Part shown: in pieces, positions 1-28,932 of the stretch
How positions within the stretch are numbered: position 1 is the stretch's first letter
Layout of the letters: every line of letters starts with the position of its first letter
Source: Myxococcales bacterium
Lineage (GTDB): Bacteria > Myxococcota_A > Polyangia > Palsa-1104
NCBI GenBank assembly: GCA_043741435.1
Contig: JAYUBF010000316.1
Location: 1 to 28,932, forward strand
Direction: 5' to 3'
DNA: 28,932 nt
The notes under the pieces: generated by a model
The model's input: only the letters and a program-made list of their open reading frames with translations
Databases searched by the model: none
What the model was told of the DNA's origin: nothing
Translations under genes and position numbers: made by a program

Positions 1-120
1 CCAGAGTCGCGCGGAGCGCGAGTCAAAACTGAGCAGCCAAAGGCTGCGTCGCGGCGAAGTCGCCGCGTGAGCAGGGTGGGACCCTGACGGCTCCGCCGAC
101 AGGGCGGGCGGCACGCCCGA

Positions 121-176
121 GGAGATAGACTAAACACCAACGCAACGTTTGATCTCCGAACGATGCGTTGCTGTTT
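121..176 (-). terminator. Imperfect 16-bp stem hairpin (AAACACCAACGCAACG / CGATGCGTTGCTGTTT, 14/16 pairs) nested with GGAGAT/ATCTCC, 20-75 nt downstream of the minus-strand small gene; candidate intrinsic terminator or structured 3' element
   Basis: Inverted repeats read directly from sequence; stem ends in GUUU on both strands; no long U-tract. Confidence 0.3.
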
Positions 177-196
177 AGCGCGCGAACCTCCGCGGC

Positions 197-526
197 TCAA
201 CGAGCGCGATGATCCGCCGGCGCGACCGTGATGCTGCGTGGTACTTCGTGCGGCACCACGGGGATGACATGGTCGGCGTCACACCGCGCGCGACAGGCCT
301 TCAGTTGGAGGTCCGAGGCTTTCGTCATGATCGCTGTCTGCTCGCATTGGTCACGACATTCATCGAGCGCGTGGCGTGCTTCTGCGACCTGCTTGGGGTT
401 CGAGGCAGCCGGGTGCGGGACGGGCGCAGGCGCGCCGGCAGGAAGGCCGGGAAGCTGGATCCCGGCGGTGTAGCGGCCTGCCAGGAACGCGATCGATATA
501 ACCATCGATAATAGTAGGACTTTCAT
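197..526 (-). CDS. Small secreted protein (signal peptide MKVLLLSMVISIAFLAG) with twin Cx3C motifs (CRDQC ... CRARC); hypothetical
   Basis: ORF 197..553 minus; ATG at 526 gives a classic signal peptide; the 5' end of the coding region is unusually AT-rich for this genome. Confidence 0.45.
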   Translation of the reverse strand: MKVLLLSMVISIAFLAGRYTAGIQLPGLPAGAPAPVPHPAASNPKQVAEARHALDECRDQCEQTAIMTKASDLQLKACRARCDADHVIPVVPHEVPRSITVAPADHRAR

Positions 527-558
527 CCTAGTCACTGACCCACGAAGCCCCATCCTAG

Positions 559-3683
<3,125 letters not shown>

Positions 3684-3754
3684 AGCTTGCGGTCGCGCTT
3701 GTCACGGATCGTGTGCGTGCCGATCCGCCCTTTGAGCGTGGCTTTGAGCGATGG

Positions 3755-3889
3755 CTACGTGACGAGCGGGACCAGGTACGCAACCTTCCCCTTTGCGATC
3801 ACGTCGACCAACGATCCTGCGCGCAGGCCAAGCGCTTCGCGGACCGCCTTGGGCACGACCACTTGGAACTTGGGAGAGACCTTCAGCAC
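3755..3889 (-). CDS. vapB: SpoVT/AbrB-type antitoxin VapB (44 aa, below ORF-track size cutoff)
   Basis: Hand translation of minus strand: V(GTG)LKVSPKFQVVVPKAVREALGLRAGSLVDVIAKGKVAYLVPLVT*; swapped-hairpin AbrB fold signature; located immediately upstream of vapC. Confidence 0.6.
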   Translation of the reverse strand: MLKVSPKFQVVVPKAVREALGLRAGSLVDVIAKGKVAYLVPLVT

Positions 3890-3895
3890 TCGACA

Positions 3896-3923
3896 AGTTT
3901 AACGACACGACGATCGATGTCAA
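3896..3923 (-). promoter_or_regulatory. Putative vapBC promoter: -35 TTGACA (3918..3923, minus) N16, -10 TAAACT (3896..3901); overlaps GACA-N10-TGTC inverted repeat with central CGATCG (candidate autoregulation operator)
   Basis: Hexamers and inverted repeat read from sequence; region is locally AT-rich. Confidence 0.25.
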
Positions 3924-3968
3924 ATGCGTTGAACCTCGTCGACTAAAGCGTCACAGACTCCATTGCGA

Positions 3969-4184
3969 TCAGGCGGCCCACGTGAGCGACAGCTTCCTTC
4001 GGTGACGGACGCAGTCGAGCAGGTAGAGATCGATGAGCTTCTGGTACGGGAGGTTTGTCTCTGCCGCCAGCTTCTTGAAGTAGTCGATCACCGTCGGACT
4101 GAAGTTGATTCCGACGGCCTTCTTCTTGCCGGCGTAGGCGTTCTTGACCTCGCGCATCTTGGCGAATTCATATTCCTTCTTCAT
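3969..4184 (-). CDS. brnA: BrnA antitoxin (CopG/RHH-like, type II TA)
   Basis: 71 aa; INFSPTVIDYFKKLAAETNLPYQKLIDLYL matches BrnA family; AAGGAG RBS 10 nt upstream; overlaps brnT 3' end by 17 nt. Confidence 0.75.
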   Translation of the reverse strand: MKKEYEFAKMREVKNAYAGKKKAVGINFSPTVIDYFKKLAAETNLPYQKLIDLYLLDCVRHRRKLSLTWAA

Positions 4185-4452
4185 AGGTCTTGCTCTCCTT
4201 CCGGGTCGCTTTCCGAGCCGAGATGATACGGACGATTGAGTCTGCCGCGCTGTGGCCGTGCACGACGACGAGCAACCGAGGTGCGGAGCTCAGCCCGAGG
4301 ATCACGAAGCGGTCCTCACGGTCGGAGTGATCGTCGTCGTAGAACACCCGCGCCTGCGAATCCTCGAAGACAGACTGCGCTTCCTCAAACCACACCTTGT
4401 GCTTCGCCCGGTTCTGCTTGTTCTTCTGCTTGTCCCATTCGAACCGGAGCAT
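4168..4452 (-). CDS. brnT: BrnT toxin (DUF497 ribonuclease toxin, type II TA)
   Basis: MLRFEWDKQKNKQNRAKHKVWFEEAQSVFED...IVRIISARKATRKESKTYEE is a clear DUF497/BrnT pattern; the track ORF is over-extended upstream; ATG at 4452. Confidence 0.8.
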   Translation of the reverse strand: MLRFEWDKQKNKQNRAKHKVWFEEAQSVFEDSQARVFYDDDHSDREDRFVILGLSSAPRLLVVVHGHSAADSIVRIISARKATRKESKTYEEGI

Positions 4453-4477
4453 TAATCTAGATATTATATAGATTAAT
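4451..4477. promoter_or_regulatory. AT-rich perfect 9-bp inverted repeat ATTAATCTA-N9-TAGATTAAT containing a consensus TATAAT (minus strand) ending 10 nt before the brnT ATG; putative brnTA promoter/operator, possibly leaderless transcript
   Basis: 27-bp 100% AT-rich palindrome in a ~68% GC genome directly abutting the brnT start; upstream TTGGCA -35-like hexamer. Confidence 0.5.
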
Positions 4478-4489
4478 GGAATCTGCCAA

Positions 4490-5095
4490 GTGGCAAAGGC
4501 GAAACGAGGTCTCGAAGGTTTGCCAGTAGGCGCGCGTTGGCGTCTCTTGCCTCTGTCGCGAAGCGATGCTCTGGTAGCGCGCATGGCTCCCTCCGCCGAT
4601 CTCGCCGAACGATTCCTCGAGCAGCTCTTCGACGCCACCGGGCCTGCACCCGCCGTCGACTGGGATCGCTTCCGTATGATGCAGCTCATCCCGGGCACCG
4701 CCGGCGCACCCGATGTAAATGCGCGCGATCAGCTGGTCGCGCGGGGTTTCGTCGAGATCGCAAAGGGTTCGTTCAACGCAGAATCCGAGCGTCGCTCGTT
4801 ATCGTCGCTGCGCGCACTTTTCGAGCAGATCGTCGGTGCGCAGTACAAGGTTGTCGCGTTCGACAATCCGATGGTCGGCGCCCTGCGACAAGGACCCACG
4901 CCGGGCGCGCCGCCGAACCTTGCGCGCCTCCTGTCCGCCGTATCGGACATCGTGACGAACGCCGAGCCCATCACCATCCGTTCCGATGGTGACGTGCTCG
5001 GTGAACGGCTCATGACGTTGCTGTTCGTGAACGGAAAGTACGTGGGCTTCCTACCGGGCCGACGCGAGGTTGCGCCAGGCGCCGCGAAGGCCTAG
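4490..5095 (+). CDS. Hypothetical protein (201 aa from GTG 4490; alternative ATG 4583); no recognisable domain
   Basis: ORF divergent from brnT; stop codon overlaps the stop of the convergent flotillin gene (CTAG). Confidence 0.35.
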   Translation: MAKAKRGLEGLPVGARWRLLPLSRSDALVARMAPSADLAERFLEQLFDATGPAPAVDWDRFRMMQLIPGTAGAPDVNARDQLVARGFVEIAKGSFNAESERRSLSSLRALFEQIVGAQYKVVAFDNPMVGALRQGPTPGAPPNLARLLSAVSDIVTNAEPITIRSDGDVLGERLMTLLFVNGKYVGFLPGRREVAPGAAKA

Positions 5096-7152
5096 ACCTT
5101 CGCGACGGGCGGCGCCGCGATGCGTGCCTGCAGACCTTGACGAATGGCCTCGGCGGCAGCCGAGCGAGGACCGATCGCCGCTTCGCCGATCAGTGATTCA
5201 CCGACCTTGTCGGACAGCAGCATGGCGAGGAGCGCCTCCATCACGTTGCCGTTGCCACCCTTGCCGTCGGCGCCGCTGCCGCCGATCACGATCTTCGGCA
5301 CCACGTCGACGCCTGCGGCCTGGATGGCCTCGGCGAAGCGACTCATCACGCTCTGCGTGAGCTGGAACCGCGGCCCACCGTAGGCGCGGACCTGCTCCTC
5401 GACGGCGAGCGCCTGCGCGACACCGACGCGGGCCACGCGCTCGGCTTCGGCACCGGCGAGCAGCTCGATCTTCGAGGCCTCGCCTTCACCATGCAGACGC
5501 GTGCGGTCACGCTCGGCTTGCGCCATGACTTGAATCTGTGCCGCCTGTTGCTGCGCGCGCGCAAAGTCGGCCTTGCCCTGGTTGGCCTGCACGGTGATGG
5601 ACAGCTCCGACTCGGTGATGTGCGTCTGCTGTTTCGCGCGCGACTCGGCTTCGCGTAGCTCGCGCTCCTTCACGGCCGCCTTCTCCTGCCGGCTGTAGGT
5701 CTCGACTTGCTCCTCGGCGATCTGACGAGAGCGCAGCTGCGTGAGGATCTGCTCGATCTGTCCACCTTGGCCCGACGGTGTGCCGATGAGGACTTCCTGG
5801 AGCTCGAGGCTGTACGCGGCGAACTTGGTGCGCATCTCGGAGCCCGACTGATCTTGGATCGCCGAGCGATCTTGGATGAGCTGGATCAGCGTGCGCGTCT
5901 GGCCGATGTTCTTGAAGTACGCGGCCACCATCGGGTCGAGCGTCTGCTCGACGAGGCGCTTGATGTCACCGAAGCGCTGCACCACGAGCGGCGCCTTGCG
6001 ATAGTCGATGTGCACGACGACGCTGAGCGGCAGTGACGGCTCGAAGGCGTCCTTCGTGATGAGCGACACCTCGGCGAGGTTCTCGTCGAACTTGTGCGCG
6101 CCGGTCTCGGTGCGGTTCCACTTCAGGATGAAGTTGGTGGTGGGCACGATGATGACCTTGCCCGCGTATGTGTTGAACGCGTACTTGCCGGGCAAGAGTG
6201 GCTCGTTCCACACGCCGCGCAGGCCCTTGCCGACCATCTCTCCGTGGCGATACCCCTCGCCCGACAGATCGGTGCCCTTCGTCCCGGTGTAGGAGACCAC
6301 GACGCCCACGTTGCCGACGTCGATCACGGTCTTCGGCACCGCCTCGACGGTGGCGAACAAGCGATTGATGTAATACGTGCCCTCGGCAAGCACCTGCAGC
6401 TGACGGCCACGATTACCGCCGGCGCGGAGGAAGCGCTCCGGATCTTGAAAGCTCGCGTGGAACGTCTCGGGTACGCTCGGATCGTCACCAATGGTGGGCG
6501 CGATGATCTCACCATCGGGCAGCGACGGGCCGTCGTGTACCGTCACGACACCGATCGCATCGTCGGCGCCTTGGATGACGATGGGCACAAAGCCCCAACG
6601 CTCGTTGAGGAGCTGTGCCATCGCGGCGAACACCTTCTCCTCCTCTTTCTGGAGCTGGTGATAGAACACGCCGCGCTCGGTGATGACGGCGAACTGCGCG
6701 AGGTTGATGGCGTAGGTGCCTTCCCGCAACAGCTTGCGCTGAGGACCGCGTTGACCGCCCTTGCGCAAGAACGCTTCGACGTCTTGGAAGTCGTCGGCGT
6801 CGACGTTGCTGGCGAGTGTTTGGTTGTTGGGCAACTGTTGTCCGTCACGCGCGAACAAGTAGCCGAGGTGACCCTGACCGATCGTCACGAGCGGCTGTAT
6901 ATGCACCGAGTAGACGAACATCGGGAGGAAGTGCACGCCACCGCGCAGCACATGCGGCTGAAAGCCGGCCTCGCCGCGGAGCGCGATGATGCCGCTCTTG
7001 ATGGACCCGCGCGGCGAGAACCGCTTCTCGACGATGCCGACCTTGGAGTTGGGGATGAAGCGGATCGATCCGAACAGGTAGAGCGCGACGAGCCCGCCCA
7101 ACACGTACACCAACGTCATCCACGTACTGTCTGCCATGACCTGCGAGAACAT
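5092..7152 (-). CDS. Flotillin-family SPFH/band-7 protein (YqiK-like), N-terminal TM anchor, long coiled-coil
   Basis: 686 aa; N-terminal hydrophobic segment, SPFH domain, EA-rich coiled coil (AEEQVETYSRQEKAAVKERELREAESRAKQQ...), typical flotillin architecture. Confidence 0.8.
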   Translation of the reverse strand: MFSQVMADSTWMTLVYVLGGLVALYLFGSIRFIPNSKVGIVEKRFSPRGSIKSGIIALRGEAGFQPHVLRGGVHFLPMFVYSVHIQPLVTIGQGHLGYLFARDGQQLPNNQTLASNVDADDFQDVEAFLRKGGQRGPQRKLLREGTYAINLAQFAVITERGVFYHQLQKEEEKVFAAMAQLLNERWGFVPIVIQGADDAIGVVTVHDGPSLPDGEIIAPTIGDDPSVPETFHASFQDPERFLRAGGNRGRQLQVLAEGTYYINRLFATVEAVPKTVIDVGNVGVVVSYTGTKGTDLSGEGYRHGEMVGKGLRGVWNEPLLPGKYAFNTYAGKVIIVPTTNFILKWNRTETGAHKFDENLAEVSLITKDAFEPSLPLSVVVHIDYRKAPLVVQRFGDIKRLVEQTLDPMVAAYFKNIGQTRTLIQLIQDRSAIQDQSGSEMRTKFAAYSLELQEVLIGTPSGQGGQIEQILTQLRSRQIAEEQVETYSRQEKAAVKERELREAESRAKQQTHITESELSITVQANQGKADFARAQQQAAQIQVMAQAERDRTRLHGEGEASKIELLAGAEAERVARVGVAQALAVEEQVRAYGGPRFQLTQSVMSRFAEAIQAAGVDVVPKIVIGGSGADGKGGNGNVMEALLAMLLSDKVGESLIGEAAIGPRSAAAEAIRQGLQARIAAPPVAKV

Positions 7153-7173
7153 GACGGCACTCCATTTGAGAGA

Positions 7174-7198
7174 CGGACACGGCTATGTGCCGTGTCCG
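7174..7198 (-). promoter_or_regulatory. 9-bp perfect stem hairpin (CGGACACGG-N7-CCGTGTCCG) 23-47 nt upstream of flotillin ATG and ~55 nt downstream of the AAA+ gene stop; terminator/attenuator or 5'UTR structure
   Basis: Inverted repeat read from sequence; followed on the minus strand by UCUCUC then GGAG RBS. Confidence 0.3.
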
Positions 7199-7250
7199 AG
7201 AACCATGTGGCCTTTTGCCTCACGGATGCGTGGATAACGTGTGCGAGCTG

Positions 7251-8159
7251 CTAGCCGCGTGGATCGGCGAGCGCCCTGCTGATGTCGTGGGCGACGACCT
7301 GTTTGCCATCCGAGTAGAGGAACAACGCGCGCTCGATCACGATCTCGAGCTCGCGGAAATTGCCCGGCCAACGCTGCACCCGCAGGAGGTCGAGGGCGTC
7401 TTGCTGGATGACGACGGTGCCCGTCGCGCCGGTCTCGCCTTCGAGGACGACGTTCGCGGGAAGGCCCCGCTGCGTACGCACGCGATTCGCCATCCAGCGT
7501 GCCGCGGCGGGCACGTCTTCCGGACGCTCGCGCAAGGGCGGCAGCACGAAGTCGAGGCGCGCGAGCTTGTGATAAAGGTCGTGGCGGAAGCGACCCGCGG
7601 CCACTTCAGTTGCGATGTTGCCGTCGGTGATCACGAAGATGTTGAGCTGCGTGCGGCGCTCGCGGACCTCGCCGTCGCGCGTGTAGCGCCCGCTCTTGAC
7701 GAGCTCCAGCAAGCGACGCTGGAGCTGGGGTGCAAGACCAATGACCTCGTCGAGCACCAGCGTGCCGCCATCGGCCTCGGCGACGGCACCTTCGGTGGAA
7801 CGGTCGCCTTTGTGCGTTGGCGCGGCGCCGAATAGCTCGTCGGACACGACGGCCTCGGGGCGACCGGAGGTGGACACGGTGACGAGCGGTCCACCGTCGG
7901 GATGCATGAGCTCGTGGAGAGTGTGAGCGAGGCCTTCTTTGCCGCAGCCGGGCTCGCCCGCGATGACGGCGTTCGTGGTGTACGCGCGAGCGCGCAGGCG
8001 CTCGAGCACGTCGATGATGTAACGCACCGACGGGTGAGGAGACGCGAGCCGTACTAGACCAGCCTCCGATCCCTTGTTGCGCTTGCTGCTGAATGCGCCT
8101 GCAGTGACCTCACCGAGCGAGGCTGCGTCTTTGCTCTTCTTGGACATGTGGACTCTCAT
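7251..8159 (-). CDS. Sigma-54-activator-like AAA+ ATPase lacking GAFTGA motif, receiver domain and C-terminal HTH
   Basis: Walker A GEPGCGKE, ELFG...GGTLVLDEV, FRHDLYHKLARLDFVLPPLRERPEDVP, WPGNFRELE are all bEBP AAA+ hallmarks; GAFTGA position reads AAPTHKGDRSTEG; protein ends ~35 aa after WPGNxREL so no DNA-binding HTH. Confidence 0.75.
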   Translation of the reverse strand: MRVHMSKKSKDAASLGEVTAGAFSSKRNKGSEAGLVRLASPHPSVRYIIDVLERLRARAYTTNAVIAGEPGCGKEGLAHTLHELMHPDGGPLVTVSTSGRPEAVVSDELFGAAPTHKGDRSTEGAVAEADGGTLVLDEVIGLAPQLQRRLLELVKSGRYTRDGEVRERRTQLNIFVITDGNIATEVAAGRFRHDLYHKLARLDFVLPPLRERPEDVPAAARWMANRVRTQRGLPANVVLEGETGATGTVVIQQDALDLLRVQRWPGNFRELEIVIERALFLYSDGKQVVAHDISRALADPRG

Positions 8160-8176
8160 ATGAGGCGGGAGAAGCG

Positions 8177-8617
8177 TTAGCGCGAGAAGCCGAGCAGCTG
8201 ATCCATCGTCTGCTGATCAGCGTCGGGAAACGGATACTGCTCGAACTCGGCCGAGGCCACCCAGCGGAAGTCCTTCACGCGCCGAGCGACGAGCGGCTTG
8301 CCCTCGACGAGGGTGGCTTCATACAGCGCGAGCGCGACGCGATAGCCGTCGTACTCGTGCACCTTCTCGCCGAGCTTGCGGCCGATCTTGCCGTCGGCGT
8401 CGAGGCGCTCCTTGAGCTCGCGACGGAGCGCGTCCTCGTCGGCCTCGTTGGGCTCGACCTTGCCACCCGGGAACTCCCACAGGAGCGAGAGCACCGCTTG
8501 ATCCCGGCGCTGGGTGATGAGGTAGCGACCTTCGCGCTCGACGACGGCGGCCACCACGCGCACGGTTTTTTTGCCGACGACATCTGACACGACGATCTCC
8601 TTCGCCTGGGAATACAT
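8177..8617 (-). CDS. NUDIX hydrolase (MutT/NudG-like)
   Basis: Nudix box WEFPGGKVEPNEADEDALRRELKERL; ATG at 8617 (track ORF extends to 8674 via alternative starts). Confidence 0.75.
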   Translation of the reverse strand: MYSQAKEIVVSDVVGKKTVRVVAAVVEREGRYLITQRRDQAVLSLLWEFPGGKVEPNEADEDALRRELKERLDADGKIGRKLGEKVHEYDGYRVALALYEATLVEGKPLVARRVKDFRWVASAEFEQYPFPDADQQTMDQLLGFSR

Positions 8618-8687
8618 CCCCACGCGTGTTCCGAAATACACATCCGAGAATTTGAGGAATCGGCATCGTAGCACGACGCCAGCCTGC

Positions 8688-9809
8688 CTAGCCGCCCTTG
8701 GTCGCGAACAAGATGAAGAGCGCGAGCACGACGGTGATCGCCGTGACGAACGCCGCGATCTTCAACCACGAATAAGGCGCCTTACCCTGCACCTCGCCGG
8801 TCTGGCCGTTCACGAGGAAGCGATACACGTCGCCCCGATAGCGATACGCCGCGATCCAGATCGGCAGCAGCACGTGCTTGAACGTGAGCTCCGAGTACGT
8901 CGATGTCACGTCGAGCAGGCGCTGCGTGTCGCCGGGGACATCGCCGCTGCAGCGTGAGCGCTGGTCCTCGTCGATGCGCAGCTTCGCGGATTCGAAACCT
9001 ACTTTCAGGTCGACCGCGTACTCCTCGGCGCGCCAACCCGCGAGATAGCCCGGCGTGTAGGGCACGAGCGCGCTCATGTCGAACGACTTCAGCGAGTCGG
9101 CCAGTGCCTTGGGAAGCCCGACCGACGCGCACACGAGAACGTCGTCGTAGTCGTCGCTGCGCTGGCCCCAGGCGGACTCCCAGCGCGTGTGGCGTACCTC
9201 CCGCGTGCGGGTCTCGGTCTCGCCGCTGACCACCACCTCGTAGTCCTCGGTGACGGTGTAGTGATAGCCGGCATCCGCGGTCCAGCTGGACTCGACGTGT
9301 GCGTCGTACGTCCAGAACGGCACGTACACACCGACGAGATCTTGCACCTTGGCGAGGGTCTTCAAGTCATTCGGGCGGAACCAGAGCTTGCGCATCCACT
9401 TGCCGAACGCAGCGTTCGCGACTTTGATGTCGACGGTGAACGGCACCAATGACTCGGGCCGCAGGAGCGTACGCGCCTCCTCGACCCAGACGGCTGCGGC
9501 ACCGCAGAACGCGCAACGGGTGGCGATCTTGTTGTCGGTGAAGTGCATCGTCGCGCCGCATTCTTTGCAACGCGAGACCTTGTCCGTCTGCACGCCGAGC
9601 CCGTGCGGCATCGCGTCGAGGCCAGCGAACAGGTCGTGCTCGACGATGGCGCCCTTGCCACCCGGCACCTTGCGCGTGGCACCGCAGAAGCTGCACTTCA
9701 GGAGCTTGCTGACGGCGTCGTAGTGCTGCTCGCCGCTGCAGGCCTCGCACTTCCACTGCACCGTGGCGTCGGTCTTCGCGAGCGCCGTCTCGGCGGGATC
9801 GTTTCCCAT
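8688..9809 (-). CDS. Double zinc-ribbon membrane protein (two CxxC-X-CxxC ribbons N-terminal, conserved middle domain, single C-terminal TM); resembles Bacillus YdjG-type PspA-operon proteins
   Basis: CEACSG...CSFCG and CKECG...CAFCG; motifs GVYVPFW, HVLLPIW, NGQTGE; C-terminal WLKIAAFVTAITVVLALFILF. Confidence 0.55.
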   Translation of the reverse strand: MGNDPAETALAKTDATVQWKCEACSGEQHYDAVSKLLKCSFCGATRKVPGGKGAIVEHDLFAGLDAMPHGLGVQTDKVSRCKECGATMHFTDNKIATRCAFCGAAAVWVEEARTLLRPESLVPFTVDIKVANAAFGKWMRKLWFRPNDLKTLAKVQDLVGVYVPFWTYDAHVESSWTADAGYHYTVTEDYEVVVSGETETRTREVRHTRWESAWGQRSDDYDDVLVCASVGLPKALADSLKSFDMSALVPYTPGYLAGWRAEEYAVDLKVGFESAKLRIDEDQRSRCSGDVPGDTQRLLDVTSTYSELTFKHVLLPIWIAAYRYRGDVYRFLVNGQTGEVQGKAPYSWLKIAAFVTAITVVLALFILFATKGG

Positions 9810-9903
9810 GGGTCACGCAGTGTAGCCCGTCTGCACGCGGTTCGAGACTGCGCTATCCTTCAGCCCGACCGCGATCGGCACACCCACCTTGGAGGACGGC
9901 TAC

Positions 9904-11037
9904 ATGGGCATTTTCGACTTCGTGAAAAAAGGCGCGCAAGAGCTCTTCATCGCGCGACCCGACGAAGCCAAGGGGATGATCGTCTTCAAGCACCCCGACC
10001 AAACGGTGCCGAACAAGGCACAAATCACCGTCGGTCAGGACGAGTGCGCGTTGTTCTACAAGGACGGCCAGTTCGTCGGTCGCGTCGACGCGGGTGTGCA
10101 TAAGCTCGAGACGGGCAACATCCCGTTCCTCAACCGCCTCGTCGACACCTTCACGGGCGGCAACCTCTATCGCGCGGAGCTGTGGTTCGTCTCGCTGCGT
10201 GAAGCTGGTGGCTGGCGCTTCGGGGGTCGCATCGGCGACGTGGAAGATCCGAAGTCGGGTCTCGCCATCCAGCTCATGGTTCATGGCGAGTTCTCGGTCC
10301 AGACGGAAGACCCGATGAAGCTCATCGCGTTCTTCGGTCAACGTTCATGGTCCACCACGGAAGAGTTCGACGGCTGGTTCAAGAGCCTCGTGCTGAAGGT
10401 CATCCGTGATCGCATCGCCGAGCTGTGCGTGAAGCAGAACGTACCTCTCCTCAATGTGACGTCGGGAGCGCTCACCGAAGAGGTGGAGGAAGTGGTGCTG
10501 AAGGGCATCGCGCCGCAGCTCTCGCCCTACGGCATGAAGGCCGTGCGCCTCGGCAACTTCGTCGTGTCGATGAAGGAAGAGGACGAGATCCAGCTGAAGG
10601 CGCTCTATAAGGACGCCGCGCAGATCCGTATGGCGCAAGGCGCCAACATGGGCGCGTACCAGCAGTTCGCCGCGGGCAAGGCGATGATGGGCGCGGCCGA
10701 CGGGATGGCCAAAGGGGGCGACGGCGGAGGCGGTGGCAATCCGATGCTGGGCGGTGCCGGCCTCGGTGTGGGCCTCGGGATGGCGCAGATGTTCAACCAA
10801 TCGAACCAGGCCGCGCAGCAGCCAGCGGTTGCGCCGGCCGCGGCTGCACCCCAGTCACAGCTGCGTGCGCTGCTGCAGACGGCGCAAGCCAAGGTGGCCG
10901 GTGTGGCGGACGCCGATACCAAGACGCGGCTCGAGGGCATGATCCGCGACCTCAAGGGCGCCGTCGCCAAGGGCGACAAGGCGAAGCAGGGCGAGCTCGA
11001 GACCGAGCTTCAAGATCTGCTGTTCGTCTTGGAGTAG
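9904..11037 (+). CDS. SPFH/Band_7_1-family protein (YdjI-like), Gly-rich linker and C-terminal coiled-coil
   Basis: Starts MGIFDFVKKG with GGAGGA RBS 7 nt upstream; pattern typical of the Band_7_1 subfamily; divergent from the zinc-ribbon gene. Confidence 0.65.
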   Translation: MGIFDFVKKGAQELFIARPDEAKGMIVFKHPDQTVPNKAQITVGQDECALFYKDGQFVGRVDAGVHKLETGNIPFLNRLVDTFTGGNLYRAELWFVSLREAGGWRFGGRIGDVEDPKSGLAIQLMVHGEFSVQTEDPMKLIAFFGQRSWSTTEEFDGWFKSLVLKVIRDRIAELCVKQNVPLLNVTSGALTEEVEEVVLKGIAPQLSPYGMKAVRLGNFVVSMKEEDEIQLKALYKDAAQIRMAQGANMGAYQQFAAGKAMMGAADGMAKGGDGGGGGNPMLGGAGLGVGLGMAQMFNQSNQAAQQPAVAPAAAAPQSQLRALLQTAQAKVAGVADADTKTRLEGMIRDLKGAVAKGDKAKQGELETELQDLLFVLE

Positions 11038-11164
11038 GGTCCCGAGACGATGGATCCGCGGGCCACACGCCCGGGTCGGCGGACCTCAGCACGTCGCCCT
11101 TCCGAGAAGTAAATGGCTGTTGCTGCGCGCTCGCGCCGAGCGCTGCGGCCCGTTTCGACGGGCG

Positions 11165-11557
11165 TTACTTCTCTCGCAGCAGGTACAAGCGGATCTTCGT
11201 CAGGTAGAGTCGCTCGAGCGCGACGCCTTTCTTCACGATCGCCATGTCGACCAGCGAATCGATCGGGTTCGTGGGCGACACCTCGACCGCGTCGCAGCGC
11301 TTCTCGAGCGCGTCGAGCTCGGCGAGCCGATTTGCCACTGCCGGCGCGCTCACGTTCATCAGGCGATCGTCGAAGCGGTGATCGCCCATGAACGCAGCGA
11401 GGTGAGGCCGAAAGCGGAACATCCCGTCGAGATACGCCGTGGAGATCGCGGCGACGTCCGCCTTGGCCGAAGGCGCCACGCGCGCGTGTGCCGCGGTGGG
11501 CGCGGTGGCGATCGCCAGACCGACGCCGAACAGACCAATGGTGAGGAGGGTGCGCAT
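11165..11557 (-). pseudogene. N-terminal ~130-aa fragment of a DUF885-family secreted protein (full-length members ~550-600 aa); truncated remnant
   Basis: Signal peptide plus FMGDHRFDDRLMNVSAPAVANRLAELDALEKRCDAV resembles the DUF885 N-terminus; the downstream in-frame continuation is unrelated Arg/Pro-rich junk and only ~125 nt remain before the next gene. Confidence 0.4.
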
Positions 11558-11642
11558 GGGCGCAGCCTACCCCAGGGACTCGTATTTTCGCTCCCGTGAA
11601 AACCTCCGGGAACCGGAGACCGCGACCGTTGTCAGTGTACCC

Positions 11643-12038
11643 ATGCTCTACAACGCTGCGGTTCGTACCGCGGTGCTGGCGTTCGCGTTCGCGATCGTTG
11701 GCGCCGCATCGGAGAAGCTCGCCCACGGCAGCCCGCCTTGCACCAAAGGTCGGGTCGAGGTCGACAACGACAAGCGCACGCTGATCGTGTCGCTCGACAA
11801 CCATTGTGACGCGCGCATCCCGTGCAAGGTCACGTGGCGGCTGCGCTGCAATCGCGGACCGGCACAGGAAAAGGAAGAGGCCGTGCAGCTCGAGGCGCAC
11901 GGCGATCAACGCATCGAGGCGACTGCCTCCATGTGCTCCAGCGACGGGGATTGGGAGATCTCACCCCCGCGTTGGCGTTGTGATGAGCCGGTCGAGATCA
12001 GCGAGAGGCCGAGCGGCAAGCGCCCGCGAAGGCGCTAG
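11643..12038 (+). CDS. Small secreted Cys-rich protein (signal peptide MLYNAAVRTAVLAFAFAIVGAAS, 6 Cys); hypothetical
   Basis: Internal ATG of track ORF 11439..12038 gives a signal peptide; divergent from the DUF885 fragment. Confidence 0.4.
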   Translation: MLYNAAVRTAVLAFAFAIVGAASEKLAHGSPPCTKGRVEVDNDKRTLIVSLDNHCDARIPCKVTWRLRCNRGPAQEKEEAVQLEAHGDQRIEATASMCSSDGDWEISPPRWRCDEPVEISERPSGKRPRRR

Positions 12039-12053
12039 CGCGCGGTCTTTTTT

Positions 12054-12746
12054 TCACGAGAGGAGCTCCTGCCGAACGTTGACGGCTGGCAAGGGCAAGA
12101 GGTCGTGCGCGAAGGTCCAGGGCCACGTATGACGGCCCTCCGGCGGCAAGCCGCCGACGCGCGTGATTACCACGCGCAAGAAAGAGCGCGTGGCATCGTT
12201 GAGGTAGCCACCGCCGCGCGGACCCTCCGGCAGCTCGCACATCGCCGCGTAGCGACGCCAGATGGCGGCGAAGATCTCGTCGCGGCGCACCTTGGCGAGG
12301 ATGGACGCGGCTGCGACAGCGACGTGCACGGACTCTCCCTTGTCGTGTGCCTCCAAGATCGGATAGCGCGGGATGAGCGGTGAGAACAGCCGCGCGCCAT
12401 CGCACACGATGCGCTTGCAGGGCGGCGCGTGATCGATCATCGACGCCGCGGTGCGCTGCTCGAGCCGGTTGAGGCCTTGCACGGCACACGCGCGATCGAC
12501 CTCGTGCACGTCGAGCACCCGGATGGTCACGTAGTCGGCGACCGCCAAGATGCGCGGGACCAGCGACGAGCGAACCTCGTGCGCGTCCGGTCCCGCGAAG
12601 GCCTTCGAGTCGGCCACACCCGCGCGGGTGAGCGCAGCGGAGGCGCGTGGGTGCAATGCGACCGCAGCCATCACCATCGGCCCGACGATGGGTCCGCGAC
12701 CCGCTTCATCGATGCCGAGGACGCGATCTCCGTGGATCAGTTTCAT
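12054..12746 (-). CDS. rnhB: Ribonuclease HII
   Basis: MKLIHGDRVLGIDEAGRGPIVGPMVMAAVAL matches the RNase HII active-site region; ATG overlaps the stop of the upstream dynamin gene (ATGA). Confidence 0.9.
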   Translation of the reverse strand: MKLIHGDRVLGIDEAGRGPIVGPMVMAAVALHPRASAALTRAGVADSKAFAGPDAHEVRSSLVPRILAVADYVTIRVLDVHEVDRACAVQGLNRLEQRTAASMIDHAPPCKRIVCDGARLFSPLIPRYPILEAHDKGESVHVAVAAASILAKVRRDEIFAAIWRRYAAMCELPEGPRGGGYLNDATRSFLRVVITRVGGLPPEGRHTWPWTFAHDLLPLPAVNVRQELLS

Positions 12747-15697
12747 GGGGTCGGTGGTTCTTGTAACCCGGCAGCGATCACCTGGCGCAAGGATTCGATT
12801 GGCCCGACGAGCCGACACTCGAGGTCGAAGCGACCGAGCGCGACGTCCTCGCGGTGTTGCGCGATGGCGGAGAGGAGATCGGAGAACAAGGCCTGGCAGT
12901 AGGCGCGCAACGGTTGGCGCAGCTCTTCTTCGAGCGTGTCGTCGTCGAGAGGCGATGCGCGCTCGAGTGCCCTGCGCACCTCGGTCTCGACGAGGTCGAG
13001 CTTCGGCAGGTCGCGCGAGAAGAAGGTGGCAACGGCGCCGCCACGCAGATAGCCACGCACGAACGCGCGATAGCGACCGAACACGCGATCGTCGAGGAGC
13101 TCCAGGCGATCGAGCACGGCGGCCCGTTCGCCCGGGCCCACCAGCTGCGCGAGCACGGACACCGAACGTCGCAGCTCGTCGAGCAAGCGCAGCCGCGAGG
13201 TGGCCAAGGCCGTGGTGAGACGCTCTTCGAGGAGCGCGAGCAAGAAGTCGCGGTCGGCCGGGGTGGCCTCGTTGCCGCCGAACAGCGAGCGACGGGGCCG
13301 TACGAAGTCGAGCACCTCGCGCGTGCAGACCTTCAGCGCCTCATCGGAGGCCTCGAGCAAGCGACGTCGCTCAGCCGGCAAGAACTCGTGTGTCATGGCG
13401 TAGCTGTCCGCGCGCACCGCCGCTGCGGCGCGATCGTCCGCATCGGTGGAGAGCGTGCTCAGTTTCTGGTCCACGATCTGGCGAGCTTGCTCAAGGAGAG
13501 AGGCCGCGCGCGTCATCGCCACCCGACGCTGGATGACGCGCGCTCGATTGAAGAACCGCTCCTCGAGCGTCGCATCGAGCGTGGGATAGTTGGATGCGGC
13601 GAGCGCCGTAGCATCTCCACTACGTCGAGCTGCGAGTGCGGCCCGTGCGGAGACGGGCACCACGGTCTCGAGGCGGTCACCGACGCTGCGCTGCACGTGG
13701 GCGATGATCTGCGCGCGCTCGCCCTCGTCGGCGCGATCGATCTTGTTGAGCACCCCGAGGATCTTGCGACCGTGCGAAGCGATCTTGCCGAGGGCTTCTC
13801 CTTCGGAGGCCTTGGCTGCTTGGTCGACGGAGAACAACCAGATCACCGCATCGGCTTCCTCGATGAAGCGGCGCGCCGTGGCTTCGTGCTCCGGATGGAT
13901 GGAGTTGAGGCCCGGCGTATCCACCACGTTGATCCGTTGCAACACCTCGAGCGGAAACAAGAGCTCGACCAGGCGAATGCGCTTCGCTTGCTCGGCGGTG
14001 AGGTTCTTCAGGAACGCCGGCACGTCGGCCCACGCGATCTCTCGCGTGCTCTCGTCGTGGTGGATGATGCGGCCGCCGCGCTCGGGTCCGTACTTGAGGA
14101 GGTTCACCGTCGCGGTGGTGGGCGTGACGCCCATCGGTGCTACTTCTTCGCCGAGGAACGCATTCACGAAGGTGGACTTGCCCGCGTTGAACTCGCCCAT
14201 CACCGTGATGACGAGCGGGCGATCGAGCGACTCGCGCAATCGGCCGAGAGCAGGTTGCAGCTCGGCCAGCTCGGGTGCCGATGTGGACAAGCGATGGGCC
14301 GCTGCGAGGAGACCCGCGACATCGCCCGGGGCCGGATCTTCACGACGAAACAACGCTGCGTAGCGGGTGCGCGGGCGCGGATCCGACGGCGAGAGCTGGG
14401 CAGCACGGCGCAGTGCCACCAGCGCCCCATCGCGCGTGCCACGACGCAAGGCCACCTCGGCCTCGGCCAGCTTCACCTCGACGGAGCGCAGCGCCAGCGA
14501 CGGATCGGCGAGCAGCAGCTGCGCCTCGGCGTCGAAAGCGGCGACGTCGCCTTCGCGCAGCAGCATGCGCAACGCGAGGGCCGCGTGAGCCTCGGGGTGG
14601 GTCGCGTCGCGCAGGAGGAGCGCCTCCGCGTACACCGCCGCGCGCTCGCGAAGATCCGCGCCGAGGGCCACACTCAACGCCTCCGCGAGCAGCGGCCTCG
14701 GATCGAGCAACGCGATGGCTTGGCCATCTTCCGGCGCCGCGACCTGGCCGCCACCAGCGAGCGCGCGATCGAAGGCATCGAGCGCGACCTCCGGCGATTG
14801 CGCCAAGGCCGCGATGCGCCCGAGCTCGACGAGGAGGCCCAGATGGCTCGGTGCGTGCCCGAGTGCTTGCAAGATTTCACCGCGCGCCTCGTCGAGCCGA
14901 CCCTCGAGGCGCGCGAGCTTCGCGAGGCCCAGGCGCGACAGCACCTCGGCATCTCGCAGATCACGCCCCGTCGCATCGAGCGGTTGCTTCGCCTCGGGCA
15001 ATGCCGCGATTCCCGCGAGCGCCGCACGGAACGACGTCTGCGCTTCTTCGCCGCGCCCGAGCGCGAGCGCGACCTCACCACGCGCTGACCACGCGAGTGG
15101 CGGTACCGGTTCTCTGCGGGTGGCACGCTCGAGGCAGATGCGTGCGGTGTCGAGATCCCCTTTGTGGAGTAGCGCTCGACCGAGCAACGTCTGCGCGGTG
15201 ATCTCGTCCGGCGCCGAGGCCACGGCCTTGCGCAGCTCCCGCACGGCGCGATCGTAGCGACCGAGCGCGAGGTTCGCGGCACCGAGGCCACGATACGCCT
15301 CCGCGCGGATTCCCACGTCGCCAGTGCCACCGTCGAGCGCACGGCGAAAATGGGAGATGGCCTTCTCGTGGTCGCCGCGGCTCATCGCCAGCTGACCCAG
15401 CGCGAGAAAGGGCTCCACGAAGCCCTCGCGCAGTGACGCTTGCTCGTACAGCTTCGTCGCGCCGTCCGGATCCCCCATCTTCTCGCGCACGACGCCGAGC
15501 AAATACTGGGCGCGAGAATGATCGGCGCGGATCACCAGCGCCGCCTCGAGCTCGCGCTCCGCGCCCTGAAGATTTCCGGCGTCGAGGTACGCCTGGCCCA
15601 GCTCGGTGTGCGCTCGCAGGTCGTCGGGGACGATGAGCTCCCCGAGCTGATCGGCGAGCTTGTCGAAGAAACCGGACGACTTGTCGGTGGGGCTCAC
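12743..15697 (-). CDS. TPR-repeat (N-terminal ~470 aa) fused to bacterial dynamin-like GTPase (C-terminal ~500 aa); no hydrophobic paddle
   Basis: Multiple TPR units (AQYLLGVVREKMGDPDGATKLYEQA..., AQTLLGRALLHKGDLDTAR...); G1 GEFNAGKST, switch I TPTTATVN, G3 DTPG, G4 NKID; GTG start 3 nt after the TAA of the preceding gene. Confidence 0.8.
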   Translation of the reverse strand: MSPTDKSSGFFDKLADQLGELIVPDDLRAHTELGQAYLDAGNLQGAERELEAALVIRADHSRAQYLLGVVREKMGDPDGATKLYEQASLREGFVEPFLALGQLAMSRGDHEKAISHFRRALDGGTGDVGIRAEAYRGLGAANLALGRYDRAVRELRKAVASAPDEITAQTLLGRALLHKGDLDTARICLERATRREPVPPLAWSARGEVALALGRGEEAQTSFRAALAGIAALPEAKQPLDATGRDLRDAEVLSRLGLAKLARLEGRLDEARGEILQALGHAPSHLGLLVELGRIAALAQSPEVALDAFDRALAGGGQVAAPEDGQAIALLDPRPLLAEALSVALGADLRERAAVYAEALLLRDATHPEAHAALALRMLLREGDVAAFDAEAQLLLADPSLALRSVEVKLAEAEVALRRGTRDGALVALRRAAQLSPSDPRPRTRYAALFRREDPAPGDVAGLLAAAHRLSTSAPELAELQPALGRLRESLDRPLVITVMGEFNAGKSTFVNAFLGEEVAPMGVTPTTATVNLLKYGPERGGRIIHHDESTREIAWADVPAFLKNLTAEQAKRIRLVELLFPLEVLQRINVVDTPGLNSIHPEHEATARRFIEEADAVIWLFSVDQAAKASEGEALGKIASHGRKILGVLNKIDRADEGERAQIIAHVQRSVGDRLETVVPVSARAALAARRSGDATALAASNYPTLDATLEERFFNRARVIQRRVAMTRAASLLEQARQIVDQKLSTLSTDADDRAAAAVRADSYAMTHEFLPAERRRLLEASDEALKVCTREVLDFVRPRRSLFGGNEATPADRDFLLALLEERLTTALATSRLRLLDELRRSVSVLAQLVGPGERAAVLDRLELLDDRVFGRYRAFVRGYLRGGAVATFFSRDLPKLDLVETEVRRALERASPLDDDTLEEELRQPLRAYCQALFSDLLSAIAQHREDVALGRFDLECRLVGPIESLRQVIAAGLQEPPTP

Positions 15698-15700
15698 GCG

Positions 15701-17515
15701 TTACGCTGGCGGGGCCCACAGGCGATCGCGCAGCGACGAGATGTGCTGCTCGATGGCGTGGAGGCGCTCGAGCTGCGCGACGATCTGCTCGTCCCGCTCC
15801 TGCACGTTGACGCCCTGGTTGCGGCGCTCGGCCAGCGCACGATCGAGCACCTCGCCAATTCCTTTGTGCAGCGCCTCGCCGGCGGCGGTCACGAAGTCGG
15901 ACAGGCGCAGCTGGAAGTCTTCGACGATGTTCTCGAACTTGGGGCCGATGACCAGCGCTGCACGATCGACCACTTCTTCGATGCCGCGCTTTGCCTGCGC
16001 CTTGATCTCGCCCGACACGCGGTCGCGCAACAACAGCGCGATGATCGGCGCAGCGACGGTGAGCAGGCCACCCACCAGCGTGTTTACGAACAGGAACACG
16101 CCGGTGCCGAGCGCGCCCAGCGCGAACACGCCCACGTCGTACTTCAGCGTGTCGACCTCGAGCTCGACCTTGGTGTCGGCGGGGCCGAGCTCGCGCGCGA
16201 GCGTGGCCATCGTCGCGTCGACGTCTTCATTGGTGATCTGGATGATCTCCTCGGCGAGGCGCTCGAGCTGCGCTGCGACCTTGTCTCCCAGCGTCTCGGC
16301 CCAGGTCTTCCACGTGTCCTCGAGGAACGGCTGCAGATACTTCTGCACGTCACCACCCGAGACACGATCGATCTCGTTCGGCAGGCGTCCCTTCAGCTCG
16401 CGCACGAATTCCTCGAGGTCGAGGCGAAGGCCGGCCTTGATCGCGTCGGCCTCGGCGCGGATGCGCAGGTGATGGGCGCGCAGGTGAGCACGCGCACCGT
16501 CGAGCTGGTGGCGTACCTTGCCGATGCGTGACTCCAGCTCGTCGAGCTCGAGCTCGAGCGAGCGGCGCTTGATGCCGAGGTTCTGCCGCAGATAGCCGAG
16601 CGTGCGCAGCCCATCGGCGATGCCGTTGTCGAGAAGCACCTGCCCGCGCGAGGTGGACAGGTAGCCGTTCAGGTGATCGAGCAGGGGCTTCATGCCCGAG
16701 GTCTCGCGCACGGCGGGATCGGCCGACAGCTGACGCTTGGCCGACAGCGGGAAGATCATCGGGTCGGGCACGACCTTGTTGAGGTGCTCGCGCGCAAAGC
16801 GCAGCGTCTCGTCGCGCTCGTCGGGCGCGAGCAGGTCGATCTTGCCGATGACGAAGAAGATCTTGTCGCGTGAGCGACGGAGGATGCGTTGCTCGAGGAA
16901 CGCGCGCTCGGACTGCTTCAGCACCTGCGCACCATCGAGCAGGAACAACACCGCATCGGCACGCGGGATATAGCCGTAGGTGATCTCGGCACGCTGCTCG
17001 TTGATGTCGTTGACGCCGGGCGTGTCCACCAGCGTCACCCGATCGCGCAGGATATCGGCGGGCCACGCGACTTCAACGAACTTCACCTGCATGGCCGCGC
17101 TTTGCGCCTGCTGGCCTTCGATGGTCACCCAGTCGTACAGCTTGTGCGGGTCGATCTGCTGCGTGCGACCGTCGGTGAAGTGGGCCGTCGCGGCTGGGTG
17201 CTCTCCCCAGATCAGGTGATTGATGGTGGCGGTCGTCGGCGTGATGCCGGCGGGCAAGACCGCGTGGCCGAGCAGCGCGTTCACGAAGGTGGACTTGCCG
17301 TGGTTGAACTCACCGACGACCACGAGGTTGAAGCGATCGTCGCGCAGCTTGGGGATGCGTTGATCGACCAGCTCCGAGCGGAGCGTCTCCATGCCCACTT
17401 CATTGGCGAGGTCGGCCGTGCGCTGCAGATCGCTCAGCAGCTGCGTCTTGAGCTCGGTGAGGCCCTGCAGCGTGGAACCGCCGTTGTCAGAGCCGTAGTT
17501 TGCGGACTCACTCAT
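15701..17515 (-). CDS. Bacterial dynamin-like protein (BDLP/DynA/LeoA-like large GTPase) with hydrophobic membrane paddle
   Basis: G1 GEFNHGKST, TPTTATIN, DTPGVND, GKID; hydrophobic segment VGVFALGALGTGVFLFVNTLVGGLLTVAAPIIALLL in the stalk region; start overlaps the M48-like gene stop (ATGA). Confidence 0.85.
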   Translation of the reverse strand: MSESANYGSDNGGSTLQGLTELKTQLLSDLQRTADLANEVGMETLRSELVDQRIPKLRDDRFNLVVVGEFNHGKSTFVNALLGHAVLPAGITPTTATINHLIWGEHPAATAHFTDGRTQQIDPHKLYDWVTIEGQQAQSAAMQVKFVEVAWPADILRDRVTLVDTPGVNDINEQRAEITYGYIPRADAVLFLLDGAQVLKQSERAFLEQRILRRSRDKIFFVIGKIDLLAPDERDETLRFAREHLNKVVPDPMIFPLSAKRQLSADPAVRETSGMKPLLDHLNGYLSTSRGQVLLDNGIADGLRTLGYLRQNLGIKRRSLELELDELESRIGKVRHQLDGARAHLRAHHLRIRAEADAIKAGLRLDLEEFVRELKGRLPNEIDRVSGGDVQKYLQPFLEDTWKTWAETLGDKVAAQLERLAEEIIQITNEDVDATMATLARELGPADTKVELEVDTLKYDVGVFALGALGTGVFLFVNTLVGGLLTVAAPIIALLLRDRVSGEIKAQAKRGIEEVVDRAALVIGPKFENIVEDFQLRLSDFVTAAGEALHKGIGEVLDRALAERRNQGVNVQERDEQIVAQLERLHAIEQHISSLRDRLWAPPA

Positions 17516-18297
17516 CGCGACAGAACCTCGCCCACTTTGCCGTCTACCTCGGCCTGTGTGAGGCCGCCTTGCTCACCGGTGAGCGCCTTGTAGTACGCGC
17601 TGTCGGCAAAGACGCGCAGCGCTTCGAGGCGCTTGGCCGTGCCGTCTCCAGAGGGCATGAGCTTCATCAAGGCTCCGGCGGCGGTGTCGATGTTGCGCAC
17701 CGCGATGAGACCCGCGCGATCGGCGGTGAGCGCGGCGCGTTGCTCCCAAGCGCCGAGCGCGATGGCCGCTGGCTTCACGATCCACTGCAAGAAACGGTTG
17801 GCCGAGCGCGTGAGGTGATAGAGCGCGGTGATGAACACCACGTGATGGTTCTGGATGTGGCCGCATTCCTGGCCGAGCACGAACACGAGCTCGTCGTCGC
17901 TCAGGGCTTCGATGCGCGTGGCATCGAGCACGACATCGACGTCTTCGTCGGTGCCGAAGGTGCGCGCGACTACCTGGTCGAGGGTCGGTACGACGTAGAG
18001 AGTTGGCCGCGGGATGTGCAACGCCTTGGCCGCGCGCTCGACGAGCGCATCGAGCTTCGGCAGCCTGTCGGGGCTGACCTTGGTGGCGCCGTTCAAGAGG
18101 CCGTCGCGCGCGCCGGACTTCCACAGTCGCACGCTGGCCTCGATCGCCAGCTTCACCGGCCGCACCGAGTCGAGCGTCTTCTTGATGCGCAGGTCCCCGC
18201 CGTACGAATAGGCGGCGCCCTCACGGGCTTGGGCATCGCGCGCGCCTTTTCTGCGCTCGATGTACCGCTGGAAGTCCAGATCGATGTCGACGGCCAT
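17512..18297 (-). CDS. M48-family metallopeptidase-like protein with variant motif QECGH in place of HExxH; cytoplasmic (no TM or signal peptide)
   Basis: PRPTLYVVPT...DELVFVLGQECGHIQNHH...EQRAALTADRAG follows the M48 (HtpX/Ste24) layout; the first zinc-ligand His is Gln; ATG 18297 (track uses TTG 18336). Confidence 0.65.
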   Translation of the reverse strand: MAVDIDLDFQRYIERRKGARDAQAREGAAYSYGGDLRIKKTLDSVRPVKLAIEASVRLWKSGARDGLLNGATKVSPDRLPKLDALVERAAKALHIPRPTLYVVPTLDQVVARTFGTDEDVDVVLDATRIEALSDDELVFVLGQECGHIQNHHVVFITALYHLTRSANRFLQWIVKPAAIALGAWEQRAALTADRAGLIAVRNIDTAAGALMKLMPSGDGTAKRLEALRVFADSAYYKALTGEQGGLTQAEVDGKVGEVLSR

Positions 18298-18307
18298 GCG
18301 GCCAAGA

Positions 18308-18336
18308 ACCGTAGCCGACGAACATGGGTCGGTCAA
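18308..18336 (-). promoter_or_regulatory. Putative promoter of the M48-dynamin-dynamin-rnhB operon: -35 TTGACC, 17-nt spacer, -10 TACGGT; would give a near-leaderless transcript starting ~4 nt before ATG 18297
   Basis: Hexamers read on the minus strand; low-confidence, sequence-only. Confidence 0.2.
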
Positions 18337-18411
18337 CGCGTGCTAGATTCGGACTCCATTTCCGCCGCCGACCGCCGCCGACCGCCAGGCCCAAAGTCCC
18401 AAGGAGCGACG

Positions 18412-18906
18412 ATGAAGTTCAGCTTCGTGCACGAGTTCGACACCGACGTGAAGTCCTACTGGGAGCTGTTCCTCTCCGACGACTTCAACAAGGTCATGCT
18501 GGAGGCGCTCGGCATGAAGAACATCAAGCTCATCTCGAAAGAGGACGACGGAACCACCTTCCGGCGCTCGCAGTCGATGGAGCCGACGCTGAGCTTGCCG
18601 TCGATGTTCGCGAAGTTCGTACCAGACATGGGCTACTCGGAGCACGACACGCTCGTGTGGTCGACCAACACGATGAAGGTCGTGATCGAGCCGCGCTCGA
18701 TGAAGGACAAGTTCAAGACCACTGGCGACTACATCGTCACGCCGCTCGGTGACAACCGCTGCCGTCGCGAGTTCAAGGGCGAGGTGAGCATGTCCATCCC
18801 GTTCATCGGTGGAAAGATGGAGAGCTACACGGTGGACCAGATGAAGGCCTCGTACGAGGCCGCGACTCGCGTCACGCGCGAGTGGATCGCGAAGAAGAAG
18901 GGCTAG
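18412..18906 (+). CDS. SRPBCC/START-like hypothetical protein (DUF2505-like)
   Basis: 164 aa from ATG 18412 with AAGGAG RBS; the track ORF is over-extended upstream; starts MKFSFVHEFDTDVKSYWELF. Confidence 0.45.
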   Translation: MKFSFVHEFDTDVKSYWELFLSDDFNKVMLEALGMKNIKLISKEDDGTTFRRSQSMEPTLSLPSMFAKFVPDMGYSEHDTLVWSTNTMKVVIEPRSMKDKFKTTGDYIVTPLGDNRCRREFKGEVSMSIPFIGGKMESYTVDQMKASYEAATRVTREWIAKKKG

Positions 18907-18921
18907 CTTCGGTCATGGCGG

Positions 18922-20379
18922 CTACTTCACGATCGCGCGGATCGGAATCGGTCCCGATTCCACCTCCGCCATCGGCATCGGCATCGGCTTGCGTCGCGGC
19001 AAGCGGTTCCAGGCGTCGAGCGCTGCCACCTTGTACGCCTCCGCCAGCGTCGGATAGTTGAACACGCTGTCGACGAGGTACTCGAGCGTGCCACCGAGGC
19101 CGATCACCATCTGACCGACGTGGATGAGCTCCGTGGCGCCCTCTCCGAGGATGTGCACGCCGAGCAGCTTGTGATCGTCGAGGCCCACGATGATCTTCAG
19201 CATGCCGGTGTCGATCCCGAGGATCTGGCCGCGCGCCAGCTCGCGGAAGCGGGCCACGCCGACCTCGTACGGCACGCCCTTCTTCTTCAGCTGCTCCTCG
19301 GTCGCGCCCACCATGCTCATCTCGGGTACGGCATAGATGCCGAACGGGAACAGCTCCGGCGGCTTCTCGCGCAGGTCGCCGAACGCGTGGCACACGGCCT
19401 GTCTGCCCTGCTCCATCGACGTGGAGGCCAGGCTGGGGAAGCCGATGACGTCGCCAGCGGCATAGATGTGCGGTTGGCTCGTGCGTAGGTGTGCGTCGAC
19501 GGTGATGCGACCCCGGTTGTCGGCGCTGAGACCGGCGGCTGGCAGATCGAGCGCACCGGTGGCGCCGATGCGACCCGCAGCGAAGAGCACCACGTCGGAG
19601 ACCAGCTGCCGACCCGAGCCGAGCGTGGTGGTGACGCGCTCGTCGGCCCCGACCTGCACCGACGCGACCTTCTCGCCGAGGCGCAGCGCGATGTTGCGGT
19701 CGCGCAGCGAGTGCGTGAGCTCGGCGATGATCTCGCGGTCCATGAAGTCGAGCAGCGTCTCGCGCTCGTCGATCAGCGACACGCGCACGTCGAGCGACTG
19801 GAAGATGGTCGCGTACTCGAGGCCGATGACTCCCGAGCCCACGACGGTCATCGAGCGCGGCAGCTTCTTCATGCAAAGCACGCCGTCGCTATCGAGGACG
19901 CGCTCGTCGTCGAACGGTACGTTCGCCGGCCGATGCGGCTCGGTCCCGGGCGCGAGCAAGATCTTCTCGGCGCACAGATCGACCGGACCGCTCGCGGGGC
20001 CAGTGACGCGCACGCAGTGGGGCGTGATGAACCGCGCTTCACCGCAGACGAGCTCGACGCGGTTTCGGATCAACTGGTCGCGGACGACGTCGACCTCACT
20101 GTCGACGGTGCGCGACAGCCGGTGCGACAGGTGCTCCATCGACAGCTCACCGCGTTCGCGGTGCCCCCGCCCGTAGAAGCTGCGTTGTCGCAGACCGGAC
20201 AGGTACATCACGGCCTCTCGCAACGTCTTCGACGGGATCGTGCCCGTGTGCACCGACACGCCGCCCACTTGCGCACGACGCTCGATCAGCACCACCCGTT
20301 TGCCCAGCTTGGCTGCCTGCACGGCTCCGCGTTGTCCAGCAGGGCCACTTCCGATGACGAGGAGATCGATAGGTCGCAT
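18922..20379 (-). CDS. sthA: Soluble pyridine nucleotide transhydrogenase (Si-specific NAD(P)+ transhydrogenase) with a ~25-aa Pro/Met-rich C-terminal tail
   Basis: DLLVIGSGPAG...GGVSVHTGTIPSKTLREA, FAD/NAD-binding and dimerisation domains in SthA order; ATG 20379 or GTG 20394. Confidence 0.85.
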   Translation of the reverse strand: MRPIDLLVIGSGPAGQRGAVQAAKLGKRVVLIERRAQVGGVSVHTGTIPSKTLREAVMYLSGLRQRSFYGRGHRERGELSMEHLSHRLSRTVDSEVDVVRDQLIRNRVELVCGEARFITPHCVRVTGPASGPVDLCAEKILLAPGTEPHRPANVPFDDERVLDSDGVLCMKKLPRSMTVVGSGVIGLEYATIFQSLDVRVSLIDERETLLDFMDREIIAELTHSLRDRNIALRLGEKVASVQVGADERVTTTLGSGRQLVSDVVLFAAGRIGATGALDLPAAGLSADNRGRITVDAHLRTSQPHIYAAGDVIGFPSLASTSMEQGRQAVCHAFGDLREKPPELFPFGIYAVPEMSMVGATEEQLKKKGVPYEVGVARFRELARGQILGIDTGMLKIIVGLDDHKLLGVHILGEGATELIHVGQMVIGLGGTLEYLVDSVFNYPTLAEAYKVAALDAWNRLPRRKPMPMPMAEVESGPIPIRAIVK

Positions 20380-20427
20380 GGGGTACCGGTTCACATCGAC
20401 CGGCTAGCGCGACCCTTGATGTAGGTC

Positions 20428-21264
20428 CTACTCGGCGAGCAGCTTTTCGATGATCGGGACTTGATCGGGCGTGCGTGCGCGGCCGATGAGGTAGTCGCGC
20501 AACGCCGGGTCCTTCAGGCGCGCGGTCACGAACTTTACGATGCGGGGCTTGAAGGCTTTGTGCTCCGGGATCTCGTCTTGCCCCTTCTTGAGCAGCCCCG
20601 CAGCGCGCATGTCCTTGAAGATGTTCTGGTCACGCATGAGCCGCCCCACGTCGATCTCGATGTAGTCGGAGAACATCTCACCCTCTAGCCCCAAGCGCTC
20701 GAAGGCGGTATCGATGGTCGAGCGCAGCGTGTCGTTCCCCAGCTCATGGGTCTTGTGCTGGAGGAAGTGATCCATCTTTTGCACTTCGGTCTCGTGCTCG
20801 CGCTTGGGGCTGATGCGGCCCTTTCCCTGCGTGGTGAAGAACGCGTGGGCGAACTCGCGCTTGCTCATGCCAGTGCCGTCGAGCTTCACGTCGAGGGTGA
20901 CTTGCAATGGAACGCCGGTCTTGCGTTGCAGCTTGGCCAGCGACCACACGCCATTGTGCTTGTCGGACTGGATGATCTTGCCGCTCGGGTGGATGTAGAC
21001 CGGCACCCGCTTCTCGAGCGCTTTGTCGCGTACCTGGGAGGCGGCCATCTTGCGCAGAGAGATGCCCTTGCGCTTCGCCTTCTGCTTCCACTCTTTGAGG
21101 TTGAGGTTGGCAGAGGCGAACCCGAGCTTCTCTTGCGAAGCGTAGAGCTCGCCCACGTTCGTGGTCTTCGGGAGGCCGGCGAGCGCGCTGCCGAGACCAA
21201 ACGACGCGAGCAACGCGATGAACGCAAGCAGGCGGGTTACGAACGTAGGGCGGAGCCGGAACAT
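20428..21264 (-). CDS. Secreted Lys-rich hypothetical protein (signal peptide MFRLRPTFVTRLLAFIALLASFGLGSALAG)
   Basis: ATG 21264 with GGGAG upstream; no recognisable domain; lower GC than neighbours. Confidence 0.45.
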   Translation of the reverse strand: MFRLRPTFVTRLLAFIALLASFGLGSALAGLPKTTNVGELYASQEKLGFASANLNLKEWKQKAKRKGISLRKMAASQVRDKALEKRVPVYIHPSGKIIQSDKHNGVWSLAKLQRKTGVPLQVTLDVKLDGTGMSKREFAHAFFTTQGKGRISPKREHETEVQKMDHFLQHKTHELGNDTLRSTIDTAFERLGLEGEMFSDYIEIDVGRLMRDQNIFKDMRAAGLLKKGQDEIPEHKAFKPRIVKFVTARLKDPALRDYLIGRARTPDQVPIIEKLLAE

Positions 21265-21403
21265 GGGCTCCCTCGGTGCAACCACTGGTCCGCTTTGGGG
21301 AACTCCCAGTAATTGCCTAACAATAGGAAATTACTAAGCGCACTGGCGACAACGGTCGAATGCAAGGGAACGATTGTCCCCAGCGCGCTACGCTTGCGAC
21401 GTC

Positions 21404-22582
21404 ATGTTCGTCGACTTTCTCTACGAGCTGCGGCGCGCCGGCGTCCGGGTGGGCGCGCAAGAAGCGCTCGCGATGGCCGAGGCCCTGGGCCGCGACCTCC
21501 ATGGCTCGAGCCTGGACGGATTTTACGACGTGGCGCGCGCGTTGTGCGTGCACCGCACCGAGGATCTCGACGGCTTCGACGCCGCCTTCGCGTCGTACTT
21601 CCAAGGTGTGCAGCTGCAGTCGATCCAGATCGCCGACGAGCTCTTGCAGTGGCTGCGCGACCCGGCGCAGCGCCGCGAGCTCTCCGACGCCGACAAGGCG
21701 ATGCTCGAGAAGCTCGACCTCGAAGAGCTGCGCAAGCGCTTTCTCGAACGGCTGAAGGAACAGAAGGGCCGACACGATGGCGGGAACAAGTGGATCGGGA
21801 CCGGTGGCACCTCACCCTTCGGCCGCGGTGGCTATCACCCCACCGGCATGTCCGTCGGTGACGGTCCGTCGGGTGGCGCAGGGACTGCCATCGCGCGGGC
21901 CGCGTTGCGCGCGCACCGTGGCCTGCGCGGCGATCGAACCATCGACACGAGACAGGTCGCGCTCGCGCTGCGTCGCTTGCGCGCATTCGTGCGTGAGGGC
22001 GCGCGCACCGAGCTCGACGTGGAGGCTACGATCGATGCCACGGCGAAGAACGCAGGCGAGCTCGACGTGATCGTGCGACCCGAGCGACGTCCGGCCGTCC
22101 GCGTGCTGCTGCTGCTCGACGTCGGTGGGTCCATGGAGCCGCACGTGGAGGCGTGCGAGCGCCTCTTCTCGGCGGCGCGCCAAGCGACGCACTGGAAGAG
22201 GCTCGAGATCTTCTACTTCCACAACTGCGTGTACGGGCATGTGTACCCGACCGCGCGACTGCAAAAGGGCGTCCCGCTCGATCAAGTCCTTGCTGCCACC
22301 GATCCCAGTTGGAAGCTCATTTTCGTCGGTGACGCGCTCATGCATCCCACGGAGCTCTTCCAAGGGGGCTCCGCTTGGACCTACGAGGACTGGGGGGATC
22401 AACCCGGGATTGCGTGGCTCCAGCACCTGCAGGCTTCGTATCGGCGCGCGGCGTGGCTCAACCCGGAGCCTGAGGCATATTGGCGTGGGACCGCGAGCAC
22501 CATCGGTCGCCTGTTCCCGATGTTCAGGCTTTCTCTCGACGGGCTGGGCCGCGCAGTCCAGCATCTCACCCGAAGCGCGTGA
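21404..22582 (+). CDS. VWA-domain protein of the CoxE family (usual partner of MoxR/CoxD AAA+ ATPases), apparently orphan
   Basis: MFVDFLYELRRAGVRVG N-terminus and a VWA MIDAS-like region (LLLDVGGSM); no MoxR-like gene adjacent. Confidence 0.65.
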   Translation: MFVDFLYELRRAGVRVGAQEALAMAEALGRDLHGSSLDGFYDVARALCVHRTEDLDGFDAAFASYFQGVQLQSIQIADELLQWLRDPAQRRELSDADKAMLEKLDLEELRKRFLERLKEQKGRHDGGNKWIGTGGTSPFGRGGYHPTGMSVGDGPSGGAGTAIARAALRAHRGLRGDRTIDTRQVALALRRLRAFVREGARTELDVEATIDATAKNAGELDVIVRPERRPAVRVLLLLDVGGSMEPHVEACERLFSAARQATHWKRLEIFYFHNCVYGHVYPTARLQKGVPLDQVLAATDPSWKLIFVGDALMHPTELFQGGSAWTYEDWGDQPGIAWLQHLQASYRRAAWLNPEPEAYWRGTASTIGRLFPMFRLSLDGLGRAVQHLTRSA

Positions 22583-22646
22583 TGCCCGATCACGATCCCT
22601 CTGGCGATCCAGCGCGACCCGTCGCATTCTAAAGGACCTCCCGATC

Positions 22647-23477
22647 ATGAGCGACGCCGAGGACTCCAACAAGCAATGCCCGCTGTGCGGCGAGACCATC
22701 AAGCTGGTCGCGGTTCGCTGCAAGCACTGTCACGCAGATCTGGCTGCGCTGGCTGCACAGGCTGCACAGGCTGCACAGGGCACGCCGGGCGCGCCCGGGT
22801 CCTATGCCAAGCCCGGCACCGTCGCTGACTTCGATCGCGGCGCGCGCTCAGGGCCCATGGCCGACGCCGACTTCGAGCGCTTGTTCCTCGACTTCGCGTA
22901 CGAGACGCACGAGGTCATCACAGCGATCTCCGTCGCGCACGCGTTGAAGGTGCCCATCGCGTTCGCCGACGATCGCCTGGAGTACCTCGCCGCCAGCGAC
23001 GTGATCCTGCGTGACGTCGACGACGAAGGCGGCATCTTCTTCACCCTCCCCGGCCGGCGGCGGCGTCAGATGCAGCCCCTCTCCCACGGCGGCGTGCCGC
23101 AGATGATGCACCACCCGGGCTCGGGCGGGAGCTCGCATGGCAACGCGAACCAGGGGCTCATGGCGCCACCGGGACAAGGGTCGCTCGTCCCACAGCTCCT
23201 CGATCCGATGGACAGCATGCTGATGCCGAACGCGCCGCCGCCCACCGAGGCTGCTGCGGTCACCGGCCTCGTCCTAAACCTGTGCATCCCAGGTGTCGGC
23301 TCCATCGTCGCTGGCAAGCCCGGCCCCGGGATTGCTCAGCTCGCGATGCTCGTCGCTGGTCTACCGCTCTGCTTCGTGCTCGTGGGCTTCCCCATCGTCT
23401 TCGCCTCCTGGTTGTGGGCCCTCATGACCGCCGCCGCCGCGCTCCAAGAAGCGCGTCGCGAGCAGCAGCGCGTCTAG
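22647..23477 (+). CDS. Zinc-ribbon membrane protein: N-terminal CPLCG...CKHCH ribbon, AAQ repeat, Gly/Pro/Met-rich linker, C-terminal hydrophobic hairpin
   Basis: ATG 22647 (track ORF over-extended); contains the (GCTGCACAG)n repeat. Confidence 0.45.
   Translation: MSDAEDSNKQCPLCGETIKLVAVRCKHCHADLAALAAQAAQAAQGTPGAPGSYAKPGTVADFDRGARSGPMADADFERLFLDFAYETHEVITAISVAHALKVPIAFADDRLEYLAASDVILRDVDDEGGIFFTLPGRRRRQMQPLSHGGVPQMMHHPGSGGSSHGNANQGLMAPPGQGSLVPQLLDPMDSMLMPNAPPPTEAAAVTGLVLNLCIPGVGSIVAGKPGPGIAQLAMLVAGLPLCFVLVGFPIVFASWLWALMTAAAALQEARREQQRV
22743..22778 (+). repeat. Tandem 9-nt repeat GCTGCACAG x3 perfect plus one degenerate copy, in-frame (AAQ)n inside the zinc-ribbon membrane protein gene
   Basis: Direct reading. 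Confidence 0.9.
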
Positions 23478-23617
23478 ATCTGACCCGCGTCTGGTTGGTC
23501 CTCACGCGTCACTCTCACCCGGGCACACGTGTCGGTTCGTCATAGCTTCCGGGGCAGCTTCCGGTGCATTTCTCGTTCGCGTCCCGTCGCTGCTGCGCTT
23601 GCGAACGGCTTGTCGCC

Positions 23618-23631
23618 CCCCCCCAAAAAAA
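23618..23631. repeat. Homopolymer tract C7 A7 flanked by GTCGC on both sides, within a 240-nt intergenic region upstream of the small secreted protein gene
   Basis: Direct reading. Confidence 0.9.
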
Positions 23632-23716
23632 GTCGCAGACAGTTGCAAATAGATCACTTTGCGCGGGCTTCTAACGAGAAGACCCGATACAATAAACAAC
23701 TGGGAGGTCTGATTTC

Positions 23717-24154
23717 GTGATGAAGACCAGTGTCCTGACATCGCTCTTCGTAAGGTCCCTCTTCCGTCCCACGATCCTGCTCGGTGGGCTCGCGTTGCTC
23801 TCGGTGCCGCTCGTCGCAGCACACCGGTGCCACGGCGACATACCGCCGCCGGCCGCGGGCATCGTCGCGCTCGAGCTCGACGCGAGCAGCGACCCGGCCT
23901 GCTACTACGAGTCCGCTTTCAACGGCGGTGACGTAGTGCTCGAGCGTGCCGCAGTGGAGGGCAGACCCCTGCACCTCACGCAGCGCTATCAGTGGCTGGA
24001 TGGCTGCACCTGGGAAGCGGAAGAGACCCTCGTCCCCCACGGCGCGCTCTTCTCGTATTCGTACGAGGAGCATGTCGTCTCGTGTGAAGTGGGCGCCGCG
24101 CCGGCCCGGGCATGCGAACGACACGGGGTCGTCAGCATGCGGTCCGTCCGTTAA
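23717..24154 (+). CDS. Small secreted Cys-rich protein (signal peptide, 6 Cys); hypothetical
   Basis: GGGAGG RBS 9-12 nt upstream of GTG 23717 / ATG 23720. Confidence 0.45.
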   Translation: MMKTSVLTSLFVRSLFRPTILLGGLALLSVPLVAAHRCHGDIPPPAAGIVALELDASSDPACYYESAFNGGDVVLERAAVEGRPLHLTQRYQWLDGCTWEAEETLVPHGALFSYSYEEHVVSCEVGAAPARACERHGVVSMRSVR

Positions 24155-24163
24155 CCGCCTTCG

Positions 24164-25273
24164 CTAGCGAGTCGCGAGCTTCTGGCCGACCCAGACGCGC
24201 AGGCCTCCGTTCGAGAGGCTGTGCGCATCTTGCGCTGACATCTTCAGCGCGGGCAGGAGCCTTCGATCTTCGACGACCACGGCAGCTCGCCACCGCGCGA
24301 AAGCACCTCCTAGGGCGCGGCCGAGCTCGTCGTAAAGCGCGCGCAGTGGCTTTCCGCCTCGTGCGCCAATCCGCTTTCCATAGGGCGGATTGGCGACGAG
24401 CAAGCCTCGATCTTGCGAAGGCGTGAGCGCTTTGAGCTCCGCTTCGCGAAACTCGATACGACCTTCCAGCTTCGCGCGCTCGGCGTTGCGCCGCGCGACC
24501 GAGAGCTGCTCGGGATCTGCGTCGGCGGCGACCAGCACGGGTGCGTCGCTACGCTCGCTCGCTCGCGCTTCGTCACACAGAGCCGCCCACGCCTCTTCAT
24601 CGAAGCCGGCGAAGTGCTCGAACGCGAAGCGGCGCGCGATGCCTGGCGCGCGACCGAGCGCTGCGCCTGCGGCCTCGATGACCAGCGTTCCCGAGCCGCA
24701 CATGGGATCGCAGAGCGGCTCGTCGGGACGATGGTTCGCGAGCGCGAGCAGCGCAGCGGCCAGCGTCTCTCGCAGGGGCGCCTCGCCACCCTCGGTGCGC
24801 CAACCCCTTCGGTGGAGAAGCTCGCCGGAGGTGTCGAGGCTCAGCGTGAAGCGGTCATGCACGCCGCGCAACAAGAGCGAAAATGCGGCTTCGTCGTCGC
24901 TGAGGGTGGCGCCGATGGCCTTTTGTGCCGCGAGCGCGACGCGTTCGGCGAGCGCGCCCGTGTGATAGAGCCGGGAGCGTTGTGCCGACGCCCGGATCGC
25001 GATCGCCGCGTTGCGCGGGAGCAGCGAGGCGAACGGCAACGTCGCGAGCCCTCGCTCGAGCTTGCCGAAGTCGCGCGCTTCCACGTCGCCGAGGCGAAGC
25101 AGCACGCGCGTGGGGAGACGCAGCCACAGGTTGCTGCGCGCGATGAGAGATGCGTCACCTTCGACGTCTACGCCGCCATCGGCCAGCGCCACCCTCGCGC
25201 CCGGAAGGAGGCGACTCGCTTCGGCGACCGCGAGCTTCTCCGTTCCTGGCGAGCACACCAGGAACAGGCGCAC
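24164..25273 (-). CDS. THUMP-domain class I SAM-dependent RNA methyltransferase (RlmL/RlmK N-terminal-domain-like, m2G type)
   Basis: CDPMCGSGTLVIEAA and ANPPYGKRIG match the RlmL methyltransferase domain; GTG 25273 with GGAGG 8 nt upstream; the track ORF N-terminal 100 aa are out-of-context junk. Confidence 0.75.
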   Translation of the reverse strand: MRLFLVCSPGTEKLAVAEASRLLPGARVALADGGVDVEGDASLIARSNLWLRLPTRVLLRLGDVEARDFGKLERGLATLPFASLLPRNAAIAIRASAQRSRLYHTGALAERVALAAQKAIGATLSDDEAAFSLLLRGVHDRFTLSLDTSGELLHRRGWRTEGGEAPLRETLAAALLALANHRPDEPLCDPMCGSGTLVIEAAGAALGRAPGIARRFAFEHFAGFDEEAWAALCDEARASERSDAPVLVAADADPEQLSVARRNAERAKLEGRIEFREAELKALTPSQDRGLLVANPPYGKRIGARGGKPLRALYDELGRALGGAFARWRAAVVVEDRRLLPALKMSAQDAHSLSNGGLRVWVGQKLATR

Positions 25274-25277
25274 GCGG

Positions 25278-25544
25278 TCAGCCTCCGTCGGTGGGGTGGG
25301 AGAGGTCAACGACCGGGGGCTTCGCGAGGTCGGGGTGGTCCCCGGCCATGTCCTTGTTCTTGGGCACGAGCACGCTGAGGTCTCGATCGGCTTCGTCGCC
25401 GAGGTCGTAGTGGTTCGGCACCTTGTAGAGGTCCGGCGGGGCGGGCGGCGTGAACTCGTACTTGCACCCGGGGGCCAGCGCCAGCGCCAGCGCCAGCCCC
25501 ACCGCGGAGCCGAGCCAAACGAGGACCGGGCATGCGCGCAACAT
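25278..25544 (-). CDS. Small putative lipoprotein (88 aa; MLRACPVLVWLGSAVGLALALALAPGC)
   Basis: Signal peptide ending in a Cys lipobox-like site; 5 nt upstream of the methyltransferase start. Confidence 0.4.
   Translation of the reverse strand: MLRACPVLVWLGSAVGLALALALAPGCKYEFTPPAPPDLYKVPNHYDLGDEADRDLSVLVPKNKDMAGDHPDLAKPPVVDLSHPTDGG
25474..25497. repeat. Tandem hexamer (GCCAGC)x4 encoding the (LA)n h-region of the lipoprotein signal peptide
   Basis: Direct reading. Confidence 0.9.
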
Positions 25545-25587
25545 GTCCTCATCGTAGCACGCAGCGACGGCATTTCGTGCTACGGGA

Positions 25588-26685
25588 ATGGCGATGGTGA
25601 GGCGCGCGACGCTGGGCTGGGCGCTGGGGCTGGGCACCCTGGCGGCCTCGTTGTTGATGCCGCTCTCGTCGGCGCGTGCGGAGCTCATCGAGGTGCAGCC
25701 GCAAAACACGCAGTGCGACGATCTCGATCTCGATTCGTTCGCCTCGGCGCTCGGTCGTCTCCACGGAATTCTGCAGACGACCAAGCGGCCGGCGATGCGC
25801 ATCGGATCACGCACGGTGAGCGCAGCGGAATATGCGCAGCGAACGGTGTTGCCCTTGCTCGACTCGGCCGGTAGCGGCGATCGAGCTCGCCTGTGCGCCG
25901 CCATCGCCAAGCTCACGTGGTGGCGCGATTCGCAGCTGCCCACCAACAAGCTGTTGTTCAGCGCGTACTACACGCCGAGGGTGCCAGGCAGCCTCAGCCG
26001 CAACGAACGCTTTCGCTTCCCGCTCTACAAGCGCCCGCCCGGCGCGGCCGCGACCCGTTACGACACCGCGCAGATCGTCGCTGGTGCGCTGGCCAACCAA
26101 GGCCTCGAGCTCGTGTGGCTCGAAGATCCGTACGACGCTCTCGCACTGCACGTCGAGGGCTCGGCCGAGGTGCAGCTCCCCAACGGCAACATCTTCGCGG
26201 TCGGCACCAACGGCACCAATGGCAAGCCGTACTCGAACGTGTCGAAGCTGCTCATGGACGACGGCAAGCTCCCGCGCGGCGCGCCCCCCGCGACCACCAA
26301 ACCCGGCAGCCCGCGCGCGCGCGCCTACTTCGCGGCGCATCCGGAAGATCTGGCGAAGTACTGGGGGCGCAATCCGCACTACGTGTTCTGGAAGCAGGTG
26401 GTGTTCGCGGGCGGCGGCAAGCTCGGCGCGCTCACCAATGGGCGATCGCTGGCGGTGGACCCCACCGTCTATCCGCTCGGCACGCTCGTGTTGATGCGGC
26501 CCCAGCGCGCGTTTCCAGGAGGCGATGGAACGGCCGCGCGACTCGCCATTTCCATGGACACCGGTGCTGCGATCAAGGGGGCGGGACGAATCGATGTATA
26601 TTTCGGCGACGATGCCAGCACCAGCGCGCAGGCCGTCGCGCAGGGGTCGGTCGAAGGTGAGGCGTACGTGTTGCTCGCGCGTTGA
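25588..26685 (+). CDS. mltA: Membrane-bound lytic murein transglycosylase A
   Basis: Signal peptide; MltA domain and C-terminal 3D domain (SLAVDPTVYPLGTLVLM ... GAAIKGAGRIDVYFG). Confidence 0.8.
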   Translation: MAMVRRATLGWALGLGTLAASLLMPLSSARAELIEVQPQNTQCDDLDLDSFASALGRLHGILQTTKRPAMRIGSRTVSAAEYAQRTVLPLLDSAGSGDRARLCAAIAKLTWWRDSQLPTNKLLFSAYYTPRVPGSLSRNERFRFPLYKRPPGAAATRYDTAQIVAGALANQGLELVWLEDPYDALALHVEGSAEVQLPNGNIFAVGTNGTNGKPYSNVSKLLMDDGKLPRGAPPATTKPGSPRARAYFAAHPEDLAKYWGRNPHYVFWKQVVFAGGGKLGALTNGRSLAVDPTVYPLGTLVLMRPQRAFPGGDGTAARLAISMDTGAAIKGAGRIDVYFGDDASTSAQAVAQGSVEGEAYVLLAR

Positions 26686-26704
26686 GTTTTTCACGGAGGC
26701 TCCC

Positions 26705-27427
26705 ATGGCAACTTCACCGCGCGCCATTCTCCTGCTCGAGGAAATCAGCAAGGTCTACACCATGGGCGAGGTGGAGGTCCGCGCGTTGAAGGGCATCTCC
26801 TTGCGCGTTGATGCCGGCGAGCTGGTCGCCATCATGGGCGCCTCGGGCTCGGGAAAGTCCACGTTGCTGAACCTCATCGGCACGCTCGATCGGCCGACCA
26901 GCGGTCGCTACTTCCTCGACGGCGAAGCAGTGGAGACGCTCGATGAGGAAGAGCTCTCGTCGCTGCGCAATCGCAAGATCGGCTTCGTATTCCAGTCCTT
27001 CAACCTGCTCCCGCGCGACACCGCGCTCGAGAACGTCGAGCTGCCGATGGTGTACGCAGGCCTGCGCCCTGCCGAGCGAACGCAGCGTGCGCTCCAGGCC
27101 CTCCAGCGCGTCGGGCTCGCCGACCGTGTCGAGCACCTCCCCAATCAGCTCTCGGGCGGGCAGCAACAACGCGTGTCCATCGCTCGCGCACTCGTGAACG
27201 AGCCGGTGTTGCTGCTCGCCGACGAGCCGACGGGCGCGCTCGATTCCGTGACCACGAAGCAGGTCATGGAGCTGTTCGTGGACCTGCATCGCCAGGGGAT
27301 GACGGTCGTGATCGTGACGCACGATCCTGGCATCGCGCGGTACTGCGAGCGCGTGGTCACGTTTCAAGACGGGATCATCGTGTCCGACGCGCGTGGTGGA
27401 GCGGAGAAGATCGAGGCCCACGCGTGA
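26705..27427 (+). CDS. ABC transporter ATP-binding protein (MacB/LolD/FtsE-type ATPase, no fused permease)
   Basis: Walker A GASGSGKST, signature LSGGQQQRV, Walker B LLLADEPTGALD; GGAGG RBS; the track ORF is over-extended. Confidence 0.85.
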   Translation: MATSPRAILLLEEISKVYTMGEVEVRALKGISLRVDAGELVAIMGASGSGKSTLLNLIGTLDRPTSGRYFLDGEAVETLDEEELSSLRNRKIGFVFQSFNLLPRDTALENVELPMVYAGLRPAERTQRALQALQRVGLADRVEHLPNQLSGGQQQRVSIARALVNEPVLLLADEPTGALDSVTTKQVMELFVDLHRQGMTVVIVTHDPGIARYCERVVTFQDGIIVSDARGGAEKIEAHA

Positions 27428-28842
27428 GGGCACTCCTCGTCGGTACGGTGGTGTTGATCTCCACCATCACGGCGCGCGCAGAGACGCGCGAGATCTCGCT
27501 GGAAGATGCCATCGAGCTCGCGATTCGCGTGGACCCGCTCCTGGAAGCGGCGAACGTGGATCGCGAGCGCACGAAGGTGGCCACGCTGCGCACGCAGCTC
27601 GATCGCATCACGCTCACGCTCGACGGCAACCTGCGAGAGCTGTGGAACAAGGTGAACATCGGGGGTCCGACCCTCGGGTATTGCACGCTCGGCACCAGTG
27701 TGGGCGCGGCCAGCCCGTCGGCCTGCACGATGGCGGGTGGCACGTTCACGGCGTTCCCGGACCAATCTCCGTCCGCAGCGCAGGGCTTGTTCAACCTGTC
27801 GGCCCAGCTGAACGTGCCGCTCTTCGCCGGCTTCCGCATCGATGCCACCGTGAAGCGCGCGCAGCGCACGGAGGAAGCCGCCATCGTGCAGGTCCGCCGG
27901 CAACGCAAGGACACCGCGCTCGCCGCGGCGCGTGCGTTCTGGTCGGTGCGACGTGCCGAGCTTTTGCGCGACGTGAACCGCGCTGCGCTCCTGCGCATGG
28001 AGGACGCGGAGAAGATCGCGGGAGGCCGCGTGAAGGCCGGCCTCGCTCCGCAGATCGATCGCAATCGTGCGGCGAACCGTCGCTTGCAGCAATCGGCCAC
28101 CGTTGCCGAATACGAGGGGGAGATCCAGGAAGCCGTCGCGCAGCTGGGCGTGAGCTTGGGCCTGACCGGCGACGTGCAGCTGCGCGCCGCGTTCACGTTT
28201 CCGGAGACGGCGCCACCCAATCCGGAGGCGCTCGTCGCGGCCGCGCGAAATGATCGCAGCGAGATCGCCATCGCCAAGCTGCAGCGGGAGGCGCAGCGGC
28301 AATCCATCCGCATCGCGCGCTCGGGCTACTATCCACAGCTCGGCATGTTCGGCCTCTTCCAGTATGGCAACAACCAGCTCTCCGTCGGCACCGGTGCGCG
28401 CGGTGTGTCGGCGGCCGCGAACCCGTTTGCCGATCTCTCGGGTAGCCTCACCCTCGGGGCGAGCCTCAACATGAACTTCTTCAACATGCTCAACACGTAC
28501 ACCGCGTCGAAGGATGCCGAGTACGAAGCCGCGCGCCTCGTCTCCGAGCAGCGCCGGATCGAGCGCGCCGTCGACGCGGACGTGCTGTCGACGCGGGCCA
28601 AGGTGATGCGCCTCTACACGAAGCGGGCGCCGCTGCGCGAGTCCGTCGACGTCGCGCGCGACAACGCGAAGATCCTCGAGGCACGTTACAAGGGTGGCGA
28701 CGCGTTGGTGATCGAGCTGCTCGATGCGCAAAACGAGCTCGGTACGGCAGAGGCTTCGCTGGTGGACGTCGAAGCGCAGCTGGAGTTGGCTTGGCTCGAG
28801 CTGCGCGCTGCGCTCGGCGAGACGTTGGGTAAGCGAGAGTGA
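27424..28842 (+). CDS. TolC-family outer-membrane efflux protein
   Basis: Signal peptide, two-repeat OMF architecture; start overlaps ATPase stop (ATGA). Confidence 0.8.
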   Translation: MRALLVGTVVLISTITARAETREISLEDAIELAIRVDPLLEAANVDRERTKVATLRTQLDRITLTLDGNLRELWNKVNIGGPTLGYCTLGTSVGAASPSACTMAGGTFTAFPDQSPSAAQGLFNLSAQLNVPLFAGFRIDATVKRAQRTEEAAIVQVRRQRKDTALAAARAFWSVRRAELLRDVNRAALLRMEDAEKIAGGRVKAGLAPQIDRNRAANRRLQQSATVAEYEGEIQEAVAQLGVSLGLTGDVQLRAAFTFPETAPPNPEALVAAARNDRSEIAIAKLQREAQRQSIRIARSGYYPQLGMFGLFQYGNNQLSVGTGARGVSAAANPFADLSGSLTLGASLNMNFFNMLNTYTASKDAEYEAARLVSEQRRIERAVDADVLSTRAKVMRLYTKRAPLRESVDVARDNAKILEARYKGGDALVIELLDAQNELGTAEASLVDVEAQLELAWLELRAALGETLGKRE

Positions 28843-28932
28843 TGGCAAAGGCGTCGAAGCGTAGGTGGTGGCCTTGGATCGTCGGTGCGCTGCTCGTCGC
28901 CGGCGTGGTGTTCGCCGTGCAAAGGGCGCCAG
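28842..28932 (+). CDS. Membrane-fusion (HlyD-family periplasmic adaptor) protein, 5' partial (N-terminal TM anchor MAKASKRRWWPWIVGALLVAGVVFAV)
   Basis: ATG overlaps OMF stop (TGATG); runs off the window end. Confidence 0.4.
   Translation, partial: MAKASKRRWWPWIVGALLVAGVVFAVQRAP

Follow-up and report, generated by a model that had tools for sequence, protein, structure and literature searches.

A YdjG/YdjI-like zinc-ribbon and SPFH gene pair adjoins Nudix and GAFTGA-less AAA+ genes beside gyrB in one clade of Polyangia

The YdjG/YdjI-type (SamG/SamI-type) gene pair, which encodes a zinc-ribbon (ZnR) protein and a Band_7_1 SPFH protein, is widespread across bacterial phyla and is not dependent on a neighboring pspA gene. 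We describe such a pair from a Myxococcales bacterium in a 28.9-kb window (the whole stretch of DNA that we analyzed), where the ZnR gene is followed by genes for a Nudix protein whose catalytic box is altered and a bEBP-derived AAA+ ATPase that has neither the GAFTGA loop nor a DNA-binding domain. We lean, with modest confidence, toward a reading in which the pair forms the core of a membrane complex to which the Nudix and AAA+ proteins are clade-specific additions. Gene neighborhood is our basis for suggesting that the Nudix and AAA+ proteins may be coupled to the SPFH pair.

All substantial open reading frames of the window were searched against Pfam profiles. The five genes that a first-pass annotation had predicted as a cluster are present where it placed them, with slightly revised starts:

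5092 to 7152, minus strand: SPFH (Band_7) protein of the "flotillin family/YqiK" type, 686 aa (Band_7, 59 bits)
7251 to 8147, minus strand: bEBP-derived AAA+ ATPase, 298 aa (Sigma54_activat, 107 bits, plus AAA_lid_14)
8177 to 8623 (start uncertain), minus strand: MutT-like Nudix protein, 148 aa (NUDIX_4, 78 bits)
8688 to 9809, minus strand: YdjG/SamG-like zinc-ribbon (ZnR) protein, 373 aa (BLASTP match to YdjG)
9810 to 9903, no strand: divergent intergenic region between the ZnR and Band_7_1 genes, 94 nt
9904 to 11037, plus strand: Band_7_1 SPFH protein (YdjI/SamI-like), 377 aa (Band_7_1, 58.3 bits)

The AAA+, Nudix, and Band_7_1 frames were first called at 7251 to 8159 (minus), 8177 to 8674 (minus), and 9889 to 11037 (plus). 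By exact-sequence look-up, public gene calls match the 373-aa ZnR protein, the 298-aa AAA+ protein with its start at 8147, the 686-aa protein, and the Band_7_1 start at 9904 (377 aa). The Nudix start is probably 8623, giving 148 aa as in locus L090, with 8617 and 8674 as alternatives. The revised starts leave gaps of roughly 64, 29, and 98 nt between the minus-strand genes, compared with 70, 17, and 98 nt as previously annotated. No terminator-like site was found between the four minus-strand genes of the window, and we infer that ZnR, Nudix, and AAA+ are co-transcribed. The 94-nt intergenic region presumably holds two divergent promoters; neither a sigma-70-like nor a sigma-54-like consensus was found within it, and the corresponding spacing in relatives is 55 to 221 nt.

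The ZnR/Band_7_1 pair with and without PspA

As YdjG and YdjI references we used the products of a pspA-ydjGHI locus of B. subtilis type that we located by a pattern derived from primers. The ZnR protein matches this YdjG by BLASTP at 28% identity over 360 aa (E = 4e-41), and residues 17 to 373 align to YdjG residues 3 to 339, a span that takes in the central domain and the NGQTG-x-V-GK-P motif. It begins with two Zn ribbons (CxxC..CxxC), continues with an alpha+beta domain, and ends in a hydrophobic helix. The ribbons align to those of YdjG, and eight cysteines (C21, C24, C39, C42, C81, C84, C99, and C102) are invariant among 42 sequences. In an AF2 model (pLDDT 73.9), the hydrophobic stretch 348 to 372 is a helix (pLDDT about 87 to 95), as for a protein that is tail-anchored by a single C-terminal transmembrane helix. 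No Pfam family scored above its cut-off for the ZnR protein, of which there are more than 4,400 homologues; Ravi et al., in 2024, reportedly described the central domain of the YdjG family as YpeB-related and NTF2-like.

The divergently encoded SPFH protein carries a Band_7_1 domain (58.3 bits against a Pfam cut-off of 24) and matches, by BLASTP, YdjI (E = 2e-7) and the SPFH partners from Paracoccus (E = 2e-18) and Vibrio (E = 2e-14). With these matches, both the YdjG-like and the YdjI-like assignments of the first-pass annotation stand. Its sequence predicts a soluble protein that contains a low-complexity region rich in Gly and ends in a coiled coil. YdjI and most Band_7_1 relatives bear a C-terminal (double) zinc ribbon; the window protein contains no Cys and gave no ribbon match. 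The C-terminal module varies in this family, since other partners carry GYF_2 or HTH_17 in place of the ribbon.

Of 84 ZnR loci, 29 include a Band_7_1 gene, which in every case is the immediate neighbor, no more than 91 nt away. The two genes point away from each other in Myxococcota; in Blastocatellia, Planctomycetota, and one proteobacterial MAG they share a direction, and on Comamonas, Vibrio, and Paracoccus replicons they lie in the order SPFH->ZnR. Pairs without PspA occur in Myxococcota, Acidobacteriota, Planctomycetota, and the Alpha-, Beta-, and Gammaproteobacteria. As had been noted from the sequence, no substantial open reading frame of the window matches PspA_IM30 in Pfam, and six relatives with Pfam annotation have no match within 8 kb either. 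Because PspA-free pairs are normal in many phyla, this absence is not a novel feature and does not set the cluster apart as had been proposed; the PspA link, which we observed only in the Bacillus-type locus, looks like the exception.

The likeness to the B. subtilis pspA-ydjGHI (samGHI) locus lies in a YdjG/SamG homologue of equal architecture from end to end, a Band_7_1 YdjI/SamI homologue, and the adjacency of their genes. The window differs in lacking PspA and a YdjH/SamH gene (no TPM_phosphatase domain was found in its open reading frames by Pfam), in a pair that is divergent where that of B. subtilis is co-directional, in a Band_7_1 protein devoid of the C-terminal zinc ribbon, and in the Nudix and AAA+ genes that follow ZnR. 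At a separate locus, L001, LemA-TPM-TPM genes lie about 7 kb away. In Bacillus, YdjG/H anchor YdjI and PspA (PMC8581546), and SamI restrains SamGH signaling in a phenotype for which PspA is dispensable (bioRxiv 10.64898/2026.02.06.704340).

The Nudix and AAA+ proteins

The Nudix protein has the NUDIX_4 fold (78 bits) that is shared with MutT/NudG hydrolases, and among PDB entries it is closest to MutT, CTP pyrophosphohydrolase (NudG), and MutT2. Unlike these enzymes, however, it carries a Nudix box, GGKVEPNEADEDALRRELKERLDA, that departs from the canonical GX5EX7REUXEEXGU (RELKERLD against REUxEExGU): the second Glu of EE is Arg, at the MutT Glu57 position, and the Gly is Asp, at the Gly59 position. 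Structure alignments set RELKER(LD) against REIREE, RELAEE, and RELREE in MutT, NudG, and MutT2, respectively. The Glu-to-Arg substitution is present in all orthologues that could be aligned, and in locus L017 the box reads REVEGR, with both Glu residues lost. The protein falls below every NCBIfam equivalog cut-off; the best model, PRK08999, gave 97 bits against a cut-off of 245, and MutT TIGR00586 gave 61.6 against 97.9. Its predicted role is that of a nucleotide binder or slow hydrolase.

The AAA+ protein consists of a Sigma54_activat domain (106.7 bits) and AAA_lid_14, with a core closest to the NorR, NtrC, NifA, RtcR, and PspF models of NCBIfam (PspF, E = 1.4e-34, below cut-off). Walker A (GEPGCGKE), Walker B (LVLDEV), the Arg fingers (RFRHD), and sensor II (GNFRELE) are all intact, and Walker A/B, R190/R192, and sensor II are invariant in an alignment of 21 family members (A2; 56 to 96% identity, all 282 to 302 aa, about 295 aa). 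In alignments to the PDB structures of NifA and ZraR, GAFTGA is replaced by 'AAPTHKGDRSTEG', the aligned L1 position of the window protein reading ELFGAAPTHKGDRSTEG. None of the 21 sequences has GAFTGA, and the loop that replaces it is itself conserved across them. The protein ends about 15 residues past the lid domain and gave no HTH (HTH_8) match; it has no N-terminal receiver or sensor domain, and its best 120 homologues are all 208 to 302 aa long. The loss of both GAFTGA and the DNA-binding domain, read earlier from this one protein, is thus fixed across a family. Because the motifs are invariant in 21 sequences and the replaced loop is conserved, the gene is under constraint and not decaying.

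It had also been suggested that the AAA+ protein acts as a remodelling ATPase. The L1 pore loop lends that idea no support: it is free of aromatic residues, and the nearest short AAA+ relatives have a shortened loop or none, features that argue against a threading or remodelling mechanism. The gene for a more distant short relative, P0366, has other neighbors, none of which matches Pfam.

TyrR and HupR are GAFTGA-deficient bEBP relatives that act without sigma-54. VpsR is reported to be another (PMC6158489). All three, like the window protein, have the Sigma54_activat AAA+ core minus the residues needed to engage sigma-54; they nevertheless keep a DNA-binding domain and are sigma-70-dependent transcription factors, whereas the window AAA+ family has no such domain. 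A thematic likeness exists to archaeal ESCRT/Vps4 loci with SPFH and zinc-ribbon proteins (Makarova et al. 2024, PMC10936438), in which an AAA+ protein also stands beside SPFH with zinc ribbons in a membrane-dynamics context. There, however, the AAA+ protein is Vps4, whereas that of the window is bEBP derived; an ESCRT-III protein, encoded at the archaeal loci, is absent from the window, and we claim no homology between the loci.

Conservation of the gene block and explanations for it

We found the arrangement Band_7_1<>ZnR-Nudix-AAA+ in a single Polyangia clade only, invariably next to gyrB. It is uninterrupted in about 16 loci with both flanks variable; of 19 loci, 10 have a 4-bp overlap of the ZnR stop with the Nudix start, the gap from Nudix to AAA+ ranges from -1 to 47 nt among the loci compared, and AAA+ lies 50 to 5,255 nt from gyrB, with different genes between. 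Conservation of gene order in other myxobacteria, the check proposed for the cluster, thus holds for these four genes within the clade, fails for the flotillin gene, and is broken in both directions: the AAA+ gene is missing from L013, L014, and L016, which retain Band_7_1<>ZnR-Nudix, and ZnR and Band_7_1 are missing from JGI contig 18056, which retains Nudix-AAA+-flotillin. Most YdjG-like genes have no Nudix or AAA+ neighbor, and the same is true of every non-Polyangia pair examined.

The 686-aa protein resembles flotillin/YqiK in its N-terminal hydrophobic segment (anchor), Band_7 domain (59 bits), and long Glu/Ala/Gln-rich helical region. What sets it apart is an N-terminal extension of some 270 aa that contains an internal repeat, the absence of an NfeD/YqiJ partner, and the lack of a Pfam Flot match at E <= 0.01; a PDB sequence match was not found either. 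Homologues 70 to 75% identical, named YqiK, flotillin family, or SPFH, occur across phyla, and outside the closest relatives the gene is solitary. It follows AAA+ only in relatives whose AAA+ identity is at least about 76 to 80% and is absent from loci L001 to L086. The earlier inclusion of this flotillin in the unit was therefore not sustained, and the gene is a lineage-specific addition downstream of AAA+ and outside the conserved block.

Because only one clade has the block, and the oriC-proximal region (dnaA-dnaN-recF-gyrB ... uvrA) of that clade is syntenic throughout, shared ancestry alone could explain the co-occurrence of its genes. It is possible, though on balance we think it unlikely, that these genes are neighbors by inheritance only, with the pair as the sole functional unit, Nudix as a MutT-type housekeeping gene in an oriC-proximal DNA-maintenance neighborhood, AAA+ as an unrelated orphan regulator, and a shared transcript as an accident of genome history. 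Such a scenario agrees with the constancy of Nudix at a locus where ZnR/Band_7_1 and AAA+ are each dispensable, and with pairs in other phyla that adjoin neither gene. The 4-bp overlap and tight spacing, however, are kept down to a ZnR identity of 54% while the flanks turn over, and the E57-to-R change in the Nudix box is unexpected in a housekeeping MutT. Also at odds with inheritance only are the bEBP-like genes that abut ZnR in a second lineage and the extra SPFH gene recruited directly behind AAA+.

In the E. coli Psp system, the AAA+ activator PspF is restrained by PspA, and PspBC is the sensor. By analogy, the window AAA+ protein could be held at the membrane by ZnR/SPFH, and its release could indirectly modulate sigma-54 transcription, for example, through mixed inactive hexamers with true enhancer-binding proteins. 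The two systems do share a bEBP-type AAA+ protein without an N-terminal regulatory domain, encoded with membrane-stress components; four other Myxococcota loci (L030, L032, L033, and L065) encode a Walker-degenerate, GAFTGA-less long bEBP with an HTH directly upstream of ZnR, and L050, L055, and L023 have rpoN at a distance of 3 to 8 kb from the pair. A Bacillus preprint (bioRxiv 10.64898/2026.02.06.704340) likewise draws a sensor/brake/PspF parallel. We nonetheless judge this sequestration improbable. Whereas PspF, an activator of sigma-54 promoters, possesses GAFTGA as well as an HTH, the window AAA+ protein has neither feature and therefore no direct route to sigma-54 or DNA; the window lacks PspA, PspB, and PspC, no sigma-54 promoter match was found in the cluster, the rpoN proximity is limited to one lineage, and hetero-oligomer poisoning is conjectural. 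An anti-phage defense or abortive-infection module of SPFH, Nudix, and ATPase in a variable island is very improbable indeed: the Nudix protein matches PADLOC candidate PDC-S07 (E = 4.8e-37), PIN and BrnT toxin-antitoxin genes and two dynamin-like genes lie nearby, and a Vibrio coralliilyticus plasmid pair adjoins TIR-domain genes, but PDC-S07 is a candidate only and resembles a generic MutT-like Nudix, the ZnR, Band_7_1, and 686-aa proteins have no PADLOC match, the toxin-antitoxin genes sit in the variable spacer and are missing in relatives, and the block occupies a fixed, vertically inherited chromosomal site beside gyrB, not a mobile or patchy island.

A proposed membrane complex

In the reading that we favor, with the pair as core and the Nudix and AAA+ proteins as clade-specific additions, the tail-anchored cytoplasmic ZnR protein would tether or regulate a soluble Band_7_1 oligomer on the inner surface of the membrane, an arrangement that in Bacillus acts as a membrane-stress scaffold and signaling unit. 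In one Polyangia clade, the ZnR gene heads an apparent ZnR-Nudix-AAA+ operon, behind which the membrane-anchored 686-aa SPFH gene was appended recently, in the window's own sub-lineage. The Nudix protein, given its altered box, would bind nucleotides or hydrolyze them slowly, and the AAA+ protein would most likely assist the membrane complex, either as an oligomeric switch driven by ATP or as an accessory factor, and not activate transcription.

Gene content and layout of the window

All five genes that the first-pass annotation placed at 5092-11037 are real, with four on the minus strand and one divergent from them. An exact-sequence look-up matched the public gene calls and refined three starts. 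The short gaps reported between the minus-strand genes are borne out, although two of them, earlier given as 70 and 17 nt, become about 64 and 29 nt after start revision (the 98-nt gap is unchanged).

Features of the window (coordinates, strand, description)
565-3192, plus: gyrB, at the window's left end
3189-3683, minus: PIN-domain toxin (Pfam, 69 bits)
3969-4184, minus: BrnT toxin (Pfam, 85 bits)
about 4195-4440, minus: putative BrnA antitoxin by our reading, a small ORF adjoining BrnT, without a Pfam match
4490-5095, plus: conserved 201-aa ORF without a Pfam match
5092-7152, minus: SPFH (Band_7) protein, 686 aa, anchored N-terminally
7251-8147, minus: AAA+ protein of the Sigma54_activat type, 298 aa
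8177 to about 8623, minus: MutT-like Nudix protein
8688-9809, minus: zinc-ribbon protein (ZnR), 373 aa; two CxxC..CxxC zinc ribbons, C-terminal hydrophobic helix
9904-11037, plus: Band_7_1 SPFH protein, 377 aa, divergent to the other four
12743-15697, minus: dynamin-family GTPase with N-terminal TPR repeats, first of a tandem pair
15701-17515, minus: dynamin-family GTPase, second of the pair

The remaining content comprises RNase HII and ordinary housekeeping genes; PspA and TPM (YdjH-type) domain genes are absent from the window, and Rfam and tRNA scans of it returned no feature. Terminator-like sites occur at background level, with none between the four minus-strand genes, and our scan found no sigma-70 promoter-like site. 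The toxin-antitoxin genes occupy a variable spacer between gyrB and the conserved genes, where GC content falls to 0.60. The 201-aa ORF also lies beside gyrB, in the same position, in five related loci (L001, L006, L008-L010), and its stop overlaps that of the convergent 686-aa SPFH gene. The tandem dynamin genes are separated from the Band_7_1 gene by ~1.7 kb and do not adjoin the conserved genes in relatives; they resemble a bacterial dynamin-like pair, another membrane-remodeling system.

A SamG/SamI-type pair in many phyla

A Bacillus subtilis-type pspA-ydjGHI reference locus (L087) was recovered with a degenerate DNA pattern made from the published ydjG cloning primer (PMC8581546), and its YdjG begins with MIISYKCPNC and ends with MGGGF, both as the primers demand. 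The YdjG-like identity proposed for ZnR is confirmed: the protein aligns end to end with this reference (E 4e-41, with 28% of 360 residues identical), from the two ribbons through the central domain and the NGQTG-x-V-GK-P motif to the transmembrane helix at the terminus. The divergent SPFH protein is likewise YdjI-like, as proposed, at E 2e-7 to the reference YdjI, and Pfam Band_7_1 matches both. An AF2 model of ZnR (pLDDT 73.9) contains two small ribbons, modules of long beta-hairpins in an alpha+beta arrangement, and a predicted C-terminal helix (348-372) consistent with a tail anchor. Sequence searches of the PDB yielded nothing useful with Band_7_1 and only generic ribbons with the ZnR profile.

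The C-terminal module of Band_7_1 proteins is variable: most of those from Myxococcota, Blastocatellia, and Planctomycetota end in a double zinc ribbon and Bacillus YdjI in a single one; GYF_2 takes this place in Vibrio, Paracoccus, and locus L071, and HTH_17 does so in Comamonas. No zinc-ribbon domain was detected in the Band_7_1 proteins of the window and L001, and the tail of the former looks like a coiled coil.

The ZnR family returned more than 4400 matches, and a genome scan retrieved 80 ZnR loci, the majority from Myxococcota and the rest from Chloroflexota, Acidobacteriota, Planctomycetota, and Deinococcus. By HMM, a Band_7_1 gene is present in 29 of 84 ZnR loci, in every case directly beside ZnR (≤91 nt). 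The two genes are divergent in Myxococcota, co-directional in Blastocatellia, Planctomycetota, and a proteobacterial MAG, and ordered SPFH before ZnR in Comamonas, Vibrio coralliilyticus, and Paracoccus replicons. YdjG-like and YdjI-like genes without PspA had been presented as the surprising feature of this window; because none of the Pfam- or GenBank-annotated pair loci adjoins PspA, the PspA-free pair is instead the common state across phyla. Ravi et al. described the PspA link as an elaboration specific to Firmicutes, which is also how it appears here, and even in Bacillus the SamGHI (YdjGHI) module has roles independent of PspA (bioRxiv 10.64898/2026.02.06.704340).

Neighbors of more distant ZnR genes (clusters c5, c10, c12, and others) look like unrelated housekeeping genes (peptidases, glycosyltransferase, rpoB, and radC) in our reading and were rejected as clues to function. 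On a plasmid of V. coralliilyticus OCN008 (L096, 992-7053), the SPFH-to-YdjG-like pair lies beside genes annotated with TIR and TRAFs-binding domains, in surroundings that resemble a defense island. In one "Deltaproteobacteria" MAG lineage, rpoN lies 3 to 8 kb from the divergent pair (L055, 4979-6484; L050, 4202-5728; L023, 238-1806); Pfam confirms its identity in L055, and a Ser/Thr-kinase-like gene stands between rpoN and the pair.

The Polyangia block and its AAA+ and Nudix proteins

Of the gene order, ZnR-Nudix-AAA+ with divergent Band_7_1 (hereafter, the block) is kept in other myxobacteria, within one Polyangia clade; the flotillin falls outside it. We found the block in the window and about 15 other loci (L001-L011, L017, L047, L085, L086), among members with identities as low as 54% (ZnR) and 56% (AAA+), always oriC-proximal and adjoining gyrB-recF-dnaN-dnaA. 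Spacing within the block resembles that of an operon: the ZnR stop and Nudix start share a 4-bp overlap in 10 of 19 loci, and the Nudix-to-AAA+ gap is −1 to 47 nt. The distance from AAA+ to gyrB, on the other hand, ranges from 50 to 5255 nt, an interval filled by PilZ, FabH, NHL-repeat, or hypothetical genes in other loci and by the flotillin-type gene and toxin-antitoxin genes in the window. The opposite flank carries uvrA, PHA_gran_rgn, and AIRS genes in relatives, in place of which the window has RNase HII and dynamin genes. Since both flanks turn over while the block persists, its cohesion is greater than that of its surroundings.

This cohesion bears on our preferred reading, which we hold with somewhat more confidence than doubt: a SamG/SamI-type pair to which, in one clade, AAA+ and Nudix proteins were added as nucleotide-dependent accessory or output factors. 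The main rival, appreciably less probable, is that Band_7_1/ZnR, Nudix, and AAA+ are neighbors by inheritance only. The association of AAA+ and Nudix with the pair consists of gene neighborhood in a single clade, and none of the non-Polyangia pairs examined has a Nudix or AAA+ neighbor. The block also breaks: three loci (L013, L014, L016) retain Band_7_1 divergent from ZnR-Nudix and lack AAA+, and an 18,056-nt JGI contig retains Nudix-AAA+-flotillin and lacks the upstream ZnR and Band_7_1. An extra 180-aa ORF without a Pfam match between ZnR and Nudix (L001, 9413-9955) is the sole interruption seen. In one near-identical relative (L003, 4091-5121), the AAA+ gene appears as two ORFs, of 181 and 150 aa, the result of a frameshift or pseudogene or else of an assembly error.

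The AAA+ protein is, as claimed, without the sigma-54 contact loop GAFTGA and without a DNA-binding domain, and both are absent throughout the 21 family members. When aligned to NifA and ZraR structures, the protein shows "ELFGAAPTHKGDRSTEG" at the site of "ELFGHEKGAFTGA" in canonical activators. The replacement loop is itself conserved (consensus ELFGxAPxxKGERPTDGAV); Walker A, Walker B, arginine fingers, and sensor II are invariant; and every member stops directly past the lid domain. Judged from this sequence conservation, the family is under constraint rather than decaying. A profile search covering 1.84 billion representatives scored one representative of the family at 520 bits, other short relatives (283 to 324 aa, also lacking GAFTGA and an HTH) at 217 to 281 bits, and ordinary activators at about 165 bits. 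Proteins of this family, approximately 295 aa long, are mislabeled wherever they are called "sigma-54-dependent regulator". We nonetheless weighed whether this Sigma54_activat-type protein modulates sigma-54 indirectly, which we regard as improbable: matches to the promoter TGGCAC-N5-TTGC (≤2 mismatches) number 21 versus 29 expected, with none in the divergent intergenic region.

The earlier suggestion of a remodeling ATPase fares poorly. The AAA+ protein has no aromatic pore-loop residue and the L1 loop of the other short relatives is further shortened or absent, which together disfavor substrate threading; an ATP-dependent oligomeric switch would fit better. One contig with a distant short relative has only neighbors without Pfam matches. 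In four Myxococcota loci outside the block, a long bEBP-like gene (L030, 7809-9989; L032, 7770-9971; L033, 7767-9968; L065, 4220-5554) lies directly upstream of ZnR and co-directional with it. All four products carry HTH_8 and lack GAFTGA; those of L030 and L032 also have an N-terminal extension and a Sigma54_activat domain in which Walker A (GxxGxGRR) and Walker B (AD/GD) are degenerate, whereas HTH_8 is the only match in L065. This is a second link between bEBP and YdjG-like proteins, probably independent of the block. Myxococcus xanthus PexR, a canonical bEBP, was rejected as a parallel.

The Nudix protein has a MutT/NudG-type fold, but no NCBIfam equivalog model matches it above cut-off. 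R-E-L-K-E-R-L-D is the sequence of its Nudix box, with Arg at the second Glu of REUxEE (Glu57 in Escherichia coli MutT) and Asp at the conserved Gly. The Arg-for-Glu substitution recurs in every alignable orthologue from the block, and both Glu residues are gone in L017. By established Nudix enzymology, these glutamates coordinate the catalytic metals, and hydrolysis is therefore likely altered or lost. PADLOC matched only generic RtcR/PspF-type AAA entries and PDC-S07 (Nudix); we rejected the latter as a defense identity, as it is an unvalidated, generic MutT-like candidate. A phage collection yielded only weak, unannotated YdjG-like matches. We consider a phage-defense role for the block very unlikely.

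The 686-aa protein had been counted as a flotillin component of the system. It is anchored N-terminally and combines Band_7 with a long helical region rich in Glu and Ala; Pfam matched no Flot domain, and a PDB sequence search gave nothing useful. Its homologs (P0244-P0362, labeled YqiK, flotillin family, or SPFH at source) share 70 to 75% identity among Polyangia, Eisenbacteria, Rokubacteria, and Methylomirabilota, an unusually high cross-phylum value that points to extreme constraint or to a recent horizontal transfer. An internal repeat, FQD.E.FLR.GG.RG.Q...L.EGTY.IN, lies in the N-terminal part of about 270 aa. The gene stands behind AAA+ only in the window's closest relatives and is solitary elsewhere, in unrelated contexts; it is a recent lineage-specific addition, thematically suggestive and outside the conserved set.

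Possible mechanism and significance

In Bacillus, YdjG and YdjH hold YdjI at the membrane (PMC8581546), and SamI curbs SamGH signaling (bioRxiv 10.64898/2026.02.06.704340). Under the accessory-factor reading that we prefer, tail-anchored ZnR would dock a soluble Band_7_1 oligomer beneath the membrane as a stress scaffold or sensor, and in the Polyangia clade AAA+ and the variant Nudix may serve as nucleotide-dependent accessory or output factors. A stronger proposal, which we advance only tentatively and consider rather unlikely, is a PspA-free membrane-stress module in which the logic of the E. coli PspF/PspA system is built from different parts. In it, a bEBP-derived AAA+ that has given up both sigma-54 and DNA would answer to a tail-anchored sensor resembling SamG and to an SPFH brake resembling SamI; the altered Nudix would be a partner that senses or clears nucleotides, and some lineages would have gained a further scaffold of the flotillin type. 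If true, enhancer-binding-protein ATPases would have been exapted for a non-transcriptional membrane role.

The description of the window as an undescribed variant holds in part. The pair itself has been described before, and it is widespread without PspA; what appears undescribed is its association with a RELKER Nudix and with an AAA+ family that lacks GAFTGA and an HTH. Our literature search did not find SPFH, Nudix, and an enhancer-binding protein together. Work on SPFH scaffolds and the SamG/SamI pair has been confined almost entirely to Bacillus, with interpretation guided by the PspA link, and a stand-alone pair in many phyla moves the focus from service to PspA to the pair's own role. 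The Polyangia block supplies candidate partners for that role, an AAA+ with its catalytic motifs kept and a Nudix with a mutated box. If these work with the pair, they would provide a clear case of a transcription-activator ATPase repurposed; if they are unlinked to it, the result would still be the correct annotation of a widespread, uncharacterized two-gene module.

What the first reader, a model, noticed from the sequence alone, without database searches (positions are those of the whole stretch)
7251..8159. Stand-alone sigma-54-activator AAA+ core without GAFTGA and without HTH
All bEBP AAA+ landmarks are present (Walker A, ELFG...GGTLxLDE, R-finger LPPLRER, WPGNxREL). However the sigma-54-contacting GAFTGA loop is AAPTHKGDRSTEG. 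The protein also terminates ~35 aa after the sensor-II region, so it has no DNA-binding domain. It has no receiver or GAF N-domain either. It therefore cannot act as a classical enhancer-binding protein.
Basis: partly seen in the sequence, partly recalled or inferred. Interest (0 to 1): 0.55.

Follow-up and report, generated by a model that had tools for sequence, protein, structure and literature searches.

The report
Orphan sigma-54-type AAA+ ATPase, uncoupled
This is a real, well-conserved gene from uncultured soil myxobacteria (class Polyangia) that encodes only the ATPase core of a sigma-54 transcription activator. It has lost both the loop that touches sigma-54 and the DNA-binding domain, so it almost certainly does something other than classical enhancer-dependent activation; what it does is unknown.

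Summary
ORF 7251..8159 (-), with its real start probably at 8147 (298 aa), matches Sigma54_activat (E 1.3e-30) and AAA_lid_14 and nothing else. The GAFTGA position reads AAPTHKGDRSTEG, and the protein ends 30 aa after WPGNFRELE. This is not a frameshift or a one-off. All 119 near-full-length close homologues (56-96% identity) share the short architecture and an L1 region of 19 aa instead of 21, with its own motif xxPxx[KR]G[ED]R[PS]. dN/dS is 0.2-0.3. A wider set of 263-331 aa relatives (38-48% identity), all from Myxococcota or Deltaproteobacteria metagenome bins, also lacks the HTH and has an even shorter L1. Walker A, sensor II and the FRxDL arginine are kept. The switch Asn is S/A, the sensor-I Asn is an invariant Asp, and the arginine finger is Lys in this subfamily. 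The gene follows a MutT/NudG-like Nudix gene closely, overlapping it in some relatives, in a conserved block near gyrB-recF-dnaN-dnaA. My best reading is a nucleotide-dependent oligomeric switch or remodeller that no longer acts on sigma-54 or DNA. The main rival is a FleT-like modulator of full-length activators. It is a new variant of a known kind, of moderate interest, with no experimental data.

The parts
7251..8159 (-). Gene for the stand-alone bEBP-type AAA+ protein. The ORF is 302 aa; the likely true start is the ATG at 8147, giving 298 aa beginning MSKK.
   Evidence: ORF list. Pfam Sigma54_activat plus AAA_lid_14. Homologues all start MSKK/MTKK/MAKK. The 298-aa member P0288 lies on a 28,932-bp contig. 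GC3 is 0.81. dN/dS is 0.20-0.32.
8027..8147 (-). N-terminal tail of about 40 residues, predicted disordered, with a subfamily-conserved peptide SLGEVTAG..KGSxEGLxRLASPHP. It is not a receiver or GAF domain.
   Evidence: pLDDT is below 50 for residues 1-35 and 38-42. Conservation is seen in alignment A1. There is no Pfam hit.
7935..7958 (-). Walker A motif GEPGCGKE. Relatives have GEPGTGKE; the Cys at x72 is rare.
   Evidence: Translation. Lys is present in 118/119 close and 33/33 distant relatives; Thr is at x72 in 116/119.
7788..7838 (-). L1 (helix-2 insert) region ELFGAAPTHKGDRSTEG. It takes the place of ELFGHEKGAFTGA..., is two residues shorter, and has a charged K-G-D-R tip.
   Evidence: Alignments to NifA, ZraR and NtrC1. 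The region is 19 aa in 118/119 close relatives against 21 in canonical ones; G118 is in 118/119 and R120 in 117/119. The AF2 model shows a confident short hairpin (pLDDT 86-93).
7746..7763 (-). Walker B motif TLVLDE.
   Evidence: Translation. Asp is in 117/119. Glu is in 108/119, with Asp in 10. In distant relatives the first acid is Asp in 19 and Glu in 14.
7623..7628 (-). Sensor-I position: Thr-Asp where canonical activators have Thr-Asn (ATN).
   Evidence: Alignment to NtrC1. Asp is in 119/119 close and 31/33 distant relatives, against N/H in canonical ones.
7566..7586 (-). Arginine-finger segment RHDLYHK. R192 is kept (NtrC1 R293 / PspF R162). The finger position itself is Lys198 (NtrC1 R299 / PspF R168).
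   Evidence: Alignment. Lys is in 117/119 close relatives; Arg is in 27/33 distant ones. The R299 = R168 finger assignment is from PMC7175178.
7344..7370 (-). Sensor II / lid motif WPGNFRELE.
   Evidence: Translation. Arg is in 119/119 close and 33/33 distant relatives.
7410..7478 (-). Family-specific insertion in the lid domain (RTQRGLPANVVLEGETGATGTVV), variable in length among relatives.
   Evidence: A 14-residue gap in NifA and NtrC1 opposite query residues 238-251. Length variation is visible in A1.
7175..7197 (-). Perfect 9-bp hairpin GGACACGGC-ACATA-GCCGTGTCC in the 98-bp spacer after the stop codon. It may mark the end of the operon and leaves no room for an HTH domain.
   Evidence: Sequence. 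The consensus terminator scan did not call it because there is no T run.
8177..8674 (-). MutT/NudG-like Nudix hydrolase gene immediately upstream on the same strand. The likely start is GTG 8590, preceded by GGAG, giving 137 aa. It is the most widely conserved neighbour of this AAA+ family.
   Evidence: Pfam NUDIX_4 at 6.5e-22. NCBIfam hits to NudG, MutT and PRK08999 are all below their cutoffs. The adjacency is seen in L001-L006 and in 11 of the 22 distant loci L007-L028. The genes overlap by 1 nt in the P0119 contig and by 4 nt in L084.
8688..9809 (-). First gene of the apparent operon: a 373-aa protein with N-terminal CxxC zinc ribbons and a C-terminal hydrophobic segment. It is conserved only in the close subfamily's loci.
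   Evidence: Only weak zinc-ribbon Pfam hits. tblastn finds it at 53-59% identity upstream of the Nudix gene in L001-L005. A 372/373-aa gene sits in the same position.

Best explanation
The gene encodes a stand-alone AAA+ protein that descends from bacterial enhancer-binding proteins (bEBPs) but has been uncoupled from both of their outputs, sigma-54 and DNA. Shown: it is under purifying selection and belongs to a large family restricted to metagenome bins named Polyangia, Myxococcales, Myxococcota or Deltaproteobacteria. It keeps the nucleotide-binding and ring-interface elements: the Walker A Lys, Walker B acids, the FRxDL Arg, LPPLRER and the sensor II Arg. It has lost GAFTGA, the switch Asn, the sensor-I Asn (now an invariant Asp), any HTH, and in this subfamily the arginine finger (now Lys). 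It sits at the end of an operon directly after a MutT/NudG-like Nudix hydrolase gene, in a core-genome block near the replication-origin genes. Inferred: it binds ATP and assembles into rings like its relatives. It hydrolyses slowly or acts as a nucleotide-state switch. It exerts its effect through protein-protein contacts on a partner that is not sigma-54-RNA polymerase, using the remodelled charged L1 hairpin and family-specific lid surfaces (AAxWMANRV and the lid insertion). The co-translated Nudix enzyme is the most plausible functional partner or co-regulated activity. It is not a DNA-bound transcription activator.
For: Identity and fold: Pfam, NCBIfam partial matches covering only the central domain of NorR, NtrC, NifA and RtcR, PDB sequence hits, and an AF2 model with Foldseek top hits NtrC1, DmpR, ZraR, NifA and PspF. 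Conserved short architecture: 119 close relatives and 33 distant ones were analysed, with tails of 19-37 aa in the close set and mostly 26-40 aa in the distant set after RELE, against 120-138 aa in canonical activators. In the two protein searches, each of the 120 best hits carried no HTH_8; all 120 hits of the distant-member profile are 263-377 aa. Purifying selection: dN/dS 0.20-0.32. Loss of coupling elements and retention of the nucleotide site: motif census and alignments. GAFTGA substitutions at Phe or Thr abolish activation, and GAFTGA-defective homologues are not sigma-54 activators (PMC3162934; PMC7175178). Synteny: ZnTM373 -> Nudix -> AAA+ lies next to gyrB-recF-dnaN-dnaA in L001-L006 and the P0119 contig. 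Nudix -> AAA+ persists at 38-46% identity, with overlapping stop and start codons. No bEBP, rpoN or sigma-54 promoter excess was found nearby.
Against: No partner or substrate has been identified. Gene adjacency to a MutT-like gene may be historical rather than functional, and some family members lack it (L007, L009-L013, L083). L1 is conserved within the subfamily but largely deleted in the distant subfamilies, so no single L1-based mechanism can hold for the whole family. Walker B variation (DE, DD, EE, EG) and the Lys finger leave it open whether ATP is hydrolysed at all. Oligomerisation is assumed from homology and was not tested.
Confidence: 0.42

Rival explanations
1. It is a FleT-like accessory or poison subunit. 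Having only the AAA+ core, it enters mixed rings with one or more full-length, DNA-bound bEBPs of the same cell, or titrates one of their regulators. Because its own L1 cannot engage sigma-54, it tunes or damps their activity.
For: Precedent exists: FleT lacks both the N-terminal and the HTH domains and works only as a hetero-oligomer with FleQ, and HrpR/HrpS form heterohexamers (PMC7175178; PMC10084136; PMC7277832). The ring-interface segment GRFRHDLYxKL/LPPLRER is close to the canonical consensus. Bins named Myxococcales, Myxococcota or Nannocystaceae also carry canonical GAFTGA-containing activators (L029 among others).
Against: Known hetero-oligomer pairs are close paralogues encoded in the same regulon. 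This family is only about 30-35% identical to canonical activators. It is never next to a bEBP gene in the loci examined. It behaves like a syntenic core gene rather than part of a regulon.
Confidence: 0.25
2. It is still a sigma-54 activator. It acts from solution without binding DNA, as HTH-less FlgR or CtcC do, and contacts sigma-54 through its non-canonical L1 loop.
For: HTH-less bEBPs exist (PMC7175178). L1 and L2 are retained as insertions in this subfamily, and L1 is conserved. At least one activator with a strongly deviant motif (DVUA0100, GVATGV) is predicted to remain functional (PMC4641369).
Against: Both critical residues, Phe and Thr, are gone, and the loop is shorter and charged. 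The switch Asn that couples ATP state to L1 is lost (mechanism in PMC7175178). Sister subfamilies delete L1 almost completely. No sigma-54-type promoter enrichment is seen in the window (21 matches against 29 expected).
Confidence: 0.1
3. It is a co-regulator of sigma-70-type transcription, like TyrR, HupR, DhaR or VpsR, but is recruited to DNA by a separate DNA-binding partner instead of its own HTH.
For: GAFTGA-defective bEBP homologues are typically sigma-70-dependent regulators (PMC3162934; VpsR, PMC6158489).
Against: All of those proteins keep their own HTH; this family never has one. No conserved gene for a DNA-binding protein accompanies it.
Confidence: 0.1
4. It is a decaying remnant: a truncated or frameshifted bEBP gene with no function.
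For: Several catalytic or coupling residues deviate from the consensus.
Against: dN/dS is 0.2-0.3. The 120 best 90%-identity clusters of each of two searches share the same length and the same end. The family has its own invariant residues: TD, K198, WMANR, NF in WPGNF. Only 98 bp lie downstream, with no HTH in any frame.
Confidence: 0.03

Closest known systems
FleT of Rhodobacter (Cereibacter) sphaeroides, an AAA+-only bEBP
   Same: It consists of the central AAA+ domain alone, with no regulatory N-domain and no HTH. [quoted passage not shown]
   Different: FleT is a sigma-54 activator that works in a FleQ/FleT hetero-oligomer and is encoded inside the flagellar regulon. From memory, and not verified here, it keeps a functional GAFTGA. 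The window protein has no GAFTGA, no neighbouring bEBP gene, and sits in a core-genome block with a Nudix gene.
GAFTGA-defective bEBP homologues: TyrR, DhaR, HupR, VpsR, YplP, and Caulobacter/R. capsulatus NtrC
   Same: They have a Sigma54_activat-type AAA+ core whose L1 motif is substituted or deleted, and they are therefore not sigma-54 activators (PMC3162934).
   Different: All retain a C-terminal HTH and act as DNA-bound, sigma-70-dependent regulators, and most keep sensory N-domains. The window protein has neither.
PspF, a minimal bEBP (AAA+ plus HTH, no N-terminal sensor)
   Same: It is a compact protein without a sensory domain that is regulated in trans through surfaces of its AAA+ domain. 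It has the same fold.
   Different: PspF has GAFTGA, the switch Asn, the R168 finger and an HTH. No pspA is present in the window or the related loci.

Membership tests
Bacterial enhancer-binding protein (sigma-54 activator) | Central AAA+ domain of the Sigma54_activat (PF00158) type with a lid domain | tested here: met
   PF00158 at E 1.3e-30 and PF25601 at 1e-10. Foldseek top hits are NtrC1, ZraR, NifA and PspF.
Bacterial enhancer-binding protein (sigma-54 activator) | GAFTGA (or a tolerated variant) at the tip of the L1 loop, contacting sigma-54 region I | tested here: not met
   AAPTHKGDR aligns opposite HEKGAFTGA. It is two residues shorter and has no Phe or Thr. The same holds in 118/119 close relatives. 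The only GAF-like string is a non-conserved one in the N-terminal tail.
Bacterial enhancer-binding protein (sigma-54 activator) | ATP-hydrolysis and coupling residues: Walker A Lys, Walker B DE, switch Asn, sensor I Asn, arginine finger, sensor II Arg | tested here: inconclusive
   Walker A, Walker B, R192 and sensor II are kept. The switch Asn is Ser, the sensor-I Asn is Asp, and the finger Arg is Lys. ATPase activity cannot be decided from sequence.
Bacterial enhancer-binding protein (sigma-54 activator) | C-terminal HTH (Fis-type) enhancer-binding domain (usual, not universal) | tested here: not met
   There is no HTH_8 hit. The protein ends 30 aa after RELE, against 120-138 aa in canonical ones. 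Only 98 bp lie before the next gene.
Bacterial enhancer-binding protein (sigma-54 activator) | rpoN in the genome and -24/-12 promoters at target genes | not testable with these tools
   Only a 28.9-kb contig is available. No rpoN was found among the ORFs scanned. TGGCAC-N5-TTGC-like sites are not enriched (21 against 29 expected).
FleT-type AAA+-only co-activator | No regulatory domain and no DNA-binding domain | tested here: met
FleT-type AAA+-only co-activator | Encoded with, and acting in a hetero-oligomer with, a full-length paralogous bEBP | tested here: not met
   No bEBP gene lies within about 7-10 kb in the window or in L001, the P0119 contig, or L082-L084. Physical interaction is not testable here.
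Sigma-70-dependent bEBP homologues (TyrR/HupR/DhaR/VpsR type) | Defective GAFTGA | tested here: met
   The definition comes from PMC3162934.
Sigma-70-dependent bEBP homologues (TyrR/HupR/DhaR/VpsR type) | Own HTH DNA-binding domain and a sensory N-domain | tested here: not met
Anti-phage defence AAA+ (PADLOC models) | Full-length match to a defence-system component and a defence-island context | tested here: not met
   Only the AAA+ portion of the RtcR/PspF CARF_AAA_HTH models matches. The context is core genome near gyrB/dnaA.

The most novel reading that the evidence does not exclude
The family is a previously unrecognised branch of the bEBP clade of AAA+ proteins that has been re-targeted to a substrate other than sigma-54. 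It would be a housekeeping, origin-proximal factor of Polyangia that works together with a MutT/NudG-type Nudix hydrolase, and in sister lineages with a rhodanese. It could, for example, couple nucleotide-pool or redox state to remodelling of a protein complex. That would be the first bEBP-type AAA+ with a function outside transcription initiation.
Probability: 0.25. Interest if true: 0.7.

Novelty: new variant of a known kind. Interest (0 to 1): 0.5.

Why it matters
The helix-2-insert clade of AAA+ proteins to which bEBPs belong is regarded as dedicated to remodelling sigma-54 holoenzyme. Its known deviants either keep DNA binding (TyrR, HupR, VpsR) or keep GAFTGA (FleT, FlgR). This family has lost both, yet it is large, under purifying selection and syntenic in a core-genome location. 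It therefore shows the AAA+ core kept for some other job. Automatic annotation calls all members 'sigma-54-interacting transcriptional regulator' or 'DNA-binding NtrC family response regulator', which is wrong on both counts and inflates bEBP counts in Myxococcota. If the partner is found, it would reveal how a dedicated transcription motor is re-used.

Tried and rejected
- **Frameshift or lost HTH:** rejected. Only 98 bp with a hairpin lie downstream, and all relatives end at the same point.
- **Shifted GAFTGA:** rejected. A regex search finds only a non-conserved GAFSSK in the N-terminal tail.
- **Sigma-54 promoter scan of the window:** fewer matches than in shuffles. The sigma-70 and terminator consensus scan was uninformative.
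- **Defence-system reading:** PADLOC matches only the AAA+ part of the RtcR/PspF models. The Nudix protein hits candidate PDC-S07, but the context is core genome.
- **Psp-type membrane-stress link:** the leads were SPFH proteins, dynamin-like GTPases and an M48 peptidase nearby, plus a rhodanese in sister loci that recalls PspE. No pspA was found anywhere, the gene downstream of the AAA+ gene varies, and PspF is not the best-scoring relative. I kept this only as a lead.
- **PexR of M. xanthus (PMC12754779):** it is a canonical GAF-AAA-HTH activator and is not related to this case.
- **Literature search for proteins lacking both GAFTGA and the DBD:** nothing found.
- **Foldseek against AFDB50, to find cultured hosts:** the library was unavailable.
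- **Long high-scoring hits in the representative search:** they are tandem canonical bEBP domains with an HTH, not this family.

Full report
**1. The observation**

The minus-strand ORF 7251..8159 (302 aa) exists and has coding-type codon composition, with GC3 of 0.81. Pfam finds Sigma54_activat (E 1.3e-30, residues 57-202), Sigma54_activ_2 and the AAA+ lid AAA_lid_14 (residues 250-298). It finds no HTH_8, receiver or GAF domain. NCBIfam models of NorR, NtrC, NifA, RtcR, PspF and others match only through their central domain and far below their cutoffs.

All homologues begin MSKK, MTKK or MAKK. A member of the same 90% cluster, found on a contig of exactly 28,932 bp, is 298 aa long. The real start is therefore the ATG at 8147.

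**2. Not an artefact**

The stop codon is followed by only 98 bp, which contain a perfect 9-bp hairpin (7175-7197), before the next gene starts. There is no room for an HTH in any frame.

A protein search returned 120 clusters at 56-96% identity. They are almost all 281-302 aa long and have the same two Pfam domains. In a census of the 119 near-full-length ones:
- The segment between ELFG and GGT is 19 aa in 118 of them, against 21 in canonical activators. It carries its own motif xxPxx[KR]G[ED]R[PS]xxG.
- The tail after WPGNFRELE is 19-37 aa, mostly 29-30, against 120-138 aa in two canonical activators recovered by the same genome scan.

Pairwise dN/dS against six orthologous loci is 0.20-0.32, with dS near saturation. 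The only GAF-like string, GAFSSK at residues 21-26, lies in the disordered N-terminal tail and is not conserved.

**3. What is kept and what is lost**

These positions are kept:
- The Walker A Lys: 118/119 close and 33/33 distant relatives.
- The Walker B acids.
- R192, equivalent to NtrC1 R293 / PspF R162.
- LPPLRER.
- The sensor II Arg: all sequences.

These positions are lost or changed:
- The switch Asn that couples the gamma-phosphate to L1 is Ser (105) or Ala (13).
- The Asn of the ATN sensor-I motif is Asp in 119/119 close and 31/33 distant relatives.
- The arginine finger (NtrC1 R299 = PspF R168; PMC7175178) is Lys in 117/119 close relatives and Arg in most distant ones.

Walker B varies across the wider family: DE, DD, EE and once EG.

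The AF2 model has a mean pLDDT of 78, with the N-terminal 42 residues disordered. It shows the bEBP AAA+ fold with L1 as a confident short hairpin. Its best PDB matches are NtrC1, DmpR, ZraR, NifA, LuxO, FleQ and PspF.

**4. The wider family**

The genome scan, the scan of representatives at 50% identity and a profile search with distant members found further subfamilies at 38-48% identity. The close family collapses to a single 50% cluster, and roughly ten further short clusters appear in the representative scan. The 120 best hits of the profile search are 263-377 aa long.

These relatives again stop right after the lid. L1 is mostly cut down to about 12 residues. Every source name is automatic ('sigma 54-interacting transcriptional regulator', 'DNA-binding NtrC family response regulator'). 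Every named organism is a metagenome bin of Polyangia, Polyangiaceae, Myxococcales, Myxococcota or 'Deltaproteobacteria'. I found no cultured or characterised member.

**5. Genomic context**

In the window the order on the minus strand is:
- a 373-aa zinc-ribbon membrane protein (8688-9809);
- a MutT/NudG-like Nudix gene (8177-8674, likely start 8590);
- the AAA+ gene;
- the hairpin;
- a 686-aa flotillin-like SPFH gene.

A YdjI-like Band_7_1 gene is divergent from this block, and gyrB lies about 4 kb away.

In L001-L006 and the P0119 contig, the block Band_7_1 <-> ZnTM373 -> Nudix -> AAA+ is conserved next to gyrB-recF-dnaN-dnaA. The gene after the AAA+ gene varies: NHL, PilZ or others.

The Nudix -> AAA+ pair persists in 11 of the 22 distant loci. 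The two genes overlap by 1 nt in the P0119 contig and by 4 nt in L084. In those lineages a single-domain rhodanese gene is usually divergent from the pair. Some members have neither neighbour.

No bEBP, rpoN or pspA gene is nearby, and -24/-12-like sites are not enriched.

**6. Interpretation**

The protein is a bEBP-derived AAA+ core that retains a nucleotide site and ring-interface elements. It has lost every element that couples ATP state to sigma-54 (GAFTGA, the switch Asn) and every means of binding DNA.

Published work shows that GAFTGA Phe/Thr substitutions abolish activation, and that GAFTGA-defective homologues are not sigma-54 activators (PMC3162934; PMC7175178). Those homologues keep an HTH. 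The only bEBP known to lack both flanking domains, FleT, is a sigma-54 co-activator acting with FleQ.

I therefore favour a sigma-54- and DNA-independent, nucleotide-dependent oligomeric switch or remodeller that acts through protein contacts (confidence 0.42). The co-translated Nudix enzyme is the most plausible functional associate. That last step is an inference from synteny only.

The rivals are:
- A FleT-like modulator or poison subunit of full-length activators (0.25). Precedent and the conserved interface segment favour it. The low identity to canonical bEBPs and the absence of any linked bEBP gene count against it.
- A residual sigma-54 activator acting from solution (0.10).
- A sigma-70 co-regulator recruited by a separate DNA binder (0.10).
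- A dead gene (0.03), effectively refuted.

**7. Novelty and score**

GAFTGA-less homologues and HTH-less bEBPs are each known. A large, conserved family lacking both, with its own invariant substitutions (TD, a Lys finger, WPGNF) and a Nudix partnership, is not described in the literature I could search.

It is a new variant of a known kind. A specialist would find it noteworthy but not startling, and it currently has no phenotype, partner or cultured host. I score interest at 0.5.

Noticed in passing
window 5092-7152 (-), 9889-11037 (+), 12743-15697 (-), 15701-17515 (-), 17512-18336 (-): A membrane-remodelling neighbourhood surrounds the gene. It contains a 686-aa flotillin-like SPFH protein, a YdjI-like soluble SPFH (Band_7_1), two tandem dynamin-family GTPases (the first with an N-terminal TPR array; both match PADLOC LeoA/LeoBC models), and an M48 (HtpX-like) peptidase whose gene overlaps the end of the dynamin gene by 4 nt. 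No pspA is present.
   Followed up: partly
window 565-3192 (+); L001, L002, L003, L005, L006: The window lies in the replication-origin region. gyrB is here, and in related contigs recF, dnaN, dnaA, rnpA, yidD and yidC follow directly. The AAA+ gene is thus a core, origin-proximal gene in this lineage.
   Followed up: partly
window 3189-3683 (-): A PIN-domain (VapC-like) ORF converges on gyrB and overlaps its stop codon by 4 nt. I did not look for an antitoxin partner.
   Followed up: no
window 7175-7197: A perfect 9-bp hairpin (GGACACGGC ACATA GCCGTGTCC) without a T tract lies between the AAA+ stop and the flotillin-like gene. It is followed by a GGAG ribosome-binding site.
   Followed up: partly
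window 7944-7946 (residue 72): The Walker A motif of this particular protein has Cys (GEPGCGKE) where 116/119 close relatives and all distant ones have Thr. This might make the nucleotide site redox-sensitive, or it may be neutral.
   Followed up: no
L008-L011, L013, L017, L018, L020, L024-L026, L028, L082, L084: In the distant subfamilies a cytoplasmic single-domain rhodanese gene (about 140 aa) is divergently adjacent to the (Nudix ->) AAA+ unit. The window itself has no rhodanese (tblastn).
   Followed up: partly
P0123, P0124, P0129, P0130 (representative search): These proteins carry two or three tandem Sigma54_activat AAA+ domains and a C-terminal HTH. In P0123 and P0124 the first domains have degenerate L1 motifs and the last has GAFTGA or GAYTGA. 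P0129 and P0130 have GAFTDA followed by GAFTGA. P0124 also repeats an FHA-like module. They are unrelated to the finding but have an unusual architecture.
   Followed up: no
window 9889-11037 (+) versus L001-L006: The window's Band_7_1 protein matches its orthologues over only about 255 residues. It ends in an Ala/Gln/Lys-rich, Cys-free tail, whereas the orthologues in L001 and the P0119 contig carry C-terminal zinc-ribbon domains (DZR/Zn_ribbon), as B. subtilis YdjI does.
   Followed up: no
window 4490-5095 (+): A 201-aa ORF with no Pfam or NCBIfam hit is conserved at 39-51% identity in the same relative position (between the AAA+ gene and gyrB) in L002 and L006.
   Followed up: no

Follow-up and report, generated by a model that had tools for sequence, protein, structure and literature searches.

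Four minus-strand genes in the DNA analysed here (the window, a 28,932-nt stretch) form, judging by their sequences, a real operon whose members have stayed linked throughout an entire class of myxobacteria. Read 5'→3', they encode an M48-like protein, a dynamin-like GTPase with a membrane paddle (DLP1), a second dynamin-like GTPase fused to a tetratricopeptide repeat array (TPR-DLP2) and an RNase HII (Table 1). This is probably a core operon, passed down vertically in Polyangia-type myxobacteria, in which a heterotypic dynamin-like pair has a dedicated soluble partner of the M48 fold and rnhB is a translationally coupled tail cistron. The operon has the look of core machinery for membrane remodelling that has an unusual dedicated partner, and not that of a mobile anti-phage module. 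The earlier note on this DNA had called the combination undescribed, and the searchable literature yielded no account of it.

Table 1. Features of the operon and its upstream flank.
Feature	Position	Strand	Description
RNase HII gene	12054..12746	(-)	ATG start; 230 aa; last cistron
TPR-DLP2	12743..15697	(-)	984 aa; GTG start
Dynamin-like GTPase part of TPR-DLP2	12743..14287	(-)	Cj-DLP2-like; without hydrophobic tip
TPR/helical-repeat array of TPR-DLP2	14288..15697	(-)	N-terminal; ~470 aa
DLP1	15701..17515	(-)	Dynamin-like GTPase, BDLP/IniA-type; 604 aa
Hydrophobic paddle or hairpin of DLP1	16022..16141	(-)	aa 459-498; 40 residues; YDVGVFALGALGTGVFLFVNTLVGGLLTVAAPIIALLLRD
M48-like gene	17512..18297	(-)	ATG start; 261 aa; cistron 1
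Divergent intergenic region between operon and DUF2505 gene	18298..18408	.	Presumed promoter region
DUF2505 gene	18409..18906	(+)	PF10698, 75 bits; facultative neighbour

Operon structure and conservation across Myxococcota

The overlapping or abutting junctions described earlier (ATGA / TAAcgcGTG / ATGA) were confirmed by direct reading. The start codon of DLP1 overlaps the stop codon of the M48-like gene (cgcgATGAgtg, ATGA at 17512-17515), the GTG start of TPR-DLP2 lies 3 nt past the DLP1 stop (gcgTAAcgcGTGagc), and the RNase HII ATG overlaps the TPR-DLP2 stop (cccATGAaac, ATGA at 12743-12746). For the M48-like gene, the predicted start at 18297 is more likely than the TTG at 18336 that gives the longest open reading frame; the gene callers and the database protein agree on 261 aa. 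The intergenic region upstream of this start contained no match to the sigma-70 consensus. The DUF2505 gene on its far side is inverted in the window, and tblastn placed it, in 13 other species, directly upstream of the operon and in the same orientation, a placement also obtained from independent gene calls on two loci (L083/L084).

Conservation was assessed in 80 species-level Myxococcota genomes, mostly labelled Polyangia, which gave 80 loci in addition to the source contig (L001). The order M48, DLP1, TPR-DLP2, RNase HII was found in most of them. The M48-like gene lay directly upstream of DLP1 in 77 of the 79 loci with room for it, and RNase HII directly followed DLP2 in 54 of 58. Start codons at -4 or -1, counted from the upstream stop, occurred at 33 of 73 M48-DLP1 junctions and 22 of 52 DLP2-RNase HII junctions; when starts overlapping the upstream stop or up to 15 nt downstream of it were counted, the figures were 61/73 and 34/52, all four counts resting on a choice of start codon biased toward short gaps. 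Pairwise identities of the four proteins were correlated (Spearman 0.83-0.94, 53 loci). The same gene order and overlapping junctions in dozens of species exceed what chance would give and support the view of the earlier note that this is one tightly coupled unit.

The unit can nevertheless be broken, since seven species had no DLP2 and RNase HII within ~8 kb of DLP1 (L013-16, L025, L026, L069) and four had DLP2 without an adjacent RNase HII. DLP1 and TPR-DLP2 were separated by other genes or spacers in 30 of 60 loci. In Kofleriaceae synteny extends to the wider neighbourhood as well, so part of the conservation is plain descent. The genes around the operon are housekeeping ones (gyrB, SPFH proteins, NUDIX, SthA-like and MltA). 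Most loci are flanked by LPG_synthase_TM, an ECF sigma factor and Fpg, none of which occurs in the window. Flanks thus vary between clades, yet the four genes stay linked. Because the gene order recurs, the proteins co-diverge and the flanks turn over, the objection that these genes might fail to co-occur in related genomes does not hold, and the expectation that the combination is kept across genomes was borne out.

A paddle-bearing dynamin and its probable TPR-fused partner

Both GTPases matched Pfam Dynamin_N far above the gathering cut-off of 27 bits (112.3 bits for DLP1, 84.8 bits for TPR-DLP2). As the earlier note had read them, motifs G1-G4 are intact in both: GEFNHGKS / TPTT / DTPG / GKxD in DLP1 and GEFNAGKS / TPTT / DTPG / NKxD in TPR-DLP2, with little or no variation across 81 and 59 orthologues, respectively. 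Hydropathy analysis likewise upheld the assignment of a paddle to the first dynamin and its absence from the second. Kyte-Doolittle 19-residue windows exceeded 1.6 in DLP1 at aa 459-498 only, a stretch that was largely invariant in a 15-sequence alignment; TPR-DLP2 had no hydrophobic segment (maximum 1.32). In the AF2 model of DLP1, the hydrophobic stretch is placed at the tip between long helices that form long helical bundles, consistent with the helical neck, trunk and lipid-binding tip of bacterial dynamins. The best PDB sequence match of DLP1 was BDLP (2j68, 96.6 bits), with Cj-DLP1 and IniA also matched, and a Foldseek search with the model returned BDLP (E 8e-21) and IniA (TM 0.50). Among dynamins in the PDB, TPR-DLP2 was best matched by Cj-DLP2 (5owv_C, 68.9 bits).

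The ~470-aa N-terminal TPR array reported for the second dynamin is real. Pfam TPR families (TPR_2, TPR_1, TPR_8, TPR_12, TPR_16 and TPR_19) matched residues ~24-230 of 984, the repeats and DLP2 form a single open reading frame in 62 of 63 loci, and the full-length architecture occurs in more than 100 clusters at 50% identity. Both proteins appear to be bacterial dynamin-like proteins of the BDLP class, for which GTP hydrolysis, membrane binding and a heterotypic complex are predicted. In our proposed mechanism, the hydrophobic tip would anchor DLP1 at the cytoplasmic membrane, the paddle-less DLP2 would pair with it by analogy with Cj-DLP1/2 or the D1 and D2 halves of DynA, and the TPR solenoid would offer a docking platform. 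GTP-dependent assembly of the two could then tether, fuse or seal membrane during repair or remodelling.

Most bacterial DLPs are encoded in pairs within operons and assemble into heterotypic complexes (PMC6104087). The closest parallel is Campylobacter jejuni Cj-DLP1/Cj-DLP2 (PDB 5owv/5oxf; PMC6104087), an adjacent operonic pair of two different DLPs; by PDB sequence matches DLP1 is nearer Cj-DLP1 and DLP2 nearer Cj-DLP2, although structural alignments gave only 14-18% identity to the Cj-DLP proteins, and DLP1 differs also in its long, 40-residue hydrophobic tip. Hcp proteins are Sel1/TPR-like repeat proteins. An HcpA-like gene is associated with the cj operon (PMC6104087), a likeness to the present unit; here, however, the repeats form part of the DLP2 chain, the gene for a soluble M48 protein stands ahead of DLP1 and RNase HII follows DLP2. 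In Bacillus subtilis DynA, D1 binds membrane through its paddle and D2 does not (PMC12998192), mirroring DLP1 and DLP2. The asymmetry of one paddle-bearing and one paddle-less dynamin, which the earlier note had singled out as unusual, is therefore normal for bacterial dynamin pairs. DynA is also a chromosomal core gene and has a membrane-repair role. Unlike the operon, it is one fused polypeptide without TPR, M48 partner or RNase HII, and the NCBIfam DynA model scored DLP1 at 97 bits, far under its equivalog cut-off of 1600. By sequence and by fold, DLP1 is best matched by Nostoc punctiforme BDLP1 and Mycobacterium IniA, which share its GTPase domain, neck, trunk and tip paddle; identity is only ~19-20%, and the genomic partners differ (cyanobacterial multi-DLP sets and iniBAC, respectively).

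The earlier note had proposed a membrane-repair or Eleos-like defence module. Membrane remodelling or repair fits our results; the Eleos part is disfavoured. Eleos is a colocalised LeoA and LeoBC pair (bioRxiv 10.1101/2022.12.12.520048), and the operon likewise has two adjacent dynamin-like genes that match the PADLOC profiles, DLP1 for LeoA (81.6 bits, profile positions 103-438 of 559) and DLP2 for LeoBC (70.5 bits, 61-358 of 601). Were this an Eleos-like anti-phage system, the M48-like protein and RNase HII would be extra sensor or effector parts. These PADLOC matches are weak and partial, however, and probably reflect generic dynamin homology: the NCBIfam LeoA/HP0731 model reached 40 bits against a cut-off of 325, LeoA of enterotoxigenic Escherichia coli (4aur) was absent from the PDB sequence matches of DLP1 at E <= 1e-3, and by fold it ranked 15th, behind BDLP, IniA, Cj-DLP1/2 and SynDLP. 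DLP1 is thus closer to BDLP, IniA and the Cj-DLPs than to LeoA. Against the patchy distribution expected of a mobile, defence-island system, the operon is class-wide, occurring in nearly all of the 80 species compared, with congruent divergence and housekeeping neighbours; no integrase, transposase or other defence gene was found among those neighbours, and a search of 72,556 plasmids and 50,697 phages gave no close homologue. RNase HII, for its part, retains the standard motifs of a repair enzyme. We therefore regard an Eleos-like system as unlikely. A core dynamin may still protect against phage, as B. subtilis DynA, which delays phage lysis (PMC8844932), illustrates.

An M48-fold protein with a decayed zinc site

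The protein of the first cistron matched Pfam Peptidase_M48 at 41 bits, supporting an M48 gluzincin fold. Its HExxH reads QECGH (17857-17871), as first noted, and the third zinc ligand, Glu, is also gone (replaced by Ala), so that the HExxH and downstream Glu of M48 zinc metallopeptidases are both lacking from the window protein. It is soluble, with no hydrophobic or transmembrane segment in Kyte-Doolittle 19-residue windows (maximum 0.98), and it is not of the membrane-embedded HtpX, Ste24 or OMA1 type: HtpX equivalog models scored 18-31 bits against cut-offs of at least 341. HtpX, BepA and Ste24 are about equally distant from it, and the M48 similarity is generic.

The catalytic tetrad (HExxH plus third-ligand Glu) is intact in 52 of 76 orthologues and decayed in the other 24, in 15 different patterns. 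With QECGH and Ala in the window and an intact tetrad in most orthologues, the window protein is, as far as sequence tells, a catalytically degenerate pseudo-peptidase in an otherwise active group that was ancestrally a canonical HExxH...E peptidase, QExxH being a lineage-specific decay. The QExxH reading thus stands, whereas its unusual character reduces to decay in one clade. In most of the class the protein is predicted to be a competent zinc peptidase, which would make a membrane-located part in processing or quality control possible. In the clade of the window the zinc site has decayed, in many different ways, and the protein has been retained, so its conserved role would be at least partly non-catalytic, in binding or regulation. 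Either way, the M48 protein would be made in step with DLP1 and act on, or with, the DLP complex.

A more specific version of this idea is that the M48 protein regulates the dynamin by proteolysis, as a bacterial counterpart of mitochondrial OMA1, a peptidase of the M48 family whose substrate is the dynamin-like GTPase OPA1 (PMC2806285), with the dead versions serving as dominant binding or inhibitory pseudo-enzymes. The frequency of intact tetrads agrees with this, as does the linkage: M48-DLP1 is the most conserved pair, its start and stop codons frequently overlap, and the two genes stay side by side in loci that have DLP2 and RNase HII elsewhere (L013, L016, L025, L026, L069). Cleavage of DLPs by M48 would however be an analogy from family membership, no site of cleavage was identified, and the protein, in contrast to OMA1 and HtpX, is soluble. 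That a third of lineages can do without the active site also speaks against proteolysis being the essential function that is conserved. We consider this reading rather unlikely. E. coli BepA, an M48 protein fused to TPR, combines on one chain what are here separate polypeptides, and the window protein, predicted to be cytoplasmic, soluble and inactive, differs from BepA and OMA1 alike.

A divergent RNase HII as tail cistron

The last cistron matched RNase_HII (PF01351) at 83.7 bits against a cut-off of 25.8 and fell below every NCBIfam equivalog cut-off (best 83.4 versus 167, and 81.9 versus 123.3). Across 54 orthologues D13, E14 and D116 are invariant, as are the motifs GRG, DSK and GGGY; in the position of the fourth carboxylate, which is Asp in the E. 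coli and archaeal enzymes, they have Glu138 (52 E, 2 D). The best PDB matches were archaeal RNase HII and RNase H2A (~52 bits). The protein looks like an active ribonucleotide-excision enzyme. The label 'housekeeping' given to rnhB is an assumption; the enzyme is divergent to a degree unusual for a housekeeping enzyme. No second RNase HII copy was found in ~1.2 Mb of fetched loci plus the window, a search that is uninformative on whole genomes.

An overlapping rnhB as last cistron, which the earlier note had also listed as unusual, has a precedent in E. coli lpxB-rnhB, where rnhB is the tail cistron and has a 4-nt overlap with the stop of a gene for membrane biogenesis; the upstream gene differs, and E. 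coli RnhB, 34% identical to the window protein, is of the canonical bacterial form. The simplest link between RNase HII and the dynamin pair would be co-expression. Alternatively, the dynamin pair might act at the nucleoid or replisome, like E. coli CrfC, with RNase HII as a true partner, for example in the processing of RNA-DNA hybrids where sites of replication or segregation are attached to the membrane. A clamp-binding bacterial dynamin does exist (CrfC, by its NCBIfam family name), RNase HII is divergent and co-diverges with DLP2 (rho 0.91), the two genes are adjacent and often overlap by 4 or 1 nt (counts above), and there are DNA-repair genes in the vicinity (Fpg in most loci, the NUDIX gene and gyrB in the window). 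We judge such a DNA-membrane module quite improbable: the CrfC equivalog model matched the P-loop only, not the full length (26.3 and 27.1 bits against a cut-off of 1146), DLP1 carries a membrane paddle, E. coli rnhB is coupled to lpxB without a known functional link, DLP2 stands without adjacent RNase HII in four species, and no dynamin-RNase HII link was found in the searchable literature. Quite unlikely too is a synthesis in which the M48-fold protein, by analogy with OMA1-OPA1, controls a fusion-type dynamin and has shifted repeatedly from proteolytic to purely allosteric, pseudo-enzyme control, while the divergent RNase HII, as a dedicated partner and not the cell's general enzyme, would couple membrane remodelling to the way RNA-DNA hybrids are dealt with. 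Several of the RNase HII orthologues carry the name 'hypothetical protein' at NCBI.

Conservation and coupling of the four-gene cluster

ORF calling recovered the four minus-strand genes proposed in the earlier note, which encode, in order, an M48-like protein, a paddle-bearing dynamin-like GTPase (DLP1), a paddle-less dynamin-like GTPase with an N-terminal tetratricopeptide-repeat array (TPR-DLP2, or DLP2) and RNase HII. By mechanical extension the M48-like ORF would begin with the TTG at 18336, whereas an ATG is the start both in gene calls and in the database entry. The coupled junctions were found on direct reading (cgcgATGAgtg, gcgTAAcgcGTGagc and cccATGAaac), and Pfam returned the expected domains (Peptidase_M48, two Dynamin_N, RNase_HII, and dense TPR families over residues ~24–230 of the 984-aa protein). 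Promoter, terminator and Rfam scans gave nothing informative.

We surveyed one genome per GTDB species with an alignment-based scan, which yielded 508 loci with a DLP1 relative; a single DLP1 sequence used as query of the same contigs had no match. The best 80 of the 508 were fetched, and all are Myxococcota, labelled mostly Polyangia, Kofleriaceae or Haliangiales. The window is itself a metagenomic contig (NCBI/Logan). Close homologues of the window proteins come from metagenome-assembled genomes labelled Polyangia or Myxococcales, and the best 120 matches in each of three large protein searches were close Polyangia orthologues only. Gene order was counted by tblastn with the window proteins across the 80 loci plus the source contig. 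Rather than lacking co-occurrence in other genomes, the finding the earlier note had said would overturn its reading, the genes recur in the same order: of 79 loci with room, 77 have M48 directly upstream of DLP1; one ORF encodes both TPR and DLP2 in 62/63; and of 58 loci with room, 54 have RNase HII directly after DLP2. In seven species neither DLP2 nor RNase HII lies within ~8 kb of DLP1, and five of them keep the M48–DLP1 pair (absent in loci L014 and L015).

At 33/73 M48–DLP1 and 22/52 DLP2–RNase HII junctions, a start codon shares 4 or 1 nt with the stop of the preceding gene. Choosing the start nearest to the stop favours short gaps, yet exact −4/−1 overlaps are far above chance expectation for a single codon position. 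On another contig, independent gene calls recovered M48, DLP1, TPR-DLP2 and RNase HII, with an M48 of 263 aa and a TPR-DLP2 of 949 aa; there too, the M48–DLP1 and DLP2–RNase HII junctions overlap by 4 nt. Spacing is looser between DLP1 and TPR-DLP2, where it exceeds 100 nt in 30/60 loci. In 22 Kofleriaceae loci this junction contains a same-strand 357-aa gene without a Pfam match, which may be a lineage-specific fifth operon member. Because pairwise identities of the four proteins are strongly correlated across 53 species (Spearman 0.83–0.94), we conclude that the genes were inherited together. The cluster is real and conserved.

Coordinates of the operon and neighbouring features in the window and in loci from related genomes (L numbers)
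Feature	Locus	Position	Strand	Remarks
M48-like protein	window	17512–18297	−	261 aa, from the ATG
DLP1	window	15701–17515	−	604 aa
TPR-DLP2	window	12743–15697	−	984 aa
RNase HII	window	12054–12746	−	230 aa
Inserted gene	L066	11698–12771		357 aa; also in 21 other loci
LPG_synthase_TM (PF03706)	L066	5945–7057		also in 50 other loci
LPG_synthase_TM (PF03706)	L083	4533–5516
DUF2505	L003	2581–3072
DUF2505	L083	8472–8981
DUF2505	window	18409–18906	+
Anti-sigma/ECF sigma–Fpg/KsgA/TsaD block	L083	15304–18546		also downstream of RNase HII in L048, L003 and L023
SPFH/Band 7 gene	window	5092–7182	−	Band_7, 696 aa
SPFH/Band 7 gene	window	9889–11037	+	Band_7_1, 382 aa
gyrB	window	559–3192	+
Small convergent gene	window	11640–12038	+
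PilZ protein	L066	9822–11564		580 aa, between DLP1 and TPR-DLP2
PilZ-like ORF	L013	13288–13956	−	putative, identified by eye; 3.5 kb downstream

The dynamin-like pair

Both GTPases retain G1–G4, and the paddle is confined to DLP1 (a single hydrophobic stretch, residues 459–498), as the earlier note had described. The top PDB sequence matches of DLP1 were Nostoc BDLP (96.6 bits), Cj-DLP1 and IniA; its AF2 model (pLDDT 73.5) matched BDLP (E 8e-21), IniA (TM 0.50), Cj-DLP1/2 and SynDLP. The best dynamin match of DLP2 in the PDB was Cj-DLP2. Orthology of the dynamins to CrfC was rejected using NCBIfam.

The cluster is probably built around a core pair of heterotypic dynamin-like proteins that tethers, repairs or remodels membranes. 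DLP1 would be the membrane anchor and TPR-DLP2 its partner and scaffold. The M48-fold protein would serve as a stoichiometric partner, catalytic in most lineages but not in the window's clade, with RNase HII co-expressed. An Eleos-type anti-phage system, offered in the earlier note as an option, is suggested by LeoA/LeoBC matches in PADLOC, but these are generic, and the distribution and context of the cluster point the other way; we regard this reading as quite improbable. Enterotoxigenic Escherichia coli (ETEC) LeoA ranked 15th by fold against DLP1 and was absent among its PDB sequence matches, and the rest of the window contains no mobile-element or recognised defence genes. The case is a caution for defence annotation: through generic LeoA/LeoBC profile matches, a dynamin pair that is core and vertically inherited could be mislabelled as Eleos.

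To our knowledge, the recruiters and regulators of bacterial dynamin-like proteins are largely unknown, though operonic pairs are known. Hcp proteins are Sel1/TPR-like repeat proteins. Operonic pairs are the rule in bacteria, and an HcpA-like gene is part of the cj-dlp1/2 operon, a partial parallel to the TPR array (PMC6104087). The combination of one paddle-bearing and one paddle-less dynamin, thought unusual at first, is ordinary: DynA D1/D2 has the same asymmetry, with one membrane-binding and one non-binding half (PMC12998192). Searches with the TPR–DLP fusion returned 463 clusters (50% identity) at E ≤ 1e-30, and among the best 150 of these more than 100 are 900–1000 aa with end-to-end alignment; judged by these alignments, the fusion is a sizeable family.

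The M48-like partner and RNase HII

The M48-like protein is soluble and gave a confident AF2 model (pLDDT 90.7); it had no PDB match by sequence and was placed by structure comparison only. The altered motif reported in the earlier note reads QECGH, and Ala also replaces the Glu that serves as third zinc ligand. HExxH and the downstream Glu are retained in 52/76 orthologues. The site is degenerate in the other 24, in 15 patterns that include RExxR...D, RQxxK...E, QExxH...A and AExxR...N; these orthologues cluster in the clade nearest the window, and others are scattered elsewhere. Given this distribution, the pseudo-peptidase state is derived and recurrent. What stays unusual about a QExxH homologue at the operon start is the coupled M48 partner, and not QExxH itself. 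Retention of the protein despite decay of its site points to a conserved role that would not need catalysis, and regulation of the dynamin through cleavage by the M48 protein, on the model of OMA1–OPA1 (PMC2806285), is unlikely. In BepA an M48 domain is joined to a TPR domain, a partial parallel to these parts of the operon.

With the membrane-active pair as the preferred reading, this class-wide operon offers two candidate dynamin regulators: a soluble protein of M48 fold whose translation is coupled to that of a membrane-binding dynamin, and a long TPR platform fused to a paddle-less one. Two species in three have an intact peptidase site and one in three a decayed one, which amounts to a natural experiment. 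Active-versus-dead orthologue pairs thus make both the control of a bacterial dynamin by a protease-like partner and its need for catalysis directly testable.

Across 54 RNase HII orthologues, D13, E14, D116 and the GRG, DSK and GGGY motifs are invariant, and Glu138 (52 E, 2 D) takes the position of an Asp in other RNase HII enzymes. The protein aligns full length with archaeal and eukaryotic enzymes (~52 bits) and over its N-terminal 158 residues with E. coli RnhB (34% identity); by these scores it is about equally distant from both, and it falls below every curated NCBIfam equivalog cut-off. In tblastn of E. coli RnhB against the window and fetched loci, the cluster's own gene was the sole match. 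An overlapping terminal rnhB, also thought unusual at first, has a precedent in E. coli, where lpxB and rnhB share 4 nt at the end of a cluster of lipid A genes. A true DNA-linked role of the dynamin pair together with RNase HII is very unlikely.

Literature searches on dynamin family proteins with M48, BDLP with tetratricopeptide, BDLP in Myxococcus, and dynamin with RNase HII in one operon found nothing relevant. The combination is, as supposed, apparently not a described system. Nothing in it is categorically new; apparently undescribed are a conserved, translationally coupled soluble M48 partner of a dynamin, a conserved long TPR array fused to a paddle-less DLP, and an RNase HII kept as the coupled last cistron throughout a whole class.

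Flanking genes

The wider neighbourhood is also common to most species surveyed. A gene for an LPG_synthase_TM membrane protein lies upstream of M48 on the same strand in 51/80 loci; a neighbour related to membrane lipids is in keeping with a role of the cluster at the membrane. In 13 species DUF2505 lies directly upstream of M48 and shares its strand, with spacing down to 2–15 nt (L033, L010, L003). After RNase HII, most species have a convergent anti-sigma (zf-HC2) and ECF sigma pair (ECF sigma in 38/47), then Fpg/MutM (33/47), KsgA and TsaD, so that RNase HII borders a DNA-repair and housekeeping block. Of all these flank genes only DUF2505 occurs in the window, inverted and thus divergently transcribed; the four genes therefore stayed together through flank turnover.

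Other window genes are gyrB, two SPFH genes, a sigma-54 activator, NUDIX, DUF2505, an SthA-like flavoprotein, VWA, MltA and an ABC ATPase. The presence of gyrB, a gene often close to the replication origin, suggests an ordinary chromosomal region; no cumulative GC-skew turn was evident in the window. The two flotillin-like SPFH genes lie within 7 kb of the operon, and in B. subtilis flotillins and DynA are both tied to membrane surveillance. As conserved operon partners they were rejected, being near the cluster on the source contig and in 0/80 other species. The small convergent gene has a signal-peptide-like N-terminus and several Cys; Pfam gave no match for it, and the other loci lack a homologue. 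Only 15 nt separate its end from the stop codon of RNase HII, too few to accommodate a shared terminator hairpin. Some loci have PilZ-domain proteins (c-di-GMP receptors) close to DLP1, and the 580-aa example is not conserved across loci.
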